Counted from the first letter of the stretch, positions 1 to 64,000 are shown. The stretch is 64,000 nucleotides of DNA from Blastocladiella emersonii ATCC 22665 (GCA_025594325.1 JANHCV010000010.1:620001-684000), one strand, 5' to 3'. Notes: a model not told the origin generated them from the letters alone. Numbers and translations: made by a program.

Positions 1-1797
1 CGGTGGCGCGGGCGCGGGCGGCGCGTTCGGGTCGGCCAGGCACATGATGGGGAACACGCCCTGGCGCCCATCCCACGCCTCGCCCCACGCGTACCCGTCG
101 CCGTACTCCTCGAACACGGCCACGGCGTCGCCGACGTGCACCTCGAGCTCGTCGTCGAGCCGCGGAATGTACGACAGCACCACCTGGCGCGGCCGCGGCC
201 GCCCGTCGCGCGGCGCCATGGACGGCGGACGCGTGCTCGCGCGCTTCGCGACTGCGTTCCACGCCACCGACTCGGGACGCGCACCGGGGCCGCCGGCGGG
301 CGGCATCGGCGCCATGGCGTACGAATCCGGGTGACCGTGGTACCCCTTCTCGTTGCCGTACGCGTCGTACCCGTTGCCCGATGGCGGCGGGCCCCACGCG
401 GGCGGCGGCGGCGACGGGCCGCCGGGCCCCGACGGCGGGGACATGTGCGGCGACGACGACTGCATCTGCATGGGCGGCTGCTGCTGCTGGACCTGGCCGC
501 GGGCGAGCGAGTAGTAGTTGTTGCCGAACTCGTCGGCGGGCGACCGCGGGCCGCCCATGTCGCGCGGCGACCCGTTCGGCAGCGACTGCAGCGTGAGGTG
601 CGGCGACGCCTTCTCGGGCAGGTTGCGCGGGCCCGACGCCGCGGACCCCATGCCGCGGTCGCCGGCGGCCTCGGGGTGGTCGCGCGGCATGGACCCGTTG
701 GCGACAAACGCCTTGGACTTGCGGCGCGACCCGCGGCGCATCACGACCAGGCCGCCGATCACGGCCACGACCGCGAGCACGCCGCCGCCGCCGAACAGCC
801 AGAACTTGCCCGGCACGCCCGCGAGCTTGCGGTCCATGAACCCCTGGCTCGCGTTCGCCGACGCCGAGTCGACGCCGCCCGACGGCGAGGCCGAGGGAGC
901 CGCCGCGCTGCCCGATGGCGAGCCCGATGGCGAGCCCGTCGCGGTGCTCGGGTCGCGGCTGCCGTCCGAGTTGCCGGTGGTTGAGGAAACCGAGGCGCCC
1001 GTGAGGAACTCGACGACGGGTACGGTCGGGTTCTTGGCGAGCTCGGCCTTGCACACGGCGGCGGCGGCGCCGTTCTGCGACGCAATAAACGAGGGCTCCG
1101 AGCACGAGTGCGCGCACGCCTGGGTGAGCGTCGGGAACCCGCAACTGGCGGCGCCCTCGATGGCCTCGCCCGTCATGCAGTTGTTGGGCTTGGCGGCCAT
1201 GAGCAGCTTGGACGCGTTCCGGGCGGCATTCATCCTGGTTTTGGAGAAGGTGACGTTGAAGCACTTGTTGGCGGCGTGCGAGATGGCCTGGTCGAAGGTG
1301 GCCCAAAACTCGTTCTGCTCCTTGGGGCACAGGACGCGCTCCTGCGCCTTGACGTTGCAGCTGGCCGCGCCGTGGAGCGCAATGGCGCTGCACGTCATGG
1401 CCTTGTACCAGCGGCCCGTCAGGGCGACCGGCGTGCAGTTGAAGAGGCGCGACGAGAAGGCGCTGAACCCGGTGACGGAGAAGGCGTGGTCGATGAGCGC
1501 CTTGAAGTCGGCCGACGATGCGATCGTGGACCGCACGTTCGCCAGGCTGGACATGGCCACGCCGATGGGCACGTACTGGCCCAGGAACTCGGACACGTTA
1601 CGGGCTACGACGAGCTTGGACCCCATGCTCGAGCACAGCGTGCCCGCCGTGTCGACCTGGACGCACTGCGGCTCGACGGCCTGCTGCGCCGCGGCGGGCG
1701 AGGGCGCGGCCGCGAGCAGGAGCGAGGCGACGAGCGCGGCGACGAGGACCGCCAGCAGCCGTGGCCGGCGGCCGCGATTGGACGAGGATGCGGACAT
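1..1797 (-). CDS. Signal peptide + Cys-rich ectodomain + single TM helix + C-terminal SH3 domain protein (3' end runs off the window)
   Basis: Hand translation of the minus strand from ATG at 1797, open to base 1: MSASSSNRGRRPRLLAVLVAALVASLLLAAAPSPAAAQ (signal), Cys-rich region, FWLFGGGGVLAVVAVIGGLVVMRRGSRRK (TM plus basic stop-transfer), YIPRLDDELEVHVGDAVAVFEEYGDGYAWGEAWDGRQGVFPIMCL (SH3 consensus). Missing from the ORF track because no stop lies in the window. Confidence 0.85.
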   Translation of the reverse strand, partial: MSASSSNRGRRPRLLAVLVAALVASLLLAAAPSPAAAQQAVEPQCVQVDTAGTLCSSMGSKLVVARNVSEFLGQYVPIGVAMSSLANVRSTIASSADFKALIDHAFSVTGFSAFSSRLFNCTPVALTGRWYKAMTCSAIALHGAASCNVKAQERVLCPKEQNEFWATFDQAISHAANKCFNVTFSKTRMNAARNASKLLMAAKPNNCMTGEAIEGAASCGFPTLTQACAHSCSEPSFIASQNGAAAAVCKAELAKNPTVPVVEFLTGASVSSTTGNSDGSRDPSTATGSPSGSPSGSAAAPSASPSGGVDSASANASQGFMDRKLAGVPGKFWLFGGGGVLAVVAVIGGLVVMRRGSRRKSKAFVANGSMPRDHPEAAGDRGMGSAASGPRNLPEKASPHLTLQSLPNGSPRDMGGPRSPADEFGNNYYSLARGQVQQQQPPMQMQSSSPHMSPPSGPGGPSPPPPAWGPPPSGNGYDAYGNEKGYHGHPDSYAMAPMPPAGGPGARPESVAWNAVAKRASTRPPSMAPRDGRPRPRQVVLSYIPRLDDELEVHVGDAVAVFEEYGDGYAWGEAWDGRQGVFPIMCLADPNAPPAPAPP

Positions 1798-2929
1798 GTA
1801 CAGGGAGAGGGAGGGGAGGATGAGCGACTACATGAGGGGCTCATGGGTCAGCCACACACCTCACTTGGTGCTCAACTGACGGAGCGAGCGTACCTTGCAA
1901 GTCGCGAGAGGAAGGGAGGGCAGGGATGCGACCAGCGCGTGTGCAGGGAGGGCAGAAGGTGCACGGGCGGGGCGAAGCGTGTAGTGTAGAGCGTCGTGTA
2001 GTCGTTTGGGGAGGAGGAAGGTGGCTTCTAACCGTCTCGTCGATGCGGCTGCGGCCAAGTCGGTGGCGCCGACGTCGTCGTGCGTGCGAGCGAGCGGCGG
2101 CGGTCTAAACCGAGCGGGCGAAGGAGGGCGGGGAGGTCGGGGGAGCGGGCGAGCAATGAAGTGGCGGCAAAGGGGCGAGAGAGGCGGCGGCGGCGGCGGC
2201 GGCGGCGGCGCGGCGTGGGCGGGAATGCGGGACGAGCAGCGAAGGAGAGGGCAAGGCGAAACTGTCAGCCACCATCGTCGACGAAGAGCAGCACGGGCGG
2301 GACGCCACGGTGGCGGGCGAGGCGTAGCGCGAGGGCGAGGTCGCTGGTGAGGATCTGCCGCTGCGGCGAGCGGGTGCGGCACCAGACTCGTCGTCCGCGT
2401 CGACGCAGCAGCAGCAGCGGTCGCTCAGTGGCGCAGTCCTGGACGCGACCCGCCAGCGACCTCGCCGTTTGGGCGAAGCGGGAGGCGCGCACCTGGAGTC
2501 GGCGGTGCGGCAAGCAGGCGCGGTCGTCACGGCGTCGTGTAGGTGTGGGTGCAAAGAGAGCGAGCCCACCGGCGCTCACGGCCGACGAAGGCCAGCGGGG
2601 CCACGCAGGCGATGGCCGTCGGCGGCGGCGGCGGCGCCCGCTGCCTCATGAGCGCGCGCGCCCTCAGCCTCGCCGAACGCTGATTGGCCGCACCCCATCG
2701 GTCCCATTGCGCCCATTGCCATAAAGTGATCGGCGCCCATCACCCAATACGTCACGTGCGCTTCAGCCAATCATCCGCCGGCAGACCAGCCGCCCCGCAC
2801 GACCTCCACCGCCGTTGCAGCGAGGCCACGCCGACCCATCCCGCCCGACTACAAGGCCGCCGCACCCCCCGCAGTCGACTTGCTCTCCCTCGTCCCTTGA
2901 ACCTTCACGTTCATCACGTATCCAACACC

Positions 2930-3580
2930 ATGAGCAAGGTTTCCACCGCCGCTTGCCGCGAGGCCGTCAAGGCCGTCATGACCGGCGCCGAGGAGAAGCA
3001 GCGCAAGTTCACGCAGACGGTCGAGCTGCAGATTGGCCTCAAGAACTACGACCCCCAGCGCGACAAGCGTTTCTCGGGCGTCGTCAAGCTCCCCAACATC
3101 CCCCGCCCGAAGATGAAGGTCTGCGTGCTCGGTGACGCGTTCCACTGCGACGCGGCCAAGAAGGTTGGCCTCGAGTTCATGTCGGTCGAGGACCTCAAGA
3201 AGCTCAACAAGAACAAGAAGCTCATCAAGAAGCTCGCCAAGAAGTACGACGCCTTCCTCGCCTCGGAGGTGCTCATCAAGCAGATCCCGCGTCTTCTCGG
3301 CCCCGGCCTCCACAAGGCCGGCAAGTTCCCGACCCCGATCTCGCACCAGGACGACATCACGGTCAAGGCCGACGAGCTCCGCTCGACCATCAAGTTCCAG
3401 CTCAAGAAGGTGCTCTGCCTCGGCGTCGCCGTCGGCCACGTCGCCATGACCGAGGACCAGCTCGTTGCCAACATCATGCTGTCGGTGAACTTCCTTGTGT
3501 CGCTGCTCAAGAAGAACTGGCAGAACGTCAAGTCGCTCTTCATCAAGTCGACCATGGGCAAGCCCGTCCGTCTCTACTAA
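2930..3580 (+). CDS. RPL1: 60S ribosomal protein uL1 (L1/L10a), intronless
   Basis: MSKVS...[31 protein letters not shown]...[17 protein letters not shown]...[21 protein letters not shown]; 216 aa; strong codon bias. Confidence 0.98.
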
Positions 3581-4347
3581 GCGGTTCGCTCGCTCGCGGC
3601 CTCGCGCTGCGAACGGGTGTGGATTTCTTTCTTCTCCGTTTGGATACTTGGGACGCTACACCAATGTCGCCTCGCTCCTCTCCTTCCCCTCTTGCCTTCG
3701 CCACGGTCTCCCTCGCTTGACGAGGGGCACGGTCGTGTGCGTCGGTGAGCTCGGGGTCGGCGAGTGGCGGGCGCGATCATTGGAAGCCATCTCTGCGTGG
3801 TGCACCTTGACGGGAATAATGCAACTCCATTCTCTTCTTGATGTACCGCCCAGTGCTTGGCGCCCAACGGCCTCCTCCCACTCCCCTCCCCCGCTCCTGC
3901 TTACCCTCGCGTCCCGCTGCCCGATCGTCACGCGGGTCGCGCTAGTGTGTGGAGGGGGCCGTTGCGCGCCATCGTCAGGTCTATAAGTGAGGTTCTTGAG
4001 AGGGTCAACCGAGAGTCAGGTTCTCGTCCGCTGCCGTGACAGCGTAAGTTGCTACTCGTTATGTGTGTTCGTTCGCTCGCCTGACCGAGCTACTTGGTCG
4101 TGTCGTCCTGACCTCACCGCGACTCGAGCCAAGGAAGGCACTCGAATCCTCGTTGACGCGTGGTCGACCAAAGCTTCATGAATTCGTGAGCAAGGAGATC
4201 CTGAGTGACGCTTCATGACCTTGGCGAGCTAAGAAGTCGTGGGTGGGGAGTGGCCAGCGAGGACAAGCGAGCAGCGGTGCCGCAAGGGCTTGCGCCTCAA
4301 TGCTCCCTTCACCACTTGGCGTGTGTCCCGATCATGAAAGAACTACC

Positions 4348-6510
4348 ATGAAGCCCATGCAACATGATCTGCATCTGATGAATCAGGCGCTCGAACTGCC
4401 ATTCAAGCTGTTCGAGCAAGTCGTTGCGTTCAGTCTCCCGCGGGTGGCCGTGGCCGCGGCGTCTTCGGTCGCACGTGACGCTGCCGTTGGGCCGAACTGC
4501 AGATGCCGCCGGTGTGGTACCTCAAGCTGCGCTTCCCGGGTGCCCTGCGCAACAACACGCCCGGGCTTCGGGGCGGCGACGATCCCGCCGCCGTTGCTGC
4601 TCGCACTGGGCACCCGTTCTCTCCGTCGGTGGCGGCTTACTTCTACCGCAAGAACCAGTTCGTTCCCGATTCGATCGTTGACGCAATCGCGCCGTTTATG
4701 GACCTCCCCATGGGCACCGACCTGCTGCACGGCTCGTTTGCCTTTCGCGCCGTACCCGAGGGCCTGTCGCTGATTCACTTTTTCCTGCACGTCGGCGGCC
4801 TCGACGCCATGTTAGTGTGCCTCAACCACTTGCTCACAATATTCCCGGCCTCGCTGCGCACCGACTGGGCCAAGATCACGACGTGGTCCCGCTTCTGGCT
4901 CAGCGAGCGCTCCATCACCCGCAAAAACATCTCGCTCATGGACGAGGACGACCCGTCCGTTGATACCTCGTACCCGGTCACGTTCCCGATGGCACTTGCA
5001 CTCGCCGCCATGACCGTGTGGAACCGCGCCGCCATCGAGCGCCTGCTTGACGGCGATTATGGCGAGGCCGCACCGAGCTTTTTGCGTGGTTCTCACGCGA
5101 AGAAACTTCCAACGTGTTCCTGTGCACGCTGTATCAGCGCTACCGCGCCGCCAAAATCGTGCCGCCGATCCTCGACTGGTTAGTGGGTGAAGGCTGGGTG
5201 CGCGGCCGCGAGCGGCACGCGTCCATGTCGTACTACGCGTGGGATCACGCGGACTACGCGCTTTTCAAGGTGCTTTTCGAGCGCTACGATCTGCCTCTGC
5301 TTGACGAAATGGATGCCGAGACGCGTTTTGACATTGGCGCGGGTCTTGCTCCGTTCCTTGACGAGGGTCACCACGACCAGATCCCGCGCTTCGCCGAGCT
5401 CGGCCTGATCAACAACGACTCGTGGACGCGGATCCTTGCGAGCGCGCTTGACACGCCCAAGGTGCTCGAGCCCGTACTTGGCTACTTGGAAAAATATGTT
5501 GATTGCAGCGATCTCCTCGAGGTACTCAGCAACGGTACGCGATTGAGTCTGAGGTCGGGATTATGCATTGACACTCTTGCGACTAGTACGCGCGTCCCAT
5601 TCCAGCGCGTGGGCACCACTAAGGCGCGACAAGTTACTCGCTCTCTTTGGCACATGCCGCGTCTTTGGTTTTACGCCCGCGCAGATCATTGACCCATACC
5701 TTGACTACTACGCGAGCATCACGGAGCTCTTTTGGCTTCTTCTTTTGCCCGTTGAGACGGGAATTGACCCTCGTTACGTGTTTGAGCGCGTTCTGAACAC
5801 GCTTGCCAAGTGTGAGCCGAGCCACTCGTGCGCAATCAGTTGGGCGGGACCGTTCCTGACTCAATGCTTTGCGCAGACAGTTGACTTGAACCCGCCGATC
5901 CCGCTCACAGTACTACTTGAGTGCGTTAATGGAACCAACGCTGAAGTTCAGACAATGATCATTGCCTACTTCACGGAGTATATCATTGAACTTCTCAAGG
6001 TTGGCTCCACGAATGACAAGGACAAGGACGATGAGGACGAGGACGGCAGTGATAGCAGCACGAATAGTGGTGGCAGCACTGGCATTGAGACAGAAGGCTA
6101 CGACCTGTCGGTTCTTGCTCTCTTTGACGTACTTGCCCAAGTCATGAAGCGGTACCCTCATGGATTCAACAGCTCCAACAACGAGGTGACCACGTTCCTC
6201 TGCAGCACGCTTCGCGCGCACTACGATGTGGAGGCCCTCGCCAAGACAGACCCCGAGCTTGTGACCGCTGCGTCCAATTCGCACCGCGCCGCCAAACTGC
6301 TGGACATGCGCTTGTTCATCAAGCTCGCCGAATAGGATGCCAAGTTCATGGCGCGCCTCATGGACACGCACAGGCTTGACATTCCCTGGGTCCTCAAACT
6401 GCTGTGCAAGATGGTCCTTTGTCCATCAGATCTCGCCGCGGCCTCGTCTTGCACGTTGGCCGAGGCGATGGTCGAGGTCTTTGATGTGTTTGGAATCGAG
6501 GCATTGTAAA
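4348..6510 (+). pseudogene. Pseudogenised copy of the F-box-like family gene (paralog of 7155-9564 and 23687-26096)
   Basis: Colinear with the intact paralog (MKPMQH...LPFKLFEQVV; LKLRFPGALRNNTPG; DIPWVLKLL; DVFGIEAL*). Has a ~150-nt deletion with frameshift near 4490, further frameshifts near 5070 and 5600, TAG replacing Tyr at ~6333, and the same AACG|GTACGC intron position (~5536). Confidence 0.85.
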
Positions 6511-7154
6511 AGAATACAGGTAATATTTGCAGAAATCGGGCGCAGCCAAGTCGAATTGAGGGCAGCGACCATGACCACCGCGTCATGGCCGTGGCCACGG
6601 CCGCAGTCAACTTGATGGCCACAACCATGGCCATGGCCATGGCCACGTGCGAGCCAAGCTGCAACGCGACGGAGAAAGCTACTGAAGCAACCTCTACGGT
6701 CAAATTTGCGTCATGGCCGAGTCAGCGAGTCTTCAATCGGTCGGCTGTCTACCGGTCGAATCCAAAATGCTCAACATTAGAGGCGTTTGCTAGTGGTATT
6801 GCGCGCTCACGACCGTGATCCGGCTGTGCAGCAGGGCATGCGCCAATATATCTCGACAAATTTGAGCGATACTGCGAGTACATGATTACTGCGGGACTGA
6901 ACGATAGGAGCCAGATCACACGCACACGCACGAACTGAGAAGGAAGACGCGCGATCACATGATTTTTGAACGCGAGACGCGACTGCGGTCCCTCGTGTCT
7001 GGCGGGGCAGACGCCTGCAATGTACCAGTTCAACGGCTTCGGGCACTCGGTCGGTATGCCAGTGGCGCAACGCGGCTCGGACTCCTCGCTCGCTCGCGAC
7101 GGAGAGAAAACATCGCAATGGTGATCAGCTAATACATTTGTTACACGACCTAGT

Positions 7155-9564
7155 TCACACGAACTTGATCCCAAACACGTCCAGCACCTTTTCCTGCGCC
7201 TCGTGCAGCTTCTTGGCCTTGACCATGTACGCGAGGCTGCTCTTGAACTTGTCGGACGGCGGCGCGAGGTGCATGACGCGGCACGCGTGGTCGTACTGGC
7301 CGTCGAGGATCGCGCGCCGGATCATGGACTCGGCCGTGGCGCGGGGCAGCGCGACGTTGAGGTCGGACGGGTGCGAGACCATCTCGAACAGCAGCTCGAG
7401 CACCCACGGGATGTCGAAGCCGCGCACGTCCTTGACGAACTGGGCCATGAAGGTGATGTCGTACTCGACGAGCGAGTCGAAGAGGCGGCGGTTGAGGGGG
7501 TCGGTCGAGGGATCCACAAGGGCGGCACCGTCCATGGCGGCGAGCGCGTCGCGGGAAAAGTGCTCACGAAGCGCACCACGGAGCGACGCGGTCACCTCGC
7601 TGTCGTACCGCCCAAAGCCGTGCGGGTACCGCGCCGTGAGCTGGTCGAGAACGTTGAAGAGGGCCGAGGCCGGCTGCGCGTCGTCGTCATCACTGCCGTC
7701 CAACTCCACCTCGTCGTCGTCATCGTCACTGCGATCCGAATCAAGGAGGTCGATGATCTGCTCGACGAGCAGCGCAATGACGACGGTCTGAACCTCGCAG
7801 CGAGTCCCGTTGAAGCAGTCGAGGCAGTCCAGAAACGCGTCAAGCGGGATCGGCGGCTCCGGACGGCAAGTCCGCGCGAGCACCTCGGTCAGGAACGGGG
7901 TCGCCTTCTTGTTGGCACCCTCGTAGTTGGGCTCGAAGGTGGCGAGCGAGTCAAGGACGCGTTCGAGCACGTCGCGCGGCTCGACGCCCGTGTGGTCGGC
8001 CGAGAGCAGCAGCGGGACGAGACCCGGCAAGCTCGCGTAGTAGTCGAGATGCGACTCAAGGATCTGCGCGGGCGCGAAGCCGAGGGCGCCGCACACGTTG
8101 ATGAGAGCGAGGAATGAGTCCGGGGTCAAGGTCGCGGGCCACGAGCTGTCCTCGGGCACGCAAGCTAGATTGGTGGGTGACGGTTCAGCAGAAGGCCGCA
8201 ACACGGTTCAAACGGAAGAGAAGCGTACCGTTGCTGAGCATGTCGCGGAGGTCGCTGCGGTCAACATAGGTCTCGAGGTAGCCAAGCACGGGCTCGAGCA
8301 CCTTGGGCGTCTCGAGAGCGTTCGTCAGGATGCCGGTCCACGCCTCGTTGGTGATGATGCCGAGCTCGGCGAAGCGCGGGATCTGGTCGTGGTGACCCTC
8401 GTCAAGGAACGGAGCAAGACCCGCGCCAACGTCAAAACGCGTCTCGGCATCCATTTCGTCAAGCAGAGGCAGATCGTAGCGCTCGAAAAGCACCTTGAAA
8501 AGCGCGTAGTCCGCGTGATCCCACGCGTAGTACGACATGGACGCGTGCCGCTCGCGGTCGCGGACCCAGCCTTCACCCACTAACCAGTCGAGGATCGGCG
8601 GGATGGTCTCGGCGGCGCGGTGCCGCTCGTGCAGCGTGCACAGGAACACGTTGGTCGTCTCGCGGCGCGAGAACCACGCAAACAGCTCGGTGCGGTCAAT
8701 CCCAAAGTCGCCGTCGAGGAGACGCTCGACCGCTTTGCGGTTCCACACGGTCATGGCGGCGAGAGCGAGCGCCATGGGGAACGTGACCGGGTACGAGATA
8801 TCGACGGGCGGGTCGTCGTGGTCGTCCTCGTCCATGAGGCACAGGTTCTCGCGCGTGATGGAGCGCTCGCTGAGCCAGAAGCGGGACCACGTCGTGATCT
8901 TGGCGCGGTCGGTGCGCAGCGAGGCCGGGAACAATGTGAGCAAGTGGTCAAGGCACGCGAACATGGCGTCGAGGTCACCGACATGCAGGAAAAAGTGAAT
9001 CAGCGACAGGCCCTCGGGTACGGCGCGAAAGGCAAATGAGCCGTGCAGCAGGTCGGTGCCCATGGGAAGATCGCAAAAGGGCGCGATCGCCTCGATCAAA
9101 GACTCGGACAGGGACGCAGTGCGGCGGTAAAAGTAGGCCGCCACCGACGGAGAGAACGGGTGCCCGGTGCGAGCAGCGACCACGGCGGAATCGTCGCCGC
9201 CCCGAAGCCCGGGCGTGTCGTTGCGCAGTGCGCCGGAGAAGCGCAGCTTGAGGAACCACACGAGCGGCATCTGCAGGTGCCGCGCGAGCTCGTACCACTT
9301 GTCGAGGTCGCGGCCAAACGAGAAGTAGCCGGCGTCGTAGTCCTCGCCGTTGCCCGCCTCGTAGTCGGCGAGCATCGTCGCGGCGACCCGGCGGGCGACC
9401 CACGGGCGCAGTGCGTGAGGACCGGTCGCGGCGTCGCGCGCTGCTGCTGACGCCGCGGCCACGGCCGCCCGCGGGAGCGCGAGCGCGACGACGTGCTCGA
9501 ACAGGTCGAACGGCAGCTCGAGCGGCGCGTCCGTCGCATGCGGATGGTCTTGCATGTGCTTCAT
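7155..9564 (-). CDS. Lineage-specific ~780-aa protein with an N-terminal F-box-like motif (LPFDLFEHVV); intron 8165-8228
   Basis: ORFs 8185-9603 and 7155-8204 join in frame across a 64-nt GTACGC...AATCTAG intron. Start inferred from paralogous MKHMQ/MKPMQ/MEHME N-termini. The F-box assignment is by motif resemblance only. Confidence 0.75.
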
Positions 9565-11399
9565 GGTTTCGTATTCGTCGAAAGAGGTCCCTGCGAGGGC
9601 CATACTGGAGAGAGGGAGAGCGTGAGCTGCGGGAGGTGCCTGCTGGAGGAGCTCTCGAGTTCGGGCCTCCCTGCGCCGCCGCCTTGACCGCAGAACAGGG
9701 CGCTCGCCGCATCTGCGTCACACAACGCTCACTTGTGTGCGTCGTCGCAAGCGAGTCACTTGCTGGAAGTGCCGGATGAGAGGGAGAACGCCACGCTAAG
9801 CGGTCGCGACTGAGGTGAGCGCACGACCGAGGAGAGCGCGCGCGCGGCGGCACGGTCGGGCGCCGCAACGGGGGCGCGGCCCCAGCAACGAGCGATCGGC
9901 CTTCATGGCGACGCGAGCACAAGTTGGTCAAAGTCGTGACAAGCCCTCGGCGCTCTGCTAGTGCAGGATCAGGCCGATCGGGCCGCTCCAGGGCTGTCGC
10001 CGAAGTCGGAGATGCTCGACGCGCGACCCCGCGGACGTGTGGCGAGTCGACCAATCAAGGAGGGTGTGGAAGGAGGGCGAGGCGGCACCCACGAGCGAGG
10101 TGCGTTCTCATGGGCCGAAGCGCGAGGAGCGCACGGAGCGCGCCCCAAAGGAGACGAGTGCGTGGTGGGAACGCGCCGCCCGAACAACGGTCCAAGCAAC
10201 GCAAGGCCGAAGCGCTAGGCCGAGCGGTAGCAGCGTTTTCGGACGGCGGCAGCGCTCGTCCGTCCGACCGTTTGTCCTCTTGAGGATACCCGACACGAGA
10301 CGACATGGAGCAAAATGTAAGGGCCAGCCTGCCGGACGCGCGTGCTACGCGTCGCTGGTGACCTCGGTGAACGCGCTGCAAGAACGGAGCAGCAGATGGA
10401 GGATGGGCGGATGGATCGCGTTGGCCGGCGTGAAGAAGCAACGTTGTTGGGCGGGTGCCCGGCCACGCAGAGTCGGGTGTGAAGGCCGACCCGCCGCTTA
10501 CGTGCGGTCCGGACGGGGTCAGCCGTGCCCAAGATCGCGTCGCACCGCGGATCGAGCTCTTGGGGCCGTGCGACGGGGGCACTCGAGAGTAGCAAAGGCC
10601 AGCCCCGTGCACGGTCAACGTCCGAGGCCGGCGTGGAAGGCCCGGCGGACTGGCCGTGGGTCGGAGAGGACCGGTGCACGAAGTTGGGCACTCGGAGCGC
10701 ATACATATCTGCTTCATGCGACGCGGTTTCGGCCTCGCGAGGAGCGTAGACGTCATGGGAGACATTGGCCATGCCAGCGCAAGCGGTCAGGCAAGCTTGA
10801 GGGGTGCAACGCATCACGTTCGGTGGGAGCAGGGTGAGCGCGCCAACGGCCGTCCCTGCCGGAACGCTTGGATCGAGGGCCGGCCGGCCCAGCACGCCAT
10901 CGCGGGCGTGGCACCAACAGTCCAGAGGGTCACGAGCGGTCATGCGCAACAGTTTTTGTCTCTAAGGGCGCGTATCAAAAAGGAGCGGAGGGAGACGCGG
11001 TGGCGCAACACGTCGGATCGCGAGGGTGGCGCGCCGACGGAAGGTGGACCGCGACGCGTCGGCCTTCGCTCTCGCCCTCGCTCTCCTGATTATCGTGCAT
11101 CGCCAACCCGCCTCATCGATTCCTGATCTCCAACTGGCCGTAACCTCGTCCTAGCCTACCGCTGAGCCACCGTCGGGACCGGGAACGCGTCCGTGCACTC
11201 GTAGGTACGAGGTCGGGCCGGATCGAGTAACCACCCGCGCACTGACGGAACACGGCCGCGATCCGGATCATGTATGGCTGCACTACTCGAGCTTCGCCGC
11301 GCTCGCGTCCCGCGTCCAGCGGTACGCAAAGACCAAGGAACTCGTCGTGGTCGGCAAGAACAAGATCAAGGAGTATTGGCGCGGTACTCGGGTCGGCGC

Positions 11400-11995
11400 T
11401 GTATGTACTCGGTCAACTCAGCTCAACTCGATCAACTCAGCTCAGCTCAACTCGGTCGTCAACTCGGCCAAGGTCCAGGTCAAGGCGCACACGCGCGCGC
11501 GTCGGTCGGGTCGTCGGGTCGCGGGTCGTCGCGTCGCGGGTCGTCGGGTCGCAGGCCGCCGCAAGTCGCAGGCCGCCGCAGGTCGAGTCGCCATGGAACG
11601 TGTGCGCTCTCTCGCCTCGCTGCAGCAGCAGCAGGTCTTCTCCTTCTTCGAGCTCGACGAGTGGTGCTGACCCGAAAACCTCCTCCCTACCCTACCCTAC
11701 CCTACCCTGCCCCCGCGCCCGACGACGTGTACGCTCCCTCGCACTACAGCCTGCTCCGCCTGCTACGGCACTCGGATCCTCGACGTGTTCCTCGACTCCC
11801 CAACGTGTTTCTCGCTCGGCTCGGCACGATCCTCGACGACGTGCTTCTCGCTCGACACGCTCGACTCAACACGACACGACACGACACGCTCGCGCGCGCT
11901 TCAGCTTCAGCTTCAGCTTCAGCTTCAGCTTCATCATCGACCCGACCTCGACCGCTCCTTCCTCCTTTCTCCTTTCTCCTTCCTCCTTCCTCATC
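11400..11995. repeat. Patchwork of different short tandem repeats: (AACTC/AGCTC)n, (GGTCGTCGC)n, (CCTAC)n, (ACACG)n, (CTTCAG)n; mirrored at ~21256-21851
   Basis: Visible directly in the sequence. Confidence 0.85.
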
Positions 11996-12539
11996 GGCAA
12001 CCTCATCCACGGGTACGCGTCGTGCGTGCGCCGCGGCGCGCGCGTCAGTCACCTCGCGTCGTGCTCCGCGCAGTGTGCTCACCACCCTCACCTCGCCTAG
12101 TCCATCGGGTGGCTCGACTTCGCTTCGCTTCTGCCGCGCCGCGTGTTTTGCCGCGCGTCCGCAGCTCTTTCACTTCCACCCCCTACTTCCCGCTGTCCCT
12201 CGACTAATCCTGCCGCCTTACTTCATGCAATGGGTCCTGGGTGTCGTATGGATGCTCTTTCCAAGTTGCACAAGCTCAAGGCCTCATTTTCCTTCCTCTC
12301 GCATTTTAGGGACGGCAGCTGTTGCTCCGCCGGACTGCTTGCGGACTGACTTTCTTTCTTTCTCTCGGTTTTAGCCGCCATTCCTGACATATCACTTTCG
12401 CGTTTGAGTCAGGCTGATACCCTGGCATGCGCAGCCTTTTGTGCACACTTGCTGGCGTCCCATTGTTGAGACGTGTGAATATATCGCGGTGGCCACAACT
12501 CATCGAGAGTAGCGGTCAGAACGATAGAGAAGGACGCTT

Positions 12540-13010
12540 GCTCTACTTGACGCTGACAAAGTTGCCGTCTAACGCACGCCACGTTATGAAACAGCATTGC
12601 TCGAACCACCGGACAGCATCGAGAATGACGTGGTGGCGAACCGTGAGCATCTTCTTTATCTCGGGCGTGGGCGACACGGTTGAGCCGACGAGCAGCATGT
12701 GCATCATGTTGGTTATGTCAGACTCGGCGTGTGGTAGCATGGTCTAGAGGATGCTATGCTTGTTCTCCATGAGGGCGACGCAGTTGCCCATCACAAAGGG
12801 CTGTCGCGTGCGCTCGTCGCGGCTCTACCTGAACTTGAAGACGTAGACCATGAGGCGGACGCACGAGATCGGAGACTCCTCGACGGGCGTCAGGATCTTG
12901 AGGCACTCGAGGCAATCGCCAGGATCATCAACGTTCGGGAGCGAGACCACGGGCATATTGCCCCGGTCAAGCGAGTCTTTGCACGGTTTTCAGACCTTGC
13001 ATTCTAAACG
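12540..13010 (-). mobile_element. Degenerate Helitron-associated N-terminal fragment (DUF6570-like), inverted relative to the adjacent RepHel fragment; mirror at ~20241-20711
   Basis: Minus strand reads CKDSLDRGNMPVVSLPN...GDCLECLKILTPVEESPISCVR...MGNCVALM...MMHMLLVGSTVSPTPEIKKMLTVRHHVILDAVRWF with in-frame stops; paralogous to 13120-13300 on +. Confidence 0.65.
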
Positions 13011-13099
13011 TGGATTTCGTGCGGGTGAGCAGAAGATTCGCGCGGTACAATCAAGGGCGAGGGTGCGTGCTGGCGTTTGGAGCGATTCCAGTGCGACAC

Positions 13100-16000
13100 C
13101 ACACGCTCTGGAGATAGCCCTAGAGTGCAAGAGCACGAACACCGCCACGTTGGGATTTGAACTCGATCCGCGTTTGATGTACGTTCTGCACATCTTGCTT
13201 GTTGGCTCAGACGTGTCGCCCATGCCCGACATGAAGAAACGCTCACGTTTTGCCGCGACACATCCTTGCCGCTTTCCTGTGGCTCAAGGAACACAACCCG
13301 TACTTCGCCGACGTCATCATTGACATGGACCGCATCAACGCGCTCCCTGAGGGCGGCATGCTGCCCGGCATGGAGTCGCGCGCCACGCGCGTCAACAACG
13401 CCGACCTCGAGGCGAGCGGGCGCAGCGGCGTGCACGACGACAACCTGCAGGCCGAGGAATCGGCGATTTCCCCGCCAGCTCAGATGGTCGAAAGTACGCG
13501 ACTTGCTCTCGCGACGCGCCACTCATGCGCTGTGGCGCAACCTGAAACACGGCCCGATCACCGACTTGATCAACTCGCCGTATAGCGCTCCTCGAGTCGT
13601 CGGCGTTTTCCAGAAGCCGAATGACAACGAATTGGTCGCCGGGCAGTTCCTCTATCCATTCTAGACGATCAATGATACGCAACCCAGCGGCGCGGGCGGC
13701 GGCTCGATCTATCCGCCTGCTCAAGTGCTGCAGGTGCCCATGGGCTCCACGCCCGTCAGCGAGTCCTCCGTCGGGCTCACGCTCATGGCGTTCCCGGTGC
13801 TCCTACCGTGCGGTGCTGGCGGGTTCAACCACGAGCGCGCACCATGGCGTAGCCACGCTCGAGCGCTACTCCTGGACACTGACCGTCGTTTCGCCGAGCA
13901 CACCACCTTCATGTTCGTCGTCAACAACATGATCCTCAAGAAGCTCATCGGGTTCGAGACGCGGTGCCGTGTTCCTCGCGCACTCTACGACACGGCTGCG
14001 GCGACCATGGACGGCATCTTGCTCACCACGCTGGACACGAACCTCGAGCTCGTCATGCAAGGCAAGACGGTGCAGCTTGACGGTCAAGTTCGGAGTCTCC
14101 TCCGATGGGTCCAGATTGCCGGCGCCCGCGTCCCCGGATCTCCGAGCTGACTGCAGACTAGGCGGCAGGAGATGCGCGCCCTGATCCTCCTCTCGGGCCT
14201 GCCCGACTTTTTCGTGACGCCCAACCCGTACGACGTCAACTCGCCGATCGTCGCCATCATGTCGGGTCTCTCGCGCGACTTGGTCATGGACATGGACGGC
14301 AAGTTTGCGCATGCGCACGAGCGTCGAGTGTTCGCGGCACGCGATCCAGTGGCTGCCGCTTGGCACTTCGACACAGTCGTCACAACGATCCTCGACGACC
14401 TGATCATGGGCACGGCTCAGCGACCCGGCGTTCTCGGTCTCATCGAGGGGGCACTACGGCATTGTCGAGGCGCAGGGGCGCGGCACGCTGCACATCCACG
14501 TCCTCGGCAAGAGCCCCAACGTGCCGCCTCAGGCCGTGATCGCGCGCAACATTCAGCTACTCGGTATACTGTACTTTGACCGCATCCCCTCGTACCTCGA
14601 TGGCGTTGTCAGCAACGACCTGTACTCACTTGACGATAGACGCGTCTGCTGCGGCATACCGCCCGCTGCAGCGCTGCCGCTCACGCAGTCCTCGTGTGCG
14701 AGTCAACCTGCAGCCGCTCCGTTCCGCGACGCGCAACCCGGCGAGACGGTCAAGTTAGGTGCACGACGTTCAACGACCTCGCCGGCACGCGGAAGCTTTC
14801 GACCTCACGGGCCGCGAGCATCCAGTGTGGACCGGTCTGCCCGAAAGTTATGACACACCCATCGACCCTTTCGCGCACATCAACCACATGCTCCAGGAGG
14901 GCATGATGCACAAGCACGGGCACACGTGTTACAAGAACGTGCGCCCGGGTGAGCTGCTACTTTGTCGGTTCCACTTTGGCACCAACGGCAAGACCATACA
15001 CGAGGTGACGCTCATCAAGCTCGTTCCAGATCCCGAGACGGGTGAGCTCAAGGCCGTCACAGTCCACCGGCGATTGCACCACTGGATCAACTCGTACAAC
15101 CCGACCATTCGCGCTCCTGGCTTCCAACATGGACATCAAGTACCTCGCCATGACGGCCGCCAACCCCGCCAACGTCATGTACTACATCACCAACTACGTC
15201 GCCAAGGTGCCGCCGTACTCTTACAGCACGTACGCCCCCCCTCGAGAGCGCTAAGAAGTTACGCTCCAACTCTCCGTCGGCTCCATTCTGCGCGGCCTCG
15301 TCAACCGCTCAACCACGTCGCGTGAGATCAACGGGCAGCAGATTGCGCTTGACCTGATCCGCAAGGGCGAGGAGACGTGGGTCTCCACGACGTACATCTT
15401 CGCCCACGGCCCGCTCTACCAGTTCCTGCGCATGGTCACGAACGCGGCGGGCTCGGACGCATCGGGCAACACAACTGGCGCGCAGCCCGTCGGCGAGGAC
15501 GGCGCCGCGGCAGTCGACGATGAACGCGAGCGCGAGCAGGAGGACGACGAGATCGACGACGAACGCATCACGTTCTCCAACCGCCAGATCACCGACAAGC
15601 TCACGATCGCCAACCTCTACATGCACCGGCCCAACGAGCTCGAGTCGCTTTCGCCGTACGACTGTTCGGAGCTGTCGCGTGGAGCCCATCAAGGCCGCGA
15701 CGAACGGCTTGCACCAGTCCGTGCCCGACGACGATGCTGACGACGGCAACGCGCCGCGCGCCAAGCGCGGTCGCCACGCCGAGCCGCGGTTCAAGTTCCG
15801 CGGCATGCATGCTGCAGTCGGCAAGCTCATTGTAGCGATGCGCGCGACCAAGGTCGTTCCCGTGCCGCTGTTCAACAAACAGGTCAGCCAGTCGTCCGAT
15901 ATCGGCAGCACCGAGTCGCGCGCGATGATCTCCATGATCCTGTTCAAGCCGTTCCGCGCCATCGACGAGGTGGTCCCGGGTCGTGGCGAGACGTGGTCGC

Positions 16001-16724
16001 AGACGCTAGATCTCTTCAAGAACACGCTCGAGCAAGGCAGCGACCGGCTCCGGTGGATCAACAACTTCCGCGACTACGTGAACACGTCGCCTGGCAAGCT
16101 GGTCGACGATTCGGAGGCCGACAACAGCGCGACGCCCGAGCAGGTCGACCTTCGACGTGCTGGCGGTACCGGCATGGGAAGCGATGACGACGGTGACGGC
16201 GAGATCATGCCCGCCGGCATCGCCCTGGAGGCCCACAACAACGACGCGTTCCTGCACGAGATCCTGTCAAGCATGTACAGAAGCGACCAGCACGCGGCCG
16301 AGCTCCTCGCCTCGGCATTGAACTACAAACTACTCTGGACTTCTGATACGCCCGTGTCTGGTCCGCCATTCGAGCCTCGCCAGCAGCTGCTCAAGGTCGA
16401 CTCGGAGTCGGCGTGGTTGGGCAAGCTCGTCAACAACTCTGATCTGGCTAAAAAAGCCGAGCAGGACGCCCATCGCTGAGCAGCACAAGTCGCAGCTGAG
16501 TCTCCTCGCACACAACTCGTTCAAGGCGACGGCAGTGTTACACCGCCTGCCGACCATGTGCAGCTCGGGCGGCGGTACCAGCTTGCTCCGTACCTTCACG
16601 GGCTCAACGTCGAGCAGCGCCGCGTCGTCGGGCACTTCGAGTCAACGCTTGATGCCATCAAGCGCGGCGACGCTGACGTTGAGCAGACCCTCATGCTCTT
16701 ACACAGCGAGGCCGGCATGAACAA
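13100..16724 (+). mobile_element. Degenerate Helitron RepHel transposase: DUF6570-like end, HUH Rep domain, linker, start of PIF1 helicase; partial mirror at 18686-20151
   Basis: LWLKEHNPYF; LPDFFVTPNP...RDPVAAAWHF; HYGIVEAQGRGTLHIHVL (14452-14505, HUH motif); HKHGHTCYK..CRF; NSYNP..NMDIKY..YYITNYVAK (~15180-15206); MILFKPFR; ends at a degenerate Walker A (HSEAGMNKT). Many frameshifts and stops. Confidence 0.9.
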
Positions 16725-17722
16725 AACTTCTGGCCGCTGGCCGCTGGCCGCTCCTCGCACTTCAACGCGTGCTCCTTCCACTGCTGCCGAGTCTCGCCGT
16801 CGACCTGCATCGAGTCTCCATCATGAGCCGCGTCCACCTCGGGCTATGGATCGGTTTTGACCACCTGCTCGAATGAAACCGTGAGCGAGCGCGCCATGAT
16901 GGGCTCGAAGTGGAAAAAGTCGCCAAACGCGAGGACGTGCAGGCCGCCAAACGTGCGATGGTCACAGCTCGGGTACAGCGCGTCAAAGTGCAAGTACATG
17001 GCGACAAAGAGCTCGGCGCCGACCATGGAGTTCTCGTCGATAGGGACAGCCTGGACCTTGCGGTACGAGGCTTCGAGCTCGGCCTTGGCTAAGTTGCTCA
17101 TCGGCTTGGCCGCTGAGACGGCGGTACCAATACCGCACGTGGCGTGGATCGTGGAGCTGCCAATCGGCGCTGCGGCTACGCCGGTTGGCGCACAGATGTT
17201 GAGCCACGAATTGCGGCCCTTTACGACGAACATGTCGCAATTCGAGTTGATGACACGGCTCCTACCCGTGCCCGCCTCGCCGTGGACGAGCATGAAGAGC
17301 TGCTCGACGTCAGCGCCGCTGCGCTTGATGGCATCGAGAGCCGACTCGACCCGCTTGATGACGCGCCAAAGATCAAATTGCTCAAGAGTTGCGCTGTTGT
17401 TGGTTTGCGGTTCGGCGATCAGCTTGCCGGCAGTGTCTTAGTAATCAACACGGGGGTAGGGAAGTGCGCAAAAGGCAGAAGTGGGCCAAATCGGTCGGGA
17501 CTCCACAGGATGATCTGGTGCCAACCTAGTTGCATAGAGTAACCGAGTAAATCTTTTTTGTGGATTCAGAGAAGCTTGAGGAAAAGATAATTTGATCGCG
17601 AGGAAGTTGCGTGGCGCGACGCGTCGCGGTGCATCACGTGAGAAACGGCACGATTTTGAGCTCATCGATAGCCCAGCTTGACGCGGAATTCAGCTCGACA
17701 GAAACTCAGCCTACTGCTGAGA
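16725..17722 (-). mobile_element. 5'-end-containing, internally deleted Helitron2-type fragment with N-terminal PIF1 helicase motifs
   Basis: Starts T|TCTCAGCAGTAGGCTGAGTTTCTG (near-identical to 55902 onward, similarity continuing ~200 nt), then LVHGEAGTGRS, APTGVAAAPIGSSTIH, IDENSMVG, FGGLHVLAFGDFFHFEP. Confidence 0.85.
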
Positions 17723-17744
17723 ACGATCCAAAAAGTCCAGCAAC

Positions 17745-17769
17745 CACAGCAGCAGCAGCAGCAGCAGCA
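17745..17769 (+). repeat. (CAG)n microsatellite next to the Helitron2 5' end
   Basis: cacagcagcagcagcagcagcagcaaaa. Confidence 0.8.
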
Positions 17770-18685
17770 AAAGTTTAAGGATCCTATCCGCTAACTGTCG
17801 TTCCCCGTCGACACGCCCGAAACCAGCAACAACCGGCGAGGGGTGTCGAACACTGTGCTTCGCACCCGCTCGCGCTCAAGGTTGGTGGTATGTCAGACGC
17901 TCGGAGCACGCTGCAGACAATCCTATAGCGACCGACCGCGACCATGGCGCGTGCGGACGCTTCTCCCCCCTGCGCCGCTACTTGATGCATCCCTTGGCTT
18001 TGCGTTCTGCCTCTTCCCCTCACTTCCCTACTATAAAGTAGTTTACCCTGACATGAAAAAATCCTGACCATTGGTCAATGGTCAGTTTCGATCTTCTAAG
18101 CGCTCGCATGCGTCGAGTTTCCGCCCTCGGCAGCAACGCTTACATGTGCGCGTGCTTGGCATGGGCGGGGCGCGAGTGCCGGGACCGCGGACACGGCGGA
18201 CCCAGCGGCGGCGGCGAGGAGCGAAGGGCGAGGAGCGGGACGATACCGAACATCTCGACCTTGTCGCCGTTCTCGCCCTCCTCGCCGTCACCACAGCCGC
18301 GGCGGCAGCCAGCGAGCAACTTGGTTTATGCGTCATTTTTGGCTATTGAAAGCTATCTCGGGAGCCACGAAAGCTATTGACTTAGGGTCACCTGCCCGTT
18401 GGATGACGGTCTCGCAACACCCCACGTCGCGTCGCGGCCACTAAAAAAACGCGCGCGGCCTCCTCACGTTCTCTCAGAGAAGCCATCAACCCGATATTGC
18501 AGAACCTGCGACGGATCGAACAATGCTGAACGCGGTCCCGATCTACGCCAACCGCCGTCGCCGCAGCGCATGTCGCGCGACGAGCTCATTGCCGCTGCGT
18601 GCGTGTCGATTCGCACGCGTCCGGCATCTGTCCCAAACAGTCAACTGACGCGGTGCTGCCGTACCGTAGGACCAAGGCAGGGCTG

Positions 18686-21600
18686 ACCGAGTAGCTGAAT
18701 GTTGCGCGCGATCACGGCCTGAGGCGGCACGTTGGGGCTCTTGCCGAGGACGTGGATGTGCAGCGTGCCGCGCCCCTGCGCCTCGACAATGCCGTAGTGC
18801 CCCCTCGATGAGACCGAGAACGCCGGGTCGCTGAGCCGTGCCCATGATCAGGTCGTCGAGGATCGTTGTGACGACTGTGTCGAAGTGCCAAGCGGCAGCC
18901 ACTGGATCGCGTGCCGCGAACACTCGACGCTCGTGCGCATGCGCAAACTTGCCGTCCATGTCCATGACCAAGTCGCGCGAGAGACCCGACATGATGGCGA
19001 CGATCGGCGAGTTGACGTCGTACGGGTTGGGCGTCACGAAAAAGTCGGGCAGGCCCGAGAGGAGGATCAGGGCGCGCATCTCCTGCCGCCTAGTCTGCAG
19101 TCAGCTCGGAGATCCGGGGACGCGGGCGCCGGCAATCTGGACCCATCGGAGGAGACTCCGAACTTGACCGTCAAGCTGCACCGTCTTGCCTTGCATGACG
19201 AGCTCGAGGTTCGTGTCCAGCGTGGTGAGCAAGATGCCGTCCATGGTCGCCGCAGCCGTGTCGTAGAGTGCGCGAGGAACACGGCACCGCGTCTCGAACC
19301 CGATGAGCTTCTTGAGGATCATGTTGTTGACGACGAACATGAAGGTGGTGTGCTCGGCGAAACGACGGTCAGTGTCCAGGAGTAGCGCTCGAGCGTGGCT
19401 ACGCCATGGTGCGCGCTCGTGGTTGAACCCGCCAGCACCGCACGGTAGGAGCACCGGGAACGCCATGAGCGTGAGCCCGACGGAGGACTCGCTGACGGGC
19501 GTGGAGCCCATGGGCACCTGCAGCACTTGAGCAGGCGGATAGATCGAGCCGCCGCCCGCGCCGCTGGGTTGCGTATCATTGATCGTCTAGAATGGATAGA
19601 GGAACTGCCCGGCGACCAATTCGTTGTCATTCGGCTTCTGGAAAACGCCGACGACTCGAGGAGCGCTATACGGCGAGTTGATCAAGTCGGTGATCGGGCC
19701 GTGTTTCAGGTTGCGCCACAGCGCATGAGTGGCGCGTCGCGAGAGCAAGTCGCGTACTTTCGACCATCTGAGCTGGCGGGGAAATCGCCGATTCCTCGGC
19801 CTGCAGGTTGTCGTCGTGCACGCCGCTGCGCCCGCTCGCCTCGAGGTCGGCGTTGTTGACGCGCGTGGCGCGCGACTCCATGCCGGGCAGCATGCCGCCC
19901 TCAGGGAGCGCGTTGATGCGGTCCATGTCAATGATGACGTCGGCGAAGTACGGGTTGTGTTCCTTGAGCCACAGGAAAGCGGCAAGGATGTGTCGCGGCA
20001 AAACGTGAGCGTTTCTTCATGTCGGGCATGGGCGACACGTCTGAGCCAACAAGCAAGATGTGCAGAACGTACATCAAACGCGGATCGAGTTCAAATCCCA
20101 ACGTGGCGGTGTTCGTGCTCTTGCACTCTAGGGCTATCTCCAGAGCGTGTGGTGTCGCACTGGAATCGCTCCAAACGCCAGCACGCACCCTCGCCCTTGA
20201 TTGTACCGCGCGAATCTTCTGCTCACCCGCACGAAATCCACGTTTAGAATGCAAGGTCTGAAAACCGTGCAAAGACTCGCTTGACCGGGGCAATATGCCC
20301 GTGGTCTCGCTCCCGAACGTTGATGATCCTGGCGATTGCCTCGAGTGCCTCAAGATCCTGACGCCCGTCGAGGAGTCTCCGATCTCGTGCGTCCGCCTCA
20401 TGGTCTACGTCTTCAAGTTCAGGTAGAGCCGCGACGAGCGCACGCGACAGCCCTTTGTGATGGGCAACTGCGTCGCCCTCATGGAGAACAAGCATAGCAT
20501 CCTCTAGACCATGCTACCACACGCCGAGTCTGACATAACCAACATGATGCACATGCTGCTCGTCGGCTCAACCGTGTCGCCCACGCCCGAGATAAAGAAG
20601 ATGCTCACGGTTCGCCACCACGTCATTCTCGATGCTGTCCGGTGGTTCGAGCAATGCTGTTTCATAACGTGGCGTGCGTTAGACGGCAACTTTGTCAGCG
20701 TCAAGTAGAGCAAGCGTCCTTCTCTATCGTTCTGACCGCTACTCTCGATGAGTTGTGGCCACCGCGATATATTCACACGTCTCAACAATGGGACGCCAGC
20801 AAGTGTGCACAAAAGGCTGCGCATGCCAGGGTATCAGCCTGACTCAAACGCGAAAGTGATATGTCAGGAATGGCGGCTAAAACCGAGAGAAAGAAAGAAA
20901 GTCAGTCCGCAAGCAGTCCGGCGGAGCAACAGCTGCCGTCCCTAAAATGCGAGAGGAAGGAAAATGAGGCCTTGAGCTTGTGCAACTTGGAAAGAGCATC
21001 CATACGACACCCAGGACCCATTGCATGAAGTAAGGCGGCAGGATTAGTCGAGGGACAGCGGGAAGTAGGGGGTGGAAGTGAAAGAGCTGCGGACGCGCGG
21101 CAAAACACGCGGCGCGGCAGAAGCGAAGCGAAGTCGAGCCACCCGATGGACTAGGCGAGGTGAGGGTGGTGAGCACACTGCGCGGAGCACGACGCGAGGT
21201 GACTGACGCGCGCGCCGCGGCGCACGCACGACGCGTACCCGTGGATGAGGTTGCCGATGAGGAAGGAGGAAGGAGAAAGGAGAAAGGAGGAAGGAGCGGT
21301 CGAGGTCGGGTCGATGATGAAGCTGAAGCTGAAGCTGAAGCTGAAGCTGAAGCGCGCGCGAGCGTGTCGTGTCGTGTCGTGTTGAGTCGAGCGTGTCGAG
21401 CGAGAAGCACGTCGTCGAGGATCGTGCCGAGCCGAGCGAGAAACACGTTGGGGAGTCGAGGAACACGTCGAGGATCCGAGTGCCGTAGCAGGCGGAGCAG
21501 GCTGTAGTGCGAGGGAGCGTACACGTCGTCGGGCGCGGGGGCAGGGTAGGGTAGGGTAGGGTAGGGAGGAGGTTTTCGGGTCAGCACCACTCGTCGAGCT

Positions 21601-24600
21601 CGAAGAAGGAGAAGACCTGCTGCTGCTGCAGCGAGGCGAGAGAGCGCACACGTTCCATGGCGACTCGACCTGCGGCGGCCTGCGACTTGCGGCGGCCTGC
21701 GACCCGACGACCCGCGACGCGACGACCCGCGACCCGACGACCCGACCGACGCGCGCGCGTGTGCGCCTTGACCTGGACCTTGGCCGAGTTGACGACCGAG
21801 TTGAGCTGAGCTGAGTTGATCGAGTTGAGCTGAGTTGACCGAGTACATACAGCGCCGACCCGAGTACCGCGCCAATACTCCTTGATCTTGTTCTTGCCGA
21901 CCACGACGAGTTCCTTGGTCTTTGCGTACCGCTGGACGCGGGACGCGAGCGCGGCGAAGCTCGAGTAGTGCAGCCATACATGATCCGGATCGCGGCCGTG
22001 TTCCGTCAGTGCGCGGGTGGTTACTCGATCCGGCCCGACCTCGTACCTACGAGTGCACGGACGCGTTCCCGGTCCCGACGGTGGCTCAGCGGTAGGCTAG
22101 GACGAGGTTACGGCCAGTTGGAGATCAGGAATCGATGAGGCGGGTTGGCGATGCACGATAATCAGGAGAGCGAGGGCGAGAGCGAAGGCCGACGCGTCGC
22201 GGTCCACCTTCCGTCGGCGCGCCACCCTCGCGATCCGACGTGTTGCGCCACCGCGTCTCCCTCCGCTCCTTTTTGATACGCGCCCTTAGAGACAAAAACT
22301 GTTGCGCATGACCGCTCGTGACCCTCTGGACTGTTGGTGCCACGCCCGCGATGGCGTGCTGGGCCGGCCGGCCCTCGATCCAAGCGTTCCGGCAGGGACG
22401 GCCGTTGGCGCGCTCACCCTGCTCCCACCGAACGTGATGCGTTGCACCCCTCAAGCTTGCCTGACCGCTTGCGCTGGCATGGCCAATGTCTCCCATGACG
22501 TCTACGCTCCTCGCGAGGCCGAAACCGCGTCGCATGAAGCAGATATGTATGCGCTCCGAGTGCCCAACTTCGTGCACCGGTCCTCTCCGACCCACGGCCA
22601 GTCCGCCGGGCCTTCCACGCCGGCCTCGGACGTTGACCGTGCACGGGGCTGGCCTTTGCTACTCTCGAGTGCCCCCGTCGCACGGCCCCAAGAGCTCGAT
22701 CCGCGGTGCGACGCGATCTTGGGCACGGCTGACCCCGTCCGGACCGCACGTAAGCGGCGGGTCGGCCTTCACACCCGACTCTGCGTGGCCGGGCACCCGC
22801 CCAACAACGTTGCTTCTTCACGCCGGCCAACGCGATCCATCCGCCCATCCTCCATCTGCTGCTCCGTTCTTGCAGCGCGTTCACCGAGGTCACCAGCGAC
22901 GCGTAGCACGCGCGTCCGGCAGGCTGGCCCTTACATTTTGCTCCATGTCGTCTCGTGTCGGGTATCCTCAAGAGGACAAACGGTCGGACGGACGAGCGCT
23001 GCCGCCGTCCGAAAACGCTGCTACCGCTCGGCCTAGCGCTTCGGCCTTGCGTTGCTTGGACCGTTGTTCGGGCGGCGCGTTCCCACCACGCACTCGTCTC
23101 CTTTGGGGCGCGCTCCGTGCGCTCCTCGCGCTTCGGCCCATGAGAACGCACCTCGCTCGTGGGTGCCGCCTCGCCCTCCTTCCACACCCTCCTTGATTGG
23201 TCGACTCGCCACACGTCCGCGGGGTCGCGCGTCGAGCATCTCCGACTTCGGCGACAGCCCTGGAGCGGCCCGATCGGCCTGATCCTGCACTAGCAGAGCG
23301 CCGAGGGCTTGTCACGACTTTGACCAACTTGTGCTCGCGTCGCCATGAAGGCCGATCGCTCGTTGCTGGGGCCGCGCCCCCGTTGCGGCGCCCGACCGTG
23401 CCGCCGCGCGCGCGCTCTCCTCGGTCGTGCGCTCACCTCAGTCGCGACCGCTTAGCGTGGCGTTCTCCCTCTCATCCGGCACTTCCAGCAAGTGACTCGC
23501 TTGCGACGACGCACACAAGTGAGCGTTGTGTGACGCAGATGCGGCGAGCGCCCTGTTCTGCGGTCAAGGCGGCGGCGCAGGGAGGCCCGAACTCGAGAGC
23601 TCCTCCAGCAGGCACCTCCCGCAGCTCACGCTCTCCCTCTCTCCAGTATGGCCCTCGCAGGGACCTCTTTCGACGAATACGAAACCATGAAGCACATGCA
23701 AGACCATCCGCATGCGACGGACGCGCCGCTCGAGCTGCCGTTCGACCTGTTCGAGCACGTCGTCGCGCTCGCGCTCCCGCGGGCGGCCGTGGCCGCGGCG
23801 TCAGCAGCAGCGCGCGACGCCGCGACCGGTCCTCACGCACTGCGCCCGTGGGTCGCCCGCCGGGTCGCCGCGACGATGCTCGCCGACTACGAGGCGGGCA
23901 ACGGCGAGGACTACGACGCCGGCTACTTCTCGTTTGGCCGCGACCTCGACAAGTGGTACGAGCTCGCGCGGCACCTGCAGATGCCGCTCGTGTGGTTCCT
24001 CAAGCTGCGCTTCTCCGGCGCACTGCGCAACGACACGCCCGGGCTTCGGGGCGGCGACGATTCCGCCGTGGTCGCTGCTCGCACCGGGCACCCGTTCTCT
24101 CCGTCGGTGGCGGCCTACTTTTACCGCCGCACTGCGTCCCTGTCCGAGTCTTTGATCGAGGCGATCGCGCCCTTTTGCGATCTTCCCATGGGCACCGACC
24201 TGCTGCACGGCTCATTTGCCTTTCGCGCCGTACCCGAGGGCCTGTCGCTGATTCACTTTTTCCTGCATGTCGGTGACCTCGACGCCATGTTCGCGTGCCT
24301 TGACCACTTGCTCACATTGTTCCCGGCCTCGCTGCGCACCGACCGCGCCAAGATCACGACGTGGTCCCGCTTCTGGCTCAGCGAGCGCTCCATCACGCGC
24401 GAGAACCTGTGCCTCATGGACGAGGACGACCACGACGACCCGCCCGTCGATATCTCGTACCCGGTCACGTTCCCCATGGCGCTCGCTCTCGCCGCCATGA
24501 CCGTGTGGAACCGCAAAGCGGTCGAGCGTCTCCTCGACGGCGACTTTGGGATTGACCGCACCGAGCTGTTTGCGTGGTTCTCGCGCCGCGAGACGACCAA

Positions 24601-26080
24601 CGTGTTCCTGTGCACGCTGCACGAGCGGCACCGCGCCGCCGAGACCATCCCGCCGATCCTCGACTGGTTAGTGGGTGAAGGCTGGGTCCGCGACCGCGAG
24701 CGGCACGCGTCCATGTCGTACTACGCGTGGGATCACGCGGACTACGCGCTTTTCAAGGTGCTTTTCGAGCGCTACGATCTGCCTCTGCTTGACGAAATGG
24801 ATGCCGAGACGCGTTTTGACGTTGGCGCGGGTCTTGCTCCGTTCCTTGACGAGGGTCACCACGACCAGATCCCGCGCTTCGCCGAGCTCGGCATCATCAC
24901 CAACGAGGCGTGGACCGGCATCCTGACGAACGCTCTCGAGACGCCCAAGGTGCTCGAGCCCGTGCTTGGCTACCTCGAGACCTATGTTGACCGCAGCGAC
25001 CTCCGCGACATGCTCAGCAACGGTACGCTTCTCTTCCGTTTGAACCGTGTTGCGGCCTTCTGCTGAACCGTCACCCACCAATCTAGCTTGCGTGCCCGAG
25101 GACAGCTCGTGGCCCGCGACCTTGACCCCGGACTCATTCCTCGCTCTCATCAACGTGTGCGGCGCCCTCGGCTTCGCGCCCGCGCAGATCCTTGAGTCGC
25201 ATCTCGACTACTACGCGAGCTTGCCGGGTCTCGTCCCGCTGCTGCTCTCGGCCGACCACACGGGCGTCGAGCCGCGCGACGTGCTCGAACGCGTCCTTGA
25301 CTCGCTCGCCACCTTCGAGCCCAACTACGAGGGTGCCAACAAGAAGGCGACCCCGTTCCTGACCGAGGTGCTCGCGCGGACTTGCCGTCCGGAGCCGCCG
25401 ATCCCGCTTGACGCGTTTCTGGACTGCCTCGACTGCTTCAACGGGACTCGCTGCGAGGTTCAGACCGTCGTCATTGCGCTGCTCGTCGAGCAGATCATCG
25501 ACCTCCTTGATTCGGATCGCAGTGACGATGACGACGACGAGGTGGAGTTGGACGGCAGTGATGACGACGACGCGCAGCCGGCCTCGGCCCTCTTCAACGT
25601 TCTCGACCAGCTCACGGCGCGGTACCCGCACGGCTTTGGGCGGTACGACAGCGAGGTGACCGCGTCGCTCCGTGGTGCGCTTCGTGAGCACTTTTCCCGC
25701 GACGCGCTCGCCGCCATGGACGGTGCCGCCCTTGTGGATCCCTCGACCGACCCCCTCAACCGCCGCCTCTTCGACTCGCTCGTCGAGTACGACATCACCT
25801 TCATGGCCCAGTTCGTCAAGGACGTGCGCGGCTTCGACATCCCGTGGGTGCTCGAGCTGCTGTTCGAGATGGTCTCGCACCCGTCCGACCTCAACGTCGC
25901 GCTGCCCCGCGCCACGGCCGAGTCCATGATCCGGCGCGCGATCCTCGACGGCCAGTACGACCACGCGTGCCGCGTCATGCACCTCGCGCCGCCGTCCGAC
26001 AAGTTCAAGAGCAGCCTCGCGTACATGGTCAAGGCCAAGAAGCTGCACGAGGCGCAGGAAAAGGTGCTGGACGTGTTTGG
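18686..26080. repeat. Right arm of the ~7.4-kb inverted duplication
   Basis: Reverse complement of 7171-14565; identity stops at 18686 (inner) and 26080 (outer). Confidence 0.95.
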
Positions 26081-26096
26081 AATCAAGGCTGTGTGA
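23687..26096 (+). CDS. Second intact copy of the F-box-like family protein; intron 25023-25086
   Basis: ORFs 23648-25066 and 25047-26096 join in frame (N-A-C-V-P-E) across GTACGC...CTAG. Identical to the left copy except the last codons (IKAV* vs IKFV*). Confidence 0.78.
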
Positions 26097-26358
26097 GCTA
26101 CGTGTCAAATCCATAATAGACGTTACAAGTCACAGGTCGTCACTTGGAGAGGGAGGGGCACGAAACTGGTGGGGAGTGAGGGGTGACCGAGGGACCGTGA
26201 CCGCGGGATGCGTTGCGCCACAGGCGAGACCTTGCCGCACTCTCGCCCACCCCATCGCGAACGTGATAAAAGTCGCTTGTACAGTCCAAGGTGATGTATT
26301 GGTGCAATTAGGTGAATCGTGTCATGTGCTAGTGTGGTGGTGCGGTCCCGCCGCTGAT

Positions 26359-28019
26359 CTAGACCCACTGGGCGATCGCCGCGAGCATGGCAACGGCACC
26401 GACCACGACCGCCGCCGAGCCGCCTGCGACCGACGTCGACGCGGCGCTCTTCTTGCCCGACGCCGCGGCCTGGACCTCGGGGATCGCCGAGTCCTTGAAG
26501 TCGTCCGTCTGCGACTTGGCGGCGACGTTGATGTTCGCGACCAGGTCGTCGACGATGGGCAGGGTCTTGGGGTCGACCGACTTGCTGGCGATGGCCTGGT
26601 TGAGCGCGTCGATGACGGCGTTGATGCCGGCCTCGACCTGGCGGATGTCGGCGATCGGGACCTTGGGCATGATCTTGCCCCACTCGGCGTCCGTGAAGTT
26701 GGCGAGCTTGAGGAGCGACGTGATGTCGCGCACGTCGGGCACGGGCGCGTTGATCGGGTCCGTCACCGCCGTCGTGTCGTTAGCCCCAACAGCCTGGCGC
26801 GCACGGAGACGCGACGCGGAGCCGCCCGTCGACGTCGACACCTGGTCGTACGTGTAGCACAGGCGCGTGCGGTACCGCAGCATGTCGAGGTTCGTGAACT
26901 TGTCCGTGTACAGCACCACACGGTCCGTCGACGCCAGCTTGGCCTGCCCCTGCGACGTGCGCGTCGACAAGTCCTCGGCGTTCTGCGGACGCACAGCCTG
27001 CCACTAAATCGAGGTGAAAAGGTGAAGTGGGGCAGGGTGGGGCGGGGTGGGGAGAAATGGTCAGGTTAAGGTCGGTGGTCGCGTCGCGCGTCGCTTCCGA
27101 CTCCCGGGCAGCTCCTCGAGCTCCCCAGTCCTCCAAAAACAAGCGGAAAACACGTACAGCGGCCCAGAGAAGGTCGACGAAATTGTGGTGCAGCCAGAAG
27201 ATTGGATCGGCCGGGGAGATGTTGGGGTCGCCCATATGCCCGCCGATGAGCATGTGGTACTGGTTGTGGGGCGACGCCTCGATCGTGCGGCTCATATCGC
27301 CGAACGACGTGAACTGCGACAGCCCGCGCGCGAGCACCTGCGACTGCGGGATCCACGTGAACCCGGCGTTGGCGTTGCGCCGCGGCTCGCGCGTCACCTG
27401 CTGGTTCGAGTCGTCCGTCAGGCCGACGAACGGCGCCCTGAGCGGGCCCGCGACCAGCTGGCCCAGCCCCGCCGACGAGAACACCGACGACGCCGTCGGG
27501 TTGCGCGAGTCCGCCAGCTCGTCCCAGTACGGCAGCGCCGTCAGCGCGCCCTTGCTCGCCTTGATCAGCTCGTTCTCGAACTCCCACAGGAGCGCGCGGT
27601 GCATCGGCTAAACGGAGACGGGGAGGAGAGAACGGTCAGGTTCCCATGGCTTCGGCAGGCGGGAGACACGCGTCGCGTCGTGCTTCAGCGACCAGCGAAC
27701 GTACCAGGAACCACACGGTGCCGTGGTACTCCATCCCCTCGCGGTGCTTGCGCGTCATCTTGTCCATGGCGCCCGACGCCTTCATGCTACACACGACGCG
27801 CGCAAGAAGATCAGCCCTCCATCACAGCAGCCGGGACCGCTTGACAACGTACGCCTTGATGGCCTCGCCGTACGCCTTGCGCTCCGCGTCCGACAGACTG
27901 CGGAAGCTGCGGCGGTTGCGGATGCCGTTCGGGCACGCCCCCTGCTGCTGCGCGTCGGCCGCCGTGGCCAGGACGAGCGCCAGGACGACGAGGACGAGGG
28001 TCGAGTGTGCGAGCTTCAT
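26359..28019 (-). CDS. Secreted tyrosinase/polyphenol oxidase (type-3 di-copper), 3 introns, possible C-terminal GPI signal
   Basis: MKLAHSTLVLVVLALVLATAADAQ signal; spliced CuA ...RKHREGMEYHGTVWFLPMHRALL; CuB PHNQYHMLIGGHMGDPNISPADPIFWLHHNFVDLLW; hydrophobic tail SAAVVVGAVAMLAAIAQWV. Confidence 0.9.
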
Positions 28020-28520
28020 TGCGATAAGGTAGTTGATGCGTAGTCTAGGCTGCCCCGAGGATAGGATGGCGAGCCGTTCGTGCTTTCTTGTGGGAGCGGG
28101 AGAGGGGAGCGCGGGGCGCGAGCGGGTTTTGAGGGTCGGTGGTCGGCGGGTCCCTGAGCTTTGCCTGTTCCATGGTTCGCTCCGCGGGCCGTGGAAAATT
28201 GGAAAATAGCTCATCTGCCGCCACCCGCAGCTGCGGGCTTGATGAACCGCAAGCGCCGGCCACAAGCCGCTGCGGGTTTGATGATGAAGATGAAGGGTGT
28301 CACACCGCCTCATCCGCGGGCTCGGGCAGTTCCCTTGGCTCGGGTGGGCGCAGCAAGCGTCGTGTCGCGTCGAGCGCGCGTCGTACATGCGCGAGTTACA
28401 GTTCAGAGAGATCAGATGTATTCGACATATCACTGGTGGCGGGGATAGATGGTTGTTGCTGGGATGGATGGGATAGATATACACGGGTTCTGCAATGCAA
28501 TGATGATGACTTTCACTCGC

Positions 28521-31500
28521 TCACGGCGCGGCCGCCGTCGTCGCCGGGGCCTCCTCGCCCACGGCGCCCACGTTAAGCCCGCCCATCATACCCTCGAGCT
28601 GGCCGACCGTGGCCACGACCGGGCGCGGTGGGGACCCGGCAACGGTGGTCATGACCATGGGCGGCGACGACGCCGGGAGGTACACGGTCGGCGGCGACAT
28701 GGCCATCGTCACGGCCGCCGCCGGCGCCGGGGCGGGCGGCGGGACCGCGAGCGTGAGCGGGCCGGCGGGTGTGATGACGACGGGCGACGCCGAGGAGATG
28801 GGCGCCCAGAACGGCGCGGCCGACGTGGACAGCGGCGAGCTCTTGACGGGGGTCGTGGCGGTGGCCGAGACGACGCCGGTGGCCATGGCCGACGGGGGCG
28901 AGTGCATGGGCTCGAACACGGGCGGGTGCGCGTGAGACTGCTGCTCGTGCTGGTCGGCGGCCGAGTACCCGCCGAGGTTCCCGGTCCACGACGCAGCGGG
29001 CGCCGGCGCCGCGAGGCCGAGCGTGCCGTTGCTGGCGGCGGCGGCGTTCATGGTGGTCTGGTCGACGAACGCGGCGGTCCCCTCGCCGCCGCCGCCGGCG
29101 TACCCGGCCTTGGTCACGCCGCCGTACCCGACGTCGGCCATGTACGGCACGGCGGCGGCCACGGGGTTGAGCGCGAGCGTCTGGACCTGTCGGAGCGGCG
29201 GCGGGACGGGCGGCCACGCGGCGAACCCGGCGGTATCGAGGACGATCGCCTTCTGCCGATCCGTGAAGGCGGGGACGATGAAGATAGACCGGAGCAGGCG
29301 CGCCATGAGGGTCGCGTCCATGGAGTGCGACGGCTTGACGAGGTGCGCGCGCAGCGTCTCGACCGTGAGCTTGGCCATTTCGAACAGGTGGTCGCGCTGC
29401 ATCGTCGAGATGAGGTGGCGCTGGTGCCACGGGAACTTGAGCAGGATGATCATCACGTTCTCAAAGGGGCGCTGCGAGCACTTGCGCGAGAAGAACAGCT
29501 TGAACGACTTGCACACCGCCAAAACCTGGTTGATCTCGGCCCGAGACAGGAACACGATCTCAGGCGGACCCGTCACCGCCGTGTCGGACGTGTCGCTCGT
29601 CGTGCTCGGCGCCGCGGACGTGTACGGGTAGGCGGCGGCGGGTTCGGGGACAGTGACGGCGGCGGAGGTGGGAGCGGGCTCGGCCGCAGCGGACGGGAAC
29701 GTGGCGCTGGTCGGTGACCCGCCGTGCGACGACGGCGCCGACGCGGACGCAGTCGGGCTCATCGGGGTATCGTCGAGGCCGACGACGGGCTTCTTGACGG
29801 GGCTCTCGGCGCCGAGCGGCGGCCACGCCTCGAGGCTGCGGTTCGCGGACGCCGCGGGCACGACCGCGGTCGGCGTCGTCGGCACCGCGGCGGCCGCCTC
29901 CGTAGCCGTAGCCGACGGCGTGATGCGGACGGGCGTCGACGGCGCAGACCCGGCGTTACTCGGCGGTCCGCGCGGGACAAAGATGGCGGGGAAGATGTGC
30001 ATCTGCTGCAGTATCTCCTGCTGGCGCTGCTGGTAGTACGGGTGGTGGGGCGGGAAGGGGACGGCGTTGAGGGACTGGAACTCGCCGGCAAAGGCGGGGA
30101 ACACGGTGCGCATGAGCTCGGCCTGGCTCGACCGGTGCACCGTGACGACGCGGCCGCGCAGGATGCGGCGCTGGCGGTCGCGCAGCGCGAGCATCACGTC
30201 GTCCATGCAGCACAGCTCGACAAACGCGTCGGACCGCGTCTTGCCCGTCTCGCGGATCATGGTGATGTGCACCATCGGCAGCCCGCCCATGTACCCGACC
30301 GGGATCGGCGCCAGGTACTGCTGCACGTCCGGGATGGTCACGTCCCACGGGATCTAGCGCGGGCGAGTGGAGCACGTGTGAGCTTAAGTCCGCGCTCGGC
30401 GAATACGGTGAGAGGCGCACGTACATTGTTGATCTTAACGACGGGGTATCGAATCGGCTTCCACACGACGTCGGCGGGGTCCTCGGGCACGGCCTGGAGC
30501 ATCTCGGTCGGCTGCAGGACGTAGCTATCGCACGGATCAAACGTGTCAGTTCCCCGCTCCACCCAACCCGTCATCGAGACCGCGTACCAGTTCTCATACG
30601 TCGGCGGCGACTGGTACGGCGGCGCGACCTGGCCCTGCATGTGCGCGACCTCGTAGTGGCCGCCGTACTCACCCGCTCCCCCACTGCCGCCCGTCGCGTA
30701 CTGGTCGTGGACCATGGCGCCACCGCCGCCCGACGCCGGGTACGCGTACATGAGCGGCTGGCCCTGCGCGTCGACCATGACGGGCGCCGCGGTGGACATG
30801 CTGGACTGCGCGGCGAGGTACTACACCGAGCATGAGGGTGGTCAGCGAGGCAGCTCGGTCGGGGCGGCGAAGTGCGAGCCCGCGTACCTGTCGGTGCTCG
30901 GGATCGTTGACGTTGATGTACGGCATCGGCTCGGGCTGCTCTGTGCCGATCACGGTCGTGCCGCCGTACGACGACGACGTGTCGAGGTCCCACGACGCGG
31001 CGTCGAGCTGCTGCTGCTGCGGCGGCGGCGCGTGAACGGACGTCGGGGTCGAGGGCGCGACGGCAGGCTCGGTCCACGCGGTCGACGTCCACTGGCGCGA
31101 CGTGCCGCCAGTCGAGGTCGGGACATGCGGCGCGTGCTGCTGCTGGTATTGCTGGTTGTACTGCTGGTATTGCTGGTGGTGGTGCTGCTGCTTAGAATAC
31201 TGCTCGGGCTCGAAGGCCCGACTCTGCTGATAGTGGGCCGGGACCGACGGCTGCTGATACTGCGGCTGCGAGACGGCGGGCTGCTGCTGGAACTGCTGCT
31301 GGTGCGAGACCGCCGCCGACTGCGACTGCGACGGCTGCTGGCCGTGCTGGTAGACCTGGTGGTGCGTCTGCTGGTAGCGGTGGGTGACGACGGGCACCGC
31401 GGGCTCCTGCTGCTGCTGCTGGTGGACGTGATGGCGAAACTGATGCGCGGCGGCGGCGGCATCGAGCGGGTCTGACGGCTGGATCTCCTGCGCGAGCGGG

Positions 31501-32498
31501 TGGTGCGACTGCTGCTGCATCGACGAGGGCGGCGGCGGCGTCGAAGAAGTAGACCACACGTTGGCGAGGCCCGAGCGGCGCGGCGCGGGCTTCTCGGGGA
31601 CCGCGTCGCGCAGCCACGAGGGGAGCAGGTTGGGCACCGAGATGTGGCGGTCGAGGTGCGGCGGCGGGGCCTGCATGCTCGACACGCTGCTGCTGGTGCC
31701 GCCGCCGCCGCCCGGCGACGAGGTGCCGAGGCCGAGACCGACGGGAGACGCACCCGCGCGGAACCCGATGGGGCCGGGCGAGAAGGCGCGCGAGTAGTGC
31801 GAGCCGGCGGGGACCGCGTACTCGTCAAGGCCTGCGACGGACATGGCACCGGCGCCGGTGCGGTCCGACTCGCTCTCGGCCATCTGGAACAGGAGCTCGA
31901 GGTCGCTCGGCGAGTCGAACGGGTCGACGGCCGAGAACGCGGCCGCGGCCGCGGGGGCCATCCCGTGGTGGTGGTGGTGGCGGTACGGCGCGTTGGTGGT
32001 CTCGGCGCGGCGCGTCTTGGGCGGGGCGAGCCCGCCGATGCGGTCGAACGACAGGATGCCGCCGCCGCCAGTGCTCGCGCCGCTGCCGCTGCCGACGGAC
32101 GAGCGCGGCGGCGACGGGTACTGCTGCATCGAGTCAAACGCGGTGCCGCCGGGCGTCGCAGACCGCGTGAGCAGGGGACCAGCCGCGCCGGATCCGTCAC
32201 GCAGCAGCGAGCGCGACAGGTCGTGGCCGAGCAGCAGGTCGTGGCGGCCGAGTGGCGCGCTCACGTTGCGCTCGAGTGGGGGCGGCGGGAGCATGCGCGG
32301 CGGCGAGCCGGCGGGGCCGGCCGAGGCGTGCGAGTGCGGGTGCGAGGCGAAGGGGTGGTGGTGCATGGGCGCCGGCGACGATGAGTGCGGCGCGGCGAGC
32401 GAGTGCATCGGCTGCTGCGCGCGCAGGTCGAGGCCCGAGTCGTCGATGCTGCCGCCGGCCCACATGCGCGAGGCCACCGAGGCGCGCGGGTGGTCCAT
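28521..32498 (-). CDS. Fungal RRM (qRRM/ESRP-like) RNA-binding protein with long low-complexity regions, multi-exon
   Basis: Begins MDHPRASVASRMW; YPVVKINN|IPWDVTIPDV...VHITMIRETGKTRSDAFVEL...LRGRVVTVHRSSQAELM; SRKCSQRPFENVMIILLKFPW; introns near 30886-30826 and 30420-30356. Confidence 0.8.
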
Positions 32499-33033
32499 GG
32501 TGGTGGGTAACGCGGCGGAGGTGTGGGGAGAAGGGAGGGGTGGCGAGGGCGCAGAACAGTGATGGGAGCGGTGATGCGTCAGAGCGCGCGGCGCAAGGGG
32601 CGGGGCGCGTGTGCGTGTATGCGGTCGGTCGGCCCACGGGTTGCGGACTTGGTGGGTGCGGCTCAGCGGGCCGCGGGTGCGTGGATGCAGTCTCTTTCTC
32701 GGCGAACGGCGGGCAGGTGCGTGCGTGCGGGCGTCGCGAGGGGAGCGGCGGGAGCGGGGAGCGCGCGCGGATGGCCGTTCGCTGGAGGGGAACAGTGGGA
32801 GTGCAGAACAGGTGACGCGCGCAGTCAGCAGCGCAGGGGCAGGGGGGCAGGCACGGTGAGTGCGGCGGCGATTGTCTCCCGCCCGGGCAGGCCGACCGAG
32901 TCGATCGGGCCAGGGGGGAAGGTGCGAGACGCAGCGGGCCGCCCAACCAGGGGTGGCCCAACGCGCACTCCTCGTCGACGCGTCGAGGGTCACGCGACGC
33001 GGTCGCCACGGGCCCTCTCCCCTCCCCCGCTTT

Positions 33034-34938
33034 ATGATGGATCGCCCACGACGCAATAAACCCGGCCACTCACCGCAACGCGCCAATGCACTCGAGCTGC
33101 TGATGGAAAAGGCGCGCCGGCGCGCGGGTGCCGCGACCCCGACGCGCTGCCTCAAGTCGCGCGCCGAGCTCGCGGGCAGTAGCGCGGCCTCGTCTTCTTC
33201 TCCCGCTCCCGAGAGCGTCACGCCGTCGCGAGCAGAAGAGACCGTGCCCGCCGCTGCGACTGACAGCGATGACGACGACGACGACGTCGTGACGCCCGGC
33301 CGCTCCCGCAGCGCGCGCGCCGCCCGGGTCGCCGTCTCTGACGACGATGACGAGCCCGCGCCGGCCGTCACACCCTCTCGACCCGCGGCGCCCGCCGATC
33401 CCGCCGCCTGGCTCGCGTTCGCCGACGATGACGAGGAGGACCGTGACCCGTCGTCGCCCGACCCGTCGGCATCCCGCTCGCCCGCGCCGCGCCGCGGCAA
33501 GCTGCTGCGCCGCTCCAAGCTCAGCGCGCGCAAGCGCTCGTCCGTCTCGGACGACGAGGACGGTGAGTCGTCGCAGGGTGACGAGGATGATGCGCTCGAC
33601 GAGTCCAGTACGGCCCTCCTCGCCACACTGCTGACTGTGGCCAGTGGATATAACCCCGCGCACCTATGCGTAGACATCATCGACGACGCGCGCCCGTCGC
33701 GCACCTCGCGCCGCCTGACCGCGCGCGAGCGCATCGAGCAGGCCCGCAAGCGCCGCCGGCTCGGCTCGGACGATTCGCCCGCTCCCGATGCACCCGAAGC
33801 CGACTCGGTCGTCGTTCTCAGCGACTCAGACGACGACGCCGCCGACGCCGACTCGCCCGTCGACGAGGACGCCGCCATGGACGGCTTCATCGTGAGCGAC
33901 GAGGACGAGGACGGTGCTGGTGCGACACCCGGCACCGTGTCGGTGCTCCCGCTGTCGTTCCAGAACCTCGACTCCTTCGACTGGTACCGCCTGTTCCTGC
34001 GCTACCTCGCGCGCCTCGCCCTCGACCCGCGCGAGAGCGACCGGCTCCAGTCGCGTGCCGGGTCCAACGACGATCCGCTCGCCTCGGCGTTCCGCAAGAT
34101 CAAGACTATGCTCGACTCGCGCGCGCAGAATATGTACAGCTCCGTGTGGAGTGCGCAGCTGCTGGTACTACTTTTGGCGCGGCTCCGCGATCGAACTGGA
34201 AGCTGACTCGCAATGCCGCCCGTCCAGCAAACCATCAAAGACCACCCGACCGCGACCCGCTCGGGCAACTCCGCCACCGCCATGTGCGAGACGTGCAACC
34301 GGTCCGAGCGCAACGCGTGCGCCCGCATCACCTTCCACGGCAGGCCCTACGACCGCGCCACGTTCGTCCAGCTCGCTGCCCCCGAGCGCGACTCGTCCTC
34401 CTCGTCGTCATCCGACTCAGATTCCGAGCCCGAGCCCGAGCCGAAACGCACCCCGCGCCGCCACGCCGTCATCGCGTCCGACTCGGACTCCGACTCCAAC
34501 TCCCCACCACCCGCCTCGCGCCCGTCCTCCATCTCGCCCAACCGCGCCGCGCGCGTCCACATGGGCGCCCCCTCCGTTTCCGCGGGCCGGTACTGCGCGC
34601 TGCGCGTCGTCGGGTTCCACGCGCTCGAGCACTACGTGTACCACACTCTGTCGCGCGTGCGTGCGCACCTGCGGTCGCTGGCCGTCGAGCACGAGCTGTT
34701 CCGCGCGCTCGACGCGATCGATGCGATCGATGCGGGGGAGTGTAAGGACGAGACGGTGCAGGGTGAGGCGGAGAAGCTCTTGGGCGTGTTCCCTGATGAA
34801 GATTGGGCGGCCGGCGAGTTCGAGCGGTTCGAAGGCGCGCTCGAGGAGGCCGACGATGTCCTGTCGAACCGTGTGGGGGCGATGGAGCGGACGAGCGGCG
34901 GGGGGTCGAGGGGGTATGGGTTTGGGCGGCGGCGGTAA
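33034..34938 (+). CDS. DUF4211/CCDC82-like protein, acidic/Ser-rich N-terminus, one intron (~34168-34227)
   Basis: MDGFIVSDED; FLRYLARLALDP...FRKIKTML...SSVWSAQLL|QTIKDHP...CETCNRS...ITFHGRPYD...GRYCALRVVGFHALEHY. Family recognised from memory. Confidence 0.65.
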
Positions 34939-34993
34939 CAAAGACGGAAAGTTTTGGATGGATAAGAATAGGATCGTCTATTGTGTTCTACAT

Positions 34994-37900
34994 CTACTCG
35001 ATGGCCTGGACCAGCTTGCTCTCGAGCGCGAGCGAGTAAAAGACCGAGTTGGGCCGCGCCAGCAGCGCCGCGGGCGTGTCGAACTCGGCCACCTCGCCGT
35101 GGTCGAGCACCAGGATCTTGTCATAGTCGATGATCGTGCCGATGCTAATACGGAAAAGTCAGTCTTGAGAGGGTGAGTGGGGTAAGGAGGGGAGGGGAGG
35201 GGCGGGGGAAGGAGGGAGGAGAGCGCACCGGTGCGCGATCGTGATCACCGTGCAGCTGTCAAACTCGCGGCGGATCGTCTCCTGGACCAGGTTGTTGGTG
35301 GCCGCGTCGATGCTGCTCGTGGCCTCGTCGAGGACCTGGCGGAAACGAGGGGGCGAAATGAGGTCGAAGGTCAGCAACCTGACCAACCACGCCATCAAGT
35401 GACAAAAGCGTACCAGAACCCGCGTCTTGCGCAGAATCGCGCGCGCGAGACACAGCAGCTGCGACTGCCCGACACTCAGCGTGGACGCCTTGATCGGCGC
35501 GTCGAGCGCCCCAGGCAACGCGGCGATCGCGTCCCGCAAATGCGCGGCGTCGAGGGCGGCCCAGATCTTGGCGTCGGACCGCGACGCGAGCGGGTCGAGG
35601 TTGTCGCGGATGCTCGCCTCCATGAGGTACGCGTCCTGCGGCAGGATCGTCAGCTGCGTGCGCAGGTCGTGCAGGCCGAGCGTTGCAATGTCCAGCCCGT
35701 CGATTGTGATGGTCCCCGACGCGGCTTCCATCAGGCGGAACAGGGTCGCGGTCAGGGAGGATTTGCCGGCGCCCGTGCTACGATTGAGTTCGGGAGGGGG
35801 GTTAGCGCGCGAGCATGACGCGCGGGTGGACAGGAACACGCGTACCGGCCAACGATCCCAATCTTCTTGCCGGCCTCGAACTTGAGCGAGATGTTCTTGA
35901 GGACAAGCGGGAGCCTGGGGCGGTACGCGACCAAGTAGTCCTTGAACACAATCTCGCCGCAGCTGGGCCACGCAGGGTCGAGCGCAAAACTCGTCTCCTT
36001 GGGCGCCCCGCTGGGCAGCGCCGTGTACTTGCGGATCCGCTCGACGCTGATCGCGCTGGCCTCGAGCTGGCCGTACATGCGGATGAGCGTGGAGAGGAGG
36101 TAGACGAGGTTGACCGAGGACAACTTGATCCCACCATGATCCTGACGGGCGAGGGCCACGCCTTTTCCGCCGGTACGCCGCTGCACCCGTTCGGCCGCTG
36201 CACGCAGTGCTGCTGACCGCCGCGCCGCGACACGTAGGCGGCGACCTTGACTCTTTGCAGAAGCGCATCGAGGCGTCCAACCTGACCAACGTACTGACCA
36301 TGCGCGCCTTGCGCATTGTACATGAAGACTGATGATTTAATTATGTTTCTTTTTTTTTCGCGCATTGACGCAGTGGAGATGGGGACCATTCCCGTGGAGA
36401 CAGTGAGAAACAATCAGGCGCAAGTCACGTGATGCTTTGTAACGATCGATTGCTGCTGCGACGTGGCGTCGAACTGCGCTCGCCGCGACGTCTAACCTGC
36501 CTCTTCCCGCACCAACACGAACGCCATGTAACCTCCTGCAATCGCGCCAGAACCCCTGATCGCGCTCTCCCCGCCGCCGACCGCACCAACACCCAGTATC
36601 AAACTCTCCTTCTCTCCCTCCCCGCCGCTCGACTGCGCCGACACACCACCACCACCTTCACCATGCCAACCCACCCGCCGGCCGTCGTCCAAGCCTTCAT
36701 CATGGAGATCCTGGCTTGCCACTCCGGCGCAGCGCAGCCCCCAACAGAGCCCAAGCGGTGGCCCAGCGCATCGACGGTCCTCAGGCTCCTCCATGAGATC
36801 GGTTGCAGACATCACGACATGTCCCGCGTCAAGCTCAACACCGCCGCCACCAAAGACCTCCCGATCCTCGGCGAGGACGTGCCCAAGTGGGTGCCGCCGC
36901 TGCGCAACCCCGCTGTCCCCGCCACCCTCATCAAGTCGCAGCTGCCCGCCAACGAGTTTGCCGGCATCCCCTCGCTTGGCCACCAGGTCCTCACCGAGCT
37001 CCGCTTCATGTTCCTTGTCAAGCTCGTCGAGCACCTCAGCACCTACGCCTCCATCCACGTTGCGTGCAGAAATGCCGCCGGCGAGCTGGTGTGGGTCCGC
37101 ATCACGCTCAACAACATCATCATCAACCAGAACGGCCCGCACGAGTACATTGAGTTCAAGCACTCGCAGCAGTCCTCCTGTTCGTTTCTCGCCACGCCCG
37201 CCCTGCACCTCCCCTCGCGCGTGGGCAAGATGGACAAGAGGGGCAACAAGTTCCTGGCTACGGTGCCTGCCAAGTCTGTTCCGCGCACGGCCTGCAACAT
37301 CAAGGAGCAGCTGTCTTGCAGCAACTACGCCGTGCAGTTCCGCTTTCGATTCGACATGGGCAAGTCGGCGCACGCCGCGCCACCGGCCGACCCCGTCGGC
37401 GCGCTGTCGTTTGCGCATCCTCTCGGCCTTGCGACCGTGGACAAGGTCAACACTACCATCAAGCTGTACGGCTACTGGCTCAGCGACGGCACCATGGACC
37501 GCAGCTCGAAGATCCTGTTCTACCTGACAAAGCCCCAGGACGTCACGTACCTCGACAACCTGTTCAAGCGGCTCAAGCGCGTCCTGCCACCGTCCAACAA
37601 GAACGGCATGACCAAGGTCCTGATGCCTTCGAGTAAGACAGTGTACACGATCAAGAACCAGCAGTGGGTCGAGTACTTTCGCTGTGCCTACCAGCACAAG
37701 TACGTCAAGTTGTTTGGTCACAATACCCAGCAGCTCAAGTACCTGATCAAGCCCAAGAAGCCCGTGCCCATCAACGGCCTCCCGTTCGCCGCCGTCCAGA
37801 TCCCCAACACGCCGTTCCTCACGCTTGAGGCCGAGTTCACGCACTTGGTCAAGTGGTGCCTCGGGTGGGTTGGTTTGGAGCTCAACCCGGACCAGATCAA

Positions 37901-40900
37901 GCTCTTCCTCCAGGGCCTGCGCTTCGCCGACGGCAACGAGTCGCAGGGCACGGCGTGGGGCGGCTCAATCTTCACCTCGTCGGAGCGCTTCTGCGACCAG
38001 GTGGTCCTTCTCGCCATCCTCGCAGGCTACTCGGTCATCGCTGTCCACAGGGTCAATGCCGGTTACTCGACGCCGGCGACCTTGGGCACGACTACTGCTC
38101 ATGGGTGGTCGGTCAACTATGCCACCAGCACCAACGTGACCAACTCCCACGGCACCGCCTCGGCCGACCTGCAGTGCGTGGACGGACCGGCGTGGAGCCT
38201 CATCCTGGACAACCCCAACGCTGTCTTCATGGTGCGCCAGCTGCCCGAGGTCGCCGCCAATGGCGTTGTGCCACACACGGGTCGCCCCGTTCTTGTTTGC
38301 GCGCAACACACATCTCCGGCGACTGGTATTGTTTCTGGCTCAGCTGGTCCCTTGGCTTTCACTCACGCACCCAAGCGTTCCATACAGAGCTCGCTCCCCG
38401 CATTTCTGCCGCCAACCTTCTCGCCACGCTGCCACGCGCTCCCGTCACGTCCCTGCAGCTGCACGACCCAACCAAGACGCTGCAGCCATGCGTGCCTGCC
38501 GTTGCCGCCGAGCCCGTCGCCACCGTACCCGAGATCGCAGCGGTCCCCGTTGCTGCTGTATCTGAGATCGCAGCGGTCCCCGTCGCCGCCAAGACTGAGA
38601 TTGCAGCGGTCCCCGTCGCCGCCAAGACCGAGATCGCGGCGGTCCCTGTTGCCCCGGCGGGGACCAGTTCGCAGGTCCCGCCAACCCGTAAGCGCAGCGC
38701 AACCCAAGCGCCCGCTGCGCCCGCCGCTGCCGCCAAGAAGCCCAAGGTCACGTCGGCATCCTCCTCCTCGTTGGCATCTTCCTTGTCAACCACGGCGCCC
38801 GCGGCTTCGGCAAGTTTGGCCACAACGCCCACGGCTCCTACAAGCTCTGCCGCACCGACAACCTTGGCGGCGATGCCGGCCATGCAGACGATCTCGCGTC
38901 CCTCCGTGTCCGAGGTCAAGACGCTCGGTCACTTCTGGCCCAGTCGCCCAGGCCTGACGTACACCTGGGGGGTGCGTGAACACCATCATGTGACGTACTA
39001 CAGGGTGTACGAGGTCAACAACAGTAGCAACCACGACGGGGGGCCATTGCGGTTTGTGGGCTACTGCAAGTTGCGCCCAAAGGACGGCGTGCGCGACTTC
39101 TGCGGCGTGTAATAGCGACGCATGCCACACGCTCTCTCTCGATTCCCTCGTACCCTTGCACTTGTTTCTGGCGCCCACTCACTGTTCATTGTGAAGGCGA
39201 GCGGGCCACCATTGGGAGGGGTGGGGCCCAATGGAACTAGTTTGAATATATGAGTCTTTATTCCATACAAGAAAGGCATGGCCGCTATTGCACGTAGCCG
39301 ACGTTGAACAGGATCGAGGCAATGCTGACAGCGACCGTGATTCACAAACCAAACCAGAGTAGTTGAGGGCGACGGCCATGGTCGCCAAGTTGCTGCTGGG
39401 CAGGACAACGGCCAGGACCATGATCACGGCGATGATCACGTTGCCGAGCTGCTGCAGCTGCAGGAACAGCCACCGGTTCACCGACACCTGGTTGTAGGTC
39501 CCCGTCGACGACGTGTCAAACTTGGCCTCGGCCGCGCGCAGGAACCGCGCCTCCTCGGCACCGCCAGTCCCGCGGATCACCGACAGCCCCGCGAGCGTCT
39601 CGCTGAAGTGCGTGTACACGGGCGACGCGAGGACCAGCACGATGCGCTGCAGCTCGCGGCTGACGGCAAGGTAGATGCGCTGCAGGAACAGGAAGACGAC
39701 GGCGAGCGGGACCAGGACCACGAGGAACCACGGCGTCGCGATCACAATGGTGCCCACAATGAACGCGCACGAGAAGGCCGTCCAGATAAAGTGGTCGAGC
39801 AGCTCGGGCAGCACCGCGTCGACCTGGTTCTGGTCGCTCGACAGCCGGTTGAGCACGCGGCCCGCGGGCGTCGTGTCGAAGAAGCTCATGGGCGACCGCA
39901 GGATCGCGTGCAGCATGCGGTCCATGGTTGACCGCGCCCCGCGCACCGCTGACACCACCATCGAGTACGCAATTGACACACCATTGATCCCCGCGCCGCC
40001 AAACGTGATGGCCCCGTACACACCAAGGTAGAAGGCCGTGTCGCCGCCCTCGCTGCGCTTCAACGCCTCGCCCCATGCCGCGAGCCAGTACGTCACGCCC
40101 ATGGACACGACGGTCCCGAGCGTCGTCGTCAGCAGAACCACAGCCATGTTGCCTATTCCGCAAGCCTGGAAGTACATCCAGAAGACGCGCCAGTTGACCG
40201 AGCCCGTCGCGGCCGTCTCGGCGTTGTTGTCGCCGTCGTCGCACTGGGTATTGTCCGACAGGAGGTGCTCCGTGTCGGCGTGCAGCTGGTGCTGCAGCTG
40301 CTCGGGCTTGACGTTGGCCTTCTTGGCGGGAACGACAGCGAGCGTCTTGGACGAGTCGTTGACAGAGGACGCCAAACCGCCGCCGCCAGTCGCGGGACTC
40401 GCGTCGTCACCGCCACTGACGCGCTTGGCCTGGTACTCGTTGACCATATTCGCGACGCGCCCGCCGGTGCGCGCCATGAGCTCGGCGTAGGACCCACGCT
40501 CCGTGATCTTGCCGCCCTCAACGAGCACGATTGAGTCGACGGCGGGCTCAGCGAGGTGGTGGATCGCGTGCGTGACAAGGATCACGGTCTTGCCGCGGAG
40601 CAGCCCGTTGCGCTTGTTGAACCACGCGTTGAACATGTGCGTCTCGACGTGCACGTCGACCGCGGCGAACGGCGAGTCCATGATGATCAGGTCCGCGGCG
40701 CCCATGGCGGCCGAGTACAGGGCGCGCGCGCACGAGATGCGGGCTTGTTGGCCGCCGCTGCACTACACGGTTGGCGTTGCGCAAGTCAGAATCCGCTGCT
40801 GATCCCGAAAGCCGAGTGAAAAGAAAACGTACGTTGACACCGCGATCGCCAATCATGGTCTCGTCGCCGTTGGCAAACACCTGGAGGTCCTTGACGAGCG

Positions 40901-43109
40901 CGCACGCGTGCATGACGCGGGCGTACTGATCAGCGTCGAAGGCGAGGCCAAAGGTCACATTGTTGCGGATCGTGTCGTTGAGGATCCAGGGCTTCTGCGG
41001 CACGCATGCTACCGAGCCCTGCAGCCGCACCGTGCCCGTGTCGCCGACGCGGTAGATCTCGCCGAGCGTGGCCGCGACGAGGGCCGACTTGCCCGCACCG
41101 ACCGCACCGACGATCGCCATCAGGGTGCCGGGCGCGACGGAAAAGTCGCTGACCGAGAGCACCGTGGTCCCGTCGACGAAGGCGAACTCGGCGTTGGAGA
41201 TCTGGACCGCGGGGCCCGTGGACTTGCCGTCGCTGGGGCTCGGCATGCGCTCGACGTACGGCGCGAGCTCGCGGGCGAGGAGGAACTCGTGGATGCGCTT
41301 GAGCGACGCGTAGCCCTCGAGGAGCGGGTCGAACCCCCACACGATGGCCTGGAGCGGGTGGTCGAGCATGCGCAGGATCGACAGCGTGACGAAGATGCGG
41401 TTGGCGTCGAGCGAGTTGGGCGGCGACACGAGCGCGTAGACGGCGAAGAGGAGGAAGCTCGAGATCGTGGGCACGACGAAGGAGATGGAGATCTGGCCCG
41501 CCATGAGCCACGCCTTGTGGCGGATCGCGTCGAGCTCCTTCTCGCGGTACGCCAGGATCCGCTCCCGCATCACGCCCGTCCACCCGTACAGCTTGAGGCT
41601 CTTGATGGCGTTGAGCGCCTCGGCCGACGTCTTGATGCGCAGGTCCGTCTGGGCGAGCGACGCGGTGCGCCAGAACGTGAGCCGGTCGGCGAACACGCCG
41701 AGGACGGGCAGGAACGCGACCATGCACCCGAGGGCCACGAGCATCGCCCACCCGACCTGCCGGTACAGCAGGTAGCACGCGACGACGAGCGAGAGCGGCG
41801 CCGTGATCATGTCGGCGAGCGCCATGATCGCGTTCGACACGCTGGTCGCGTCGACCTGCATGTAGTTGAGGATCTCGCCCGAGTCGGACGCCTGGTCGTG
41901 CGCCGGGATCCGCAGGCCCTTGCGGTACACGAGGTTCTGCAGCGCGGCCTTGATGCGGATCTGCTCGACGAACACGAAGTGGTACGCCTGCCCGAACAGC
42001 AGGCTGCCGACCGAGTTGACGGCAAAGAACAGGACCGCGACCACGACCCCCTCGCCCACCGGCCGTGCGGCGCCCGTCCCGCGGTCCGTCAGGTACGTAA
42101 TAAAGTACGAGATGAACGACGGCGTGGTGAACTGGAGCAGCGCCATGGCCGTCGACAGGAACGCGATCAGCGCGTACCGCACGCCGAACGTGCGGATCAC
42201 GGCGCGGTTGAGCGACGGCTGCATCTCGGCGTGCTTCCCCGCCGGTTCCGCTGCACGCATTTGCGCGACGCGCGTGCGCTCGGCGTCCCAGCTGGCGACG
42301 AGCCGGTCGCAGTTAGGCTTGGCGCGCAGGAACTCGGGGAGGCGCCACAGATCGGTGAGCTCGATGACCTTGCGGTTGCCGCGCGCGAGCAGGTCGTAGG
42401 CCCAGAAGAACATGAGTTTCGACAGGTACGAGGCCGTGAGCTCGGGCGACTCGCGCTCGCCCGCCGGCACCACGTGCGCGGGACGCGTCTCGCGCGGCTT
42501 GACCGACACGTTCTCGGCGAGGAGCAGGACGAGGGTCACGGCGAGCTGGGCCACGGTTACGAAGAGCTGAGCGCGCGGGGTCGCCGCATCGTCGAGGACG
42601 AGCGAACGCACGTGCACGGCGAGGTAGATGACGAGCATCCCGTAGAGGGAGCAGATGGACGTCGACGGGCGGCGGCTACGGTGGTGCTCGAGCGGGTGCA
42701 CGACGAGCGCGACGAGGGCGAGCGGGAGGCAGATGAAGGCGGCGCCGAGGATCAGGGCGGCGTAGCTCGTCGGGATCACGGCGGCGACGACGACCGCGGC
42801 AACGGCGAGGGCCAGGTTCAGCGCGCTCGCGGCCCGCTTGAAGTAATACAGCGTAGTCAGCTGCGCGCGCATGTCGTCGGGCAGCAGCGGCTTACGGGCC
42901 AGGAAGCGGCGGCGGTTGGCGAGCGCGGCGAGCGCGACGAGCGACAGGCATGGGAGCACGATGCTGGTCTGGAAGCAGAGGTCGAAGTCGAGCTCCTCGG
43001 ACTGGGCGACGATCGACTACGGGGTGTGCGAGCATGTGGTGAGCTCCTGCACTGGTTCCAGCGGGTGAGCGCGGCGTACCAGTCCTCGGCCGTTTGGACA
43101 GAACGTCAT
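34994..43109 (-). CDS. ABCC/MRP ABC transporter (TMD0-TMD1-NBD1-TMD2-NBD2), multi-exon, interrupted in TMD2 by a 3.24-kb insertion
   Basis: MTFCPNG..|..[11 protein letters not shown]; [11 protein letters not shown]; NBD1 [13 protein letters not shown]|[10 protein letters not shown]; [14 protein letters not shown]; NBD2 KIGIVGR|[39 protein letters not shown]. No lesion seen other than the insertion. Confidence 0.93.
36663..39112 (+). CDS. Free-standing intein-derived protein: Hint-N-like + LAGLIDADG (DOD) endonuclease + Hint-C-like + repeat linker + small C-terminal domain; ~795 aa; intron 38326-38387
   Basis: [41 protein letters not shown] (blocks A/B-like); LYGYWLSDG (37464-37490); [10 protein letters not shown] (37905-37934); [22 protein letters not shown]; [20 protein letters not shown]...GRPVLVCAQ (blocks F/G-like). 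A 62-nt GTATTG...ATACAG intron joins ORFs 36429-38957 and 37853-39112 in frame. Confidence 0.8.
38531..38652 (+). repeat. Coding minisatellite, 4 x 33 nt ([11 protein letters not shown])
   Basis: Repeated gagatcgcagcggtccccgtcgccgccaagact units. Confidence 0.9.
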
Positions 43110-43642
43110 GTCGAAGAATCAAGTTGCATATATGAGATCGAGGCAGGGATCGAAAGGGGACGACACGGCTTTTAACTGCCCCGCGGCACGGACCTGTCGC
43201 CCCTCCCCCGCAGTGCAACGCTGACGATATCCCTCGCCCAGGATGATCCCCGCGTCGCGGCGGTAAATCTGGAAGATATCAAGGGTGGTCCCTGAAGGAC
43301 CGGCAGAAGTGGGCGTCTGGACGAGTTCTCCCGCGGGCGCCCGATCGCGACGCCCGGGAGAACTTGTCGTCGCGTCAACGGCCTGCCCGGGCCGACTCGC
43401 GCCTCGGGCACCGCCATGCGTGGGCCGCGTGTTTCATTGAGTTGTTCGTGCGCATCATCCGGAGCAGTAGAGGGAGGAGTGGAGAGGGGACGTGAAAAAG
43501 TGTCTCGCGGCGGAGACGCGTCGACGCGGTGTGGCGCGCCTCGCACGTGCGGGTTTGGGGACGGCGTTCGGCCCGACCGCTTCCGCGTCGCCGCTCCCCT
43601 CCTCTCTCTCCCTCCTTGCCCATCCATCACCCGCACCCAGCC

Positions 43643-44632
43643 ATGTACTCTTTGCTGCGCACCGCCGCCATGCTGGCGACCCGCCGCGCCTACGCCACCA
43701 CCGCGGGCTCGCGCGGCCGCGTCAAGATCGTCGAGGTCGGGCCGCGCGACGGCCTGCAGAACGAGAAGCAGGTGATCCCGACCGCCACGAAAGTCGAGCT
43801 GATCAACCGACTCGCCGAGGAGGCCAAGCTGACGCACATCGAGGCCACGGCCTTCGTGTCGCCCAAGTGGGTCCCGCAGATGGCCGACAACGCGGCGGTC
43901 CTCTCCGCAATCCGCCGCGCGCCAGGCGTGACCTACTCGGTGCTGACGCCCAACGTCAAGGGGCTCGAGGGCGCGCTGTCCGCGCGCGCGGGCGAGGTGG
44001 CCATTTTCGGCGCGGCCTCGGAGGCCTTCTCGCGCAAGAACATCAACTGCTCGATCGCCGAGTCGCTGGCGCGGTTCGAGGACGTGATGCGCGAGGCGCG
44101 CGCGCACGCCGTGCCCGTGCGCGGGTACGTGTCGTGCGTGCTCGGGTGTCCGTACGAGGGCGCGGTCGCCCCCGAAAAGGTGGCCGAGGTCGCCGCGAAG
44201 CTGCTCGACATGGGCTGCCACGAGATCTCGCTCGGCGACACGATCGGCGTGGGCACGCCCGGGTCCATGGCGCGCATGCTCGACCACGTGCTGCGCATCG
44301 TCCCCGTCGACAAGGTCGCGGTCCACTGCCACGACACGTACGGCCAGGCACTCGCCAACATCGTGGTGGCCCTCGACAAGGGCGTGCGGACCGTCGATGC
44401 GAGTGTCGCCGGGCTCGGCGGGTGCCCGTACGCCAAGGGCGCGTCGGGCAACGTGGCCACCGAGGACGTCGTTTACATGCTCCACGGTATGGGCTACGAG
44501 ACGGGCGCTGACCTCGCCAGCCTCGTCAAGATCGGTAACTGGATCTCCAACGAGCTCGGCCGCCCCAACGGCAGCAAGGTCGGCCGCGCGATGCAGGGCG
44601 CGTCGCCCGCCGAGATCAAGAGCAAGCTGTAA
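43643..44632 (+). CDS. HMGCL: Mitochondrial HMG-CoA lyase
   Basis: [15 protein letters not shown]; [10 protein letters not shown]; [13 protein letters not shown]; [13 protein letters not shown]; [22 protein letters not shown]. Confidence 0.97.
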
Positions 44633-44727
44633 GTAGGAACCGACTAAAACACAAGGGCGCGGTCCGCCCTTTTTATCCATACAAAATAATATCGGGATTG
44701 CATATCACATGCATTCATGCGCGACAT

Positions 44728-45909
44728 CTAGGCCTTGGTCGCCTCCTCCTCGAACGCGAGCAGCAGCTTCTTCTCCTCAACGAGGTCGCCGACCTTGTAG
44801 TGCACCCGAGCGACGACGCCGTCGACGGGCGACCGCATGACGTGCTCCATCTTCATGGCCTCGAGGATCACGAGCGGCTGGCCCTTGGCCACCTTGTCGC
44901 CCGGCTGCACCATCACCTGCGCGATCTTGCACGGCATGGGCGTGCGCACCGACCCGCCGGCGTCGTCGGCCTTGCGCGTCTCCTGGACGTACTTGGGCTC
45001 GGGCACCACGAACGTGTGCTTGACGGCGCCGTGCTGCGCCTGGCCCGTGGCCGTGCCCGACGCGAACACGTGCACGTGGTCGCCCTCGAGAACGACCGTC
45101 GACTTGACCAGGTGCGTGCCGAGGTCGAGCGTCACCTCGCGCGCAGACTCGCTGAAGTGCGCGCCGGGCGCCACGCGGAACGTCGCGTCGGGCACGCCGG
45201 GCACGCGCACCGTCACGGCGTACCCGGTGGCGGGCGACCGCGACACGGACACGTCGGCCGTCAGGTCGCCGAACGTGAGCGCGAGCGACTGCTCCTGGTC
45301 GAGGTTGAGGCGCTTACCCGCGAGCGCGGTCCAGGGCCCGGCGTTGGTCGCGGCGGTGCCGGCGGTGGCGGGGACGCCGGGCTCGGCGCGCAGGACGAGG
45401 GCCATGGCGGCGGCGAGCACGGCCTCGGCGGCGGGCCGGTCGAGCGGGACGACGAGGTCGGCCTTGAACTTGTCGATGAACCCGGTCTCGACGTTGGCGG
45501 CCTTGAACTCGGGGTGGCGCGCGAGCGCCTTGAGGAACTCGATGTTGGTATTGAGCCCGACCACCTTGTACTCGTCGAGCCCGTGCGCGAGCTTGGCGAG
45601 GGCCGCGGCGCGGTCCTTGCCGTGGACCACGAGCTTGGCGATCATCGGGTCGTAGAACACGGACACCTCGTCGCCCTGGCGCACGCCCGTCTCGACGCGC
45701 AGGGACTCGGTGGGCGTCGGCGTCGCGAGGTGCAGGAGCGGACCCGTGTCAGGGAGGAACTGGTTCTGCGGGTTCTCGGCGTAGATGCGCGCCTCGAACG
45801 ACCACCCATTGATGCGCAGGTCGGCCTGCTTCTTGGGCAGCGGGTTGCCGGCCGCGACCTGCAGCTGCCACTCGACGAGGTCGGTGCCCGTGATCATCTC
45901 GGTCACGGG

Positions 45910-45946
<37 letters not shown>

Positions 45947-46289
45947 AAGAATTGCTTGGTGGTGGCGTCCATGATGAACTCGACGGTGCCGGCGCCACGG
46001 TAGTTGACGGCCTTGGCGGCGGCGACAGCCTTCTCGCCGAGCTCGCGGCGCAGTTCCTCGCTGAGGTCGGGCGCGGGGGCCTCCTCGATGGTCTTCTGGT
46101 GGCGGCGCTGGACCGAGCAGTCGCGCTCGAACAGGTACACAGCGTCGCCGTGGCCGTCGGCAAACACCTGGACCTCGACGTGGCGCGGGGTCTGCAGGTA
46201 CTTTTCGACGAGCACGCGGCCGTCGCCAAACGACTTGATGGCCTCGCGCTGCGCCGACGCCAGCATCTCGTCGAACTCGGCCTCGGACT

Positions 46290-46320
<31 letters not shown>

Positions 46321-46993
46321 CTTGACCGCCTTGATCAGCACCGGGTACCCGATCTTCTTGCACTGCTCCTTGAGGAACGTCGGGTCCTGGTTATCCCCAT
46401 GGTAACCCGGCACGACGGGCACCTTGGCGGCCTCCATGATCTTCTTGGACTCGGACTTGGACCCCATGGCAGCGATCGCCGAGGCGGGCGGCCCGATGAA
46501 GACGAGGTCCGACGCGTGCAGCTGCTCGGCGAAGCCCGCGTTCTCGGACAGGAACCCGTAGCCCGGGTGGATGGCCTGGGCGCCCGTGCGCTTGGCCACG
46601 TCAATGATCTTGTCCATGCGCAGGTACGACTCGCTCGAGGGCGCCGGGCCAATGCAGTACGCCTCGTCGGCCATCTGCACGTGCAGCGCGTCGCGGTCCG
46701 CCTCGCTGTACACGGCCACGCACTTGACGCCCAGCCGCTGCGCCGTGCGCATCACGCGGCACGCGATCTCGCCGCGGTTGGCGATCAGGATTTTGTCGAA
46801 CGGCGGCTTGATCGTCGACGCTACCAAGGGTTGTGGTGCGCGTGAGCAACTGCTCTTCGCAAACGTTGTGTTGCGACCGTCACGTACTCGGCGCGGCCGT
46901 CGCGAGCGACCGGACCAGCGACAGGTGCGCGGGGCGGCTGGCGCGGAACCCGGCGCGGCCCACGGCCGGCAGGATGTAGCGGAGGGCGCTCAT
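44728..46993 (-). CDS. MCCC1: 3-methylcrotonyl-CoA carboxylase alpha (biotin carboxylase + biotinyl domain), intron after the transit-peptide exon
   Basis: FDKILIANRGEIACR; IHPGYGFLSEN; ERDCSVQRRHQK; EMNTRLQVEHPVTE; EAMKME biotin motif. Exon 1 (MSALRYILP...) joins in frame via GTACGT...GGTAG. MCC rather than PCC is inferred from similarity and the adjacent HMGCL. Confidence 0.9.
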
Positions 46994-47406
46994 GGCGAGG
47001 GCGAGGTCGAGGTCGATGCGTTGCAATATATGTAGTCGGCACGGCCGATCCTCGGTCGTTCTCTCCCCGAAAGAGAGGGGAGGGGATCGGCGAGCGGGGC
47101 CGAGCGTGGCGGCGGCGGCGACCCGGCAGCGCGTGCTGGAAATCGTGGGGCTGCGTCACGTGGCTCGGGACTTTTCGTGTCGGCCTTCCCCAAGCAAGCC
47201 GCCGAGCTTACGCCGAGCTTAGCCTGCCGCTCGTGCTCTTTGCTCGATCACGGCCGGATCAATCAATGAATGCAACAACGGCTTGGTGTCCGATTATTGT
47301 GCAACGAGAGGGTGGTTTACATGGAGTGAGTGAGTGAGCGAGCGACCAGGCGCCTACGCCAGCGAGCCCGCCTCGACAGCGAACGGTCCGCGTCGCCCGA
47401 AAAAGT

Positions 47407-48459
47407 CTACCACACGTCGTCAGCTACGGCTCTCAGCGACACTGAGCATGCCCGCGTACCAATGTGCTCGACCTCGATCAGCGCCGGGACCGGGTGCGCC
47501 GGCTGGTGCATCAGGACCACGACGTGCCGGACCAACCGCGGCGACGCGCACGTCGCGACCAGGGACCCGTCGTCGCCCAGCGGCGCGAACGGTGTCACGG
47601 TCCATCCCTTCGTGGAGGGAACCGACGCCGGGTCGATCCCGCCGCGCTGACGCTGGTGCTCGGTCCATGCCTCGAGGTCTACGCGGGATTGGCGGTGTGA
47701 GGGTTGATCGCGCGGAGCGGGTGAGGGCGTACCCGAACGAGAGAACGGCTCGAGCGACGCGATCACGATCCCCGACTGCCGCGCGACGCGCGAGTACAGG
47801 CGGATCTCGTGCAGCTCGAAGCACGCGCCGCGCACCGTGTTGAACGAGAGTCTACATCCGCGACACGAGGTCGGCGCCGTTCATGAAGGTCGAGCAGCTC
47901 TGGCGTACCTTGGCCGCAGCGGATCCACCAGCGCGCCCGGCCGGTACTTGGTGTACAGGAACGAGAAGCACTTCTTACTGCTACTCTCCCGCCGCAATAC
48001 GTCAGCCCCACTCCCCCTCACCCTCTCAGACATCGCGTACCGAACGACCCAGTCCTCGCCGGGTGTACACTCGAACGCCGCGTTCTGCGTGTCACCTCCC
48101 GCCGCACAGTTCCCCGCCACGCACGACCGCGGGTACGGCCGCGTGAACGCGCGCCGGCTGCGCAGCAGCACCGCCGTGGCCGGCGTCCCGTCGCGCCACT
48201 CGGCCGGCGGTGGGTGGTACGGTTCTCGCGGGACCAGGATCCCGTTGCGCCGGCGCACGAGGAGCGGGACGGGCTGCGCGGGCTCGGACTCGTCGGCGCC
48301 CAGGGTGAGCCGGCGGTCGCGCCGCGCACGGTCGGTGCGGGACGGGAGTGGCCAGCCTTCGGCCGCGGCGGCGGTGGCGGCGCTCGGCGGGGTGTCGTGG
48401 TCGATGGCAGGGCCACGGGTTGGCGAGAGCGAGACTGGATCGATAGTGCGTGATGGCAT
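47407..48459 (-). CDS. Hypothetical intron-containing gene, possibly degenerate
   Basis: GC3-biased segments (DWVVRYAMSE; SFNTVRGACFELHEIRLYSRV; LVRHVVVLMHQP) separated by intron-like tracts; an apparent frame break near 47850-47900 is unresolved. Confidence 0.4.
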
Positions 48460-48843
48460 AGTCAGAATGAGTTACAGAGCAAGTTGTAGTGAGTGGGTTA
48501 GTTAGGCAAGTCTTCCACGCCTGATTTGGAGAGCGGGAGAGGAGACGCGGGCCGGGTGGGAAACGGAGAGCCGTGCGACGCGTCGGGTCACGCGAACTCA
48601 AGGCCCGGGCTCCGCCTGTTACCACGGCGGTCCCTGACTGCACTAAGCTCCGCTCGAGCCCCGACTGGGCGTCTGTCTCTGGAATATTTTTTTTTTGTCG
48701 CTCAACAGCCTTGCCAACGGCCATCGACTGCGCAAGAGCCGCGTCGCGTCGCGTTTCAGCGTCACGTGAGGTGATCGGCGCGCCTTCAAGCCGTGCGCAG
48801 CCGCTCGCCGCCCGTTCTCCCTCATACCCGCGCCGCCCTCTTA

Positions 48844-50156
48844 ATGAAACGAATGAATAACATCATGCAACGCAAACGGCTCGCGGTCCCGGACGTGCTC
48901 GACGCTATTTTGACATTCGCCGTGCACAGCCACGACTCCGTCGACCTGGTCGCCATGGCACAGTACTCACGCGTGGCGCCGCGGAGCTGGTGCCCCGGTG
49001 TTTACCGCGCAATCGTGGACCGTGCGACCTCCATCTCTATGGATTGCGCGAGCGCGCTCGGCCGGCTGGACATTCTCAATCTGTGGTTGCGCTCGGGGAA
49101 GCCGCTCAAGTACACGGCGTGCGCCATCAAGGACGCCGAGGAAAGCTACTCGACGCTTGACTGGTGGCGCCGTTCGGGGCTCAAGCTGCCGCATTGCGAG
49201 GTCGGCATGATGACCGAGGTCCACTTTCGGGGCTGTCTGGGCCGCGGGGTATACGTTTGTTTCGTACACTAAGGTTGTCGCAAGCCCTAACAGCATCGGA
49301 CCTGCAGACTCTTTCTCGCGGTATCTTCCATCAAGGCGACCGTCGGATCGAGCGCCTTGTTCCCGCCATCGTCGGTGGCGGCTTGACCGCCGTGACGATC
49401 GAGAAGCTGCGCGTCACCAGCGATGGTATCACGGCACTTTCGAACGCTTTGGCTAGCCGGATTCAGAGAGTCAACTCGGTCACTTTGAGCTTCTGCGATC
49501 TCACGTTCCCGCTCATCGCCGCGCTCCGGCTGCCAAACTCGGTCAAGAAGCTGACGCTGAGCGGAAGCTGGATTGGGGAGGGCGTGCCTTGCGATCTTAT
49601 CCAAAGCGGGCCTCGCGATCTCGCCAGCGGCTGCAGTTCTCTCGATTGCATCTTCCCAAAGCAGCTCGCCAGTCTCAACATTTCCTACTCTCGCTTCGAC
49701 GACGACCCTGGAACCCTGCTCCGCGCGCTTCCGAGCTCACTCAACTCGCTCAATCTTTCCGGAACCATGCTCAGAACCGCCGCCATCCAAAGCCTTGCCG
49801 ACTCGATGCCTCCCACGCTTAACACGCTCAAACTCCGCGAATGCTACATCGGATCGCACGCCCTCATCATTTTGGGGCCGTGCCTTCCGCTGAGCTTAGT
49901 CGAACTCGATCTCACTTCGAACGACCTGTACGGTGACGAGGGCATTGCCGAGCTCAACCCGAGCCGTCTCACTCAACTCGCCTACCTTCACGTCTCGTCC
50001 AACTTGCTGGGCTGCGCGGGCGTCACGGCGCTTCTGGAGCGAATCCCGAGCTCGCTTAACAAGCTGCACATCTCGGGCGTCCGGGTGTGCTGCATTCACC
50101 TCCACTCCATTCACCTGCAGCGCTCGACACTCGAGGTGATTGCTGACGGACTGTGA
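48844..50156 (+). CDS. Ankyrin-like (LDWW..SGL type) + RNI-like leucine-rich repeat protein; probable intron 49249-49307; 3' end uncertain
   Basis: MDCASALGRLDILNLWLRSGKPLKY...LDWWRRSGLKL; LRRs LASLNISYS, LNSLNLSGTML, LNTLKLRECYIG, LVELDLTSNDL, LAYLHVSSNLLG. The GTATAC...CTAAC...CTGCAG intron restores frame. Confidence 0.7.
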
Positions 50157-50509
50157 GAGCGGATGTGGGAGGTCGCAGACGTTCAAATGCTGCCCTTGTC
50201 GTTGCGGAGATGATTCTCAGCTGTATTCCAAGTGTCATGTTCATCTGATTCTCAACCGAGGGCTTCGTGAGGCACCCATCAACGCGAGCTCAGCTTCGCG
50301 GTGCCCCACATTATCAGGGCCGCGCGACGATGGCTTCGGCGACCGTGGTCGCGGCCATGGTCAGGCACACGACGAGCTGAAGTGGGCTGTCTTCGACGAG
50401 GATCACTCAGATGTCAATTTTTCAGCATCGAGGCAGTTTTATCACTCATACATATCACAAACCAATCACAACTGCACTCGAGCCACAGGCCACACGGATA
50501 CGCGGCCGC

Positions 50510-50932
50510 TTAGATGCGGACCCAGGTCTTGGCGTCGGGCGGGAGCGGGGCCGTGTTCCCCTTGGCGCCCGAGAAGCTGACGGTCTTGCACCCCTCGAGG
50601 CGCGAGATCTTGACGTCTTTGGACTTGATCGCGCACGTCCACGTCTGCGAGAGCGTCCACTGTGGGCTCATCCAGAAGCTGACGGTGAGCGCGTCGGCCT
50701 TGGCGTCGTACGACCAGTCGCCCGAACCGCCCGCCTCGACGCACGGGACGCGGCTGCAGCAGATGTCCGACTTGACCACGAGCTTGCCGTCGGCGCCGAA
50801 GGTCGCCGTGTGCGTGCTGCTGACCTTGTACGTGACGGGGACCGGGAACGGGCCCTTGGCGGTAGCGGGGGTGGCGGCGGCGGTAGCGACGAGGGCCAGG
50901 ACGAGAGCGGCGAGGAAGGCGATGGCGTTCAT
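50510..50932 (-). CDS. Small secreted Cys-containing protein (140 aa), paralog of 55386-55796
   Basis: Signal peptide MNAIAFLAALVLALVATAAA; strong codon bias; 5 Cys. Confidence 0.85.
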   Translation of the reverse strand: MNAIAFLAALVLALVATAAATPATAKGPFPVPVTYKVSSTHTATFGADGKLVVKSDICCSRVPCVEAGGSGDWSYDAKADALTVSFWMSPQWTLSQTWTCAIKSKDVKISRLEGCKTVSFSGAKGNTAPLPPDAKTWVRI

Positions 50933-51028
50933 GGTGGTGGTGTGGGACTTGGTTGTCGGGAGGATCAGGGGGAGCGTACTTGGCTGACGGGTGAGGCTCA
51001 GACGGTTTGAGGGCGGGGAGCGGCCAGG

Positions 51029-51036
51029 CTTTATAG
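51029..51036 (-). promoter_or_regulatory. TATA box (CTATAAAG) ~97 nt upstream of the 50932 ATG
   Basis: ctttatag on +; an equivalent motif lies at 52313-52320 upstream of the 52236 gene. Confidence 0.6.
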
Positions 51037-51932
51037 GGCTAGAGTCGCGTTCTGACCTTGAGCCTCACAGGACCAGGACGGTTACGCCTCGTGGCAATGC
51101 CGGCTCGCTTGGCACGCGCTCGCTGCGGTTTCGTCGGTCGCGACGCGTGTTGCAGCAAGTGCACTGGTGATCCGAGTTGAAGCGAGTCGGTGGCCGAAGT
51201 GCAACGCGGGGAGGAAGCGCTGTCCATGAGTTGCAGGATCCCGCGTTTTGAGTTGGTGGCGCAGCACACACACGCGTGGAACCAGTGCCTCCCTCGCAGC
51301 CCACGCTGTCAGTTGCAATGCCCGCGTTGCGAGAGAATTCTTTCAAGCGGGGGCGCGAGGGCACACGGGGCGAAATCAGGCGCCGCCGATGCGGCGGTCG
51401 GCCGGCCGCGGCTCGGGTCGCAGGACGAGCGCCCCGTTTGAGCTCCTCGCTCCGCACGTTTTTTTGACAGTACGTTTTCTCGCATTGCTCCTCATGCGAG
51501 ACGTGCAGCAGATGCGGTGCTGCGGATGGGGCCGATCCGGATCATCGCCCGCCACGCGGGCCGCGTTGCGTCATGTCGCGTTTCAGCCTCACGTGAGATG
51601 ACCGGCGCGCCTCGTGTGTCTGCTGGCTTGCCTTCTCCCTATTTGCCACGTCATGCTCAAAAAGACGAAAGACTAGATGCAACGAGTAGGATGAGCTCCC
51701 ACTCTTGACACCCGCCGTCTTGGGCACAGCATTTTGACCAGCGCTCTGTCCCACTGTTGGGTACTGCGTCCGCTTGCGCGCAGAATTGGGCTGCTCAAAT
51801 TCTCCGCTGCTCACACTGAAACTACGAGAAACCAGTCATATACAAGAGATCGACGTTTATACAGCTCTCTCCACGCCATCTAAATCATCCAAAATCGCCG
51901 GATCTCTTGGCTGAGCGCCCGACTCTGGTACT

Positions 51933-52236
51933 TTAGGGCATCGGGGGGTCGTCGTGGCAGATGCGGTCGCAGATGTCGTAGCAGTCGTCGAGGCAGCCGC
52001 GGTCCGAGCCGCAGCGGTCGTCGCAGTTGTTGGCGCACTGGATCCAACACAACTTGGGGCCTACGAAAGTGACGCCGTGAAGAGTAAGCGCTCGGCAATA
52101 GACAAGTCGGAGTGCTCAGGATCGACGTACGAACGATGCCCTCGGTGCCGACCTCGGTGGCGGGCGCGGCAACGACCGTGGTCGCGGTGAGGCCGAGAAC
52201 GGCGGCGAATGCGAAGAGGATCTTGGCAGCGTGCAT
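51933..52236 (-). CDS. 77-aa secreted 8-Cys peptide (CX3C repeats); intron 52061-52130
   Basis: Spliced product MHAAKILFAFAAVLGLTATTVVAAPATEVGTEGIVRPKLCWIQCANNCDDRCGSDRGCLDDCYDICDRICHDDPPMP*; GTACGT...TTTCGTAG intron; upstream TATA. Confidence 0.82.
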
Positions 52237-53299
52237 CTTGCCTATGGGTTGGTTCGGGAGGAGCTGGTTATCGTCTACGAAGAGCTTGACCTTGCTGCGA
52301 GGGGCCCCGCGCTTTTATAGGCCACCCGGCCGCCTGTTCCATTGCGCGTGCTGCGGGTCGGTGGAACCGCTGCATTACCGCTGGAAGTTGCGCGCAAGTC
52401 TGCGAGTTCCTATTAACGACCGCGACCGACCTTGCGCACGCGAGCGCGAGTCGAATGCAGGAGGATAGGTCGCGCGCGAGCGCTGAACCAGGCGCGTAAA
52501 CTGTAAGAGTCGCGCGCCGGATATGTCCTCGTGATGGGAAATTTAAATCACGAGAGCCGCGGGCGTAAATAAGTCGCATATTGCGGCCCCAGTGACCCTC
52601 AACTGGTCCCTTTCACCGCCTGTCGCATCGGCACACCTCGCGTGGAGCGCGCGAGAAACGGGCCACCCAGTGACAAGATTGGTCGCGTTCATGCGAGCGT
52701 GCTTGATCTGGAACACCTGCTGAGCTCGAACGTTGCCCCGCAACGCGGCGGCGACCCTTTGCGTGCACGCGCAAACTCTTTCAATAGGACTGGGGCTTTG
52801 CACCAGAACGAGGGATTCGGAACCTCACTCATCTCGCAGGCCCACGTTGACCGCGGCCCATTTTGACTTCGACGGGATCCAGTTCGTTCATGCAATTCAA
52901 CTCGGATGCACGAGCCATGGTCTCGGCGGGCATGTGCAAGTTCCGACGCGCCGCGCCACTCACATGACCACCTGCGAAACCCATCAACGCTCGCTTCGGC
53001 GATCGCACAGCGGGCTGACAGCGGTGCTGTCGAGTCAAATTTGAGGGCCGCAAGCGGGACACCGCGCTGGAGTACCGACCTGCCCTTGGCTCCGACGCCT
53101 TGCGCGCCCTTACGTTCACTCCACTCGTGTTCAAGCCTTAGACGAGAGACCACTTGAGGTCAATAGTGAATCATGCATCCCATCATGTTGCAAAAGATCA
53201 AGTATTACGAGGATAAACGCATCACAACATCTCGTCCACGGACTTGGCGTTCTCGCCTTCCTTGTCGACGTCGGACCCGCTCGCAGCAGCGTACTCGGC

Positions 53300-54457
53300 G
53301 GCCATGACCACGAGCGAGCGACGCCAGCGGAGGAAATAGAAGCTCGGCAGACTGACCGTAATCACGGCAATGATCCACGCCACGACGGCGGCCTACGGGA
53401 ACGCCATGAGCGGGGTAAAGATCGCGCCGAGCAAGGCGTAGATCGAGAGAGACGACGTGCCAAGAATGAGCGGACCAATGGCACCCGCAGACACGGCCTC
53501 GCCACTCGACAGCCACACGGAAACGACGTGGTCAGGATCGCGGGAAACATGGACGCGATGCCACCCGCCCACGACGAGATGCTGCCCAGAAGAATCGCGG
53601 TGCCTACGCGTGGTCAAGCGGTGACGTGAGTTTGAATCGCAGCGAGGCATCATAGAGGGGGCGCGTACCCATCGAGGCTGCTGCGAACGCGCCACGTGAG
53701 AGCAGGACGTGCGCGGGGGCGTGTTGGGTGCTGCGCGGAGCCGGTGCAGGGTGCAGACCCGCGAGTATCCCAGTCCCGACCTGGACCGCCGTGCAGCCGA
53801 CGCCGATGAAGAACGTGGCGGCCACATCTGGTGCGAGGACTGGGGTATCGTCAGAGGATGAAGCCACGCTCACGTCGATGGGCGGTAGGATGGCGCGAAA
53901 CAGTCCGACGAGAGCAGCAGCGAAGGCGACCCACAGCGTGATGGTGATCAAGAAGACGACGGTTAGGAGCCGGTACAGCGACAGGTCGGGGTATCGGCGG
54001 CGCATCACGGTCGGGAGCACCTAGAGAGGCGAAAGAAGCGTTAGCGCGAGCGGGTGCTACGCGTCAGGTTATGAGCCGACGTACTCGCCACAAGAGAAGA
54101 TAACTACAGTCAAAGAAGAGTTGAACGTTAGTCGCTGACTATTCCGCCACGGAACTCGGCGAGTACGCACAAGCTGTTGATCATCATCCCAATGGGCACG
54201 GACGCCATACTCTTCTGGAAGTTCTTGAGCCCAGACAGCGTCATACCGGCGCTATCAAGCAACAGCGCGCCATGGTCGAGATCGAGGTCGCGAAACTGAA
54301 GCCAGAATCCGATCGAGGCGGGGACGACGCCGTGCGGCACGCTGCCAATCACGCCGCCGAGGATGCCGCCAAACTTTTCAATGGCGACAGAGACGAGGAT
54401 GCTCACGATGCCGCCGGATACGGCGGTGAGCGAGGCAGTTGCAGCAAGTGGGAGCAT
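53300..54457 (-). CDS. Multi-pass membrane protein of unknown function, several introns; 3' boundary approximate
   Basis: GGIVSILVSVAIEKFGGILGGVIGSVPHGVVPASIG; LLTVVFLITITLWVAFAAALV; FFIGVGCTAVQVGTGIL; GPLILGTSSLSIYAL. Confidence 0.6.
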
Positions 54458-55385
54458 GGTTTCGGTTCACGGCGTTGATCCATATGAGGTTACTTTGGCG
54501 GGCGTGGGAGAGAGTACTGCTGGTGCGGGACAGCGGCGGTTTTTGACAGGGCTCTCAGGGTCCCTGCTTCTGTTGCAGGGAGTCTTCCCGTTTCATTCGC
54601 TTCGTCTGGTGGGGAATCGGAGCGTCGTGGGAGCGAGCTCTCGCGTCAACAAGCGCGGAGTCGCAAATGCGAGTCATGAACAGGTGACCGACGCCGCGGG
54701 TGAGGCTGGCCTTGGCGACGGCCGTGGCGCAGCCAACGGATCGGTGATGCAAGTGGCTTTGCTGTCGCTCGCAGCTTCTCACAGCTCTCCGACGCGACGA
54801 GTCCCACCTGATCGGCACGGGGTGAGAGTGTATGCACTCTGACCAGCCATCATGTCGAGCGCAGGGCAAAGTTGATACTCTCTCCCTTGGTTCACCGTGA
54901 CCTACTCTTGCAAACTCGATGGAGCTCATGGAAAACCGACCCGGCGCCGTCGCCGCTGCAGGCCTGAGCGGCCTTACGACGGAACTTGTTGCTGCCGTCT
55001 TGCGTCTCGCGCTTCTGCACGCCGCAGTCGCCGCGGCAGCTCTCAGGTCGCGCTTGCGCGGGTTCTCGTCAAGCCTGAGATTGCTGGCATCAAAAAGATC
55101 GCGTAGCTCAAGGATGTTGTAACTGACCCGTCGATCACGCTCAACGGATCAAAACTGTGCGCGGGGCTCGACAAATCTTTCACAGCCAAGTTGAGAAGGT
55201 TTTGGATGAGAATCGCAAAGAGAAACTGTATTGACTCGTTTTGGGCCGCACGGCAGCCAGATACACACTCGTGACACACTTACACGCGAGGATGAGGAGT
55301 TTTGAGGAAGTGGAGGGATTAGGGAGAGGATAGAATCACGCCGACACACGAGTCACGGACGATCTTGTCGCCGTCTCGTCGAAAC

Positions 55386-55796
55386 TTACTGGCGGGTCCA
55401 GGTCGGGGCGTTGGCGGGGAGCGGGGCCTTGTCGGCCTGGGCGCCTGAGAAGCTGACAAGCTTGCAGCCGCCGAGCACCGACACGTTCATGTCGCGCGAC
55501 TTGGTGGGGCACGACCACGTCTGGGCGACTGTCCATGACGGGTTGATGTACATGCGGACGGTCATGGCGTCGGCCTTGGCGTCGTACGACCAGGTGCCGG
55601 AGCCGCCAGCCTCGAGGCACGGGATGCAGACGCAGCGGATCGTCAACTTGATGGTGAGCTTGCCGTCAGCGGCGAAGGTGGCCGAGTGCGTGTTGCTGAC
55701 CTTGTAGGTGGCCGGGACCGGGTACGGAGCCTTGGCGGCAGCGACGGTGGCAACGAGGGTCAGGACGAGGGCGAAGAGGAAGGCGACGGCGTTCAT
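55386..55796 (-). CDS. Small secreted protein (136 aa), paralog of 50510-50932; TATA box disrupted by a Helitron2
   Basis: MNAVAFLFALVLTLVATVAAA; colinear with the paralog including the 5' flank. Confidence 0.85.
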   Translation of the reverse strand: MNAVAFLFALVLTLVATVAAAKAPYPVPATYKVSNTHSATFAADGKLTIKLTIRCVCIPCLEAGGSGTWSYDAKADAMTVRMYINPSWTVAQTWSCPTKSRDMNVSVLGGCKLVSFSGAQADKAPLPANAPTWTRQ

Positions 55797-55901
55797 GGTG
55801 GTGGTGAGGGGGACTTGGTTGTTGGGAGGTGCAGGGCGAGGTTACTTGGCTAACTGGTGAGGATCAGACGGTTGGAGGGCCGGGGCGCGGCTGCTCTTTA
55901 T

Positions 55902-57910
55902 TCTCAGCAGTAGGCTGAGTTTCTGTGGAGCTGAATTCGCGCTCAAGCTGGGCCATTTGGCATGCCTGACTTTTCTGCCACTCCCATCAACACGCGTCGC
56001 GACGCGTCTCGGTCGAGCTCGAATAATCTTCTCCTCAATTTTCTCCAAATCCTCTTAATAAATCTACCCTCTAACTCTTTTCAACTCAACTAAAATCGTC
56101 TGGGGCACAGTTCGACGTCGAAATACTCTCCGTGTACCTGACCTCTCACTCTTCACGCTGCTCCTGCGGCCACTGTGCATGTCCTCTACATTTCCTCCGT
56201 CCTTCATGTCCTACGTGGGCATCCACACGCTTCCCTGACGCTTTGATTTAATTCACCGCTTGCGCGTATTGTGTCTCGCGTTTTTTTGTCTCGCGTCTCC
56301 TGTCTCGCACTCGTGGCGTGCGCGAGACACATCGCGTCTCTTGTGTCTCACTAGCACGAGACGCGCACGAGATCTCCATGGTCGGCGCCGAGCTGTTCGC
56401 CGCAATGCACTTGCGCTTCGACGCGCTATACCCGAGCCGCGACCATCCTCCGTTTGGCGGCCTGCACGTCCTTGCGTTTGGCGACTTTTTCCAGTTCGAG
56501 CCCGTCATGGCCCGCTCGCTCACGGTTCCATCTGAGCAGCCAGTCGAACGCGCACCCAAACCCGAGGTGGATGCAGCTCATGATGGCGACTCGATGCAGG
56601 TCGACGGCGAGCCTCAGCAGCAGCAGCAGAAGAAGCGCGCGTCCAAGCGCAAGGAGCGGCAAGCGGTCAGCAGAACTCGAACTGACGCCAACATTGGTCG
56701 CGATCAGTGGCTCGCCTTCGACTCGGTCTTCTTCCTTGTGCAGCAGATGTGGCAGTCAGGCGACGAGAGCTTCCTGAACGTGCTCCAGGACCTGCGCAAC
56801 TGCATTGTCTCGTAGCGCGTGATTGAGTACCTCGGCTCGCGGCGAGCAGACGTCCTACTGGGTCAGCACCCAGGCCAGCTCGACGACTGGAGCGACCAGG
56901 TCCTCATCACGGCGCAGAACTCGGTGCGCGACGCGTGGAACTCGATGGCCGCCGCGAAACACGCGCGTCGCCTCGGTCTCCAACCCGACGAAATCTTTGA
57001 CCTCGAGTGCGTCGATCTCGTCCGCAAGCCCTCCACAACCGGACCACTCCTTTGGCGGCAGCTCGTCATTGAGAGCAGCGGTCAGAGCGAGAGCGACCAG
57101 CGCATGCTCAACTTCGCAAAACTGCTTCCCTCGAGCAAGACGGACCACATCCCGTCTACCCTCAAGCTGTTTGCTGGCGCGCGTGTCATCGTGACGCGGA
57201 ACATCAACACGCCGTACGTCTCCGCGTCATATTCGCCGGCCATTAGGCGCATGGACTCACCAGCGCTTCCTCGCTTCGCATCGTGTAGTCGCCGCATCGT
57301 CAACGGCGTCATTGGCCGTGTTGAACGCTTTGCCACCGACGCGAACAACGACATTGATGCAGTCATCATCCGGCCAAAAAGGATCTGGGTCGCATGCCCA
57401 AGCTACCCAGGATCCCCAACGACTACTTCCCGCTGCGCCGCAAGATCGCCTCCTTCCGCCTCAAGAACAAGGTGGCCGGCACATCCAAGACGATCCATCG
57501 AGCCCAGTTCCCGCTCGAGCTCGCGTACGCGCTGACGGCGCAAGGCCCAAGGAATGACCCTTGAAAAGGTCATCGTTGATCTCGCCGACATGACGCGTGG
57601 ATCGTTACCGTCGCGCTTCCTGTACATGATCCTATCGCGTGTACGGCGCGGTGACGACATCCTGATCCTGCGTGATCCAGGTATCCAAGGCCTGAATCAA
57701 ACACAGGATCAACATTTACTTGCCGAGTACGCTCGACTGCAAAGTCTGGCGGAGGCAACCACTACCTAGTCCTTAGCTCATTAATACTTAGCGATTTTGA
57801 CACGTCATTCACTACTCGCCTTTCAACGCGGACGGAACTTGACGTCCAGCATATTTTCAAGCCAGCCTAGTCGCCTACTGCTGAGACAGAGTGTGCAAAG
57901 CACACACCCC
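55902..57910 (+). mobile_element. Non-autonomous Helitron2/Helentron-type element (2.0 kb) carrying the C-terminal half of a PIF1 helicase
   Basis: 14-bp asymmetric inverted repeats TCTCAGCAGTAGGC (55902-55915) / GCCTACTGCTGAGA (57873-57886); 5' hairpin CTCAGC-agtag-GCTGAG; 3' hairpin GTGTGC-aaa-GCACAC (57891-57905); T on both flanks, no TSD. Helicase motifs EISMVG, FGGLHVLAFGDFFQFEP, QMWQSGD, QFPLELAYALT, AQGMTLEKV, LYMILSRV, with stops and frameshifts; likely intron 57214-57288. Confidence 0.9.
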
Positions 57911-58890
57911 TAGTAGTGTCGCGGTCGGCTAGCATGCAGGTGTGCACCGCTCGCCATCAACCGTGCTCGACGCGACGCGTCGCTAGAAGGTTGGACCACT
58001 CGATGCGGCCTCATTCAGCGGTGAGATTGGGAGCAGCAGTGAGCCGAAACGAGTGAGTTGGACCTGCCGATCCTGCATCCAGGTCGTGCAGAACCGCTGA
58101 CCGCAGAGCAGCCGTCGACTCCAAAATGCAGGATCCGGTGACGGGTTGGTCGGTGGTGGCTCAGCGCGTGCACGAGCCGAGATTGGGTGGCCCACGCTGG
58201 CCGCGCTGTGCTCGAGCTACGCCCAACCTTGGCCCAACTCGGAAAGTCTGCACGCAGCGCGAAATGAGCCTCATCAATTGGCCTCCCCTCTAGTTTGATG
58301 GAAGCCAGAAAACGCGCTTCCGGTGAAATGGGTCACCGTCGATGCGAGCTTAGCGCTACAACTTGAACACGTCGCATTTGAGAAGCTGAGTTTAAACGAG
58401 CTGGTGTAGAAGCCATCCGAGAGCGACCTCGTTTGGGCCCTGCATGGTCGCGGGTCCAGCTCGCACGCGTCGCCCATGATCAGCACGCGTCACATGATAT
58501 CTCGACGCGTCTCACGACTGTCTCTCACCGTTTCGACCAAATCTTTTTCAGGTCACCACCCACCGACTTGCACCCTCGCACTCCCGAGTCCTCTTGCAAA
58601 CTGTTGGCTGTGCCATGCATTGCAAACTTGGCACCGCGCATGACTTAGTTTCAATGGTCAAGGGAGCCGTGCGCAGTATTCTGGAACGCATGTCGGCAAG
58701 AATTTCTTGCTGCTGTGAGTGATTCAAGGCTAGAGCCGTAACCCGCATGTAAACCGTAAGCGGCGCACGCACAAAAATGCGCACTGCGGCAAACCTTTTT
58801 CACTGTGCAACATCGTGCCCGTTCAGCCTCGCCTCTTGTACTGCTTTCACGCTCTTTGCGTTCGAGCATCGGCTCAAGATTGCCACCACA

Positions 58891-59114
58891 ATGGAGCACA
58901 TGGAACCCGGCGACTTGCCCAGTTTGTCCAACCTTCCGGTGGAGCTCCTGGAACAAGTTGTGAGCCTCACGGCTCCGAACGTAGCACTTGCTGCGTCATC
59001 GAGGGAGCTCGCGATGGCCGCTCAAAACCCTCGCGCGCTCCCGCGTTGGCTTTTCCGCGCTTGCGGCGCAGACCAAGACGATGCGGTTGCGCAGCAAGCT
59101 GGTTGGACTATGGG
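58891..59114 (+). pseudogene. N-terminal fragment of a fourth F-box-like family member, truncated at the hAT insertion
   Basis: MEHMEPGDLPSLSNLPVELLEQVVSLTAPNVALAASSRELAMAAQNPRALPRWL aligns with MKHMQ...LPFDLFEHVVALALPRAAVAAASAAARDAATGPHALRPWV. Confidence 0.65.
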
Positions 59115-62100
59115 TAGGGTGCACGGAACGGAACATCGGAACGTTCCAGGAACGTTCCGGAACATGGGAACGTTCCGTTCCTGGGAACTTGACGAGGGGT
59201 GTTCCCTTGGGTAGTCATCGTAGAAGTGGCCTTGGTGGTCGGACAGGGCGGCCCCGTTTGGCTTCTTCGGACACGCTTGCGGGCCGATCGGACAGCTTAA
59301 AAATTAAATGGGCCGACCCCACCCCCAAATAAAAATTGCCCGGGCCCTCGCGGGCTCGAAATCTCAACTCAAGAAAATGAATCGCTTCGAGCTCACTTGC
59401 TGGCGGATGCCTCACATCCCAACTTGACAAAGAGGAGTCGATCCCCCGCCTTCGGAAAGCCGCAACTGAAAGGAATCGGCCCTCAAATTAAATGCCAGGA
59501 CCTCGAATCCGCTGGCCCGTTGCTCGGCCAAGTCGAAATAGAGAGCTAACTCGCGCGAGGAGAAAATTGACGCGAACCAGCAGGAAGTGAGAGGATCAAG
59601 AATGCAACGCGCCCGAAATATATATACAGCGACACCAGCGTGGAGACTCCGCCGTCCGAGAGGAGCCGCGGATGCGGCGCGTGATCCGCGAGCAAGGCTG
59701 CTCGGGCGGGAAGCCCGCCTTGGCCACGAGCGGCCGGGCGGCGGTGTGGGTCGGGCCCGACCCGCCGCCGGCGGACTAGAGACCCTTGGGCGAGATTGCG
59801 GTTGATGCGTCGACACACGGGGAGAACTGGACAGTGACGAGGCCGCGCGCGGCGAGGGACGACAAGGTACGCGCGACGTGAGCACCTGCAAGTACTAGCG
59901 GCGAGTCGACGCGAGCAGGTCGGGGCGGAAACGCGACGTACTACACAGGCCATGAAGCGCGTCGGCATGGGGCGACAAGGTTCGCCGACCTGCTCCTTGT
60001 CGCCGCCGCCGCCGTCGGCCGCACCGCCCGATTCGCCGCTGCCACCGCCGCCAGCAGCGGGCTTGCCGCGGTACTTGTCGATCTCGCCCTGCACGATCTC
60101 GGGGTACTCGCGCAGCTCGCGGAGCGCGTTGTGGTAGGGCTCACGCGTCCCGTGCGAGTGCGCGGGCAGGCGGACGAGGGCCACGAAGTCGATGAAGGCG
60201 CACACGAGGGTGAGGAGCGGCTGAACGACGGCGATGGCCTTCATGGCAAACAAGCCGACGGCGAGCACCTCGACGAGCGCGGCGTGCGCGTGCACCGTAG
60301 TCTTAGTCCCAATGAAGGCGGACTTGGACCGCGAGCAGCAGAAGGACGAGAACAGCAGCGCCAACGACACGCCGTCGTTGGGCTGCGCGCCATGGACGAG
60401 CCGCGCGACCGTTGGGCGACGGTGGATCAAGCGCGTGCGTGTCGCGCTCGGTGCGCAGCGTCTGCAGGGTCGCGCGCCACGCGCCGCGGCGACGCTACCT
60501 CGCGGGTGGGAAGCGGCGAACCGTCGGCGGGCAGGGAGACGGGGTGCATGATGGTGTTGTGCTCGAGCCGCAGGTCCAGGTGCAGCTCGTCAAGAGACCC
60601 GATTGAGACCGTGACGGCGTCAGCGCGGTGCGGCGGGCGCGCCTACTCGGTCGCGAGCAAGCGGGCACGCAGGCCGAGCTCGAGCGAAGAGGTGGCGGCC
60701 GGCGGTGGTGGATAAAGCTTCATGGGGCGCCGGCGGCAGCGAGCGGGGGAGAGAGCGAGAGCAGCCCGCTCCGGGACTTTGCGTTTTTTCGAGCGGCGGT
60801 CGAGCGGCAGAGGCCCTGTCAACCGGTCACATGGGCCCCGCTGACGATGGCGCAACTGCTTTTCGCTCGCGCTGATCGACGCCACCGGCTCGCCCTCACT
60901 TTAGCGCCCGCCCGCCGCCCCGCGCACTAGCTCTTCCACCCGCCCTCACGCAACCCACCGCCTCGGCGGTCCACTCCTCCACCACTACCCGATCCACACC
61001 CACCTTCCTCACCATGGTGGGCTTCGTCGCGCGTCCGTGACGCTTCATCTCGTCGCGTTCCTCGCCTCGCCGCCCAGCTCCGCGGCCGACATCTGGCTCG
61101 GCCACCGCCTCAAGACCTTCGCCAAGAACTCGCGTAGCTCGGTTCTGGAGACGTATGTGCCAGTCTGCTCGCCCTCGCATTCCGCGAGCACCGCGCTGAC
61201 AGCGAACGCCACGTCGTTTAGGCCTCGCTTGTGACGCGGCCTCCGCCCCATCGTGCTCGACAAGACCGCGCTCACGCTCGCGGGCGCCCCCGGCGTGATC
61301 CGCGACGTTGCCGCCCGCCTGTTTGGCTTCCCAAGCAGTCAACGCACGCGGTATGCTTGCGCACGGTGCCGCCCCGCGAGTTATCCCACTGACCTCTCGC
61401 CCCCGCGATTTCCAGGCATCATCTTCCCGTGGCTCAAGCTCGAGCACGTCTAGTACCTCGGCCGCGTCACCCCCGACGGCGCGCGCAACCTCAAGCGCAA
61501 GCGCTTCCACATGCAGTACCAGGCTAACTAGACCCAGGCCGCGGCGCGCGGCACTCAACACGATCACGGCCAAGCGCGACAAGATGTGCCCGGCGGTCCC
61601 GCTCGACGAGCACTCGTTCCAGTCGCAAATCAACACGCAGCGCCAGGTCAACTTCCTCGGCCAAGCGCAACGCGCCGCGGCGGCGCCGTCGATCAAGGAG
61701 CTCAGGCGTGCAACGACCTCGTGGTCGTGGTCGTGGTCGAGTCGCTCAAGCGACTGTTCTCCGCGGTCAAGAAGTACGAGGAGGAGGAGGGGCTGATGGT
61801 GTGGGTTGGGGAGCGAGCGGCCTACGGGCTGAATTTGACGTCCTTTCTTTTCGAACTGCTTCTCTTTATCGCTTCAATCTTTTCTGAGCTGAATTTGAAT
61901 TTCCTGAGCTGAATTTCTGAACCCCCCCAAAAGCGCATGTAACGGTAGCGCGTTTAGATACGTTTTGCTGCTTTGGACGGAGCGTGTCCAATCGGACAGC
62001 TCTGTCCAATTGAGTTCAGCATCCTAATCGGACACGCGCTGTCCGAACCGTCCGAAGCGGCCAATTTAACCAGCGGGAAATCTACGATGACTATGTTCCC

Positions 62101-62388
62101 CTCACTCAGTCAAAAATGCGAATTTTGGGTGGCTTCTTTTGCGAGGCGGCTCAGCCGTCGTGGCTCGTGCAAAAGACATGCTTCCCGAGCCTTCAGGGCC
62201 ACACATGACATCAATGAGGTCACTCGACAACGACCTTGATGCACGCTTGCAACGGCCTCGTCGCTCTACGGGTCACGTTTATGTCACGTGGTGGGAACGT
62301 TCCCTTGGGAACGTTCCCGGAGCGTGGTTGCAGCGTTCCCGCTCCGTTCCTGTTCCCGGCCAGCCGAGGGCTTGTTCCGTGCACACTA
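59115..62388. mobile_element. hAT-superfamily DNA transposon (3274 bp), non-autonomous/degenerate
   Basis: TIRs TAGGGTGCACGGAAC / reverse complement TAGTGTGCACGGAAC; perfect 8-bp TSD ACTATGGG (59107-59114, 62389-62396); subterminal GGAACGTTCC and TCGGACA arrays at both ends; GC3-biased minus-strand relic (~60430-59800, ..EIDKYRGKP..FP..L..YLQVLTS) resembling a hAT dimerisation region. Confidence 0.88.
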
Positions 62389-64000
62389 ACTATGGGCGGC
62401 CCCTGTGGCCAAGCTGGCAGCCGTTTCAGGTCTTTCAATCTTTCGCATTTTCCGCTCCTTCGCTTCACGCTTTTCGCGCTTTTCGCTCCTTTCGCTTTTC
62501 GCGTTCATCGGAAATCGCGGATCACAAATTGTGCGGCCAGCTGCAAATTTGCACTCAATTCTTGGGCCGGGTCGGGTGAGGGTCGAAATCGCATATCAGG
62601 ATTTCTGGTGAATGCGATACATGAGCGTGATGGGTGAGGTCAGGGGGATTTTTTGCTGGTGGTCGTGGTGGTTATAGTCGCCCTTGAAGTAAGTTGGACT
62701 TTTCATCACAACGGCTCAGTCGATTGCGCTGTACTCGAAGGTGATGGACTGACCGTGCTAAGAGCTACAAAAGAGATAATTAAGCGTTGGGGTGGTTGGA
62801 AGCCGGGTGTCAAGAAAAAAATGGCGATCGGATTCTCAACGCTAACACACCGCCAGGGTTGATTCAAGAAGCTAACCTCGAAAGTCGTTCCTGCGCAACG
62901 GAGTGAAGGATGTGACTCGCGCAAATATATTTAGCGCTCAGAGGAGCACGGAAACGATAGACACAGTTTGAATTCATGGGGTCGCAAATCGAGTACAGCA
63001 TCCAATCCAGAGGGTAAACAGGCTTTCTCCTTGCGGCAAACTGGTCAACTACCTCTACCTCAGTAGATAAACTTGGTTTCCTGGCCGGGATTGCAGTTTA
63101 AAGAGGTCGAAACCTATGTTCGCCTGAAGGGGTTTGCGGCACGCATGCTGTTGCGGATTGCGCTCGCGGATCGAGCTTATTAGGTGGACGCCTACCGGCG
63201 CGGCAGGCCAAGCGGCCAAAAAAAGTTGATTTTCTTCAATTGTTTGTACGTGGCCGCATACTGGCCCGATTCGTTTAAGTTGACGAGAGCGAGCGAGTGA
63301 AGGACCGCTTCCGCTAGCACGAATGGACAACAATTGCCAGCCTCGAGTAAAGCTGGTGAGCCCTGGTACTTAGCATGCTCACAATTCAGCGCTTCAGCAA
63401 GAGCGCGCGGGACGGTCGCCCAACCAGTGAAGCACGTCCACGGCGCTGAACCGGCACGTTGCAAATCTTTCCAGACCTGAATGAGGTGCATGCGATCCAG
63501 TCGGTGCGATTGAGCGCCTGGAACGCATCAAAGGCCACTTCAGAGAGTTGCGAATGGTGCTATTCCTTTGCTTGAACACAGGGTCGCGGAACGGCCATGC
63601 TCGAGCTGCCTCTGACGCTGGTAGAACATGTAACACCCCGTGATCGAGCTTCACTATCTGCCACGCGACGATTTTAGAGTTGAAACGCGACGTGAACGTT
63701 TCCAGCTTCATGGTAGAGTCATGGATCAGTAGGCGACATTCTGTTCGTCACTCAAGGGCGGGTCTCCGACTTGGCGAGCGGCCCTATCAACTAGCTGAAG
63801 CTACCGGCGGTCAAATCCAAAGCGGACATGACTTCTTCTGATGCGCTGGGAGCGACAGGCGCGGCTCGTCAGCGGCTGGCGGTGCCTGTGCTACGGGTTC
63901 AGCGCGGCGCTCGAATCACGCAAGTAGACATAAACTAGGCGCAATTTGGAAGAAATCCATGGGTTGAATACATTGCATCAACTGGCATCTACAGCATGCG

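What the first reader, a model, noticed from the sequence alone, without database searches (positions are those of the whole stretch)
36663..38325. Free-standing, apparently non-splicing intein-derived LAGLIDADG gene: candidate new HO/WHO-like homing element
Seen: complete intein layout (Hint-N-like, two LAGLIDADG helices WLSDG and RFADG with acidic catalytic residues, block-H-like [13 protein letters not shown], Hint-C-like). Expected splicing residues appear lost: no Cys at the block A start ([11 protein letters not shown]), TPAL instead of TxxH, and VCAQ|H instead of Asn followed by Cys/Ser/Thr. The flanks are not recognisable host exteins, and the gene has its own ATG and intron. Established: yeast HO and WHO proteins are intein-derived endonucleases that lost splicing and act as free genes. 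Inference: an independent intein escape in a zoosporic fungus, mobile as a cassette. I consider this the strongest candidate for an undescribed system in the window.
Basis: partly seen in the sequence, partly recalled or inferred. Interest (0 to 1): 0.9.

Follow-up and report, generated by a model that had tools for sequence, protein, structure and literature searches.

The report
Stand-alone splicing-dead intein endonuclease gene
A Blastocladiella emersonii "hypothetical" gene is a complete intein that has lost every residue needed for protein splicing but kept its LAGLIDADG nuclease centre, so it is a rare free-living "escaped intein" like yeast HO, of separate origin; mobility is not shown.

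Summary
The ORF from 36663 (NCBI H9P43_007679, Blastocladiella emersonii) has a core at 36963-38306 that is a full-length member of an intein family. That family occurs in giant-virus and eukaryotic DNA polymerase B, RPB2, PRP8, RNR and other genes (195 HMMER relatives, best E 6e-35).

An AlphaFold model built on these relatives (pLDDT 85) matches PI-SceI, TliVMA, PI-PfuI, many Swiss-Prot inteins and yeast HO over its whole length.

Relatives keep Cys1 (44/46), block-B His (43/46), terminal Asn (47/55) and a +1 Cys/Ser/Thr (49/55). This protein has Gly, Leu, Ala and Gln/His there. Both LAGLIDADG aspartates are retained. The flanks (100 aa N-terminal; repeat linker, basic cluster and 70-aa tail C-terminal) match nothing.

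So "free-standing, non-splicing, intein-derived" is supported. It is not a member of the HO/WHO family: it has no zinc finger and belongs to another intein lineage. Homing is unproven: the gene is single-copy, no empty site was seen, and no RNA data were available.

Its nearest splicing-dead relatives are two metagenomic genes. A marine group lost splicing separately.

The gene lies antisense in a 3,226-bp insertion that splits an otherwise intact ABCC transporter gene. An earlier scan note (s1-259994) recorded this on the same stretch.

The parts
36124..39349 (+). 3,226-bp insertion that interrupts an ABCC (MRP/YCF1-type) gene encoded on the minus strand. The same triplet (CAA on +, TTG on -) lies on both sides, at 36121-36123 and 39350-39352. 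Read on the minus strand it starts GTTTGT and ends ATCAAG.
   Evidence: Sequence. ABCC pieces on each side align to consecutive residues of solved ABCC3/MRP1 structures. NCBI splits the ABCC into two genes.
36124..36310 (+). Fragment of an enoyl-CoA hydratase-like gene (exon, 63-nt intron with GTACGC..CTGAC..TAG, exon) at the left end of the insertion. A second genomic copy shares only 36256-36310.
   Evidence: Translation. Pfam ECH_1/ECH_2 E 0.009-0.014 at profile positions 44-67. A contig of another locus diverges after 36310.
36663..36962 (+). N-terminal extension of 100 codons in front of intein block A. The NCBI start is the ATG at 36819. No relatives were found.
   Evidence: ORF. GC3 0.86. 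No hit in HMMER or Pfam.
36963..38306 (+). Intein-homologous core: Hint-N, DNA-recognition insert, double LAGLIDADG endonuclease domain and Hint-C.
   Evidence: HMMER relatives; alignments; AF2 model pLDDT 85; Foldseek to PI-SceI, TliVMA, PI-PfuI and HO.
36963..36995 (+). Block [12 protein letters not shown]. The family's Cys1 nucleophile is replaced by Gly.
37185..37211 (+). Block [10 protein letters not shown]. The Thr is kept and the aligned His is replaced by Leu.
37461..37493 (+). LAGLIDADG motif 1, [11 protein letters not shown]. The catalytic Asp is kept.
   Evidence: protein-language-model features 0.94 to LAGLIDADG_3/Hom_end clusters
37902..37937 (+). LAGLIDADG motif 2, [12 protein letters not shown]. 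The catalytic Asp is kept. It is followed by [11 protein letters not shown] (37968-38000).
38280..38306 (+). Block G remnant, GRPVLVCAQ (family SRPxVVGN). The terminal Asn and the +1 nucleophile are lost. Codon bias is atypical, so it may now be intronic.
38326..38387 (+). Predicted spliceosomal intron. The branch-like CTCAC and the acceptor ACAG end at 38387. Unverified.
38388..39112 (+). Exon 2: low-complexity linker, 33-bp repeats (38531-38653, [11 protein letters not shown] units), basic cluster TRKRS..KKPK (38684-38746, NLS-like by inference), an orphan 70-aa C-terminal domain (38900-39109) and the stop codon.
   Evidence: no relatives or families
39350..40705 (-). ABCC exon (TMD2) that ends ...ALNYSGL at the insertion.
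35845..36123 (-). ABCC exon that resumes [10 protein letters not shown]...KIGIVGR. The downstream NBD2 exons carry intact Walker A, signature, Walker B and H-loop motifs.

Best explanation
H9P43_007679 is a stand-alone nuclear gene whose core is a whole intein (a Hint splicing fold with a nested two-motif LAGLIDADG endonuclease). It comes from an intein family that lives in eukaryotic and giant-virus genes.

Shown:
- The protein has that family's sequence and fold.
- It lacks Cys1, the block-B His, the terminal Asn and a +1 Cys/Ser/Thr, so it cannot excise itself by any known intein route.
- Both LAGLIDADG aspartates are retained.
- The flanking 100 and ~240 residues are not a known host protein.

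Inferred:
- It acts as a monomeric site-specific DNA-binding or DNA-cleaving protein in the nucleus.
- The dead Hint part is kept as a DNA-contact and structural module, as in PI-SceI and HO.
- The C-terminal basic cluster and orphan domain add nuclear targeting and perhaps DNA specificity.

The gene reached its present place as part of a 3.2-kb piece of DNA, which also carries a scrap of an enoyl-CoA hydratase gene, inserted antisense into an ABCC transporter gene. Whether the gene is still selfish (homing) or domesticated is open.

My odds: intein-derived and non-splicing 0.95; stand-alone 0.85; still an active nuclease 0.5; mobile by homing now or recently 0.2.
For: - Sequence family. 195 relatives, best non-self hit E 5.6e-35. 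Relatives sit inside polB (including Pandoravirus), RPB2, PRP8, RNR, glucan synthase, an ABC transporter membrane domain, and phosphatases.
- Residue census. Cys1 44/46, block-B Thr 43/46 and His 43/46, Asn 47/55, +1 Cys/Ser/Thr 49/55. Ours has Gly, Thr, Leu, Ala and Gln/His. D1 and D2 are both Asp, whereas relatives keep Asp at D1 in only 92 and at D2 in 108 of about 140.
- Structure. The AF2 model has pLDDT 85 and pTM 0.87. Foldseek gives TliVMA 4e-10, PI-SceI 1e-8 and PI-PfuI 2e-4 over 420-550 columns, and I-DmoI for the nuclease half. All 30 top Swiss-Prot hits are inteins or HO; HO residues 2-466 score E 1.4e-8.
- Coding signature. GC3 is 0.89 in the core, 0.86 in the N-extension and 0.83 in the C-domain, like the host ABCC exons at 0.91. 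The ORF is intact over 554 codons.
- Clade. It groups with splicing-dead P0010 and P0138, which also keep both Asp (support 84/94).
- Flanks. No relatives were found.
Against: - No transcript evidence: no RNA run was listed, so start, intron and expression are predictions.
- The branch is very long (2.9-3.2 substitutions per site against a median of ~1.1). That fits relaxed constraint as well as new function, and makes its tree position unsure.
- RFRDE is changed to RFCDQ, and block F is degenerate.
- The block-G strand has non-coding-like codon bias. If it is spliced out, as in the NCBI model, the Hint fold loses its last strand.
- No orthologue in another named organism was found, so selection could not be measured.
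- Nothing shows DNA cleavage.
Confidence: 0.65

Rival explanations
1. Active homing cassette. The endonuclease cuts the uninterrupted ABCC site (...AACTACTCTGGTTTG|TCCTCGGTCAAC...). The 3.2-kb cassette is copied into it by repair and tolerated because the host spliceosome removes it as a GT..AG intron.
For: - The insertion sits exactly between consecutive residues of a conserved ABCC region, and the ABCC exons on both sides are intact.
- The insertion begins GT and ends AG in the ABCC sense, in phase 0. By rough estimate this happens by chance in about 1-2% of cases.
- The nuclease aspartates are retained.
- Unchecked scan notes report other homing-type arrangements in this genome.
Against: - The gene is single-copy. 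Contigs cross both junctions without a branch, and no empty-site joint was seen.
- The splice signals are poor next to the three neighbouring ABCC introns, which have GTRCGC, CTRAC and YAG. Here they are GTTTGT, no CTRAC and AAG.
- The cassette carries an unrelated ECH gene scrap and 3-bp junction identity. That pattern is more typical of end-joining capture of filler DNA than of gene conversion.
- NCBI found no spliced ABCC model.
Confidence: 0.12
2. Domesticated host gene. The escaped intein has been kept for a cellular job (site-specific DNA cutting or binding, as HO is), and its place inside the ABCC gene is an accident of rearrangement.
For: - It has host-like codon bias and an intact ORF.
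- It has added N- and C-terminal parts with an NLS-like cluster.
- It is single-copy.
- It groups with other splicing-dead genes at ~27% identity that keep both Asp, which suggests long retention after the loss of splicing.
Against: - No orthologue was found in any named fungus.
- The branch is very long.
- No expression data are available.
- The marine P0004 group shows conserved synteny, but nothing comparable is available for this gene.
Confidence: 0.3
3. Functionless relic. A decaying intein copy, for example from an integrated giant-virus gene or a mis-homing event, that merely has not yet acquired stop codons.
For: - All splicing residues are lost, block F is degenerate and the branch is very long.
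- It is an orphan in databases.
- Its relatives include Pandoravirus polB inteins.
- It lies inside a disrupted gene next to a gene scrap.
Against: - There is no stop or frameshift across 554 codons, and the three-base GC periodicity equals that of host genes.
- Both catalytic Asp and most near-invariant family positions are kept, although a third of true inteins have lost an Asp.
- There is no trace of polB or another extein in the flanks.
Confidence: 0.2
4. It is still a working intein that splices out of a novel host protein (the 100-aa and 240-aa flanks) by a non-canonical route.
For: - It has a full Hint fold.
- Some inteins use a terminal Gln, and Gln548 is present (established knowledge; P0093 in this family ends GQ|C).
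Against: - There is no nucleophile at position 1 (Gly).
- There is none at +1 (His), whichever residue is taken as the end.
- The block-F Cys is replaced by Ser, so the internal-Cys (class 3) route is also unavailable.
Confidence: 0.02

Closest known systems
HO endonuclease of Saccharomyces cerevisiae (UniProt P09932)
   Same: Both are stand-alone nuclear genes. Both have an intein-like core (Hint plus double LAGLIDADG) without exteins, a degenerate C-terminal splicing motif and an extra C-terminal region. The whole-length fold match has E 1.4e-8. The description of HO is from PMC7282813.
   Different: Identity is only 11%. The two come from different intein lineages: HO derives from the VMA1 intein, ours from the polB/RPB2/PRP8-type 'CFP..TxNH..VVGN' family. 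Ours has no zinc-finger or CxxC repeats, has a 100-aa N-terminal extension, and has no known target.
WHO elements of Torulaspora and Lachancea (PMC7282813; bioRxiv 10.64898/2026.08.13.744650)
   Same: Both involve an intein-derived LAGLIDADG gene that needs no protein splicing. A partial copy of another gene lies beside the endonuclease gene.
   Different: WHO genes sit downstream of their target FBA1 and replace its 3' half, occur in clusters, and have zinc fingers. Here a single gene lies antisense inside an interrupted ABCC gene. The adjacent scrap is from an unrelated enoyl-CoA hydratase gene, not from ABCC. Homing is not shown.
Canonical homing-endonuclease inteins: PI-SceI (1VDE/1LWS), TliVMA (7QSU), PI-PfuI (1DQ3) and Pandoravirus polB inteins
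   Same: They share the domain order and fold. Ours belongs to the same sequence family as the Pandoravirus and metagenomic polB, RPB2 and PRP8 inteins.
   Different: Ours is not embedded in a host protein. Cys1, the block-B His, the terminal Asn and the +1 nucleophile are all replaced.
Uncharacterised splicing-dead relatives from metagenomes: P0010 and P0138 (JGI 3300046002), P0034 (GCA_041447075.1), P0004 and P0007 (Tara Oceans)
   Same: They are short ORFs with the same intein layout, no Cys1 and/or no terminal Asn, and both Asp kept. P0010 shares the 'GIP' start. P0010 and P0034 share the 'SP.T' tail after block G.
   Different: Identity is 26-31%. They lack the long C-terminal linker and domain of the Blastocladiella gene. 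P0004 and P0007 are a separate loss, nested among canonical inteins.

Membership tests
Intein (class 1, endonuclease-containing) | Hint fold with a nested LAGLIDADG endonuclease domain | tested here: met
   The AF2 model matches PI-SceI, TliVMA, PhoVMA and PI-PfuI over 420-550 columns and 30/30 Swiss-Prot inteins or HO.
Intein (class 1, endonuclease-containing) | Cys/Ser/Thr nucleophile at intein position 1 (block A) | tested here: not met
   Gly101, where 44 of 46 relatives have Cys.
Intein (class 1, endonuclease-containing) | Block B TxxH | tested here: not met
   The Thr is kept. The aligned His column holds Leu, and a His follows one residue later. 43 of 46 relatives have His.
Intein (class 1, endonuclease-containing) | Terminal Asn (or Gln) followed by Cys/Ser/Thr | tested here: not met
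   LVCAQ|H against VVGN|C/S/T; Asn in 47 of 55 and +1 Cys/Ser/Thr in 49 of 55 relatives.
Intein (class 1, endonuclease-containing) | In-frame insertion in a host protein (exteins) | tested here: not met
   The flanks have no relatives or families. An orphan host protein cannot be excluded.
LAGLIDADG endonuclease, two-motif monomer | Two LAGLIDADG helices, each ending in an acidic residue | tested here: met
   [10 protein letters not shown] and LQGLRFADG; both Asp align with the family's catalytic columns.
LAGLIDADG endonuclease, two-motif monomer | Pseudo-dimeric alpha-beta-beta-alpha-beta-beta-alpha fold | tested here: met
   Foldseek to I-DmoI with TM by target 0.55-0.66. Language-model features score 0.94 to LAGLIDADG_3/Hom_end clusters. 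Pfam LAGLIDADG_3 reaches only E 0.26.
LAGLIDADG endonuclease, two-motif monomer | Site-specific DNA cleavage | not testable with these tools
   Needs an enzyme assay.
HO/WHO family | Intein-like protein without exteins and with motif G lost | tested here: met
   definition from PMC7282813.
HO/WHO family | C-terminal zinc-finger domain with 3-5 CxxC motifs | tested here: not met
   The tail has no CxxC. Pfam, the Atlas and the homology search found nothing.
HO/WHO family | Descent from the yeast VMA1 intein lineage | tested here: not met
   No sequence-level hit to PI-SceI or HO, even with the family profile. The sequence relatives are polB/RPB2/PRP8-type inteins.
HO/WHO family | Element lies beside its target gene and carries a replacement copy of part of it | tested here: not met
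   ABCC is interrupted, not replaced. The adjoining scrap is ECH-like.
Homing genetic element (any kind) | Presence/absence polymorphism at a fixed site, or several copies | tested here: inconclusive
   There is one copy, and no empty allele in contigs of four DNA runs from one sample. Contigs hide rare alleles, and other isolates were not available.
Spliceosomal intron hosting a nested gene (for the 3.2-kb gap in ABCC) | GT..AG with local consensus signals (GTRCGC, CTRAC branch, YAG) and spliced mRNA | tested here: inconclusive
   GT..AG in phase 0 is present. But the signals are GTTTGT, no CTRAC and AAG, against three good neighbouring introns. No RNA was available.

The most novel reading that the evidence does not exclude
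The cassette is a new kind of nuclear homing element. An intein-derived LAGLIDADG enzyme targets a conserved ABCC site. Its gene rides antisense inside DNA that the host spliceosome removes as an intron. On this reading, a protein-splicing parasite has swapped protein splicing for spliceosomal RNA splicing, and such elements could create new spliceosomal introns.
Probability: 0.08. Interest if true: 0.92.

Novelty: new variant of a known kind. Interest (0 to 1): 0.62.

Why it matters
In the literature I could search, HO and the WHO elements of budding yeasts are the only described cases of an intein that left its host protein and lives on as a free nuclear endonuclease gene.

This gene is a second, independent case. 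It lies in an early-diverging fungus, descends from a different intein lineage and has a different appended tail. Unnamed relatives in metagenomes (at least two further lineages) suggest that "escaped inteins" recur in eukaryotes.

It offers a candidate new meganuclease with an unknown long target. It also provides a test case for how selfish nucleases are domesticated. If the ABCC insertion turns out to be spliced, it would link homing nucleases to intron gain.

Tried and rejected
- Curated libraries found nothing significant. Pfam, NCBIfam, PHROGs and PDB sequence searches with the protein, its parts or the family profile gave at best LAGLIDADG_3 at E 0.26. The family is too divergent for these models.
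- The word-indexed homology search returned only the protein itself, plus one RPB2 intein when queried with the profile.
- A single-sequence AlphaFold model was useless (pLDDT 34).
- The first exhaustive HMMER job was lost and re-run.
- No RNA run was listed. The four runs found are DNA from the sample the assembly probably came from. They show no empty-site joint.
- There is no second copy of any part of the insertion within the window, and no terminal inverted repeats.
The 6-sequence alignment found 34 loci, nearly all canonical inteins in long giant-virus-like or eukaryotic ORFs.
- I rejected the idea that the left-end fragment is a gene's 3' end. It is an internal enoyl-CoA hydratase piece, and its stop codon lies after the point of divergence.
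- I rejected an AP2 or zinc-finger reading of the C-terminal domain, because nothing supports it.
- The earlier scan notes on other intein-like or homing-type loci in this genome could not be fetched or compared.

Full report
WHERE AND WHAT. The window is Blastocladiella emersonii ATCC 22665 (GCA_025594325.1, contig JANHCV010000010.1). The ORF corresponds to NCBI hypothetical protein H9P43_007679 (P0001, 728 aa). An open frame runs from ATG 36663; NCBI starts at the ATG at 36819. Both are in phase and continue in a second exon to the stop at 39110-39112.

FIRST-PASS SEARCHES. Pfam, NCBIfam, PHROGs and a PDB sequence search gave nothing significant, with LAGLIDADG_3 at E 0.26 at best. The word-indexed search of 5.8 billion proteins found only the protein itself. 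A single-sequence AlphaFold model was unusable. Protein-language-model features were the first positive sign. The whole protein scored 0.78-0.82 to LAGLIDADG_3/Hom_end clusters. Residues 255-470 alone scored 0.94, with 182 shared features, and all of the listed named hits were LAGLIDADG_3.

THE DECISIVE SEARCH. Exhaustive HMMER against 1.84 billion cluster representatives found 195 relatives at E<=1e-3, 61 at E<=1e-10, and a best non-self hit at 5.6e-35. They cover query residues ~100-540. Most lie in the middle of long proteins:
- Family-B DNA polymerases (8 of the 44 scanned, including Pandoravirus dulcis and P. belohorizontensis).
- RPB2, PRP8 and ribonucleotide reductase.
- Glucan synthase and an ABC-transporter membrane domain.
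- In metagenomic loci, phosphatases and a WD40 protein.
So the relatives are genuine inteins of eukaryotic nuclear and giant-virus genes.

RESIDUE-LEVEL COMPARISON. MAFFT and hmmalign give the family consensus N|CFPxxDHEILT, TxNHRMW, ELYGYWLGDG, LxGLRxADG, IYTSSxRFRDE, VWCVxVP and SRPxVVGN|C/S/T. The Blastocladiella protein reads A|[55 protein letters not shown] and GRPVLVCAQ|H.

Among relatives that cover the ends:
- Cys1 is present in 44/46.
- The block-B Thr is present in 43/46 and the His in 43/46.
- The terminal Asn is present in 47/55.
- A +1 Cys/Ser/Thr is present in 49/55.

Ours lacks every one except the Thr. No nucleophile is left at position 1, at +1 or at the block-F Cys, so none of the known intein mechanisms is available. 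That last step is an inference from established intein chemistry. In contrast, both LAGLIDADG aspartates are kept, although only 92 and 108 of about 140 relatives keep them.

STRUCTURE. With an 88-sequence alignment (A2), AlphaFold gave pLDDT 85 and pTM 0.87. Only an internal loop (model residues 265-292) was uncertain.
- Against the PDB, Foldseek ranks TliVMA intein (4e-10), PI-SceI (1e-8 to 1e-5), PhoVMA and PI-PfuI over 420-550 aligned columns. I-DmoI and WhiA follow for the nuclease half.
- Against Swiss-Prot models, the first 30 hits are all intein-bearing proteins. They include yeast HO (residues 2-466, E 1.4e-8) and Vma1.

THE FLANKS. The 100 N-terminal residues matched nothing in the exhaustive search or in Pfam. 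Exon 2 encodes:
- A low-complexity linker with 3.7 copies of a 33-bp repeat.
- A basic cluster, TRKRS...KKPK, which I read as NLS-like. This is an inference.
- A 70-aa beta-rich tail with no family, no Atlas neighbour and no homologue.
Third-position GC is 0.89 in the core, 0.86 in the N-extension and 0.83 in the tail domain, like the host ABCC exons at 0.91-0.92. So these parts look coding and long resident in the genome.

The 15 codons that hold the block-G remnant (38280-38324) have GC3 0.47. Only RNA can settle this point, and no RNA run was listed.

RELATIVES THAT ALSO LOST SPLICING.
- P0010 and P0138, two contigs of one JGI metagenome, start 'TGIP' and end 'LIGK'/'LFGK'.
- P0034, on a 2.8-kb contig of GCA_041447075.1, ends 'IVGA|ASSTSPANS'.
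- P0004 and P0007 are Tara Oceans genes on compact eukaryote-like contigs. They have conserved neighbours and their own Met, start 'RGFP' and end 'AGD|A'.
- In a maximum-likelihood tree, ours joins P0010+P0138 (84/94), while P0004+P0007 form a separate clade (100/100) nested among canonical inteins.
- Holding all six together is not clearly rejected (AU p 0.08). Holding ours with P0010, P0138 and P0034 fits well (p 0.47). Our branch is very long (2.9), so its placement is tentative.
My reading is that splicing was lost at least twice in this family, and that our lineage probably lost it before B. emersonii existed. Retention of both aspartates in all these genes argues for a continuing DNA-directed function.

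GENOMIC SETTING. The gene lies antisense in a 3,226-bp block (36124-39349) that splits an ABCC transporter gene on the minus strand.
- The upstream ABCC exon ends ...ALNYSGL and the next resumes LSSVNLVY.... These align to ABCC3 residues up to 1232 and from 1233, with five extra residues at the joint.
- The downstream NBD2 exons keep all motifs.
- The same triplet flanks the block. In the ABCC sense it begins GT and ends AG in phase 0. Its signals (GTTTGT, no CTRAC, AAG) are poor beside the three neighbouring ABCC introns (GTRCGC, CTRAC, YAG).
- The left 187 bp are an exon-intron-exon scrap of an enoyl-CoA hydratase-like gene. A second genomic locus shares only 36256-36310.
- There are no terminal repeats and no other copy in the window.
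- Contigs from four DNA runs of one sample cross both junctions at single-copy depth, without an alternative allele.
This pattern is what end-joining capture of foreign DNA at a break would leave. It neither proves nor excludes that the break was made by this enzyme.

COMPARISON WITH KNOWN SYSTEMS. HO and WHO are defined by an intein-like region without exteins and without motif G, fused to a CxxC zinc-finger domain. They descend from the VMA1 intein. WHO elements also sit next to FBA1 with a replacement 3' half (PMC7282813; bioRxiv 10.64898/2026.08.13.744650).
- Our gene shares the first feature only.
- It works like HO in architecture but is not a member of that family.
- Surveys of eukaryotic inteins in the searchable library (PMC5784728, PMC10710043) list Prp8 and RNA-polymerase inteins in Blastocladiomycota. 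My term searches of them found no mention of free-standing intein-derived endonuclease genes there.

VERDICT. Nuclease activity is plausible but untested. Homing or mobility is a minority possibility. I class it as a new variant of a known kind.

Noticed in passing
window 36124-36310: The left end of the insertion is an internal piece (exon, 63-nt intron, exon) of an enoyl-CoA hydratase-like gene, reading ...[18 protein letters not shown].... It is not a gene's 3' end. Another genomic locus shares 36256-36310 and then diverges.
   Followed up: partly
window 35000-35750: The last ~750 bp of the ABCC gene (NBD2 exons) break into short contigs with 2-4 times the single-copy depth and variant versions in the DNA runs. 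Near-identical ABCC paralogues or alleles therefore exist elsewhere in the genome.
   Followed up: no
window 38531-38653: A 33-bp tandem repeat (3.7 copies, 85% matches) encodes [11 protein letters not shown] units in the linker of the endonuclease-like protein.
   Followed up: partly
L004-L006, L008, L009 (Tara Oceans and marine metagenome contigs): This is a separate family of stand-alone, splicing-dead intein-like genes (P0004, P0007). They start 'RGFP', end 'AGD|A', keep both Asp, and have an NLS-like N-terminus. They sit in conserved synteny with an aldo-keto reductase gene on compact eukaryote-like contigs. The cluster has 28 members.
   Followed up: partly
relatives P0002-P0150 (alignment): In this intein family the extein residue just before Cys1 is Asn in 33 of 46 cases, across unrelated host proteins (polB, RNR, phosphatase, WD40). 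This is an unexplained insertion-site or processing preference.
   Followed up: no
L003 5001-8975 (P0033): A canonical member of the same intein family sits inside the membrane domain of an ABC transporter on a eukaryote-like metagenomic contig. It is in the sense orientation and at a different position from the Blastocladiella ABCC insertion.
   Followed up: partly
L012, L013, L022, L023, L026, L027, L036, L037: Very long intron-less ORFs (1,500-2,800 aa, some on contigs with 25-31% GC) carry two or three copies or remnants of this intein family each. These look like giant-virus genes with multiple inteins.
   Followed up: no
window 39179-39349 (minus strand): Reading from the ABCC exon into the insertion gives 57 extra codons and a stop. 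Strong donor-like sites (CA|GTGAGT at the stop, then GG|GTACGA) lie there, so alternative ABCC splicing into the insertion is conceivable.
   Followed up: no

What the first reader, a model, noticed from the sequence alone, without database searches (positions are those of the whole stretch)
36116..39359. The endonuclease cassette sits in an otherwise intact ABCC gene with a 3-bp duplication
Removing 36119-39356 plus one GAG restores ...[12 protein letters not shown]... exactly. Both ABCC halves keep open frames, Walker/signature motifs and splice sites, so the event looks recent. There are no TIRs, LTRs, poly-A tail or Helitron ends, and the cargo gene has an intron, so insertion was DNA-mediated. 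Established: LAGLIDADG enzymes leave 4-nt 3' overhangs. Inference: end-joining into a staggered cut could leave such a short duplication, so the ABCC site may be the enzyme's own target. Cryptic GT donors just inside the right end and AG acceptors (CGTCAG, ATCAAG) inside the left end might let the host splice most of it out.
Basis: partly seen in the sequence, partly recalled or inferred. Interest (0 to 1): 0.75.

Follow-up and report, generated by a model that had tools for sequence, protein, structure and literature searches.

The report
Mobile intein-derived endonuclease gene interrupting ABCC
A 3.2-kb piece of DNA carrying a stand-alone, intein-derived LAGLIDADG endonuclease gene, with scraps of two other genes of the same chromosome at its ends, sits precisely inside a coding exon of an ABC-transporter gene of the water mould-like fungus Blastocladiella emersonii; it looks like an independent, non-yeast counterpart of the 'WHO10' jumping endonuclease genes of Torulaspora.

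Summary
Removing 36119-39356 and one GAG rejoins the ABCC exon exactly: the closest paralog has the two halves abutting with no base between them. ABCC is otherwise open to its stop codon. Contigs from four read sets of the source sample bridge both junctions.

New here:
- The insert has no ends of its own. Its left 192 bp is an 83% copy of an internal piece, intron included, of an enoyl-CoA hydratase (ECH) gene. Its last 67-69 bp is an 81% copy of an MFS transporter gene.
- Both parent genes lie on the same contig as the insertion.
- Both parents read GAG or GA exactly at the junctions. The 3-bp duplication is therefore also junction microhomology.
- Both scraps carry disabling lesions, while the 795-codon cargo gene is intact.

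The cargo folds as an intein plus LAGLIDADG endonuclease. It has lost Cys1 and the terminal Asn and keeps both catalytic Asp. Its closest relatives are giant-virus PolB and PRP8 inteins, not VDE/HO.

Best reading: a WHO10-like mobile endonuclease gene copied into a break by microhomology-primed repair, carrying fossils of earlier sites.

That ABCC is the enzyme's own target is untested, and three unrelated sites weaken it. Splicing-out is untested because no RNA data were available.

The parts
34994..36118 (-). Downstream part of the ABCC gene: end of TMD2 from SVNLVYLL..., then NBD2 with Walker A, signature and Walker B, the last exon and the stop.
   Evidence: ORFs and translations. Matches paralog L011 directly after the upstream half.
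36116..36118 (.). Left copy of the GAG duplication. The same letters stand in the ECH parent gene just before the copied stretch (..ACAGAG|GACAAC).
36119..36310 (+). Pseudogene scrap of an enoyl-CoA hydratase (ECH_1) gene. It is 83% identical to G000:C2:454047-454235(-). It holds part of an exon, a copy of the intron (36173-36237) and part of the next exon, with a 1-nt deletion in the first exon part. It ends mid-exon at ...MRA(F).
   Evidence: E 1.3e-46; alignment; Pfam of the parent; contigs of the parent gene depart at 36310.
36311..36662 (+). Single-copy upstream region of the cargo gene; promoter and 5' UTR are inferred. It begins with an 8-nt direct repeat (36311-36318 and 36360-36367) around a 41-nt AT-rich patch.
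   Evidence: (no other copy in the genome).
36663..38325 (+). Cargo exon 1. It holds about 100 residues of N-terminal extension, then an intein-like region (Hint N-part, two LAGLIDADG motifs ..YGYWLSDG.. and ..LQGLRFADG.., Hint C-part). Cys1 is replaced by Gly and the terminal Asn by Ala.
   Evidence: 204 relatives; alignment A1; model pLDDT 80.7, pTM 0.83; Foldseek: VMA inteins, PI-SceI, PI-PfuI, I-DmoI.
38326..38387 (+). Cargo intron: 62 nt, GT..AG, phase 1. It is inferred; no RNA evidence exists.
   Evidence: Frame change between the two ORFs, GC3 of both frames, coordinates. The NCBI model also places an intron here, with another donor.
38388..39112 (+). Cargo exon 2: 33-nt (11-aa) repeats at 38504-38668, an Ala/Ser/Lys-rich linker, a compact C-terminal domain of unknown fold, and the stop TAA at 39110-39112.
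   Evidence: (repeat family D1). No Pfam or Atlas match.
39113..39289 (+). Single-copy 3' region of the cargo gene; 3' UTR is inferred. It is AT-richer than its surroundings (GC 0.52).
39290..39356 (-). Scrap of an MFS_1 transporter gene, 81% identical to G000:C2:182673-182739, antisense to the cargo. One codon is changed TGG to TGA. The homology runs on through GA of the right GAG, to 39358.
   Evidence: (E 8.1e-9), (Pfam of the parent).
39357..39359 (.). Right copy of the GAG duplication. The MFS parent reads ..AACCAGA|AGG, so GA is shared.
39357..42959 (-). Upstream part of the ABCC gene (TMD0/TMD1, NBD1, TMD2 up to ...ALNYS).
   Evidence: ORFs; ABC_membrane, 6.4e-30.

Best explanation
The insert is a mosaic: an ECH scrap, a 2,979-bp core and an MFS scrap. 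The core is a complete two-exon nuclear gene for a non-splicing, intein-derived LAGLIDADG endonuclease.

Shown:
- The piece sits in a coding exon of ABCC with a 3-bp duplication.
- It has no ends of its own.
- At both junctions the parent sequences of the scraps share the letters of the duplication.
- The scraps are old (17-19% diverged, each with a disabling lesion). ABCC and the cargo gene are intact.
- Both parent genes lie on the same contig as the insertion.

Inferred:
- The endonuclease gene is a selfish mobile gene that moves by break repair, not by a transposase.
- A double-strand break in ABCC whose two ends both carried GAG was primed on a donor copy through GAG microhomology. A 4-nt 3' overhang such as CGAG, the kind LAGLIDADG enzymes leave, would give such ends.
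- The donor was copied from inside its old left flank (ECH) to inside its old right flank (MFS), and the new strand was re-annealed through GA(G).
- The scraps are fossils of earlier insertion sites, probably on the same chromosome. The movement is thus a serial, short-range 'transposition' like that of WHO10 genes in Torulaspora globosa.

Whether the enzyme itself made the ABCC break is the least secure step, at about 0.35-0.4.
For: 1. Exact insertion. The junctions are real in four read sets.
2. Scraps and their parents: E 1.3e-46 and 8.1e-9; alignments; ECH_1, MFS_1.
3. Microhomology: the ECH parent reads GAG, and 7 of 10 bases like ABCC, immediately before the copied stretch. The MFS parent reads GA immediately after it. 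The chance of GAG and GA both occurring is about 1 in 1000.
4. Both parents and the insert lie on contig C2. C2 is 1.74 of 32.65 Mb, so the chance is about 0.003.
5. There is a frameshift in the ECH scrap and a stop in the MFS scrap, but none in 2,388 nt of cargo coding sequence. Cargo GC3 is 0.87 and its codon use correlates with ABCC at r 0.96. This indicates selection on the cargo and long residence in this or a close genome.
6. The cargo is an intein-plus-LAGLIDADG protein with both catalytic Asp kept and the splicing residues lost.
7. No transposase, TIR, LTR, poly-A or Helitron ends.
8. Decayed relatives at three other loci show that the family has occupied several places.
9. Precedent: WHO10 inserts of 2.8-6.6 kb with gene-fragment 'molecular fossils'. 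Three of five interrupt a host gene, and the integration route is 'not clear' (PMC7282813).
Against: - There is only one intact copy in one genome. No empty allele, no second isolate and no RNA were available.
- No donor copy remains in the assembly.
- Endonuclease activity is inferred from motifs and fold only.
- A 3-bp match and 2-3 bp microhomologies are short.
- The scraps could come from lost paralogs or from a related species rather than from the present C2 genes.
- The excess of third-position differences (13 of 25) does not separate these possibilities.
- To my knowledge no sexual cycle is known for B. emersonii, so homing-type drive is uncertain.
Confidence: 0.6

Rival explanations
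1. Site-specific homing: the sequence around ..GACCGAG|TAGTTGAGG.. in ABCC is the enzyme's cognate target. The enzyme cut it, and the element will home into empty ABCC alleles.
For: The duplication is short and compatible with a 4-nt 3' overhang. The site lies in a conserved part of ABCC, at the end of TMD2. A gene-disrupting insert is easier to explain if it is driven.
Against: The reconstructed ECH, MFS and ABCC sites share no consensus beyond shuffled controls. Arrival was non-homologous, with foreign flanks. No empty allele or polymorphism is known. No cleavage data exist.
Confidence: 0.2
2. Passive filler: a spontaneous break in ABCC was patched with a stray genomic fragment that merely happened to contain the endonuclease gene. 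The enzyme plays no part and may be inactive or domesticated for something else.
For: Microhomology joints and captured DNA are ordinary products of end-joining. No target consensus was found.
Against: A random 3.2-kb piece of a 32.65-Mb genome would carry this gene about once in 10,000 cases. The piece was already a mosaic of old scraps, which points to repeated moves of the same gene. The ORF has stayed intact while its flanks decayed. Relics lie at several loci.
Confidence: 0.17
3. Cargo of a conventional transposon with 3-bp target duplications (CACTA or PIF/Harbinger type) or of a Helitron that captured gene fragments.
For: The target duplication is 3 bp. Gene-fragment capture is typical of Helitrons and Pack-type elements. 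Harbinger elements are active in this genome: one splits the C15 relic.
Against: No terminal inverted repeats, no transposase, no TC...CTRR ends or 3' hairpin, and the insertion is not between A and T. The insert is single-copy in the genome. The ends are defined by microhomology with the target.
Confidence: 0.03

Closest known systems
WHO10 elements of Torulaspora globosa (WHO/HO family; Coughlan et al. 2020, PMC7282813; Osborne et al. 2026, bioRxiv 10.64898/2026.08.13.744650)
   Same: A stand-alone nuclear gene for an intein-like LAGLIDADG protein without exteins and with an added C-terminal region. It is carried in a 2.8-6.6 kb insert together with fragments of other genes, read as fossils of earlier sites. 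Some inserts interrupt a host gene. There is no flanking homology to guide integration. Relatives decay into pseudogenes.
   Different: The phylum differs (Blastocladiomycota, not budding yeasts). The intein lineage differs: the nearest relatives are giant-virus PolB and PRP8-type inteins, and no sequence match to PI-SceI was found. No recognisable zinc finger and no FBA1 fragment are present. The scraps are internal gene pieces, not 3' ends. The gene has a spliceosomal intron. Only one intact copy exists.
HO endonuclease of Saccharomyces
   Same: An intein-derived, non-splicing LAGLIDADG protein expressed from its own gene.
   Different: HO is domesticated, sits at a fixed locus and cuts MAT. 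Here the gene sits in a young insertion that breaks a host gene.
Inteins with homing endonuclease (PI-SceI/VDE, VMA inteins, giant-virus DNA polymerase B inteins, PRP8 inteins)
   Same: The same two-part fold (Hint plus double LAGLIDADG) is found. Sequence is homologous over residues ~102-545.
   Different: The gene is not in frame with a host protein and lies antisense to ABCC. Cys1, the terminal Asn and the +1 nucleophile are lost, so it cannot splice and cannot hide in its host gene.
Capture of DNA at double-strand breaks by microhomology-mediated end joining or synthesis-dependent repair (templated insertions; from established knowledge of break repair)
   Same: Joints with 2-3 bp microhomology, no element-defined ends, and a donor copied from an arbitrary start to an arbitrary stop.
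   Different: Here the captured piece repeatedly includes one particular, selected endonuclease gene.

Membership tests
LAGLIDADG homing endonuclease (double-motif, monomeric) | Two LAGLIDADG motifs, each ending in a catalytic acidic residue | tested here: met
   In alignment A1..YGYWLSDG.. and ..LQGLRFADG.. align with the family's ..YGYWLGDG.. and ..L.GLR.ADG... 11 of 23 aligned relatives hit Pfam LAGLIDADG_3. The window protein itself does not.
LAGLIDADG homing endonuclease (double-motif, monomeric) | Alpha-beta-beta-alpha-beta-beta-alpha fold, repeated twice | tested here: met
   The AF2 model has pLDDT 80.7 and pTM 0.83. Foldseek matches 7qsu at 1.8e-10, PI-SceI 1ef0/1lws at 1e-7 to 1e-6, PI-PfuI, and I-DmoI at about 1e-3.
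LAGLIDADG homing endonuclease (double-motif, monomeric) | Site-specific cleavage leaving 4-nt 3' overhangs | not testable with these tools
   Needs a protein and a cleavage assay.
Intein (protein-splicing element) | N-terminal Cys/Ser, C-terminal Asn and a +1 Cys/Ser/Thr | tested here: not met
   A1: the family has N|CFP...VVGN|T/S. Here the sequence is A|GIP...VLVCA|Q.
Intein (protein-splicing element) | Encoded in frame inside a host protein gene | tested here: not met
   The gene has its own ATG at 36663 with about 100 residues before the intein-like part, and it lies antisense to ABCC.
Intein (protein-splicing element) | Hint fold flanking the endonuclease domain | tested here: met
   Full-length structural matches to endonuclease-containing inteins. 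Homology covers both Hint halves.
WHO/HO elements | Stand-alone intein-like LAGLIDADG gene without exteins | tested here: met
WHO/HO elements | Descent from the VDE/HO/WHO clade | tested here: not met
   The profile of A1 finds no PI-SceI chain at E up to 1. The nearest relatives are PolB inteins (Pandoravirus cluster) and PRP8 inteins. No tree was built.
WHO/HO elements | C-terminal zinc-finger domain | tested here: inconclusive
   A C-terminal extension of about 250 residues exists, but it has no Pfam or Atlas match.
WHO/HO elements | Targets FBA1 and replaces its 3' half | tested here: not met
   The host gene is an ABCC transporter, interrupted rather than repaired. The scraps are internal pieces of ECH and MFS genes.
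WHO/HO elements | WHO10-type behaviour: an insert of a few kb with fossil gene fragments, able to interrupt host genes | tested here: met
   compared with PMC7282813 section 12.
Class II transposons with 3-bp duplications (CACTA, PIF/Harbinger) | Terminal inverted repeats and a transposase, or a family of copies with the same ends | tested here: not met
   No terminal inverted repeat, no transposase ORF, a single copy.
Helitron | 5' TC and 3' CTRR ends with a subterminal hairpin, insertion between A and T, no duplication | tested here: not met
   The ends read GACAAC... and ...AAACCA between G and G/T, with a 3-bp duplication.
Retroposed copy | Intronless, poly-A tail, longer target duplication | tested here: not met
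   Introns are kept in the cargo and in the ECH scrap, and there is no poly-A.

The most novel reading that the evidence does not exclude
Blastocladiella carries an independently evolved counterpart of the yeast WHO elements. An intein of the giant-virus/PRP8 type lost splicing and became a free nuclear gene. It now hops along a chromosome because its own 4-nt-overhang cuts are repaired by microhomology-primed copying of the gene from its last site, taking a little of the old flank each time. This would give the first junction-level mechanism for how free-standing homing-endonuclease genes 'transpose' without flanking homology. That question was left open for WHO10.
Probability: 0.3. Interest if true: 0.85.

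Novelty: new variant of a known kind. Interest (0 to 1): 0.7.

Why it matters
Free nuclear, intein-derived endonuclease genes that behave as mobile elements were so far known only from a few budding-yeast genera (WHO/HO). Their authors state that integration at sites without homology is unexplained. This is a second, unrelated lineage in an early-diverging fungus. It has the same signature of gene-fragment fossils and interruption of a host gene. Its junctions are clean enough to read a mechanism: a 3-bp duplication that is also microhomology with both donor flanks.

If confirmed, three things would follow:
- Loss of splicing followed by 'transposition' would be a recurrent fate of inteins.
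- Giant-virus-type inteins would be linked to nuclear mobile genes.
- A new LAGLIDADG enzyme with a candidate target would be available for testing.

If the enzyme is inactive, the case is still a tidy natural example of serial templated insertion.

Tried and rejected
- Pfam on the cargo exons gave nothing useful.
- The word-based protein search found only the protein itself.
- phmmer and an A1 profile against PDB sequences gave nothing meaningful.
- The single-sequence AF2 model was unusable, with pLDDT 33.
- The ESM Atlas feature search gave only weak leads towards LAGLIDADG/Hint (0.77-0.82) for exon 1 and nothing for the C-terminal domain.
- Reads: only DNA contigs of one sample. They showed no RNA, no joints and no empty allele. 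The apparent double depth at 35706-35773 is explained by k-mers shared with an ABCC paralog, not by heterozygosity.
- The look-up of encoding contigs has no record for the NCBI model, so the annotated ABCC models could not be seen.
- Searches for further host scraps in 36300-36670 and 39105-39300 found none.
- A shared target motif among the ECH, MFS and ABCC sites was not found.
- The codon-position pattern of scrap divergence was inconclusive.
- The flanks of the dead relics on C1, C2 and C15 hold some short matches to other loci, but I could not interpret them.
- Transposon, Helitron, retroposition and assembly-error readings were rejected for the reasons given under the rival explanations.
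- Not done: the joined two-exon protein was not sent to any search or fold tool; the exons were searched apart by reference, and the join was only translated in a script to count 795 residues.
- Not done: the reconstituted empty ABCC site has no reference and was not searched in public collections.


Full report
**What is there**

The window is G000:C2:620001-684000 of Blastocladiella emersonii ATCC 22665. An ABCC-type ABC transporter gene runs on the minus strand (ABC_membrane 6.4e-30).

- Its frame reads ...MAVALNYS up to 39357 and resumes with [16 protein letters not shown]... at 36117.
- GAG stands at 36116-36118 and again at 39357-39359.
- In the closest paralog (contig C19) the matches to the two halves lie on adjacent bases. 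The 3,238 bp and one GAG are therefore the only difference from an uninterrupted exon.
- NBD2 with its Walker A, signature and Walker B motifs and the last exon down to the stop are intact.
- Seven further ABCC paralogs exist at 67-77% DNA identity, and none is a recent duplicate.
- Contigs of four read sets of the source sample cross both junctions at single-copy depth. They show no empty allele, but contigs cannot exclude a rare one.

**The insert has no ends of its own**

A search of the whole assembly finds one full copy only. It also finds two partial matches.

- Left scrap. Bases 36119-36310 are 83% identical to an internal piece of an enoyl-CoA hydratase (ECH) gene at C2:454 kb. The piece holds part of an exon, the intron and part of the next exon.
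  - It carries a 1-nt deletion and ends in mid-exon.
  - Contigs of the real ECH gene depart from the window at exactly 36310.
- Right scrap. Bases 39290-39356 are 81% identical to part of a transmembrane helix of an MFS transporter gene at C2:183 kb. It lies antisense to the cargo, with a TGG changed to TGA.
- Core. Between the scraps lie 2,979 bp found nowhere else in the genome.
- No terminal inverted repeats, LTRs, poly-A or Helitron ends were found. The only real ORF is the cargo gene.

**The junctions**

- The ECH parent reads ..GTGAACAGAG immediately before the copied stretch. ABCC reads ..GTTGACCGAG before the insert. That is 7 of 10 identical, including the final GAG.
- The MFS parent reads ..AACCAGA|AGG. 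The GA of the right-hand GAG is therefore also donor sequence.
- The letters of the parents beyond the copied stretch are independent of ABCC. GAG and GA both falling there has a chance of about 1 in 1000.
- The '3-bp target duplication' is thus also microhomology at both joints. This means the donor carried longer ECH-like and MFS-like flanks. The limits of what moved were set by pairing with the broken ABCC ends, not by element termini.
- A break whose two ends both carry GAG fits a short staggered cut. A 4-nt 3' overhang such as CGAG would do it. This step is inference.

**History**

- Both scraps are 17-19% diverged from their parents, and each has a disabling lesion in about 70-130 coding bases.
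- ABCC (about 4.5 kb of coding sequence) has no disabling lesion. The ABCC event is therefore much younger than the assembly of the mosaic.
- The cargo gene (2,388 coding bases) also has none. Its GC3 is 0.87, and its codon use correlates with ABCC at r 0.96. It has therefore been kept by selection and has lived long in this or a closely related genome.
- Both parents and the insertion lie on contig C2, which is 5.3% of the genome. The chance of that is about 0.003. This suggests short-range moves along one chromosome.
- The present ECH and MFS genes are uninterrupted at the breakpoints.
- The three reconstructed sites share no motif beyond shuffled controls.

**The cargo**

- Gene structure: ATG at 36663, exon 1 to 38325, a 62-nt GT..AG intron, exon 2 to the TAA at 39110-39112, 795 residues in all.
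- Pfam is blank.
- An exhaustive HMMER search finds 204 relatives. Their matches run from residue ~102 to ~545 and often lie inside long host proteins: DNA polymerase B (including a Pandoravirus cluster), PRP8 and hydantoinase B. These relatives are inteins.
- In the alignment the family has N|CFP at the start and VVGN|T/S at the end. This protein has A|GIP and VLVCA|Q, so it cannot splice. It keeps both LAGLIDADG motifs with their Asp.
- With that alignment AlphaFold gives pLDDT 80.7 and pTM 0.83. Foldseek returns endonuclease-bearing VMA inteins, PI-SceI, PI-PfuI and I-DmoI.
- By sequence the protein is not close to PI-SceI.
- Three metagenomic relatives share the loss of Cys1 and the terminal Asn. 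For two of them (P0011 and a cluster mate of P0004) I checked the contigs, and the gene stands alone there.
- Decayed relatives lie on C15 (split by a Harbinger-type element), at C2:1043 kb and on C1.
- No true intein of this family is left in the genome.

**Comparison with what is known**

The direct precedent is the WHO family of budding yeasts, and especially WHO10 of Torulaspora globosa.

- WHO10 genes are stand-alone intein-like LAGLIDADG genes in inserts of 2.8-6.6 kb.
- Three of five inserts interrupt a host gene.
- The present case shows the same behaviour in another phylum and from another intein lineage. It lacks FBA1 and a recognisable zinc finger.
- It adds readable junctions that point to microhomology-primed repair.

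**What remains open**

- Whether the protein cuts DNA at all.
- Whether it made the ABCC break.
- Whether ABCC is a preferred target. The lack of a shared motif among the three sites speaks against strict specificity.
- Whether the host can splice the insert out. In-frame pairs exist: the donor at 39349 with acceptors at 36124 or 36142 would leave 5 or 11 extra residues. No RNA data were available, and the introns seen here are 62-65 nt.
- The joined two-exon protein and the reconstituted empty site were not sent to any search tool, because they have no reference.

**Verdict**

The element is best described as a new, independently derived variant of the WHO10 kind of mobile endonuclease gene.

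Noticed in passing
G000:C15:1677285-1681685 (locus L030 3295-7938, minus strand): A decayed relative of the cargo gene is split by about 3.3 kb that encodes a PIF/Harbinger-type transposase (DDE_Tnp_4, HTH_Tnp_4) and a Myb/SANT-like protein. An earlier first-stage note (s1-276145) says the same.
   Followed up: partly
window 36311-36367: An 8-nt direct repeat GCGCATTG (36311-36318 and 36360-36367) brackets a 41-nt AT-rich patch that starts exactly at the inner edge of the ECH scrap. It may be filler from an older junction, or a promoter element.
   Followed up: no
window 38283-38387: The NCBI model H9P43_007679 (728 aa) starts at Met53 and uses an earlier splice donor. That donor deletes the block GRPVLVCA, which is conserved in the whole intein family. 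Homology favours the donor at 38326.
   Followed up: partly
window 38504-38668: Four tandem 33-nt units code for an 11-residue repeat (..EIAAVPVAA..) between the intein-like core and the C-terminal domain.
   Followed up: no
G000:C2:1042645-1042986 and G000:C1:2963786-2964180: Two dead relics of a second subfamily are 74-75% alike at DNA level, partly in inverted order. That subfamily also sat at several loci.
   Followed up: partly
G000:C2:1044186-1044838 versus G000:C15:1018340-1018673: A ribosomal-protein-P2-like sequence 0.7 kb downstream of the C2 relic has a twin on C15 (95% and 84% identical). The twin lacks a 324-nt spacer, so it is either an intron-less copy or an intron gain/loss.
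   Followed up: no
Loci L036-L038 (marine metagenome contigs): A non-splicing relative (cluster of P0004: Gly in place of Cys1, Asp in place of the terminal Asn) stands as a separate gene next to aldo-keto reductase and PEMT genes on marine contigs. Free-standing derivatives of this intein family may therefore be widespread.
   Followed up: partly
Read set X4 on window 37149-39478: The loose ends of the contigs are loxP-like linker letters. This is a mate-pair library artefact, not biology.
   Followed up: yes
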